A DNA stretch of 63,702 nucleotides, filler included, from Sluysia triapertura (lineage: Eukaryota), in assembly GCA_046118255.1 (NCBI GenBank). It is 5 parts of 5 records of this genome, joined end to end, with 100 filler letters (N's around TTAATTAATTAA, not from the genome) between each part and the next. Parts side by side here need not be neighbours in the genome. Positions count along the whole stretch, not along the records: positions 38,083 to 52,315 come from JBJNIA010002450.1; 4 more parts are not named here. One strand, 5' to 3'. The position numbers were made by a program, and so were the translations under genes. Under the pieces are notes generated by a model that saw only the letters and a program-made list of their open reading frames with translations, did not search any database and was not told the DNA's origin. Shown in pieces: positions 1 through 63,702 of the stretch. Within the stretch, counting starts at the first letter, position 1. Every line of letters starts with the position of its first letter.

Positions 1-947
1 CCTATCTCAATTCCTCAATATCATTTACCTTATCTGTTATCCTGAATCTTGAACCTTTATATCTACCTTTGTCTTTCTTTCTTCATTTTATAGTTCTATA
101 TGTTGGGCAATCCCAACAAGAGTTGATCAAAATTTTTATTATTTGGTTTTTGGTGTGTCATTATTATATGATAGTTTATTTATGACTATGTCTAATCTAT
201 CACAACAAATTTATCCATTACTGTGATGTTATTTAAAGAAAAAATAATTGATCCAGAACTTTGTTAGATTAATATTTTTTGTTCTTCAGTTTTTATTGTT
301 TTAAATGGTTAATGGGCGAATTAAATTTCGTTAATTTAGTTTTGCCAGGCCTCATAAAATTTGATATAAGCAAAATTCGGAAGACATAGTTGAATATAAA
401 CATAGAGAGAAAACTTAATCTTAATATATTTTCAGGAGCGAAATGATAAAAATAACATTTATAATCGTTATAGCATCCCTCAAATGACTATACAAAATTT
501 CCTGTACCTTTATGGCAAGTCAAATTAATAAATATATGTTTTTAAAAATACAAATAATCAACAATTAATAAAAGATTAATAAAATATCTTTATGATAAAT
601 CAGATTAATAATTGTATATTTTTAAAAATACAAATAATTAAAAATTTTTAAATATTAAATTTTTAATTTTTAAATATTAATGATAATCATTAATTTATAT
701 TGCTTTAAAACTAATTATTTAAAAAGTAATTACCATAACTATTATTAAAAATTCTTAATATTTATAATGGTTAATATTTATATTTATGTTTCAATATTTT
801 TTTAAAATTCATTTCTTATTTCCTTTGAGATTTTTGTTTTAAATTTCATTAGTTTGTTGTTTTTATTTAAATTATTTGCCATATTAAATTTTGAAAAAGT
901 TATAAAGTTTTTTATTCCCTTTCCTTTAATGAATTGTATCCTCACAA

Positions 948-2165
948 ATGGAATCCACTAACGGCCCAAATGTCCCTATGAAAAGTAAGAAGAACCAGCA
1001 ATGTATAGAATTGCGTTTTTTGATTCCTAGCAAAGTATATATATTTTTTATTAAATATTTTTTAGGCTGCTGGTTCTGTAATTGGCAAGGCAGGTGAAAA
1101 CATCAGAAATTTACGCAGAATGGTAGTGTTATTTTATTTTATTGTATTGTATTTTAGTTTTATGGTAGAATTAATATATCAGACAATAATGGTCCAGAAA
1201 GGTTAAAAACTTTGATAAATTATTATCGTATAGAATATTGTCTTTAGAAGCAAATCTAGATTCTGTATTAGATATTTTAGCACAAATATTAGAAAAAATG
1301 GAAGTATGACATTAAAATTTAATTTACTACTTTAGGGAATTATGCCTTTACCACGAGCTGGAAGTGGTGATAGTAATGAATATCATAATCAAGTTGATTT
1401 AAGAATGTTAGTGAATCAAAGTTTGGTTGGTGCGTTAATTGGTAGAGGGGGTGGCAGAATTAATGATTTGCGCGAAGTAAGTTACTTATAATAAATTTTA
1501 CATTTTTAGAAATGTGACTTGCGACTGCTTAAGGTGTATCAAGTTGTGTGTCCAGAGTCTACTGACAGAATAGTACAAATGGTGGGATCCATTCCATTAG
1601 TTATTGATTGTATCAGTAAAATTGTTGACATGTGTAAAGAAACTCCAGTTCGTGAACCAAAAATTAATTACAATGCCCAAAATTTCGATTCTATTCATGC
1701 TCAACATTATGGTGGTTGGGCCAATGCATCATCACGATCTGATGTATCAAGATCTATGGGTTTTTCAAGACCTGGTTATTCTAAGCAGCCTAATTCATTT
1801 AAATCAAATTATGAATATAGTACAAGTGAATATGGGTTAGATTTCAAGTCATATTTCTCAATTATAGATTTAGTAATTATGATGATGAAAAAGAATATAA
1901 AGAAATGAGATTACCACATAAAATGGTAGGTGCAATAATTGGACCTGGTGGTACAAGAATTCAACATGTTCGATCTGAATCAGGAGCTCACATAACTATT
2001 TCTAGTCCAGATAGATCTCCACAAGAAAGAGTAGTAACTGTGCAAGGAAATGGCTATCAAGTTAAGCGTGCTTGCAGTATGATAACAGATTGGTATGTTA
2101 ACTAAATATTTTGTTTTAATTTTTAAAAAAATTTATTTTATTTCAGTTTGAACAAATATACCTGA
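948..2165 (+). CDS. HNRNPK: Heterogeneous nuclear ribonucleoprotein K (3 KH domains), 8 exons, 322 aa
   Basis: Exons 948-1034, 1066-1122, 1158-1201, 1234-1303, 1336-1476, 1510-1835, 1868-2092, 2147-2165 splice via GT-AG introns (31,35,32,32,33,32,54 nt) into one 969-nt frame ending TGA. Three KH GxxG loops (VIGKAG, LIGRGG, IIGPGG). CPESTDR in KH2 and post-KH2 YNAQNFD..HYGGW resemble hnRNP K (YDPNFYD..YGGF). Confidence 0.93.
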
Positions 2166-2393
2166 ATGAAATGCTTTTACTTTGGTGAACTATACTAAAT
2201 ATATAACCCGTACTGAAATATCACTTTCTTCCGCATTTTGTCATTACAATTATAATATTTTACCTATCCTCTTTAGTTGTCTTATTTTTACACCCACTTT
2301 AAATAAATTAATTTGTTTTTGAAATGATTTTAATATAAAATTTATTCGTGTTTAATAAATCATTAACAAATAAAGAGAATCAATAAATTTATT

Positions 2394-3053
2394 TTAAAGT
2401 TCTACAAATGACTTGATTATATTTTCGTTAACATCAGTTTTCGGAAGGTAATCAAATTCTTGTATTTTGATGCTTCTTTGTGTTGATGTTTTTAGCTAAA
2501 GTATTGAAAGAATTAAATGTGTACATAAATGAGGTTAGGCATAATACTAACTTTAGCAATCTGATTACTAAATATTCCGATTGGTTGATTGTCTTTCGCA
2601 TATGTTACAGAAGCACTATGTAATGAATTAAAATTATTCTCAAAAGTGGCCCTATGAAACATTTCTTGTCTAAGTTTTGTTATGATAGATTGTAATACTT
2701 GAATTTGTTCTATATTAGTTTTTGATTCGTGTTCCATGCTTTTTCTAATTTCGTTAACCTGATATGAATTAATTATTGTAAAATTTAGTTTATACAATTT
2801 AAAATTTTCCATTTGCATTCTGAATTTTTAAGTTAAACATGAACTTTTATATAAAAGTAGATACGAATTATGATCAGAATGTAAAGGATTGCACGGATTA
2901 ATATAAACTAACCTCTTTAATTATAATTAATTCTTTTTCACGAAATTGATCTATTTCTATTTGAAGAGATTCTATATCTTTAGATCTATCGGGATATTCA
3001 ATTGCATCTTTTTGCATCGAATATAATATCATTTCAGGTTTAATAGTTACAAC
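2394..3053 (-). CDS. Coiled-coil protein, last three exons (5' exons unresolved, probably ~3100-3480)
   Basis: Exons 3053-2913, 2758-2552, 2495-2394 join in phase 0 through GT-AG introns (154 and 56 nt): ...KDIESLQIEIDQFREKELIIIKE|VNEIRKSMEHESKTNIEQIQVLQSIITKLRQEM...IAK|LKTSTQR...VEL*. Heptad-like composition. Confidence 0.7.
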
Positions 3054-3550
3054 CTTAATATGAGATTAATTAATAAGGTTTATAATTTTGAACGTGTAAG
3101 GATTATGGTATTATAGTACTTAATTAATTTGAGATTAAGTGTAGCATTTACTGTTTAATATATATTCATTTCAACTGCATAAACTTATAAAATAAGGGGT
3201 TTTCCTTTAAAGAATAAAATTCTCTATATGAGTTGCAAAGAAAATAATTAAGAATGAAATAAGAATAAATAATTATTTAAAATGATATGAGTTCTATTGG
3301 TATTAAAATTTTGATACATTTTAAATCCTATAGTCATTTAAAATAAACTGAAAATGAATTAAAAATATGTAAAAGTGACAATCCTTAAATATTTAATAAT
3401 TTTACTTTTACTGTCATCTGAATTGTTAATTTTGCCAAGTATTATTAAAATATTACTTGCACATTTATTTTGTTGATTATTACTTTAACCATTTAAAATA
3501 CAATATATTGAATATGTTGTGTCTTTTAATTTAGATAAATACCAAAAATC

Positions 3551-5112
3551 ATGAATAAATTTTTACAGTTTTTAAGAATGATTCCTTATGTAGGGATATC
3601 ACATCAAAATATCCATACTTCATCACGTAAAAACATTACACAAAAACGTCAAACAAACTACTGGACTCATTCAAAAAGCAAAACCATTGTAAATATTTAT
3701 CATGAACTATAGGTATTGTTATTATAATTCCAGTCGCATTAAGATATATAATAAGTATTAGGATTATTGTCGTATAATATAATTGCCACGTAATAACTTT
3801 CATATTAACATCAACAATACCATTATTTTAAAGCAATAATTACGTTATGTTATCATTATTATTTCTTTATCCTTATTATCAACCTTTCGATTGATAATAT
3901 TATTATAGTATATTATTATAGTATATTGTGTCATCTTTTTGAAACGAATTATCGTGATAAATTCAAAACATTGAAAAAATTATCACACGTTTTTCTTAAT
4001 AATAACACTGAATTATATGATTACTCAAATTATGCTTCAACACGTTTATTGATGCAGAAGGACTTGACACTAATGCAATGTGTGGTAGCAGAATTTATCA
4101 ACTTTAATTTTCGATGTCAACCAATTTGACACGTTCATTTAAAAACTTAACTCAAATTAATCATCCTCTATATGGAATCTGTTTTATTACCCAAATTTTA
4201 CCTTCATTAAGACCTATTTTTACAAAAAATGATTTCTTTGAATTTCAATATTTCGTTATTAAACCATTTATTCGTTCTTTATTTACAGATATTGATAATT
4301 TACTCTTACAATATTTTAATATTTATATTATACCTATAAATACGTATCCACCGATTGATAATAAAATTAATTTTGATTCAAAAGATATTTTTATTGATCA
4401 AAATGTTTACCAAAAAATGACGAAGACAAAATGTTTTTCAGAAGAAAGGAAAAAAGCGATCTTATTCAATTATCGCCAAATTAAATCAACCTGTAAAATT
4501 TGAGTAAAGTGAATATTTATGTCAAAATGTTGCTGCACAACAGTGGATATTTTGGTGAAAATTATCAAATGGCACAATCAATTTATTGATTATAAATAAA
4601 ATATAACTAGAAATAAAAAAAGCTTGAATAAAGCAATCGATAAATTTAATAAAAAGTGTGAGATCTCTAAAGTACATGTATGTCCAGAATTATGTTTATT
4701 AAAAACTTAAAACGTAAAATCAAATAGATTTATTCAAAAATTTCCCGATATAATTTATAATGATACCGCAAAACTTATAGAAGAGAGATATGAATATTTA
4801 ATGAATAGATCAAAAAACTTACAACGTTGTAATACAATTTTAATTGAATAAATGTTTCTGCTTACAATCCATTTATTAATCTAGATCGAATTAAAATCAA
4901 AAATTCCTGATTTGTACTATGAAGATGTTGAAAATATAGGTGGTTATCAATTTATATCAAATATTGGAGGGTTGTTGGGTATCTTCATTGGTATGAGCAT
5001 CACAAGTGCATTGCAAATATTTGAATTACTTATAAATATTACAAAAATTATTTTAAAAATATATCTAAAAATTATCCAAAAAAATCAATATTTTGGTCTT
5101 ATAATATGTTAG
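3551..5112 (+). pseudogene. DEG/ENaC (amiloride-sensitive sodium channel family) gene, disrupted
   Basis: TM2/filter motif FISNIGGLLGIFIGMSITSALQIFE (4912-5112), HPLYGICF, Cys-rich thumb remnants (TCKI*VK*IFMSKCCC; CPELCLLKT*) and post-TM1 IITLC. Frameshift near 4115-4130 and several in-frame stops not removable by evident introns. Confidence 0.8.
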
Positions 5113-5750
5113 AAACAGCAAATGCTGTTTATCTTGCACTTATTGTTACTGTATTTCGAAATTTGTATTATTCAATATATGGAGATACAGACCTTATTTG
5201 TGCTAATTTAGGATCGAATGATTCAAATCAAGTCTACAACGATTCTAGAGTTTTTATGGCAAATCATTCGTATTGGACGTATACAAGATATAAACTCTTA
5301 TTTACATCCAGAAATTTTCGAATTTAAAAAATCTGGTGAAAATACTAATGATGTTAAAGAATTACCACCAGATGACATATTAACGAGATGTGTTAATTTT
5401 ATTTAGCAAAAAGTGGTTAGATGATGATTTCGAAGATTGTATTACTTATGCTCATTTGACGTGCCGAATTGCTTCTAAAGAACTAAAAAATACAATGATT
5501 ATGCCTGATAATATAATTAAAGAAAAATTTTTTGAAAACCGATGTTCAAAAATTATTGTAAATATAAAACTTTTAAATGTAGATACATTTTCAACTTAAG
5601 ATGATTTTCTTAATTGTGATTATCGAAAAGAAACATCAATTAAACTTCATTATAGTGGTTTAAGTATATTTATATGTTTTCTCTCTATATTTTATGGTAT
5701 TAATAAACTATTAAATTTTGTTGTTTGTTTAAAATTGTTATTTTTAAAGG
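5106..5750 (+). pseudogene. Frameshifted ORF chain with hydrophobic ends; possibly a second decayed membrane-protein gene
   Basis: Three overlapping ORFs in different frames (5106-5327, 5218-5406, 5390-5599), followed by a hydrophobic tail (SGLSIFICFLSIFYGI). No family motif recognised. Confidence 0.3.
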
Positions 5751-7595
5751 CCTTAAGCCTAGTTTAATAATTAATACGTTTAATCTTTCGTTAATTGTTT
5801 TAACATTTCATTTTTCTAATAATTGTTTACAAAGAAAAGAAATAAACAAAAACAATTATAATTTATAAATATTAAAGACCAAAAAGCCCTCCCCACAGTC
5901 CTAAAGAAATATAAAGAAGGTTAGTAATATTTTATGAAAGACTAAAATGATATATAAGACTGTAAGAGAAATGATAGATTGCCATCACAAATTTTTAACT
6001 TAATATAATTTCAGAAAAAGAAAATTATTTTTTAAAAAAGGAAAAGAATCTAGAAAATTCTAGAATTTTCCAGAAATACTAATGGATTTTGATAACTAGT
6101 ACAAATAACAGCCTCAGTCGAAGAATAATTTTTCTCATTTTCTTATTTTTACAAATTAGTTAAAATTTCATTGTCACATTTTAGTTAAACTCTTTTATAG
6201 AGTTAAATCCTAAAGTACACTTATAGTTTTCAACTCGTTTTAATAAGGGTTAAAATCTAATTTCAAATCAGAAAGAAACTCAAATTAAAGCTTTGAAAAA
6301 GCTTTATTCATTTTTATTATTTTATCTAATTTTAATAGATTGCAAATTTTATTATATTTGTAAACATACAACGCACTTATAATAACTGTCTATAAACACA
6401 CAAATTAATCATTTATTTATTATTGATTTTTGAACAATTATTAATACAAATATGTGACTAATTGATTTTTGTATGAAGAACAATTATTAATTACTAACAA
6501 AAGCAGAACAATTATTAATCATTTATTTATTATTGGTTTTGTAAAAATTTATATTATTTGAAATTATTAATTTTTAACTGGAAAATTCTATAAAAAGTAC
6601 GTTTTTATTAATTATTTTATTAAATTTTTATTTTTTAACTTTTAATTAATTAATATTAATTATTTTAACGTATTATTTTAATTTAACGTGATTATTTTTT
6701 GAAATATTTTTGAAATTTGTTTTAATCTGATCTTCCAAGGTCAGATTAAGACAACTATAAAAATAAGCACAAAAACCACAATTCACACTACCATTTTACA
6801 ATTTTTCAATTTATTACAATATTTGGTAAATTCGTTAATTCAATCGTCAAAGGACCAACTTATTAAAAAGTCACGTTAGATTAATTATTATTAGGACAGA
6901 TATTACTATAATATCAATTGTAAATTTTAAACTTACAAGAAAATAATCAATAATTATTTTTATTCTGTGAATTAGTAGTTTTACAATAATTAAAATTTAT
7001 TGTTTAGAAGGCGTGTGCTTATTGAAATGCTTCGTATGCATTTCACTGTAATAAAAACAATATAGAAAAATTAGCATCCTAAAATTAGAAAGTCATTTTA
7101 TTCGAACAAATAAATAATTTGTAAATTTATTATTCATTTCTTAACTTCGTTATACCAATATTTTTTTCTTTCAATCCCTCGAAAAAAGATGTTGACAATG
7201 AATTAACAGCAAATAGTACATTTAGAAATTCATTAATGATAATGCATAATATCAAAAACCAAAACAGATTTTCAATCTTATATTAAGATAAACATTACTT
7301 TGTTTGGCCCAGAGATGTTATGAAACTAAATTATCGTTGTTAATATTTTACAAATAAAATAATTTGCATTGTTATTTAATTGTTATTTAAGTACATCTTG
7401 GAAATCACTGCAACGTAACAAATTATAATATAATTACGTGTGTAAAGACTGTTATTTTGTTTAATATTAGACATTTTACATCATACTAGACATTTCTAGA
7501 TATATTATATCAGACTTATTATTGTCAGATGTTTAGGAATTTCATTTTTAAAATTTATATTCAAATTTTAATTAAACATATCTAGTTACTTGGAC

Positions 7596-7824
7596 CAGCG
7601 TTTATTAATCTTAATCCTGCAACCCAATGAAATTTTTTCAGATTGTTCTGCGACCCAATTTTTTATTACATAAAGGAATGCTAAGAAAAAAAAGACGTAT
7701 ACTATTGGCGCTAATTAGCGTTTTGATTATATAAACTAATTTTTTGTATGTAGTTTATATTTATATTATATTATATTATTTATACTAAGCTGCGAGTCCG
7801 CGACACAACGGTTGAGAAACCGTG
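7596..7824. mobile_element. hAT-type MITE (degenerate)
   Basis: Left end CAGCGTTTATTAATCT, right end GGTTGAGAAACCGTG (resembling CAGNGTTTCTCAACC hAT TIRs); internal GCGACCCA/GCGACACA subterminal motifs. Confidence 0.5.
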
Positions 7825-8759
7825 AATGGATAGAAAGAGCAAAAACATAAATGAATAATTAACAAAAATTGAAGAACGAGATGCCGATGCTCTTTTATGG
7901 TAAAACTAACTAAGTAAGGAGCAGTTGGATATAACGGATGGAATCCAGCAGAATATACTCAGATATAACATGATTACGTAAATGTGAGCAGATTATCACA
8001 ACCTTCTCAAATCTAATTTCTTAACAAAAATCATTTAAAATTGTCAATTTCTATGAAAGAAAATTATTTACCTTTTAAAAATAAATCAAGAAAATTCTAC
8101 CGATTCTTATTGGCTCATGACTAGCATCAGTGTAATTACAAGCACAATTTAAAAACACAATTTAATAAAGATGATTTTAAAAAATTATCAATTAAACAAT
8201 TATCAATCAGTTATTTTGTTAGTTAATAAAATTAGTTCGATTCACCGATTAATTCTATTTATCAATTCTCAACTAATTCAGTGTTGTGTCTTAGAGACAA
8301 ATTTTAGTAGGGCATTTTAGAAACGCACCTGAATTTGATTTATCAAAATCTTTCACATCAATCGTTCAGTAAGTTATACTTGTGTAAAATCGTTTCAATC
8401 ACTAAAAATCTTTTGTTTAATTTCGTTTACTCCGATTTGTAGAAAAATTTATACTCAAAATTAGATTATTAAAAAATTAAAGATCCTGTGGAATTTTAAT
8501 TATAAAATACTGACTTTTGCTTACTATGATTTCTTATTATTTTATTTCATTATAATTTGTTAATTAACCTTTGAGTTTTTACTTGTTTTATTTAACTTAA
8601 TTGAGATTAAAATCAACAAGAGAATAATAAGTAGAGATTGTAATAAGCATGAAATTGTGGATTGGATTGATTAAATATTAACTTTAAGTTATTAAATATG
8701 AGATTGTAAGCATAATTATTAAAACAATATTTCATTAAATTTCACGTTAAAATTTGTCA

Positions 8760-8852
8760 ACTTATAGTTACAAGAATGTCCACTCTGCGTTATAGGTTGT
8801 ATAATGTAACCGGACTCTGCTCAATTTTATTTTCTCGTAACTATAGCAGTTA
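8760..8852. repeat. ~90-bp MITE-like dispersed repeat, copy 1 of 3
   Basis: Terminal inverted repeat TATAGTTAC...GTAACTATA; aligns by eye to 31411-31488 and 50440-50529. Confidence 0.6.
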
Positions 8853-9209
8853 TAAAAATGTTTTTATTAGTGAGTTGTATGTTAAATTTCGGAGACATAT
8901 AATTAGCAAAGATCGCAGTAAGCGAGAGTACATTTCTAATGAACGGTCAGGCTAAACTCGTATCTTTCATTAGATCGAAAAGAGAATTTAAAAAATAAAA
9001 ATAACGAACAATTCACGTTTAGCCTTAAAGGCGAAAATTTCTTACAGTAAATATTATATAATATCACATATATATCATACTAATATATGTTAATATATTA
9101 TATTAAATATATATTTATAAAAATTAACAATAAATTGGATATTTAATCATTTTTAAAATACATTTAACGAATTTCTTGAATATGCAAAACATTCATCAAC
9201 AAAAATAAA

Positions 9210-9578
9210 CCTTAAAAGATCCACCACTTAATTGTATTATATTCTTAGCTTCGTCATAAGGTTCTGCTGCGATCCACATTGGCAATAAAAAAAAACTTGG
9301 CAACGAATAAATAATATTGTTAAAACTGGGTTTTGATTTCGAAAAATCAACTGTAACAAGAGTTTTATCTTTCTGCGTACCTGGAGAATTTATTTCACGA
9401 ACTAAAGTAAACAATCCACGATCAACCACAACACTATCTACTTCTAATTCAACTAAACCATCATACTGAATGACTGACTTTGGTGTAGCTGAAATATATT
9501 GTATTACAATATGAAAATATAGTCTATGATGAATGTTATACATAATAACAATAATATGCTAATATATAAAGATTCCAT
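9210..9578 (-). CDS. 5' exons of a secreted/membrane protein; weak resemblance to the Notch-ligand N-terminal (MNNL/C2) domain
   Basis: ATG 9578; exon 1 encodes signal-peptide-like MESLYISILLLL; a 53-nt GT-AG intron (9541-9489) keeps frame into STPKSVIQYDGLVELEVDSVVVDRGLF...GGSFK, followed by a GT donor. Downstream exons not found. Confidence 0.5.
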
Positions 9579-12500
9579 TTATTCCTTATAAAATATTCGA
9601 AGCTATTTTTTGTTCTGCAATAACTAAATTTGATTACAAATTACATTATTTTCTTAAGCAATAATTTACATTTAAACAAACTTTATTTAAGAGCCAACTT
9701 TTTTAATATTACATCTTAAGGACAGACAAAAAATAACTCGACAAACTTAAGTTTAAAACAATGTTAAGTTTATTAATAAAATTCATATTTTGATATATAA
9801 TCTAATATATAATACATTGAAATTGAGATTTGTGAATACAATGTATCTAGAGTGTCTAATAAACAATGTTAACATATTTTGAATTAAGATAATTTTTCAT
9901 TATGGTAGCTATCCAAATCTTGTTCAGATATACCATTGTCAAAAATAAATGCATTTTCAGAGGCATTTGTAATATCGGCGATACCTGAATCTTTTCTTTC
10001 CTCTTGGATCACTTCATCCTTAGTGCTATCCAGGTTATTATTATTATATAATAATTATTTATAATAATCATAAAATATAATATTTATTTTGTATTGTATT
10101 TATAATTAAATATAATAGGAAATGTTGATTTTTAACCGGTATTAAAAATTGCTTAACAATTATGGAAATTTTAATATTAAAAAGCATTAAAATTTTTCAT
10201 TATCACATTTTAATCTGCCAATATTAAGGCATTGTGTCGTCAAAGATATACAGTTTGGAGGTTTTACAACCAGTATATAGAACACATGTGGTGACGGTAC
10301 ACCTAAAATGAAATAATAATAATAATGAATTCATGACCACAATAACAATTACTATAGTAAAAATAATGATTGTATTTTTGGCCTTTTGTTTATATATTGT
10401 TTGAATAATGTCTAGTACTTGTTTTTGAAATAAATCACATGAAGATTAATAGAAGCACATAGACTTATTCAAATAAGTTAAATATTTGAATTACGGCATC
10501 AGATTTTGAACTTTATGAAGTCAGTAACCAGTGGCTTCTTGAGATTACAAAACAAAACCATTTTAAAACGATTTTAAATACATTGAGTCAAGTGACGATA
10601 CATATTTCATTATGCGGAGAGTAAAGAAAATGCTCACGTCGTTTTGTCCAAATTTTCTTTAGATATAACTATTCAAGGACAAAGTCATAATATTACTCCT
10701 AAAAAAGTCAAAGAACAATATTAATGCAGATAACACAAAATTCGTGCACAGCACATTGTCAACATTAGCTCACGCTGCTCGTATTTATACTTAGAATCTT
10801 ACAAGTTGTTCGAATAAAATAGCACTGGCAAGAATTAAAAATCCGATCGGTATATCAACACAGTTTTTGGAAATATCGAAACAATATGGGCACCAAATTC
10901 AAAAATGAATCAACGGTGATTATCATTATTTAAATACATTAACAACACATTTTAAAAGGATATTCGATTATTTTGCTTTTGTTCTGCGTTTTTAAAAATT
11001 TATTCGTATAATAAATCAAACTTACCTTACACCACGCCTAATTTTAAAACAATGTTTTCGTTAATTTAATTGATTTAGTTTTAGCATTTTCTAAAAGTTT
11101 TAGGTTACAGTTTAAAAATAGCAATATAAATAATTCGATAAAATTTCAAAAGCATTTATTGGTTACTCTGAAGTTCTAGGCAGAAACTTAAATTAAATTA
11201 GATTTGACCGATGTGAAATAAACTTGTTCTACACAGTGCTGTATTGTATAAGTTATGACCTAATCATGACATTCGAGTCTTCTCGTCAGAAAGAATTATA
11301 TGTGAATATTACAAATTTTCGAAATTCTATGTTACCATCGTCGCTAATTCCATTCAAAGTTTAAAAGTGTTTACGATCATGCAATTACTTTTGTTATTCA
11401 TCCACGATCTAAATATATCATGGTAAGATATGATAAACTAGCTTTAAAAATAGGCTTCGTCAGTAGAACCGAATGTACTCTTTATTTCGATTGACCTAGA
11501 AATTATTACGAGTTTTAGTAACTTCTTATCTTCATAATGACGTAATCAAGCATGAATTTGAAATGACAATTTTTTAATTTCAAATTGACAGATAATTTTT
11601 ATGTTAGTCAAGTCTGTGGATATCACTTTATTATTAATTAAGCATTCTGCTACTAATGTCCATTCATAAGCCGCTGATTTACGTAAATCACAACTCTTAC
11701 TCGTTTCAGTCGTATTTATCGCTTAACGTTAATTTCGTGTTCATAATGTAAGCTAGTTGGATGATGTTAGTTTTTAATAAGAGATTCTTGACACTAGTCC
11801 TATAAAGTTCATTCATATATAAACCAATCTGAATGGCAACACTTATCCATTTTCTTGAAATAAAATCAGTTTGGGTGTTCTGAAATCAAGGAGAAAGTTG
11901 CGTTTTGCATACCAAAATATGACATATTCTTATATTTTATTTTAGTTTCAATATCATACTTATAAAGTTTTAGATAGATGATGACGTTTATAAAAATATT
12001 AAGCAAATTTTCTGAATTGATGATTTTCCATTCTTCCAAGTCTTGGCTTAGTCTTGCGTCATTGTCAATAAAATACGATCATAATAGACGTGAACGCTAC
12101 ACCATGACATAATCGAATAAATCTAATTAGCTCGATTAGTTTAAATGTTTTACTGATTTCCTGTAAACCTATCCCAAAATGAAATTGAATTGATGTAGGA
12201 TTTACATATAGAGAAAATCTTACATCCTCATGAAAGTTACTCCCATAAGATTTTTAGTCTGGATAAAATTTAAACTTGTTATTGCTTCTCCTCTGATGGT
12301 ATAACTTTTCTTAAATTTTTGTTATTTTGTCTTCAGAATACATTTTGATATCTCAATTACTTGTTTTTGCTTTCCTTATGTGGTGTCCCGGCCAGAGACA
12401 ATAATTGTATTACAATTCAAATACACAAAAATATTCCACATACATTATAAAATTATTAATATTAAAACCATGATAATCAATTGTATTAATATTAAGTTTT

Positions 12501-13795
12501 ATCAACATCTTCAAAAGTATCATTACGAAAAGTACTACTAATTCTTACAATACTTTTTGCGAACGATTTGAATTATGCAGCTGTTTTTAGAATTACAGAA
12601 ATTGTTGTGTAACGTTTTTTGGGTTCTTCCGTTCATTTCTTATGTCGGGAATTGTTTTCAATTATTAATTGCAATTTCGAATCACATATACTCATTATTA
12701 TAATATGTATTTCGAATTGACAAATATAAATGTCATAGATTAACAAAAATATAAATGTTATAAATTGACGACAATATAAATGCTATCAATTAAAAGTTTG
12801 CTCGATGTGAAAAATCAATTTTGTGAATTTTGCAATATCTCTGCAACAATCTCTAACTAAACAGAAATGCCCGATTCAAGATATACAAAAATAAGTTGTA
12901 TTGTAACAGTGAAAAAAGCACTTCCTTATTTAGTATTTAGTAATTTACTAGCAAATATTTTCACTTCATAATAAATTTTTGTTAATTTCTATTATTTGGC
13001 TCAATTCATTTCTATAAGCTTATACTATTAATTAAATTTAATATGTAATTTATTACTCATAGTCTTGTGTGTTACAAGTACTATACATACCATAAATTTA
13101 ATAAATTCGTATACAATAAAATTAAATAATTTTTCTTATGTAATAAAGAAAACAAATATTGAATAATTAAATGAAATAAAAACATATGTTTAATTATAAT
13201 TTTAATATTTGAGAAAATAAATACTAAACTACATGTTTATTTTAAATATTAATTTATTCAGTTAGTAAATAATGAATCATATGTTTATCTTAATTAGTTT
13301 ATTCAATTGTAATGCTCATATGTTTATTCAGTAATAAAATATATAAATGGGTTTGACATATCGGTTTTCACAAAAAAAAATAAAAAGATTTTTCGACAAT
13401 AAAATGAATTATTCGGCAATTATTTGCAAAATAGGAAGACTTAAAGATATCGTTAACAAACAAATTGATTGTATTATCTTCACGCCGAAATTTTGAAAGT
13501 TTTTTGTGCGCAAGTATTTTCCTTACTTAAGTAAGACATAATATTATACTTAAATTTCTAATTCTTAATTATTAAATTATAATTTCTTCTAAAATATAAA
13601 ACAAAGCCATCGGAGTTCTGTGCTATAAAATTTTTACAGATACCTAAGTTTTATAGGTGCATCGTTAAATTTAATATAAAATATAGATGAACCAACAAGT
13701 AGTAAACAATTTTTCCCTTGAAAATAAAAGCTTGCAATTATTTAACTAAATTCCTCTTTTATTAAGCAGATAAACTGCTTCTATTAATAAGTCGA

Positions 13796-13867
<72 letters not shown>

Positions 13868-13870
13868 TAT
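13796..13870. repeat. (TAT)n microsatellite
   Basis: Directly visible trinucleotide run abutting a gap. Confidence 0.95.
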
Positions 13871-13970
13871 NNNNNNNNNNNNNNNNNNNNNNNNNNNNNN
13901 NNNNNNNNNNNNNNTTAATTAATTAANNNNNNNNNNNNNNNNNNNNNNNNNNNNNNNNNNNNNNNNNNNN
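13871..13970. other. Assembly gap with artificial spacer (44 N + TTAATTAATTAA + 44 N)
   Basis: Identical 100-nt construct also at 25927-26026, 37983-38082 and 52316-52415; the 12-mer gives stops in all six frames. Confidence 0.95.
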
Positions 13971-15920
13971 GAAGACTTTTTGTCATCTCATATGAACAAA
14001 GGCAATGTTATTGTAGTAACAACAAATTAAATTTGAGATAACTTATTGATCTTTCCACTCCATTCTTTAAACTCCATGCAAAATTTCAAGAAATTTAATA
14101 CTTGATAAGTTATTAAACCATAATAAATAACAATAATGATATTTTTATAATAATAACTTTATATATAACTTTATGATTTTACAAAATATTCAATGGTTTA
14201 TCACATTTTAGTTGAGCAAGTCCACAGTCCAGTACCACTGAATATAATTCATTGACATACTATTCATTACAATTGTGTTTATTTACCATTTATTCAAATT
14301 GATTTATTTCCTTTGTTATTCACTTTATTTTATCCTCTAATAAAATTTATATTGATATCTTATAAGAAATGTATCAAATTGTTTATTGTGAATACTTTTA
14401 ATTTCTTTCCTGTTATTCTGATTTAACTTTCTAATTAGAACTTAATTATTTACAGCTTTTCGTTCTTGGCTAATTAAGTGTGGTAAATTCCATTAATTTT
14501 ATTTTTCTTTTATTATCTTTTGAGAGTCTTTTTCTGAAATAATTCTTTCCAATTTTCAAATTTCTAAGTTTTTCTTAAGATCATTAAAGTTCTTGAGCAA
14601 TTTATTTTAATAATTAAGTTTCATTTTAAAATTATTATATTTTCTTTATAATACCATTTAATATTATTTTAAATAAAAGACAAATGTATTACTATTTTGA
14701 AAAGCAGTGTATGTTTCGTTAAATCATTAAATTAAATCAAAAATTTAATCAAAGTAAATTACTTTTGAAACATTATTTTAATTAATTTATTTCATTTTAT
14801 TTTAATTTAATTTGATCAAATATTAAATTATAAAGTGGTTCAAGAAAAACCACGATTTAATATTGGAGAAAAATAAATCCTATATTTTTTAAATTAAATA
14901 CAGGATACAGTAAAAAAAGTTTTTTGTTCAATCGATTTTAATAATTTAATAAATATTTCTGTTAATTGTAACAAACTTATGCTTTCAGGTTAGAATCAAT
15001 AAGGAACCCACGTAAAATATAAATCAGAATTAAGAAATTAGCACATATAAAATATAAATACTTAAATTAATAAAATTACAAATATAAAGTTTCAATAATA
15101 TAAAATTAAAATTATATTAATAAGGTTGATACATTAAAATATCGGAAATAAAGAAAAATTGAAAATAAGTAATTCTTAAACAAATTATTATTTTAGCAAC
15201 CTCACGTAATGCCGATAATAATAATAATAGTAATGATAATTATGTTGGAACATTGAATATGTTAAACAACCAATTAAAAAATTATATTTTACAATAATGA
15301 AAAACAAATTATTAAACTGAGATGATAATTATCTCAACTGTCTTCATAGCAAGAAGTTCTGTGTTCGAATAATATTAATAATAAAAATAATAATTCTATA
15401 ATGATAATATTCGTGTATTTAGCTGGAGTACGCAAGGAGATTTTCAAACCAACCAACCACTGCCCACAGTCAAGGTCAAATTATTCACAGAAAACACTTC
15501 AATTCTTTCATTAGATCACAAAGAACTTGGACGAGTTAGTTTGTGAAAAATTGACATTTAAATCAACATATGCAATCAAATGGAAATATTTTCCACAATA
15601 ATCATATAAATAATTATGTAAATAATTTACAAAAATAATTATCATAAAAACTATTATCAAAATAATTATAATAATGATAATTATTTAAATAAAATAAAAA
15701 ATAATTATTTGATGATTATTTTATGATTGAAAATATAACGCAATAAAATGTTTTACATTTGAATTAAATAAATGAAATAATTTTTCGTATTAAGTTTCAA
15801 TTGTTATAAAAAAATATTCAATAAATTATTTTAAATAATTTATAATTATAAATATTTACATTTAGACTTTTTCAAAGCTTTAGGCTTTATTAATTTACTA
15901 ATTATGTAGACCTTTAAATT

Positions 15921-16150
15921 NNNNNNNNNNNNNNNNNNNNNNNNNNNNNNNNNNNNNNNNNNNNNNNNNNNNNNNNNNNNNNNNNNNNNNNNNNNNNNNN
16001 NNNNNNNNNNNNNNNNNNNNNNNNNNNNNNNNNNNNNNNNNNNNNNNNNNNNNNNNNNNNNNNNNNNNNNNNNNNNNNNNNNNNNNNNNNNNNNNNNNNN
16101 NNNNNNNNNNNNNNNNNNNNNNNNNNNNNNNNNNNNNNNNNNNNNNNNNN
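15921..16150. other. Assembly gap (230 N)
   Basis: Run of N. Confidence 0.99.
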
Positions 16151-16719
16151 ATCAGACATTTTATCAACCTTACTCAGTCTGTCAGAAGCGACTCAGAGTA
16201 TTTCCTGCAATGCTAGGGTGCGAATTAGGATTGTTCGACTATTAAAAAGTCGGAAGGCACAGAAGACTATATTCTGGCAGATTATATTCAGACTATATTC
16301 TGAAGCCACCATGAATTTTATGGGCAAAGAAAAAAGGATTTTCTCAGACCGAGGAAGCCCTTAAGTATATGATGCATTTTCTCATCATATCCAATTGTTT
16401 GCAGAAGACTCTTGGACTGCCTTGCGTGAGGGCTCTATTCAAATTGCGCAAATGAAAGGGAAGACGCGAGTGATGAATTTGTTTCTTGTTAGGTTTTCAT
16501 TGAGAAGGTCAATCTGTGGTGGTTTGATATGATTTATGTTATTTCAAAAGTTTATTTTAAACTTACGACTATGAAAATATATAGACTTCTTAGTTTTATT
16601 TACCTTACTCGATCCTTTTTGCTGTAATATAAAAAAATTCTTTAATCTCTCTATTTGATTTTAATTGAAAATAATCACCAACAGAAAAAACAATGAAATT
16701 AACAAGAATTTTATTACAA

Positions 16720-17966
16720 TTAACAAAAAAATTTAGCATTTATTTTTAAAAGTCTTTTCTTAATAATGATTTTCCTAGTATGTTTCGACTTCGGTTTTTG
16801 GAATATTCTAAAATAAACAAAATGTAAATGGGCCTCAATGTTGATAATAATGTTATAAGTGTTATTAAAATTAGAAATTACTTTAGAGTAGTTTTTGAAA
16901 ACCATCTGATCTTGAATTACGAGATAGAGTAATATTGGAGAAGACAACAATTGATCAGACTTGAGTCTGTAGTTGTCGTCGAGGGTCGTGCCGAGGTATA
17001 AAATTGATTAAGTGTTCTTCAATTGACACTAACATTGTAGTATTGAATGATCGCTGCGTTCGAGTTAATGTTTTGGATATCATTTAACCATTTTATCAAA
17101 ATTTTCATCAAGGAACATGTAACTTGAGAGTTTTCGACTTTTCTAGAGTCATCGTTCCAACATCTAGTTAATTCTATATTTAATGTGTCTAGGAATATAC
17201 TGAGTGATTTCTCAACTTGTTCCTTCTTCCACAACATTCTTGGATATTGACAACCAATTTTGGAAGTTACTATTATGTCTTCATTGACTGAGTACACTGT
17301 TTTAACTAACATTAAAGCGGACTTGAAGTCCTCATTATGTGAACAAGTTTGAAATAGTTGTGGTCTTGGAACATGTATGTATGTTGTCTTTGAATCTCTT
17401 AGGACTAGTGGCAAATGGTTCATAGTCGTTAACATAATTATAACATAATTAAAACACGAAATTTCATATATCGTCATCTACCTTGACTTGGTAAACGAAA
17501 GAATGTTCTTTTGGATTACAGATGTTACTAAATAATTTCTGATTACTTTTTGCATTTGAAGTAAGCATACTATAATTTTGACTCATATATTTAATTGTCT
17601 TCCAGCCAACGTTAGTATCTATATAAATAAAATACGAATAGAAATTGTTCATTACATTCTTAGTGTTATTTACTACTTTATCAAAGTTTATAGTATGAGC
17701 GTCGTCAGATTGATGGTCTAAACATATCGTTAACTCAATAGGAATCTTCTCCGTATTATTTGTACATCTTATTGATATTACACACAAGTTTGGTAAGAAT
17801 TGTTCAAAATCATCAAAATACATTGGATTATTTATTGTGAAATATTCTAAAATAAATACTTGTAATTCATGAGTTAATTTGAATGAATTCTGTGATTCAT
17901 TGGTAACTTCATTTTTATCAATTTTATATATTACATTATACAAACTGTGCAAAATTTGAACGACAT
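16720..17966 (-). pseudogene. Divergent Mab-21/cGAS-like nucleotidyltransferase-fold gene with about 3 frameshifts
   Basis: ORFs 17952-17464, 17477-17019 and ~17030-16720 chain into ~410 codons. Motifs in Mab-21 order: MNHLPLVL, VPRPQL, ALMLVKT, MLWKKEQVEKSL, CSLMKILIKWL, IIQYYNV, KVISNFNNTYNII. Catalytic GS and acidic triad not evident. Confidence 0.5.
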
Positions 17967-18249
17967 TTTAAACACATTAAAAGTAACATCTAATAACACT
18001 TAAGTTAACTTTTCTTTTATTACTTTACGTGAGGACAACTTTAAATAAGTTATTTCATTCATTCTAAGTTTTCTAACTGCTGATCGTTTTTTTAATTTGG
18101 TCTTTTCAAAATTAATTCCGATGTGATGTTTTTTTTAACTCAACTCGTGATTGTACAATAACAATAATCTCATAAATAATTTTTAGCTTCTTTCACCTTT
18201 AAATCACTAATAAATTTCTCCTTTGTGTGATCGATAATAATAATCTAGC

Positions 18250-19700
18250 AAATAATTTTTGTAACAATGCTGACCAATTCTCTCCATATTGTAAGTGGCT
18301 ACCCAATCAAAACAAAAGAGACAAAGGATATTAATAATTTTGATTAGGAAGTCAGCAAAATACTAATTAACACAGAAAGACACCACATTTAATGAACTGT
18401 TAATAAAGTAATAACAAATGAATTTATTTGCATGTCGACTGATGGCAGGTTGGGCAATCTTAAAACATTGTATTTGTTGTAACACAAACACTATCAATAG
18501 TGATGATAACTGTACATATGACTTAATAATGTCAAAAGTAATCTTCTTTCATCCGGGAGTGGATTTTTTACAAGATTTTAGGGTGATCTGGATTTCTGTT
18601 TCAGTTATTGGATCATTACTTGAAGCGTCCATATAGTAAGGCAGCATTCCAATCTGAGATGGACCGATTTCAAGCGCCGAGGGAGTAACAGGGGGGGCTC
18701 GGTACCTGTAATCAATTGGAATGCTTTAGTCTGATTCTGTTCAAACATTTTGTCCAAATCAAGACTGAATGATTCCGAATTGCATGCTTTCTGTTTAAAT
18801 TGTGAACTCTTTAAATTGAGGCTTACGTTTGTGGATTTGGAAAGGGAAAATTGTTGAGAAATTCTTGAACATTGAGAAGTTAGCAACAATAGAATCAATC
18901 ACTACTGAGTTGAGTCAGCGTCACAGATGTATGCTTTAAAGGAAGCCATGACCGATGAGTGAATCCAGATCTTTGGTAGTTGAGACAAAGTTTAGATTAG
19001 TGGAGGTAATGTGGATATTGGAAAAACGAAGTTAAGTTGTTAAACAAAGGAACAAGTAATTTTAATAATAAGATGGGTCAAGTAAGCTTATGTTTCTTAT
19101 GTTAATGTCTTTTAGGCTGTGGCGTCGTTAGGGTAGACTGAACCATGGCAGGAGAAGACATGTAATAAAGGATTTGGGCATCATTCTCCGTGGAATGATT
19201 CTCTTTCTTGCGCCTCAAATGACAATGTTTAATTCATTAATATGCTCAATGTGCACTTTACCTTTAATTCATTCATAGGTGTAGTGAATCGAATCTTCCA
19301 AATAAAGTGTCAAGGGAGTTCGCTACAATCAGAGCAGTTCTTAATCGTAAGGCCTTTCATTTTACAACCGAAGAGAGAACATTTAATGTAACCTTTATGG
19401 GAATCAACGGTTGAGTTAGATATAGAAGTGGTGCAGTCATCGAATGGTAGCAACTTGTTCGTGCAATCAGCAGACTTTCAGGACGTTCGACAGTAGGTTC
19501 CTCACCAATCGTGTGCAGGATAAATTTGCATTAGAATCTTTCTAGTACTATCTTTGTTGCAGTAGGAGGAAGCAAAAAGCAGTAGGAATTTGGGGTACAA
19601 CAGCAGTTAGGCAGAAGTTCTATATCATTGAGTTGTTGGTGAATAAACCTGACTAACAATTTTGTTTAATTATAGTCAGTTATACTACCATTATACTCTG
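18250..19700 (-). mobile_element. Decayed non-LTR retrotransposon (NeSL/R2-like), zinc-finger to pre-RT region
   Basis: Higher GC. Minus-strand EIQITLKSCKKSTPG*KKITFDIIK resembles RT domain 0 (ks.PGpDgi.y..lk). MFEQNQTKAFQLITGTEPP resembles the pre-RT block of NeSL/R2. Cys pairs upstream (CSLFGC, CSDC). Many stops and frameshifts. Confidence 0.6.
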
Positions 19701-19840
19701 GCATTTTAGGCCCTCACCCTAACATTTTGTTAAAATATTACATTTACTTGCTTCACAATAGAAATCAAAATAAAAATAGTATCGGAAACAACATAGAAGA
19801 GTCATCGTCCTAAACATAATTTAATTGGTAGATTCTTTAA

Positions 19841-20130
19841 TGAAAGCTATTTGTTCTTATACTTACTAATAAATTAAAACTGTCGAGTCCGCCTACGATC
19901 CTAGTCTTACTCACTTAAGGGCTTAAGTACGTAGGATTTAAAAGAATTAATAGAAGTCGATTTTATTATTATAAGGATGCAAATTCAATAATTTTATAAT
20001 ATACCAATGGATTCTGTTTCCTCTTTTAAGCGAGATTAAAATATAAAAGATTTTATATTCGATCCTCTTTAAATGAGATGTTATGATTTGGTGTTAAAAA
20101 CCAGAAAATTAAGTAGTATATATTTTACAA
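19841..20130 (-). mobile_element. Diverged solo-LTR remnant of the Gypsy LTR family (structured motif copy A at 19882-19939)
   Basis: Contains GTCGAGTCCGCCTACGATCCTAGTCTTAC...CGTAGGATTT and a later ATCCTCTTTAAA block shared with other copies; far boundary uncertain. Confidence 0.5.
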
Positions 20131-20329
20131 TAATTTGCAGCTATTGAATTCAGCGAAATTAAGTAGTAAATTTTATATTGAAAATTTTATCAATGAAAAG
20201 TACAATTTTAAAATTTGGTTCGTTAACAATTTATAAAATATTTCTTGATTATTATAACAAGATAATAATCAAAGTTGTTTTAGAAGATTTAAAAATATTT
20301 TACTTTGTTGCAATCATATTAAAAGATTC

Positions 20330-20609
20330 CTAAAAATTATTACTAGATATTTTGAGTTGTAATTTACTAACACAAATAGATGGAGATGATGGATAAAAAT
20401 CAATTTTCCATATTAAGCTGTTTTCCAACAATTCATATCTTTTAAAAGAACTTTTAATCAAATCATAACATTTCTCTTGAACGCATTGGTGTGTTTCGTT
20501 ATTAATGTACACACAAAATGTTCCACTGTAATCTTATGTGACTCCTTATTCAACAATAGAAAGTACTTTCTCATTCTGAATTTATTATTTGAATTTATTA
20601 TAAATTTGA

Positions 20610-20669
<60 letters not shown>

Positions 20670-21290
20670 CTAAAATATTTTTATATAATTTATTATTACG
20701 TTATTGAAATTAATGTCTAAAATTACAAATAGTTTACAATATGAAAATAAAACAAAATAATAAACACAAATAATTATTACGTGACCACGACATAATTTAA
20801 TCAGCTTATGATCATGAAAATTATCGCAAAAGATTTCGAAAAAGAAAAAAATCGTTTTCATTGTTGTCATTAAGTTCTAAATTTTTTAAGTTAATTTTCA
20901 TTGGATATTCATTTTGAGCTTCGGAATCCTGCATTCTTTGAAAATCGACAGTTGTGAAAATTTTTCGATTAGTCGACCCAGATTTTTCGCACTTTTTTCG
21001 TAGCACGCTTTTCAAAATCGTCGCATTCTTTTAAATTCATGACGTTGAATTCTTAGTAGGTTTGTACGTGAAGAAAGGTAATCATAAGTTTAATATCTTT
21101 GTTATTTTCATTCGAAAATCAAGAATTTCTATATTTCTACGTGTTACCTGTTTCAACATTACCAATGTGATTACAAAAAATAATATTTCAACAAAATGTG
21201 CAACACATACTGAGCAATTCATTTTAACCAAACGGTCAGGCCATGTAAAATTAGCGTGGAATTCAATGTGTTAAGTATCTAGCACAAAAA
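20330..21290 (-). pseudogene. Probable second DEG/ENaC pseudogene (N-terminal half)
   Basis: STLILHGL (HG motif), then after a frameshift a TM1-like segment (HFVEILFFVITLVMLKQV) and LPFFT; further frameshifted ORFs 21015-20821, 20870-20670, 20512-20330. Confidence 0.4.
20610..20668. repeat. (TTA)n microsatellite
   Basis: Directly visible; explains the poly-Tyr ORF. Confidence 0.95.
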
Positions 21291-21384
21291 TTGGATTAAT
21301 GATCAACTATTATTTTTCTTTGCTCTATTTGAACTATTTTTATTTGGAATAGATCATTAAATCTGGATTGAGAAAAATGTGTTA

Positions 21385-21754
21385 CAGTAAACCCCCGATT
21401 ATCCGGACTAATGATGGGAAAGGTCAGCACGAATAATCCGAAAAATAATAATACAAAAACAATGAAAATGCATTCAATGCTTTATTAAAAAATCGGTAAT
21501 TTTGAATTTCTCAATGACTTTTTAATAACATCGTTATAGTCGAAGCTCCATTGATAGACATTTTTTAAAAAAAACTCGAAATTCTCGGACCCATTTATTT
21601 TTAAACCAATGTTCAAAAATCCTTCTATCCATCCATACTCCTTTTTGATTGTAATAGTCAACAAGAAGATTCTTTATTTCTGTTCCTTTTTTGCATTTTC
21701 TAAAATATTATTATCCACGGATAATCCACAAACCGCATAATCGAGAGTTTAATG
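21385..21754. mobile_element. Tc1/mariner (pogo/Tigger-like) MITE
   Basis: TA|CAGTAAACCCCCGATTATCCG ... CGCATAATCGAGAGTTTAATG|TA: ~21-bp imperfect TIR with TA flanks and internal GGATAATC repeats. Confidence 0.8.
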
Positions 21755-22353
21755 TATATTAAAAGTTCAAGTCTATTTTAAAATTTCGAATCCTATAGTC
21801 AAAATTATCTTAATAAATAATGTAACTTGGTGTTACAGAATGTTCTAACACTTTTCAAGATGGTCCACCCTTAAATTTTCGTGATTAAAATATATAGTGG
21901 TTCAATTGCAGCTAATATATGTACTGATTATTAGCCAATCAAAATGGATTCTAATTTTAGAATATTATACAATATTTTAGAAAATTATTTTCTTCTATTT
22001 TTGTGATTTTTGAGATTTTAAATGTTTCTGATTGCACAACCTAATTGTTTTTTAAAATCATTTTATTAAGATTGTAATTAAGTAAATGTTTCTTTTCACT
22101 ATTTCAATTTATTTTACATTTATTGTAAAAATTTTAAATATCTTAAAAGGGTCTCGAAGGTCGGAAAGGTATTCTAAAAAATTTTAGTGGTCGTTGAAAA
22201 TATTAAAATAATTCCTGATGATAAAAAACTGAAAAATATGGTAATACCGGCTGATATTGCTTAGTAATAAATTAATAAATAAATAAATTAATTAATAAAA
22301 AATATAATTTGAAAGAAATTGAATAAAATTTAACTTTTATTTTCCAATTTAAG

Positions 22354-23304
22354 TGGTAAATTTGATCCATGACGAAGACATTCAATGTTCTGGTTTTGAA
22401 CAGAAATGTATGGAAACATACTTGAAAGATCATCCATTATTTGAAACAAGTACATCTCAAGTCAATGACAAATCATCTTTGTGAGTTATTTAATACACTT
22501 CAATTTTTATTTATTTACAATTATCAGTAATGTTAAATTTCATAAAATATCAAATTTGTTGTATAATTTATTATTTAGGATGAGTGATTTATGTTCAGAA
22601 TGATTGATTAATTATTCAGGTGTGTATAGAGTGGTGTGACTCATATTTTGAATAATCTTAACTAGTGGAAGCTTTCTGATGAAAAATATTTTGAATTATT
22701 TATATGATTGGTTTTTAATAATATTGATTTTTAGTGATTAAAGTTATATTTTTTAATTATTGTATTTTAGAGCTACAAGTATAGTACCGAGTGAAATACC
22801 AAAAACAGCAAAAGTTAAAATGAAAGAAGACAATGAAGATATGTTAGTATTGATAAATTTATATGATTACAATCAATTATTATTTATACTTCCTGTATCG
22901 ATTTTTAAACTATTTCATTATAGAGCTACACATAAACAAACTAAATTTCTAAAGTTCATTCTACATGTTTTACGTTTTGAAATGTATAACATTTGCTTCA
23001 AGTTTAAATAAACAAAATGCGTTACAAAATAACTCGCATTTAGAAATGTGGCTTTTTTTAAATTTTCATAAATAAAATTTTACAATTATTTTACTTACTT
23101 ACAATTATAAGCAACACATTTATTTATTTTAGTAAAAAAATTCTAAATGAATTGGATGTGATAAAGTCTCAAATGTCACTTATGTCAGAAAAAGTACAGA
23201 AAGTACGTCGACATCAGAAAAAAAGTGTGCTAGATAATAAAGGCCAAGTAGTACATGTTAAACCAGCAAAATCATGTGAATTAATTGATACAGAACCATT
23301 TTGA
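22354..23304 (+). CDS. 3' exons of a TRPM-like channel (cytoplasmic C-terminal tail); 5' part not recoverable
   Basis: Exons 22354-22480, 22771-22842, 23133-23304 join by phase-2 GT-AG introns to TGA. GFEQKCMETYLK resembles the TRPM motif DFEEQCVEMYF, followed by a coiled-coil (IKKILNELDVIKSQMSLMSEKVQKV). Confidence 0.55.
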
Positions 23305-23697
23305 TTAACTCAATATTTATATATTTATTTATTAAGTATATATTTTTCTTCTAAATTAATGTTTTATTATTATTCAAATAAATTTATTGTCTTGAAAAGA
23401 TCTGTGTATCATACTATACTTTTATTATTCGACCAATTTCAAAATTTATTGCGTAATCTTAGGGAACCATTTTTTGCAGATATTTTATCTTTTTTTTAAT
23501 TTGTTTTTTTACTCGATATTTTCCATTTATCTATTTATTGATGTCAAATCTAAACTTTTATTAAACTTTTAAAGGCTAATGTTGTAACTGTAACATCTCG
23601 GCTGTTATTATTATTATCATTATTATTACTTATAACTGATTATTAATTATTGATAATATTGCTATGTTATTTTTTTAATTTAATTTAAATATTATAT

Positions 23698-24915
23698 CAG
23701 TGTTCTTCAAAAGGGGTTTGCGAGAAATTTCAAAGTTATAGTAAAGTATTCATAAGAAAATATTCTTTAAATATGAGAAGTCTAATTTTAAATATAATTA
23801 TTCTTTTATTTTATTCACATTATTGAAGTGGATCGTAGCACCTAATAGGAGACTAAAACTTTTTTAAATTAGTTAGAATTAGGGTCATTTTAAAAACTGA
23901 AAAACACTCTATGTTAGCACTAAAATGGTTACATAAAACTAGAAACAACAACAATAATAAATAATAAACAATTTATTTTAATTAGATTTTTTGATTAGTT
24001 TAAATTAATCGTTGAAATAATTAAGAGCAACCTTATTACTAATAAACTTACAAATTTATGAATCAAAAATTTGCTTCTGCAATCCCGGGGGTAAGACATG
24101 AAATTTTGATATATTGATAATATGTTTCCAATTATCTTGACGATTTGCTTGTAGAAGTGGTACAATTTATTGTGTGTCTTGTATAAAATTTACCCCTCTT
24201 TACATACTACTTTGTTAAGTAGATAGTGTGTGCAAAAATTAATAATAAATTTAGTTTAATGCATTTCCCATTGATTTAATTGAATTTTGCTTATTCTGTA
24301 ATTTATTTATTTATTTTAAAATTATCTTAATTATTAAATTTAATTAAAGTTTTAATTAATGCTTTAAGAATTCTTAAAGTATTAAAAGGTTTCCGCCATT
24401 ATTTGAGTTATGTCAACCTTTATTTCAATTTTGCCATATTTCAATGCAAAAAGAATAATTAAGTTTTACAAAATTTAAATAACAGTTAATAATAAATAAA
24501 ATAAGGATTAATAAAATTTAACAATTATAACAAACTTGAAGTAAGGTAATTTATGCAATACTTGGTAATATATTAAGAAGCATTCTTATAATTAGTCTAA
24601 ATGGTAATAATATTAAGTAATTACTGACTCAGTAGTCTTCACAATTTTGTGCTGCGACTCACTTTACCAGACCAAATTTTTTCGCGACGTAATAATACCT
24701 AAAAATTAAAATATATTTAATAATAACATATTCGAACATACTCTTATTGAGACTATGTTTTTGAATTAGAAAAAAAATTACTATTTTATCGTCTAATACT
24801 AATATCAATAAAATAAAAGAATAATTGTATTAGAAATTATTTAAAATTAGACTTTTCTTATGAATATTTTACCATAACTTGGACATTTCTCGCGCCCCCA
24901 TTTTGAAGAACACTG
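23698..24915. mobile_element. Non-autonomous hAT DNA transposon
   Basis: Perfect 15-bp TIR CAGTGTTCTTCAAAA ... TTTTGAAGAACACTG plus subterminal GCGAGAAAT/ATTTCTCGC; no ORF; 8-bp TSD not preserved. Confidence 0.8.
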
Positions 24916-25866
24916 ATCTAGCTGATCTTTATTTTGAAAAGCTAAGAGTAATTAGGTCGCGTTTTTATAATCAAGGAAGATTCCATAATATAAATTTACA
25001 CTAATAATTATATTTTCTAATGCTGATATGAGACAGTATTCATGATATAACATTCATTGGAATTATAAAGTGTAAAAATAATAAAAGTACTTTATTTAAA
25101 CGTAATTTGAACTTAAACTTACACTTACAAAATAATTTATCCGAGATTAGATTCACCGAACAAAAACGGTTTTGTATTTATTGCTAAAAGACGGCTTATT
25201 AAGTTGTATATTATTCAATCGAAGTATAAACTTTAACGCAAAATAACAAGTTTTAGAATATAGAGTCTAATCAACAAATTTAAATAAACAAATTTAAATA
25301 AACAAATATAAACACTCTCCAAAATTTATGTTTAACAAAGATTTCTCTTAATATTAAATGATAGATTTATTTTCATTTGGTGAACAAATGTATGATTTGT
25401 AGCTATCATCCCTATTATTATTAGTAGTGTTATTGTGATATTTATTATTATTATTATTATTTAATATTATGAAAATAAATTATTAATTGCAAATGAAGAT
25501 GGTTATACTTACACCAACCCAATATAACTAACATCATTGGCTATAATTACTGTATTCGTTATCTGTATCAAAAAAAACTTCTAATACGATCTCATGTCAA
25601 GGAAAAATATAATTCTACTTGAATTTGTTTTAAATGTCAAATAAAATATCTTATCTGATTTAGAAGATCATTGATGATTTATCTAAGTGTAAAATTTTGT
25701 GTTGAAACTTTATATTATTTTGTGTATTTTAAGTTTACACTCTGTTTTAAAAGTACAGGACACGCCCCCCCTATTTTTGCTGTGTATACAAACACAATTT
25801 TAATTACTATATTGCATTTAGTTAAATAAATTTCGTTTCAAAAGTATAGTGTTAGACTTCGTAAAA

Positions 25867-25926
25867 TGGATTGACCGGGGATCGAACCCGGGACCATCGT
25901 CTGCGCAGTCCGACTGCTCTACCACT
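25867..25926 (-). other. tRNA-like sequence (Ala-like), probably a SINE head or tRNA pseudogene; 5' end lost in gap
   Basis: Reverse strand AGTGGTAGAGCA...GGTCCCGGGTTCGATCCCCGGTCAATCCA: A and B boxes and T-arm intact, TGC at the anticodon position, but the anticodon stem does not pair. Confidence 0.7.
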
Positions 25927-40086: not shown

Positions 40087-40582
40087 TGTAAAATACTAAA
40101 GTAATTTTATTAACTCAAAATAAGTTATAAGATAAATTATTATATATTATTTATTTAATGACTTTATTTGTAACTTTGTAATTGCGAATTAATTTGAACT
40201 TTTCCCTAAATGAGAAAAGTTGATAGATTCATTTAGTGAATAAGTGCAAATTTTATAATTTCAAAGTAATAAATTAGCCACTGCATAAACATTTTTCTCT
40301 CCGAATTTCATTCGGATTCGTAAAATAAAAAGTAATACAAATCCTTTCATAGGATTTCCATAAAATAACCATTAAATATCATCCTAAATAAATTGTTTAA
40401 AATTATATCATTTGATAAATAATTGTAGATACACTCATATAACCTCCATATTAGATTTTGGAATTTTTTAACTTTAACTAACTTAAAAATCCAACTCCTA
40501 ACCCTAACCGGTAAGCCTAGTACGTTGGTGGACTCACTTATTAGTTTACTTTATTCCGTAAGGTTAAGAAAAACGCATCACA
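40087..40582 (+). mobile_element. 5' LTR of Ty3/Gypsy-type retrotransposon (~496 bp, TG...CA; motif copy D at 40486-40537)
   Basis: Starts TGTAAAATACT, ends CATCACA just before a PBS; boundaries supported by similarity to 29700-30185 and 42138-42241. Confidence 0.7.
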
Positions 40583-40588
40583 ATAAAC

Positions 40589-40606
40589 TGGTGCCCAGAG
40601 TGAGGA
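40589..40606 (+). promoter_or_regulatory. Primer-binding site complementary to elongator tRNA-Met 3' end
   Basis: TGGTGCCCAGAGTGAGGA versus the complement of animal tRNA-Met(e), TGGTGCCCCGTGTGAGGA; lies between LTR and gag. Confidence 0.7.
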
Positions 40607-40831
40607 CCAGTATTTACAACGATATAAGAATAAATATAAAGATTTAAGCATTTAAGAAAAAGCTTCAGAATAATAATTTTAGAATTTGATTATGATTTCA
40701 TTAAGAATAATTTAAATGTGAGCAAAATTATTATATCCTAAGTTGATTATTAACAGATTAAGTAAGTTTTAAGAAAAATAGATAAACAAATCGTACTACA
40801 CGATGATTACAGATCAAAACTAAGAAATTAT

Positions 40832-41973
40832 ATGGCACTATCTAATGATTTTAAGGAATGTATGGCTGAAGAAATTTGAAATGAAAAAATTTGATGGAGC
40901 AGAGGAAGATCTCTGCGATTTCTTATTCGAATGCAAAAGCATCGCTTAAAGCAAACGGCTGGAATTAAGCCGAAAAAATAAAACGAATCCAAAATTATTT
41001 AACTAGTTTGGCGATCCAGACCTATAAGGAAATAAGTAATAATAATAAACAGACTTGGAATGAATTTGTTAACGCCCTTACTGAAGAAATTGCACTTGAT
41101 TACATGGGAAAGTATTGTACTAAAATGTTAAATTCTAGGATACAAAAGCCAAATAATCTGTATGTTAATACGTTTGTGATCTAAAAAGCTTTGTTGCCAG
41201 AGCAAAAGTCTCTGAAAATAAAAAAGAAGCAACATTAATGGATAAATTAAAAACTGGCCTACGACCAGAATTATATATATGTTACTTTAATAAAAGAAAA
41301 ACCTTTCAAAGAAGTAATTAAGAAATTAAGAAGTATAGAACGATCTTATATTTATGATAAGGATAATATTAATTATGTAAATGATGATGATGATAATAAT
41401 GATAATACAAACGAGATAAAAGTCCAAACTTTACAATTAATAAGGATAATTTTCATAATCGATATATGAATAACTCCTCAAATTATGACAATTATAATAA
41501 TAATCAAAGTAATTCTTATTATAATCGAAATAGCAATTACAAGAGATTTAATAGCCAACGAAGAGGTTTTTCAAATAATTATAGGGTAACTCAAATAATT
41601 ATTATAGAGAAAATAATAATAGTTATAGTGGATTCCAAAATAATAGAACAACTAATTATGGTGCATCTAATTATGAGAAAAGACCAGCACCAAGACGCCC
41701 CCTAGTTCTAACTTTAACAGGAATATGGGTAAGAGTCCAGTAAGATATGAAAATAATAAGACTCAAACTTATATGTATGGAGAGATAATCTGTGATAACT
41801 GTAATAAAAAAGGACATTACGCAAAAGATTGTAGGAAATTAAGACAAAGTGTATTTACTCAAGATTTTATTAAAGTAAGGGGCCAACATCAACAAAGATA
41901 CCAAAACCCTATAAGGAAAGTAAGGTTTAATGATGATAATAATAATAATAAGGGTAATATAAGGGACAGGTAA
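40832..41973 (+). mobile_element. gag: Gypsy-type gag pseudogene (capsid plus CCHC zinc knuckle); pol absent
   Basis: KKFDGAEEDLCDFLFECKSIA/ANGWN capsid motif, KLKTGLRPEL, Asn-rich linker, CDNCNKKGHYAKDC knuckle; multiple frameshifts and stops. Confidence 0.85.
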
Positions 41974-42137
41974 ATTGTAACTATAGAACTCAATAAGATT
42001 ATGGAAATAACAGAAATAAATCAATAAAATAATAAATAGTTAAAAATAGACACGTAATATTTGTATTAGTTTAAAATAGATATATAATGTTTGTGTGTTT
42101 ATTCATATTTACATATATTTACAAATATTTGTTGTCA

Positions 42138-42241
42138 TTTTACGAAAAATCCTCTTTAAACAGGATTTGCAAATAAATGAAATACGAATTCCGATAAATT
42201 TAGGAGGAATTAATTACAAATGTTAATTTTAGTATTTTACA
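42138..42241 (-). mobile_element. Inverted fragment of the LTR 5' part
   Basis: AATCCTCTTTAAACAGGATTT, TTCCGATAAATTTAGGA and AGTATTTTACA match the reverse complement of parts of 40087-40360. Confidence 0.55.
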
Positions 42242-43575
42242 ACTACATAATTTACTTATGATTCTCTTTTCAATAGAATGAGTAATAAAATCGTAAAAAA
42301 TTACAAAATTTTGTGGGAATCTATTACAAAAAGTAAAACCAAACGTTAAAAAATTTACAAGTATAAATTCTTACACAAAAAATTAATAATTATTCATAGT
42401 GAGATTAAGAAATTAACTACAGTTAAGTTAATCTTTAACAAAGGTGATTTTGTTTAGTATTTTCGAAGAACATTTAAATTGTTTTAAAATATATGCAATG
42501 GTAATTTAAGTATTTGTTAGGAGAGTACTAAAAGTACCATAACTTAATAAAAACAAACCAACGAAATTTATTTGACAAAAGAAAATTCTGCTTTTCCAAA
42601 TTTTAAAGCCAACTACCAAGATGATGTTCAAAAAAGTAAGTGATTAATTCTAAAATGTCGCGTAGTTTTAAACTGAACTTGAACTATTTAAAAACGATTT
42701 AAACAATTAATTTAATAATAATAATTTTAATACATGAATTAAATAATAAAATTAAAGATAGTTACTTACATTATGATTATATTTCTCTAAATTCCAAAAT
42801 TTAAATTACGATCAAAATCAATAAATATTGTGAAAAATAAATATTAATAAATAACACACATAGTTATTAATTTGCAATTAAAAAATCAATAAATACACAT
42901 AGTCACACCTCAAGTAATATAAGGTTACATAATCACTGAATGAAATTAAAATGGTATTTGAATATAATTTTTTTACATTATTTAAAATAAATATTTCGAA
43001 CAGTATAAAAATTAAAATTCTCAAATGCAAATTCTAATAATAATTATTATTAAATTCTGAATGAATGTAATCATTAAATAATCATTTAAATATAAACATA
43101 ATAAAACTAAATTCTAAATAAAAAAACGAATCCTTTTCACAAAAATTTTCAAACTATTTTCTAATAATGTAAATAAATGAGGCCTAAAATGTAAAGTTAT
43201 TTAAATATGGTTAGATAATGTTACTATAAAGCACTGTGAATTTATTTATTAAGAATTGTTTAAAAAAATTTTATTAATGAAATATGGTATTCAAAAATAT
43301 ATACAGTTTATTTGATACAGTTTTCATATCATGGATAAATAAAATTGCTTATTTTATTTAAATAAATTAAATTAAAATGAAAATAATATAAATTAATTAA
43401 TTATTAATCATTTTCTATTTAGCACAAAACAACAATATTTTAAAACTGTACACTTAAAGTTTTGCACAAAAATGAAAACCTTAAAATTGTTAATTTCAAA
43501 CGCTATTAAAAATTAACAATTATTCGACTTCTTTCAATTTCCAATATTACATTTGAAATAATGAAACTATGTTAA

Positions 43576-44035
43576 CCCTAGGATTACCTAAAAAATACGT
43601 AAATCAACAAGCGTGGACAAAATTGTCCACAATACATGTTTCTGTATAATATTTAAACAGACTCATTAAATATTATTCCCTTCTTTGAATATAAAAGACA
43701 AACATAATTGTTTTACTTATCGAACATACTAAAAATTCTTTTAGAATTTTTCTTTTCTTCGCGTGTGACAAAATAAAGCAACTTCCTCGGAATGCTCTTG
43801 TTGTTTCTGAGGAAGATTATCATGATGATTCTGCAAAGTTTCTTCTTTCAACGTGAGTTTTGATCAACACAAAATTAAAATTGAAGATAATTATTAAAAA
43901 TTCATGTTTTTGAAGCGGAAATGATTTTAAGTTGTACGGGATGCTTATAAAATTACAATAAAATAATTTCAAAACTTCGACTCAATATGTTTTATAATTA
44001 TAAAAAATTAAAATAGCTGCGTGGTAATCGTAGGG
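43576..44035. mobile_element. piggyBac-type MITE
   Basis: TTAA|CCCTAGGATTACC ... GGTAATCGTAGGG|TTAA (12/13 TIR match, TTAA TSD). Confidence 0.88.
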
Positions 44036-45640
44036 TTAAGCGTTACTTGTCTTGAATTTATGAGATAATACACCTTTCTTCATCATAATCCACATATATT
44101 GTATTGTATCAAGATCAATATGACATATGTTTGTGGAAAATTATTCTAAATTTTGGGAATGTGCAGAATTTGAATATAATTTGTTGAATTCATTTTGCCA
44201 GAAATATTTCCCAAATATGTCTTCTAACAAGTATTTTAAAGCTTCTATTTAACTTAAAAATCATAATTTTCCCATTGATATTAACATTTTTCAATTAACA
44301 TTTTTGAGAACATCCTATTATTTTTCTTTTAATTTTTCTTGAATAAATTGACGATATTTAAATTACTTCATTTAATCTTACGTGTTTTGATAGTACACCT
44401 TTAGATCACATTGTTAACAAATCCTGTTAATTTATTGACCATCTTAGGAAATATATATTTGTCACTTTACTTGACCTGGCCATAGTATTGATCTGTTCTG
44501 ACTACCAAACAAAAATATTTACCTATAACATATCTAAGGAGCACCTGGTGCCCGTCCGATTGTAGAAACATAGGAAGCCACTGATTCATTAGAAGACGAG
44601 TTAAATGTATTTAAACGTTTAGTAACTAATTCGAACATTTATATAATACTATTGTCAAATTTCTGTTTTATATGTTTAGTATTTGCACTCATTAAGTTTA
44701 TTACGTATTATCCTAACAACATCTGACTTTGCAATTCTTGATTTAATTATGAGCAACCCTATATATAGAATTAAAACAAAATCTAATGAAAATCAATTAA
44801 TCGAAATTATTTAATTATTTCCTTTAGTAGGAATAATTGTTTAATTTTACTTAAATAAATAAGCAAACATTATATAATTATTGCAGATAATTAAAGTTGA
44901 AATTATTATTAATATATAAAATGATTATTTTAATTTCTATTTATGTTCACTTCTTACTACATAATATTCTTGTATACTGTAGATTCTAGAAATATTTTCC
45001 AAAACTTTTTCCAAAAAATGTCCTGATTTAGACGGTTTTGATTATTGATTATTAATCAAGCTTTTCCTTACTTCATTGCATAACTTTATTTAAATCTGTA
45101 AAACTTTGTACACAGCAAATATAGAATTAACACAAGTAAATATTTGCGAATTCTGAAAGGGCAAATGATGTATTACCTAATTCTTACATAAAATCCTAAT
45201 CTTAAAAATCCTTTTCAATATGAAGAAAGAATTATCAATTTCGTTAAAAGTATCCAAAAATAGTCACAGAATTACCAGGCAATCATTTATATTAAGAATG
45301 TTCTAACGTAAAACGATCTTTATACAAAACATATATAATTCATATTAATTTAATTTCCAATGCTTGATACATTTTGATCCTAGAATTTAATCAAGGTTTC
45401 AGATGCTTCTAAGCAAATTCATTTATATTATTTCATGTAATGATACAATTTTCCCTTTACATTCTCACCATCTTCATCTTTTAGTACATTCATTATAAGA
45501 TTTTGTCTTGTACAAATTTCATGAATTTAAAACACTATTAATAAAATTATTATTGATGCAGAAATTACATATTATTATAATATAAAATGAGAGATTGAAA
45601 TTTACTCTGATATCACATATCTACTACAGAAATTATAAGA

Positions 45641-45704
<64 letters not shown>
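45641..45704. repeat. (ATT)n microsatellite
   Basis: Directly visible. Confidence 0.95.
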
Positions 45705-45706
<2 letters not shown>

Positions 45707-47269
45707 CTAAGTTATGAGATCAGTGAGAACTATGAAAGCATATATTGCATTTAAGATCATACCTCGTAGCAGTTACATAATAAAATAAGTCAGTTAAATA
45801 AAACAAAAGAAAGAAAATAAATGTAAACTTATTGTTTTTTGTTTTCTTTTTACTTTTCTCATCGTTATTGAGTATATGATTATTTCTAAAATAATATTGG
45901 ATAGATTTTTATCAATGATTCACAGTTTCAATCAGTCTGTCAATCTTGTCTTCATTAAAATTCGAAATTATTCCCCATACTTAAACTGTTTAGTTCACAG
46001 TTTAATAAATACATGTTAGAGGCATTCATTTTTAAACTTATTACTTATTTTCCTTTTTTATAATACAAAAACTTTATAACCGAAATCTGTTAAACTTACT
46101 TCTCCAAATAAAATATATTAAATTAAAACACATCTTGTTAAACTAGATATAATTATATAACTTTTCAGAAACAATCAACAATTTCTTAGTTTCCTTCATT
46201 AAAAAGCTTTCTAAATATTATCTTCCGTCTCTTTCATTTTCAAATTTCAATTTAAAAATGGAATATTGATTTTTTAAATTCGAAATCAGAGAATTAATTA
46301 AAATAAAACATAAAGAATTAACTAGTTTAAAAGTATGTTTTTTTAGTATGAAAATTGATTTTATTATTTATTTTCATATTCTAAATCAAAACTATCTTTA
46401 AATAACGTTTATTCGTTAATGTTTCAAAAAGCTCAAAAATGTATAGCGAACGTAAGGCCTGACTAAACAACGTTAATAAATAACGTTAATGTGAATTTTG
46501 TAACAGAAATAAAAGTAAGTAAATTTAATAACGTTTTCGAACGGTGTTTTTGTAGCTGTTTTTTTAATTTATATTGTTTCGCGTTTAATAATATTTAATT
46601 CATTGTTCATTATTTGATTTATTTCATATGTAAATTTGTATAAAAATTAAGCATAATTTAAATTCAAATCATATTAAAGATCATGTTTTAAAAATCACAA
46701 AGTATATTTACTATTTAAATGTTTAATCACTAAATATAATAAGATATTTAAAATGTTACAAGATAAAAACAATAATAAAGTATTTGAAAGTTGTTTGTGA
46801 GAATTAATAAACAGTTTTTTTGTACAAAAGTGCAACCAAAAAAGATTTTCATAATAAGATTTACTCTAAAACATCAAAGATTTCGTATTGTAACATTAAA
46901 ATAAGACCTTTCTATGTGGTTGTTGATAATAATTACGCTGACGATCATGTTCGATGCTGAACCATATTAACCGAGAAGCATTGTAAGAAGTAACTTCATA
47001 TCTTTATACCCATTGAACTATATAGAAAGTTGCGACATCATCGAAAATTTTTTCCGTTTACTTCGAGTAATATTTGTCATCTTGATTCTCACTCCTAACT
47101 TACTATACCTGAAATAATAATCATCTTATTTTGGTGTCAAGAATGTTAAAACCGATACCAGGTATGCAATAATTGGTGTCAGCCATAATACTGTTGCCGC
47201 TACAGGCACTACGACTATTGTCACAAATTTTAAAATTTATGTAAACATACAAACCAGTAGAGTTATTAA

Positions 47270-47814
47270 CCCTTTAACTGTGGGCATGTATTTAATAGGC
47301 AAGCCGTTCATACACAAAAAAAGCTTAAAATAAAAATAAAATTTTCAAATAAAACAATTTTAAAACAATATTTTAGCAGTAATAAAATTTAAAAACTCAT
47401 TCTTCCTACATTATCCTTCTGTAAGATGATATTCTTGCAATTTAAAGCTGTCTCAGTGTCTATTTTTGTTGTAAAATGAAAATTTCGCTTACGAAATTTG
47501 AAATTTCAATTGAAGTTTTGCGCAAAATGTTTCATTTTAACCTCATAATAGAAATTGTACAGTAAAACTTCCATAAAACGAACTCCTAAAATGTAATATT
47601 ATCTCTAACTTGTTTATTTTTGGTACGGAATAGAAATTCGATTTATGTAAATGTATATTTTATAATTTTGCCTGTAGAATAAAATACACTCTAACTTCTT
47701 CAAATTTGAAATTTTCTCAATACTTACTTTTGAGAAAGTAATGAGATATATAATAACATAGATAAACGACACCCGTTCCCGGATCGCTTATTGACGACAG
47801 TCGCAGTTAAAGGG
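47270..47814. mobile_element. piggyBac-type MITE (second family), with a pogo-like TIR remnant inside (~47560)
   Basis: TTAA|CCCTTTAACTGTG ... CGCAGTTAAAGGG|TTAA. Confidence 0.88.
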
Positions 47815-50439
47815 TTAAAAAGACAAATTAATTTTAAAAATTATACTAAATTTAATATCGAATAATAGAACTGTCAATTTCAATGTTTATATTTACAACC
47901 TCATGAAATTAATGAAAGATTGTCTTAACAAATTTCCTTATTTTGAACAATAATGATAGACTACACATTTTGATGTGTTACCTTCAGATTATTAACTAGA
48001 ATATTGTAATGAAAGTGTAATATAATAATGAAAAGCAAATCATTTAATTAATTTCGTGATATCAGTATAAATATTATTATATCTGATAAAATAATGTAAT
48101 TAGTATTTACTTTTTGTTTCAATTTTTAGACTTCGACGCTATTTAATTGTATAATACTAAATAAGTTTGTTAAAAGTTTTAAATTATTTTATAAATTTAT
48201 TTAATTATTTAAGCATTAAGTTTAGTGAAAGACAAAAATTATTAATTTATTTTAATTTTAGATTGTGCAAGTCATCAACATACATTTTAATCTTTAAGCG
48301 AAAATTCCTAACCTAAAACTTTTGAAATATTTAAACAAATAAATTCATAAATTTAAAATATTTTTAACTAAAAATAGTTTTCTATTAAAGTACAATTAAA
48401 AATATAAATACGAAATAAAATAAAAAATTATTTCTTTATCTCTATTAATAAACAAAATATTTTTGTATTACTTTCCAATTATTTTTCCTCTGCTTTTACA
48501 ATTGCAAATTACAATGTACAATAAAATAATTCTAGTTTTTATAATAAGTTTATAAAATTTAAAATAAAGTTAAAGATATGAATTTCTATTTGTAGTTTTT
48601 TTAGTGCTCTGTATAATTAAATTCTCTGAAGAATTAAAGTAAAAACTATGATGAAATAATTTAAATTTATGTAATTGAAACATGAAATTAAATTATAATT
48701 ATGTAACGTACTTAATAGATGTGAAGAATTATTATTCATACATAATTTATGAAGCATAAATGTACATATTATTTGGATTAATGCAATTACTGAGTGTAGA
48801 TTGGACATAAGAAAAGAAATAATCAAGGAAATTGATTCCTTTATCAACAATAAACATAATTTGTGTAACGCCGATATATACTATGAAATAACTATATAAA
48901 AGTGCTAGAATACCTCATACATAATAAATAATTTTCTAGTATGAAATATTTTCAAGCCTTATCTTAAAGAACTGCACTTGATACCTATAAATGTTTACGC
49001 TATGAAATTCTGAAATCGAAATATGTAACTATTTAAGAAATAACTGCGTTTGTGGAATACACAATGATAATAAGTTAAGTGATACGAAATATACCATTTC
49101 AAAAATCGATAATGTCATATTAAAATATTATGAATTTTCTTAAAATAGGCAAATTTATTTCTATTTCAGAAATATTATGATGTATTCTAAGCTCTGTTGA
49201 ATTATAATTATTATAAAGGAAAAATTTGTCTTTTTAAATACTAACTGATCTTCTGGTGCATAGTTGTAGAATTGTAGAATTGTTACCTACTTTTACTTTT
49301 AAAACTTTTACGATTTTTTACATCTTCGATATGATAACTTTTATTATTACCTGTACTCATATTATTAAAATATTTGTATAGAATGACATTTGTGTCATTA
49401 TAATACATAAATTATTATTGTATTATTATTATAATTATTTTTAGTGCTTTCGTCTTACTAATTAATATTAAAATTTTGTTCATGCTAATTTTATATCTTT
49501 TCGATGTACAATTTTTACTGTTTAAATGTTTCTGAACAACGAATACAAGTATCATTAGTACAAGACTCTGATAATTTAAAATGATTTTACGGTACTAATA
49601 CAAAAATATTTTATAACCCCAAACCCTGACAAAATAAAAATTTTTTTCCTCTTCAATATAATATGAAATAAAATAACATAAATACAAAAATTATGTAACC
49701 ATTGCAATCGATCCAAGCTAAATTTTCTATATCAAAAAAGGAAAATCATTTAAAAATTAATATGTTATATTGATTAAGACTGTCCAGTGAATCCGAAATG
49801 TATTCTTCATCAAGTATGATAACTTCTATTGGGTCGCATTTTCTTTTTCTGACTCAAATTGTCCGATAATTTGTCTATCTTCCGCGGTGATTTGAGCCTC
49901 TCCATTTGGCTGCATTTCGAAGAGCCTCTTGTTATGTACTGTAACACTGCAGGCTATCCGTTTGAAAAGATTTAAAAGAATGTGATAAAAAGTAATAAAA
50001 TGATTTACTAAATGCACCAATTTGTTTACTAATTTTTATACTTGAAATTATCCAATTATAAATGAGACACCAAATCATTTTTAATGTTTTATACCAACTT
50101 GGCGAATTTCAAGCTTTTAATACCAAACGCAACAACTTTATCACTAGGAAAAATATTGACACAAAGGATTGTATTTGATTTTTTGAAGAAACTTGTTAAA
50201 AGGTTACGCACATAAATAAAGCCCTACCGAGTAACGCGATTACCCTATTTATTAAAATCTTGTCCACAATTGCAATAAAATCGATTATCGTTATAAGATA
50301 AGAATCGCTGTAATTAAAGGAAAATTTCGACTAAAGTTGCTAAAGTAATTGTTAGTTAAAATTCGAGATGGTGTATACCATTGATACTAGAAGAATTCGA
50401 CCTTTAATTTACAAGTTAGGAAGAAGATAAAGTTATTCA

Positions 50440-50529
50440 CTTATAGTTACAGGTACGCCCACTTTACGTCATAAACCATATACTGTAGCTGAATACTGCT
50501 AAAATTTATTTGCCGCAGCTTAAGAGTAA
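50440..50529. repeat. ~90-bp MITE-like repeat, copy 3
   Basis: CTTATAGTTACAGG..CCCACTTTACGTCATA... aligns with 8760-8852. Confidence 0.55.
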
Positions 50530-53059
50530 GAAAAACTGCAGCAAAACAATAAAATCTAAAATTACAATATTTGTTACAATAAAAATACTTTTATAATAAG
50601 AGGTAAACTATTAAATAATTCCAAAATAAGTTTAAAATAATCAGATCTATTTAAATTACTATTCAGAATTTTAATATTAATGCAAAAATATTTGTATATT
50701 TGATAATTTTTAGATAAATCATTAACAAAACTCTAAATTTACAAACAAAATTTTGCCACAATAAATTGTATCCTTGAAAATTATTGTTGATATTTTATTC
50801 TTTATAAAATTCATTTTTCTAAATAGATTTGCTTTATAAATATTTAATGTTTTAAGAATTGCATTTGTATTATTTTATAATAAAATAATTTTAACTCAAT
50901 TTTTACATACAAAAATTGATTTTTTACGTTATACTTTTAAAACTTTATTGTAAAAGAAATCTATTCATAATTAGTAATTTAAAATTATAAAATATTTTTA
51001 ATTAATTAATTTATTATTCAGTCAATCATAATCTCTTCAGCTAATATTTATTAACTATCCAAATTATTATAAAACCATATACTGATTTCATCAAATATTT
51101 ATTTGATTTTTATATCAGAGCTAAATTTGAATACACAAAATAGTTCATTTAATCAGAAAACTGAACTATGATATAACTTAACCAAAAATATCTGAAATGG
51201 AAAGTACTTATAATAGTAACAGTGTAAGTGCAATCAAATTCTATTCTTACTGACAAAATAAAATCAAAAGATTAATTTTAAAAATGCGTAAATAAAAAAG
51301 AATTATATAAGTAATATATGTTTATCGTCAATATACTTCAAAACAAATTTGCTTTACAATTTCATTCATATCATTGCGAATTTATAAAGTAAAATAAAAA
51401 TAACATTAAAACAAAATATTTTTGTTAAGCTAGATATAAAGAATCATGAATTACTTAGTTTTTTCATTAGAAAGCTCACTACATTATGAACATAAAATTT
51501 CTATTTGTAGTTTACCAGATGATCTCGAACTAAAATAACAATAAGTATTTTAATAAGACAATGTAATAATCTAGTTTAATTTTTATATTTCTTATAAGTA
51601 CACAAAAGCGCTTATAATACATCATTTGCTATTGTATAACCGAAGTAGAAAATTTTGTTATTTTTTTGTAAGTACTCATAATCTTCCAATGATTTGATAT
51701 TCTCTGGAAGCTAGTTTTTCAATTTGAAGCCTAATAATAATAATAATTCGAGGGCCGTAATAAGGCTTACTTTTGCATTAGATAATGTATAAGCTGATGC
51801 TAAAACAGCTTTATATGCACAATATTTTAGAAAATTATGTAATTATGTAAAATTATAAGATTATGTAATTTTATAATCAATTTACTGACAATATTTATAC
51901 ATACTTAATCAATCAACGTTTAAGATTTTAAGCACAAATTATATGGGCCACAATTAAATCATTCTCAACTTCATTTTCGACTATATTTTATTCGCAGTTA
52001 TTACTTATTTCTTCAACAACATCAATTGATAAAACGTTTTCTATCTAAATGAGATATTTTGCTTTAGTTTAAATTCTTTTTTAAAACAATAATTAAAAAG
52101 GATTCACACGACTGATAAATTTTGTGCGATAATTTAATACATTATCGGAAATCTATATTCAAAGTTCATAGAAATATTAAATTAAACTTAATGTATAAAA
52201 TTATATATAGTTTTATACATTTATATTTTTTTAATGTGATATTCTTAATACTCAAAACAAGGGTACATTTTTTTAAAGATGACTTTCGAAAGAAAGATTT
52301 TTTTATATTTATCAGNNNNNNNNNNNNNNNNNNNNNNNNNNNNNNNNNNNNNNNNNNNNTTAATTAATTAANNNNNNNNNNNNNNNNNNNNNNNNNNNNN
52401 NNNNNNNNNNNNNNNTAATTAAAAATCTTAATTAACTTAATTAAGAAAAAGTATGTTTTTGTGAATAACTTTTGAATGCGGAATGCTATGTTGAATTTGA
52501 AATTGCGTGTGTATTTGTTTTGAAAAGACCTTTCGATGAAGGTATGGTTTGACCGAGTTCATGCAATGAAAGCCTTAATATTGAGAAAAGTCAAATTTTA
52601 ATTAATTTTTAATTATGGAATGTTGAGTTTTTTATACTTAGAGTGATGAAAATGTTATGAATGGAATATGAGATGATTTCTATGAAATAGGAGAATCTAT
52701 AAGTGAAATCCAAATGTTTGTAAAATGGTTCGTTTAAGAATAAGAACCTTAAAGTATTTTTCATTAAAAAATTGGGTGTAAAAATCAAAAATTAATTAAA
52801 TAATAAAAAAGTGAAATTAAATTCATTATTTTTATGTATGTTAACAATATTGTTATTTTAATGTGTGAGTTAATTTAAGTAAAAGTAGATTGAGTAGAGT
52901 AATGGAAAATCATAAATCATTTTTGTGTTCTGTATGTAATAAAGTTTATATATTCATTTCGATAAATTATACTAATTTTTTCATCAGCCAAAATAAAATT
53001 ATTTGTACTTACAATAAAAACAATGAAAACTGCTTATCGTTTTAATTTCTATTAATATT

Positions 53060-53620
53060 TTTAGGACATTCAATTTTTTCTCTATTTGTTCTTTTTGTAA
53101 TTCTTCAACATATTTTGATGTTTGTTTTTGATTAACTGTGATTCATCTTGTAATTGTTTCATCTTATCATGAAATAACTACAATGTTTTCCAAAGTCTTC
53201 GATCTCATTATCCTTTTCTGATTCATGAAGACTTTTCAATGATTATTTGTCATAATGGATGATTATTTCAATTATCATTAATTTGTCTTCTAAATTTCAT
53301 TTCTCTTCTAAATTGCCTAATTTAATTTCAAATTAGCATTTTTTCGATGTTCATCTTGCAAGTTTCGTTCTGATAATTTACTTTGTTTAACTACATCTTC
53401 GTATTTTAACTTTTCATAATATTAAGAGATTTTTCACTTTTTAACAAGGTTATTCACCTTTGCAAATTATTAATAGTTTCAGTCATTTTTTTATTTGATT
53501 CTGATAATTTTTGGCAAGTGCCTTGAAATTGTGATATTTCTCATTCAATATTATTCTTTTTTTATCACAGTATCTCAACAAGAAATCCTTGATCTATTTA
53601 ATTTCTTCGTATTGTGGAAT
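53060..53620 (-). pseudogene. Decayed coiled-coil coding remnant abutting an LTR
   Basis: Minus-strand segments such as ISQFQGTCQKLSESNKKMTETINNLQ and EDVVKQSKLSERNLQDEHRK, broken by stops and shifts. Confidence 0.35.
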
Positions 53621-53628
53621 TAGTGTAG

Positions 53629-53720
53629 TGTAATAAAGTTTATAATAAAATGCTCAATATTAAGTGAATTCACCTACGATCCTAGACTTACGAGTTACGG
53701 CTAGTTCGTAGAATTTTAAA
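53629..53720 (-). mobile_element. LTR 3' end remnant (motif copy E at 53664-53716)
   Basis: TGTAAT...AATAAA...GTGAATTCACCTACGATCCTAGACTTACGAGTTACGGCTAGTTCGTAGAATTTT. Confidence 0.55.
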
Positions 53721-56700
53721 GAGTAAAGACTAAAGATTACTGGAGATGGTTAATTATATTATTTTATGTTCTTGTTGTATACTAATTTATATCTTATTGT
53801 TATCCAACTAAATTCTACGCAATTTTTAACTATGAAATTGAAATTTATTTTATCTAAGTCACTTAAGTGCGACCTCAAAAGGGTTATTTTGTAGTGCTAA
53901 ATGAAACCTCAAAGATAATTAATTTCAAATGAATATCTTTACAAACCTATCAAATTTTATTAAAGTTAAAGACTTAAAATTCTCAATAATCAATTTTCGC
54001 TGGTTTTTTCTTAAATAGAATCGTTGATATTTTGTTAAATTGTGATTTTAATTCGACTCCTTATTAAATAGAATCGTTGTAAAATTAATGTAATGTTTTC
54101 GTTCTCTAATTAAACGGAACCATTAGGAGTTTATCAAAACAATTTACTCAAGTTCTTCAAAATGAACCAACGAAACGATTTTCATTTAACTCAACAAATT
54201 TATATTGAATTATATATTTTACTGCGGCTTCCTAGTTAAATAAAATCTTAAACATAAATTTAAATTCACAACGAAATAAAATTTAAATTTATTGAAGAAA
54301 TTTTACAAAAATAATTATAAAGTACAATATAATAAGAAAAATTATTCGAATGTATCTATGAATATGTATAAGTAGAATTTTATTAGGTTATTCTTTTTTC
54401 AATGATCTTGAATTCTTTTAAGAATTTAAATTTGATTTCATACGGTAATCATGTTAAAGGATAAACCTTAATAAAATAGAATGATTTAAAGTATATTTTA
54501 AAAAACAATATTAAAAATTGTTATAATCTTATTAATTAAAACTAAAAATCAATTGTTATTATCTCTGCCAATGTTAAATAGAAATTAAATATAGACAGAA
54601 AATCTTCGTAATTAAACTGAAATTCTAAACCTGACAAAATCAATTGTAGAGAAATACAGTTAAACACTTATAAGTTAACTAATGGTCTAATCAATCATTG
54701 CAATTAAACACTATTTATATTTGAATATTAACCTTCAAAATGAATTACACAATAAAAAATAAATTATTGATTTAAACACAATCTGATTAAAATAATAATT
54801 AAAAATTTTCATAAATAAATAAAATGCTACACAAAATACAAATAAAATATGCATAATAATATTCATAATAATAATATTAAAATATTCACATATTTAAAAT
54901 TTAATAAAATATAATGTTATTTGAATATATTATGTTATTGTTAATGTATTATTGTTAATAATGTATTATAGTGTTATTGTTAATGTCATCATCTTAATCA
55001 CAACAGTATGTCTCACGTATTTTTCTAGATTTTTCTTATGATATTCTATTAAAGCTTTCTTTTCTGTTGTTAAATCATTTACTTTATTTTGAAGGCCAGC
55101 GACTAATTCCGAATCATATCTAATCTCACTACATGTCCGTCGAACTTTGTTAATTATTCTATGTCAAGTTTTATATCAAATTGTTATGAAGAATTTATAA
55201 GAATCTCCCTCATATTTATTTCTTTAGCTTGGTTCTAAATTGCAACATTAGATGGAAATTGGTCGATGTTTATAAATCTAAAATTACAAATACCAACAAA
55301 CTATTCCGGTGTACTAAAATATTCAATTTTTATTACGATATTAACAAAATACGGTATAGTGTACCAAATAAAATTGTTAACATAAAAAAAATATTTAGTA
55401 AGATTACTTACAAACTTTATCAAATTTTGTTTATTGTAGAATTTTATTTGTTGTTATTTTTGTTGCGTAATTTTAATATTTAATTTTAAATTTCATACAA
55501 TATAAATATAAAATTAATAAATTACAGCTAATTTTCAATGTAAGCAATCCAAAATGATGTTTATTTATTTGTTCCTCTATAATTCAACATTGTTATTGTC
55601 GTTAGCAGACAGAGGCACGTGTAATAATTAAATAATACATATTTTTACATAAACCTTTATAATAATAAAATAGTATTGAAAACAATAGCAATAATAATAA
55701 TTTTATTATCTAAGCAATAAATCTGTATAATTACTTAACAAAATTCTTAATCGTATTTACTTTAAATTAATATTGAATGTTATTGAAATTAATCTTTTGA
55801 AATAAATCTATTAGAAATCCCGAGAGGTTTTCAGGAAAAGCTTTTTGAGCAGTTCTTTAACATTTTTTGATTTGATTTTCTAAAGGACTGAATGTATCTC
55901 AGAATCTTTGCAATTTTTTCAGTTAATAATGACTTCACTTTGGGCTTTATGAGTAACAAATTAAATTCAACATAGGATTATAAGGTGCCATACTAAAAAT
56001 ATTGTGAAATTTAAATCCTTACATTAATCATACATTCTTAAAATCTGAGTGATAGAGTGCATTATGTTTAACTAAAGCAAATAATAGTCTGAATTATTTC
56101 TTTTTTAATTTTGTAAGGTCTTCAATCAAATCTGAAATGATAATAGAAATTTAAAAATAATAGTAATTAGTGAATAATAATAATAATTATTTGGAGGGCT
56201 TGGTTAATTTGGTAAATTTTAAAAATTTCAAGTTTAGAACTAAATGAATAGAACCTTTATTTATTTTAATTATTATAAACCTTTTAAATTTTATAATTTA
56301 CTAAAACTGAATTAACAATGACATTAGGCTTAAAGCCTTTAGCAAAGGTAAAATATTATGACAGAAACAAATTAATTAATTCAATCAAGAAAAATTTATT
56401 TAATAACTGAAAAAAGCGCAAGTAATACAAACATTAAAATTAAATCATGAGTATAAGGTCTTGTGATAGGAGTGATTGTTAGGAGAAATAAAATAATTAT
56501 TTTGTGTTGTTTCTGCACAATAATCGAAAAGTATATTACAATATTGGCTTCTAAAAAGACGCATATTAACATTTAGATAATTGATTAATTTTTTCCATGA
56601 ATATTAATTCTTAATTATTGTTATAGATTTTATAATTTCAGGTAATAATAGTGTTCTTCAACTTCATGAAATAAATCCACGTTATTACTGTTATTCTGAT

Positions 56701-58518
56701 TATTGTCCTTGTTAGATTTGAGTTTGGATAAACTATTTCGTCTAATTGTCAAGCTACTATCACAGTCATTACTGGTTATATGTATGTTGGATCCTGATAT
56801 TTTCAAACAATGATTTTCTTTTCATCATAGGTTGTTTATTTTAACAATATTTTGTTAATTTTATTTATTATATTTAATCAAAAAATGATACAATTTTATT
56901 ATTAACAATTATTATAAATAATTTTAAATATTATTTTTATTATATAAATTAAAAAAACATTATAAATTGAAATAAAAATTCAAGAAATAAATTTCAAAAA
57001 TTATAAATAATAAGTTTTAATAAATATTTGTTTAAATAAATCAATTAATTTAATTTGTTTAACTAATGTCCCGTGCCCAATATGGCGAATCAAAATGCAT
57101 ATAAATATAGAAGTTGAATTAACTTGACACGATTTTCTTTTTGCAATAGATTGACTGGAAAACTTTGTGAAAGGTAACTTAAAATTTATAATCCTTATTT
57201 TTTATGGAATCAGAATGCGAATAATGCTCAGTTGAACATAATTTATATACAATTTTTAAATATTCCACTTAATTGGAAAGTTTTGATTAATTTCGAGGTA
57301 TCCTTTATCACTAATATAATTTTATAATAAAAATCAAATTTAATAAAATCTTTTGGAACTTATAAACCAGGATACTAATTATTAAATTTATTAATTTTAC
57401 ATAAATAATAAAATCTTTTATTTTATAAATAATATTAATTAAAACCTTAGATTTTATTCTATAAATAATTTTTAAATATTTACGCATTTTGGCTACAAAA
57501 TTTCATTCAATTTATGTTCTCAACGGAACAATATTTCAAACGACAAAACGACAAAGTTGCCGTAATTAGATTATTAGTTTCTCCTTTCATAACCTAGAGC
57601 TATAATATTGAATTAAACAAATAACTAGTCAGAAAATTTGATTAATATCTGATTTTTCTGATTTTTTAAAGATAAATATTTGCCATAAAACTATATGTAT
57701 AAATAAAATTAAATGAATTATTATATTATTACAATAAAAATATTGTTTGAAAAGTACTTTTAAAAATAGTATTAAAAATAACATAATGCGATATGAAACA
57801 TAAAAGATATCCGTCGAAACTGAAAATGCTTTACATTTGTATGCTTTTGGTACACGAAAAAATTATTTAAGATTTTAGAATAAACATTTTTTCGAGATTA
57901 TTTTTTTAATTATTTGAATTGTCATTAAAATTTAATTTACTTTATAATTAATTGCAATTTTTCAAAAGATATTTTTAGCTCCAAGATATTATAGAAAAAT
58001 AGATTTTAATTATAAATCAAAGAAGAGAAAATTTATGAATTAATAAAATTATTTGGTGAACGAAAAAAAATTACAGTGTAGGGCCATTAAGGTGTAGTGA
58101 TTGGGGTCCAAACTGGGATCCAAGCTTTTTACGCGGCTTAAACAAATTCACGGATTATTGGTCTGCAGCTTAATAATTCTATACTGTATTTAAATTATTA
58201 TAAAATTAATTCAAACGAATTTCATTCTTTTTGTGGCGAAAGTTGAAAAAATAAGAAACAATAATAAATCATGAAATATCTCAGAATTGTAAAACGTATT
58301 TATACATAATTTATATTGCAAAATACCAAAATCAGCTACCAAAGAATGTCATATCATCATAACATTACGCAAGTATTTAAAATTAAAAGTATTTAAAATA
58401 TTTAAAGTTAAATTTAAAGTTAAAATGATCTAAAAACAAATATAATTTAGAAAATAATATTTTAAATAAAATATTTAGCATCTAAATTTACAAATATCTA
58501 CGATCATTCATTTTACAA

Positions 58519-58913
58519 TGTAAAAAAACTTCAAATGTACATTCATATTTATATTGTTAATAAAGTTTTCAATTTTCGTTAAAATTTTATCATTATAGTT
58601 TTAAAATCATAAACTTGATTATTTAGATGTTTTCATATACTAGAAGTCAATTCTAGTTAGTAAAATATATTTTTTCCGATTCCATATAACGGAATCGACG
58701 TAACATTATAATTCAATTTGTTAAATTTGACACATAACTAAATTTTTAAGAATTTACCTCCAGAATTAAGAAGTTAAGTAAAATCTTCGTAGTTTAAAGT
58801 TAAGTATCATTTTTCTTACGTTAAAATCCAACGGCTGGCGTTCGCTGGTAAGTCCAGTACGTTGGTGAACTCACGTTAATTAATTCGTTTTATTCTCTAA
58901 CTCACTTGTTTAC
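58519..58913 (+). mobile_element. Solo-LTR remnant (motif copy F at 58823-58874)
   Basis: TGTAAA start, GATTCC..GGAATC hairpin, AAATCCAACG...CGTTGGTGAACTCAC, TTTATTC, ends TTTACA; boundaries approximate. Confidence 0.55.
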
Positions 58914-59235
58914 ATAAGGAAAGATTAGAATGAAATAGATAATAATTAAAGAATTAAAATACAGAAATGAAATATACGGTACACTTTAATTAGTTACATT
59001 TATATACGTAGTAGTCGAATGAGATACATAAATAAAAATAAAAATGAGAGGGAAGAAAACTTTATAATTTTAGCTTCAAAACTTTTAAATTAAATGATGT
59101 GGTTCTACTTTTAAATCTATTATTAAATGTATCGTCGTAGGTTAAGTTCAATCGACAATTGTAAAACATTCAACGAAAATAAGTTTCAGTTTAATGAGCA
59201 AAAATCAAAAATCGAAATTTAAATTATATAGAAAA

Positions 59236-61100
59236 TTAATAAAACATTAATACAACATTTAAGAGAAATATTTCTAAAGATTTAAATAAAATCAAATGAA
59301 ATACAAGAATACAGTAAACGTATTTAAGTATAGTAACAATAATTGAATAAAAACAGGTAGATACAGTAGTTAAAACTAGAAAAAGTAAAATTAGAAAGTT
59401 TACAAATAACAATAATACAACAATAACATTAACAGTATTTTTAAGAATACCATGATAAATTTTAATTGTAAAACTGGGTATAATTGTTAAAGTGCTTAAT
59501 ATTATAAAATTTGTTATGAACATATATTGAATTTGCGTTGCGGTTAGCGTATTTTGTATATTATATATGTTATTTGATGATTTGATAAATGTGTTAAATT
59601 GCACTGAAGTTTTCTTAAGATTTTACTTATAAGAAATGTGTTGAGTTATGTTGAAGTTTGTTTATGATTGTGTTTATGACTAGTGTGCTTTTATCTTGAC
59701 CTCATTACATAACTATAAAATTTAAAATTCCCCATTGATTTTAGGAGCTTATTTAAAATAGCTTTTGAAAATGGCGTTGTTAATTTTGGGTGGACATTAA
59801 CAGTTTTAATTAATAAAATCGATTGATTTTCTCAATATTATCTTAAAATTTATGTAGTGTAATAAATATGTCATTAGTTTACAGAATTAAGATATGTTTA
59901 ATCTCTGCAAAGCTAATTTAAAATAGCTCTTTTAAAAAGTAGTTAAAATTGATTTTGAGTCGGAGTTTGAGCACTACTTAAAATGTGTTATATTTATACA
60001 AGAACAAACTAACCTAATTTAACATGGAATCAGCTATTTTTGGTTCATGAATATTTGAAATTGTTCAGAATTTTTTATCTTGGTATTTGAGGATTTCTAA
60101 TTCAAAAAATCACATTTGTTGAAGTTCACTTGTAACCAAAATTTTTGTAACTTGTAACTTGTATCAGTATTTAGTAAAAAATTTATTTTTTGCTTTGAAA
60201 AAATTGAATATGATATTCTTGACTCTGTTATTAGTTTAGATTAAAGTACATTTGTTAATTATTTTAATAATAATAATTTTAACTCAACAACTTTGTATGT
60301 AGTATAAATAATGATGTAAATGATGAAATTTATCAGTGTTATAAACACCGCGACGAATACACAACATGACGGCATAGATATCGTAAAATAGTTAATTTTA
60401 ATGATTTGTCTTGATAAAGTTAAATTTCGATGTATTATAATGATCAAATTAATTCTCACTAATAAATCATTATTGAAATTACGTATTACGTATTGTATCG
60501 AACGTTATTAGTGGAAATAAGTTTCATATTTGATCAAATTTATATTCAATTTAAATTGATGTGCGTTTGTAAAAGTAAGTGACCGACTTCAATAAATAGT
60601 CAATTATGCTATCATTATTCTTTGATGGCATAATATATTATCATTATTCTGTAATGGTATATTAATCATGTTAAATTCTGATTTTATTATTCTGAATTAG
60701 ATAATAGTTTATCTTTGTATAATAAGACTGGAAATGTTTTAATGTGATTTGGTACTTATAAAATATGTTTTTGTTGGGTTAAGTTACAACTATAGCTTTA
60801 TATCCACTGGGAAAACCTTGTTAATTGGATTTTTTAAAATATTTGTTTTCATTGAGAGTTTTACTTTATAATTAAACAATTATTTCAGACATTGTGTTAT
60901 TAAATACGATCTTGAATCTACAATTTTGTCGTTTTAACTTCGGTAATATTTAAAGAAATTAACAATAGTAACCGAGAATATAATTGTAAGCAAATAATGT
61001 AATGAACACATAAATCAATAAATTAAACCTGTTCCTACAAAAATTGTACCAGAATTATAATAATATAAATACAGAATTGAATATTAAGATTTCTTTCAAT
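59236..61100 (-). pseudogene. Possible decayed multi-pass membrane protein gene
   Basis: Hydrophobic minus-strand ORFs 59604-59236 and 60459-60259 plus broken TM-like segments near 60900-61080; AT bias alone can mimic this. Confidence 0.25.
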
Positions 61101-62462
61101 ATGATAAAGTATATTTTAAAATTGATTTTTATTTATTCTACTAAAACAACATAAATGATTTTTAGTGGATTTTAATCCTTATGTTATATAATAATTAACT
61201 TAAGATTCTTTTACAACAGCATAATCGATTAAAATGAAGTCCTTGTTGGGAACAATTTGAAAATGTTTTTGAGAAAATTAACAATTTTGCGGCACTTGCA
61301 AAGTTATATTTCAACAACTACCAAACTGCTAACCCAAAATTTGTATTTATCAACTTATATATATTCTTGTAATCAAAAATCATAAAGTCTTCATCATTTA
61401 TGTAATCTCTTATTCATTTACATTTTTTAAAAGGCATTAGAATAATAATTATTTATTAATTCTCTTGATTAGAATGGCATAAATGGATGTTACGCCCTTG
61501 TTTTGTTAATAATATTATTATGAATATTAGACTATTATTAATGTTATTATTAAATTGCATAATTACAATTATCATGCCTTTTGATAAAACGGAAATTCGA
61601 CGGAAATTATGACAAATTTTTGATTAATCTCTGACCGCTTAAACCTGTGTTGCCGACACACACATTAATTAAGTTGAATTTTCAACTCCATATCAATTAT
61701 TTAAACACTATATAAATGACCTTTTGTTATAAAATAGCACAATAAAATATACGGAGTTCTGCTGATGGAAGAAGCTTATTTGAATGCACTCTGATTGAAT
61801 CTTTTATACTTTTATCAATTAAATAAGTTTTGTTTCTAATTAATTTAATTTATAATGGTTAGTTTGGCCTTATGACCTTATTGTATTCGTTAATTCATTG
61901 TTATATATTCATTGTATTATGTTTTAGTCTATATATTTTAGTAATTTACAACAATTTATTGATTTGTCAATTTTGTATTGAGTTTTATTGAATTACATAA
62001 ATTTATTATTGAACCATAATTGAATTTGATATTGTAATAAAGTTAAGTTTTAATATAATTTAATATAAATTTTTTGTTAATTTCAAATAATTTAATTTAA
62101 TTAATTTAAAATAATAACATAACGAAGCCCTTTAGGGTTAATAGATATTTATTTGGAATTAATTGTTTTAAAATTATTTTCGTCATGTTTTTAATGTTAT
62201 AGTGCGTTAAATTTAAACATATGATTATAAAAGTGTTAATTATCTTTACAAAAATTAAAAACGTATACAATATTATTAAAATTAGCCTTTATAAAATTTA
62301 AAATAAAATTTTCTTTACAAATTTCATTGCATAAATAAAAGATTAAAGCATAACATAAGATTTTATTACTAAACGTATAATAAATAAAATTTATAGGCAG
62401 AATAATAGAAAAATTTATGTTAATTTTTGTGGTGTCTATATTTTAGAATGTTACTATTAGCT

Positions 62463-63600
62463 TCAGTTGTGAAGTTCTGAAATATAATAAATAAAGATAA
62501 AAGTGATGATCATGGATAAAAAATTCAAAGTTATTTGTAGTATTAATTCACTTACGATGCAAGAGTTAGTATTTTCATATTGTAGATGATTTTGAAGACC
62601 ACTGAATTTGGACTTACTGTAAAGATAACTCGAATTCATTGATACCAATAGGTTGTCCTTTTTTGCCAATGTTCATCAGCTTATTGTTCATCTCCATTAA
62701 TTTGACAGATTTTGTGATAAAAACTACAAAATTTTCCGAACATGGTACATTCTTCAAAAGCATTTGATTGATAATGGCATTGTGTTTTACGTACTGTAAT
62801 ATCATTTAATAACAAATCCCAAGGATAAAAATGAGTAAAGCCGTCTTCTGTACTTATATTTGACTGGTTCTTGTACATTTCTAATTAAGAATTCAATATT
62901 TGATCTAGATGGTACTTCATCATCAGTAAGAGTTAAGTCATTTAAGCTTTTGTTGATATTACATACATGTAAGTCATTCAAAATTGTTTTACTAGCATTT
63001 CTATAAAATGGGTTTGATATAAACGTTGAACAAGGACTCTGACTAAGCTGGTACATATTACTCTTTCGGTATCTGAATTTAGGAGACATAATTTGTAATT
63101 CATTAGCACTAAAATTACGATCTTTATCTACTGAAAGACATATTCCTACATTTAACTTTGATAATAAAAAGTATTGTTGCTTATTATTAAAATTTATAAT
63201 CTCTAAGATAATAGGGAAATCATATTTCGAGTTACTGTAACGCAGCCAACGATTTTTATTACGTTCTTTTACATGTTGTAGTTCGACTCCACCATGATAG
63301 CACATTATAATTTTTATTAATTCAATCTGCTTCTTAGTTCTGGAATTGATAATAGGTCGTACATTTTCATCTTGATCTTCATGAAGTGATTGATAACTAA
63401 CAAACTTATCTAAAGAATCATTATTTTTAAATTCAACCGTAAAATCAGTTTTGACATTATCATCAAGTTCATGTACAGTTTGATTGTTATAGCTATCATC
63501 ATTTTCATTTTTATAGTTATTTATACAAGATGCAACTTGTTACTAGATAAGCTTGTCGATCTTGTCGAATGTTTCGAATCATAAATTTCTTTAACATCTA
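62463..63600 (-). pseudogene. Frameshifted gene with C-terminal transmembrane anchor; 5' end probably beyond the window
   Basis: Four overlapping minus ORFs (63305-62802, 62878-62681, 62805-62614, 62669-62463) ending in LILQITLNFLSMIITFIFIYYI. Confidence 0.45.
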
Positions 63601-63702
63601 ACTCAAATTATCTTCATTAAATTCACGACTAAATGACTTATCTTCGGGATCAGGCATGATTTTAATTTTTGGTAAAACCGATGCATTATTAGAAGTAGTA
63701 AT

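Follow-up and report, generated by a model that had tools for sequence, protein, structure and literature searches.

A dispersed hairpin motif of Sluysia triapertura with the layout of a primer activation signal, putatively in the U5 of a Ty3/Gypsy-like retrotransposon group

A 52-base motif with a predicted hairpin was found in six dispersed copies (A to F) in a 63,702-nt stretch of Sluysia triapertura DNA (the window, i.e. the whole stretch that was analysed). The motif is an abundant, sharply bounded and real cis element, and it probably represents the conserved U5 segment of the LTR in an abundant Ty3/Gypsy-like group. On balance, we favour the reading that it is a priming signal similar to the primer activation signal (PAS) of retroviruses, together with an adjacent hairpin, which acts on gag-sense RNA in the LTR of this retrotransposon group. 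Because its layout matches that of the HIV-1 PAS, the motif is best read as a U5 priming element that uses the other strand than a first-pass annotation had favoured, in which the motif was read antisense to gag.

Results

Six copies of a bounded motif

All six copies were present at the positions and with the letters given by the first-pass annotation (Table 1), the string quoted for copy E overshooting position 53716 by one T. The invariance of the loop pentamer (CTTAC when read antisense to gag) was confirmed in the full copies, and the surroundings are indeed more diverged than the motif: identity among the four full copies was 0.72 in the core versus 0.58-0.64 in the flanks, the latter being at the background level given by random 50-mers (0.60 ± 0.05). 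T-rich sequence is found on both sides of the core. A covariance model built from the four full copies, whose columns are out of register for two helices and which was used as a search profile only, recovered these four together with B (E 0.0008) and C (E 4); the remaining five of its 11 matches (E 0.8-4.5) look like chance. A pattern for the full element gave no match in metagenome or viral contigs.

Table 1. Features of the motif and of its surroundings in the window.
Feature	Position	Strand	Evidence or remark
Copy D, full conserved core	40486..40537	+ (= gag-sense strand)	letters and covariance-model search
Copy F, full; perfect box 58866-58874	58823..58874	+	letters, contig depth, 9-mer count
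Copy E, full; box 53664-53672 with one G-U	53664..53716	-	letters, 9-mer count
Copy A, full; box with one inserted base, longer loop	19882..19939	-	letters, pair count
Copy B; loop pentamer lost, perfect box and perfect inner hairpin	29746..29785	-	
Copy C; loop pentamer lost, endpoints differ from B; box kept with one G-U	39204..39240	-	
Predicted hairpin of copy D: outer 6-bp stem, inner 4-bp stem, 15-nt loop; decayed in D	40491..40528	+	pair count
Loop pentamer GTAAG, invariant, resembles a 5' splice-site core	40511..40515	+	4/4 full copies
PAS-like 9-nt box, complementary to primer tRNA nt 49-57; one G-U in D	40529..40537	+	
18-nt primer-binding site (PBS)	40589..40606	+	complementary to tRNA nt 59-76
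Decayed gag fragment (frameshifts, stops), Retrotrans_gag-like	40969..41181	+	ESM Atlas match, PF03732, score 0.92 (lead-level)
Gag fragment with one CCHC zinc knuckle	41677..41970	+	PF00098, E 4.8e-05, above cutoff
Upstream motif AYCTCC	40442..40447	+	20-61 nt before the hairpin, 5/6 copies
TTTATT (AATAAA antisense)	40550..40555	+	8-14 nt after the box, 6/6 copies

The bounds of the motif were read from a sequencing run (X1), in which 2383 contigs cover 80 nt around copy F. Summed contig depth, which is no copy number, drops from 444,692 at 58872-58874 to 8,122 at 58881-58883 on one edge and from 185,509 at 58824-58826 to 29,681 at 58818-58820 on the other, placing sharp edges at about 58821 and 58877. 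Variants among the contigs around copy F occupy only three central positions, every one in the loop.

Copy D lies upstream of a PBS and gag remnants

On the plus strand, copy D is arranged in the order hairpin, 9-nt box, 51 nt, 18-nt PBS and gag, the PBS being the sole full one of its kind in the window. From its sequence, a gag capsid-like domain and a CCHC knuckle after the PBS, copy D appears to be part of a Ty3/Gypsy-like element, an assignment which applies to this copy only. A Pfam search of the fragment at 40969..41181 gave no gag-family match, a weak search among longer proteins found no homologue of the gag fragment, and neither pol nor a second LTR was seen in the window beyond about 42000. 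In run X1, summed depth reaches 30,000-170,000 across the element, around the PBS and at the beginning of gag, compared with 150-940 farther upstream; the PBS and gag are connected by several contigs, and the element and the PBS occur in the same order on the gag strand of a single diverged contig with 27 differences and 7 gaps. A copy would be placed by chance at most 60 nt before the only full PBS of the window, in this orientation, with a probability of about 0.3%.

The description of the copies as an LTR family is supported for D, which has the PBS and gag, but not for the other five, which have no gag beside them; the PBS is likewise found beside D alone (1/6), and the flanks of the copies are at background level. 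TGT...ACA ends with a 4-6 bp target-site duplication were found for none of the six copies (0/6) within 700 nt upstream and 90 nt downstream, and the five copies other than D are therefore assigned to LTRs by likeness only.

Several further observations concern the neighbourhood of copy D. One contig of run X1 jumps from 40744 to 40462 (window 40444-40744), so that the post-PBS leader is followed at once by sequence from immediately before the hairpin; an internal deletion in a copy with two direct LTRs would give this arrangement. A 129-bp inverted repeat pair of 87.6% identity (39506-39630 / 42005-42133) brackets copy D together with the gag remnant; gag ends near the right arm, and the arms may represent either a pair of MITE-like insertions or the termini of a DNA transposon carrying the fragment. 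GTAAG recurs after TTTATT on the gag strand of D, B and A (40558-40562, 29721-29725 and 19862-19866; 3/6 copies), and this second occurrence could be a further partner of the box or a second donor-like site.

Two short motifs accompany the copies. On the antisense strand, AATAAA lies 14-20 nt before GTGAG in 6/6 copies (background 2.8%), and GGAGRT, the complement of AYCTCC, lies 20-61 nt past the T run in 5/6 and is preceded by T in 4; the latter pattern, chosen after the copies had been seen, occurs in 0.82% of random 70-nt windows. Both would fit the U5 of an LTR reading antisense to gag, composed of AATAAA, a GT-rich start, the hairpin and a short PBS starting with TGG, with copy D as the head-to-head neighbour of the gag element. 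An AATAAA/GT-rich U5 layout is described for Metaviridae LTRs (PMC3601003), and PBSs of 8-9 nt for cestode elements (PMC4558846). Yet the letters past the motif are AT-rich and differ among copies, with the spacing varying from 20 to 61 nt, a CA end is found at most 6 nt before the GGAGRT motif in just 2/5 cases, five of the six copies would need to be 5' LTRs, and the diverged contig repeats the order from element to PBS on the gag strand. We consider such an antisense LTR very unlikely.

The box complements the T-arm of the predicted primer

An 18-nt PBS covers tRNA nt 59-76, of which nt 61-65 are the 3' strand of the T-stem; its 5' strand is formed by nt 49-53, followed by TTC-R of the T-loop. 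Since the PBS of copy D supplies the 3' strand, the 5' strand of the primer's T-stem (nt 49-53) is predicted to read GTGAG. The letters of nt 49-57 are then the first nine of the motif read antisense, and hence the motif on the gag strand ends in their complement. The PBS takes nt 59-76 and the box nt 49-57, with nt 58 left out. ARAGORN found no tRNA gene in the window, and the T-arm strand was read from the PBS, not from the organism's own gene; elongator tRNA-Met is a tentative guess at the primer of this PBS.

The T-stem rule was checked in public metagenome and viral contigs with patterns for the PBS-derived 3' end that excluded nt 49-53. ARAGORN called tRNAs at 36 of the 59 matching loci, and all 36 carried GTGAG-TTC-R at nt 49-57, compared with 1 of the 23 other loci. 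As these tRNAs (35 Leu and 1 Thr) come from metagenome and viral contigs, they confirm the rule, not the identity of the primer.

Among 126,078 9-mers on both strands of the window, only six pair with nt 49-57 without mismatch and with at most one G-U, and all lie in copies B-F, with E counted twice. Such a site arose in 712/100,000 shuffles of the 120 nt before the PBS and in 403/100,000 shuffles of the D core, and a perfect site in 42/100,000 shuffles of the F core. Calculated duplex energies of the boxes with a real tRNA arm range from -9.4 to -11.7 kcal/mol. All substitutions in the first eight box positions of the six copies still pair with the tRNA, as G-U, which is weak evidence because 6/8 possible transitions in the box would keep this pairing anyway. 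In free RNA of copy D, the box is predicted to pair with the PBS (p 0.83-0.96 in 4/4 folding windows). Copies B and C have kept the box and lost the loop. A box-plus-PBS pattern gave no match in viral contigs. As the PBS complements a tRNA over its full length, self-priming was discounted. Other GC-rich sites starting with TGGTG, at 12381, 44546 and 47132 (+), may be decayed PBSs of other families, and none has an upstream box.

Stems and folds do not select a strand

Stem pairs were counted by coordinates in the four full copies, giving 40 stem cells, of which 35 are Watson-Crick. The other five are two G-U pairs and three mismatches on the strand antisense to gag, and one G-U pair and four mismatches on the gag strand; with counts so nearly equal, neither the outer nor the inner stem points to a particular strand. 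Compensatory changes, claimed earlier for both stems, are present but amount to one compensated pair per stem among the four copies (A-T/T-A in the outer, A-T/G-C in the inner stem). None of 12 single-strand folds was better than its shuffles (z -1.38 to +0.85), and the outer stem of copy D is poorly populated, with predicted pairing probabilities of 0.01-0.6 in four folding windows.

The claim that G-U pairs favour the antisense strand does not hold for these two stems but does for two other pairings. The first is the 7-bp helix between box and loop, in which 25/28 cells are paired on the antisense strand versus 21/28 on the gag strand. The second, absent from the first-pass annotation, is an alternative inner hairpin with a 4-nt loop, which pairs in A, B, C and E, with differing letters, at 6-7 of its 7 positions, contains two antisense-strand G-U pairs in C and likewise in E, is disrupted in D and F, and in F favours the gag strand. 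The clean 7-bp inner hairpins formed by B and C may indicate selected short subfamilies and not random decay.

These pairings bear on the possibility that the antisense strand is the working one, either through a box/loop pseudoknot in antisense RNA, possibly a new self-cleaving fold, or through the same pseudoknot in minus-strand strong-stop DNA, where the loop might also recapture the T-arm. In addition to the helix count and the G-U pairs of C and E, the sharp onset of conservation at the first G, 14-20 nt past AATAAA in all six copies, would fit this reading, and the minus-strand loop can pair with tRNA nt 49-56 at 8/8 positions in F, at 7 in each of D and E and at 6 in A. However, the GTGAG/CTTAC pseudoknot proposed earlier was not borne out: its first four pairs are invariant, none of its pairs shows changes on both sides, and copy E breaks a central pair yet keeps the tRNA pairing. 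The box is retained where the loop was dropped (B, C), and the preference of the F inner hairpin runs the other way. The antisense strand was not upheld as the working strand, since the stems are strand-neutral and complementarity to the T-arm of the primer tRNA, read on the gag strand, is the better explanation for the invariant 5' segment; four to six copies are too few to decide the working strand by themselves. Because the minus-strand copy of the loop could pair with the same tRNA arm, the G-U pattern might be accounted for without antisense RNA. We regard an antisense working strand as unlikely, and its specific form, a new pseudoknot in very many genomic copies that is either an RNA whose self-cleavage site is the first G, lying 14-20 nt past the antisense AATAAA, or a switch in minus-strand DNA taking the T-arm from the RNA box once this has been copied, as distinctly so.

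The inner hairpin, covarying in A, B, C and E, might also be expected if the motif were the 3' end, acting as a recognition site in DNA form, of a non-autonomous Helentron of HINE/DINE-1 type, in which case copy D would merely have landed in or beside a Gypsy LTR. The quasi-palindromic antisense 10-mer about 50 nt from the T run, with a short hairpin between them, fits the HINE geometry (subTIR at 38-60 bp and palindrome at 8-35 bp from the 3' end; PMC4067079), and the T-rich flanks on both sides and the high copy number are compatible with this reading. On the other hand, an inverted 12-mer partner within 3 kb is absent for 5/6 copies, which are decayed, and the sole match lies inside gag; no box-like 10-mers with at most one mismatch occur outside the copies; a common motif is found 20-61 nt beyond the supposed end in 5/6 copies; and both the tRNA complementarity and the position of the PBS would have to be coincidence. 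A Helentron end therefore appears decidedly improbable to us.

Ribozyme families and other classes

The absence of a fit to hammerhead, HDV, twister, pistol and twister-sister ribozymes, noted in the first-pass annotation, was corroborated: there was no Rfam ribozyme match at E up to 5 in the window or up to 10 in two 261-nt regions, no hammerhead core, and no family-model or core-motif match for hammerhead, twister, twister-sister, pistol, hatchet or hairpin ribozymes. The helix order of the antisense pseudoknot resembles that of an HDV-like fold. An HDV-like ribozyme was rejected, since a 5-8 nt L3 together with P3 is needed between P2 and P1' and only 5-6 nt are present, and an HDV descriptor, which had no positive control, gave 0 matches in 12 strand regions.

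Among other classes, weak Rfam matches to mir-458, MIR1512, RUF1, K10_TLS and MIR7991 are far below gathering and were taken as chance. A spliced-leader RNA was rejected because the letters preceding GTGAG vary among copies, a Pol III box B because A is absent at position 58, and a canonical Helitron 3' end (hairpin followed by CTAG) because 17 conserved letters follow CTAG.

The loop pentamer

GTAAG corresponds to positions +1 to +5 of the splice-donor consensus. The hairpin could accordingly display a 5' splice site on the gag strand, at which U1 suppresses polyadenylation in the 5' LTR or a spliced mRNA starts, a function compatible with a PAS. The pentamer is invariant in the full copies and copy F reads CTG|GTAAGT; foamy viruses carry such a donor in the LTR (PMC3694450). 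Against this, the flanking donor positions vary (weaker in D, E and A), B and C lack the loop, no gag-strand AATAAA is conserved downstream, and the box is left unexplained, which makes RNA processing most improbable as the main role of the motif. The pentamer is the least explained part of it.

Other features of the window

The window is animal DNA with a GC content of 24%. It contains a KH-domain exon (PF00013) at 1830-2102 (+) and a fragment of an amiloride-sensitive sodium channel (PF00858) at 4885-5109 (+), inverted repeat pairs at 23693-23822 / 24800-24920 (79%) and 27076-27221 / 37599-37737 (71%), long imperfect palindromes at 618-752 and 15597-15856, and long TAA-type trinucleotide microsatellites at 13780-13870, 20596-20670, 29066-29150 and 45630-45705. 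An AT-rich hairpin at 63473-63535 (+) scores 27 bits with mir-458 against a gathering threshold of 59, probably by chance.

Discussion

A putative priming element

The preferred reading, a U5 priming element on gag-sense RNA, is PAS-like by sequence and predicted structure, and its function in priming is putative. In free RNA, the box would be paired with the 3' half of the PBS, as predicted for copy D, and so be masked before the tRNA arrives. Annealing of the tRNA 3' end to the PBS would open both the box-PBS helix and the T-stem of the tRNA, and the freed box could then pair with the 5' strand of the T-arm, which may promote initiation of minus-strand synthesis. The neighbouring hairpin might position or gate the box, and the loop pentamer could serve as a U1/splice-donor site or as a second tRNA contact that is dispensable in B and C. 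The five other copies would then represent LTRs, solo or broken, from diverged subfamilies which share little beyond the signal.

Several observations speak against a PAS: the antisense strand is favoured by the GTGAG/CTTAC pairing and, in C and E, by the inner hairpin; the antisense AATAAA (6/6) and GGAGRT (5/6) are left unexplained by the model, the box of copy A carries an insertion, and the outer stem of D is weak in the predicted fold. The earlier proposal of an undescribed cis-acting RNA of a retroelement stands in so far as the motif is a conserved cis element with no Rfam match, but not with regard to the antisense strand. That proposal had been set against an ordinary U5 hairpin; a U5 priming element such as retroviruses are known to have is the most likely identity of the motif, and for animal Gypsy elements we found no PAS-like U5 box described in a literature search that covered mostly open-access titles.

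PAS-type control of priming has been described for retroviruses, and yeast elements touch the T-arm of the tRNA from other positions. If the preferred reading is true, the presence of a box of retroviral style before the PBS of a Ty3/Gypsy-like element from an invertebrate would suggest that this control is older or more widespread than assumed, and the very large natural set of copies would permit a direct test of covariation between box and primer, which is hard to prove for HIV. The motif could also mark solo LTRs whose flanks have decayed to background. If instead the T-arm is relayed between strands, a single tRNA arm would be handed from RNA to DNA.

Comparison with known systems

HINE/DINE-1 3' ends share with the motif a near-palindrome, a short hairpin and a T run at similar spacing as well as many copies (PMC4067079), but no second subTIR was found here and the shared sequence extends past the T run. 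As at the major splice donor of foamy viruses, a donor-like sequence lies within a structured LTR region (PMC3694450); unlike there, no downstream poly(A) signal is conserved on the gag strand and the loop is missing in 2/6 copies.

Pairing of retrotransposon RNA with the T-arm outside the core PBS is known from Ty1 (boxes 0, 1 and 2.1) and from the bipartite PBS of Ty3 (PMC3592414, PMC5371799). However, Ty1 has a 10-nt PBS and boxes in the GAG region (PMC3592414), in contrast to the 18-nt PBS and single box 51 nt upstream found here, and the second site of Ty3 is located about 4800 nt away in U3 (PMC5371799). Drosophila gypsy is likewise an animal Gypsy element with a second, 11-nt primer site (two tRNA-Lys2 sites), but this site lies at the 3' end of the genome and is unneeded for cDNA synthesis (PMC1635307). 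For tapeworm Saci2 elements, changes of the PBS are discussed and no such box is mentioned in the text available (PMC12471100).

Helenus TRIMs resemble the motif in having tRNA-related letters in the LTR of an LTR element, but carry a tRNA-like gene copy without complementarity to their PBS (PMC10886601). A Helenus element (TRIMp3) was ruled out, with no tRNA in the window by ARAGORN and a match limited to 9 nt. Here, by contrast, the nine nucleotides related to the tRNA stop at nt 57, before the invariant A58, and the box pairs with the PBS.

The HIV-1 PAS and its partner, the anti-PAS of tRNA-Lys3, were reportedly described by Beerens and Berkhout in 2002. In the HIV-1 model, a PAS of 8 nt within U5 is masked at first and then binds tRNA nt 48-55 (PMC3675109, PMC11251516). 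The box described here differs in comprising 9 nt directed against nt 49-57, in being predicted to be masked by the PBS itself and not by a U5-leader stem, in abutting a two-stem hairpin, and in belonging to a non-retroviral, Ty3/Gypsy-like host element in which its function is putative. Like the HIV-1 PAS, it is a short box upstream of an 18-nt PBS that complements the 5' strand of the T-arm and is predicted to be base-paired before priming.
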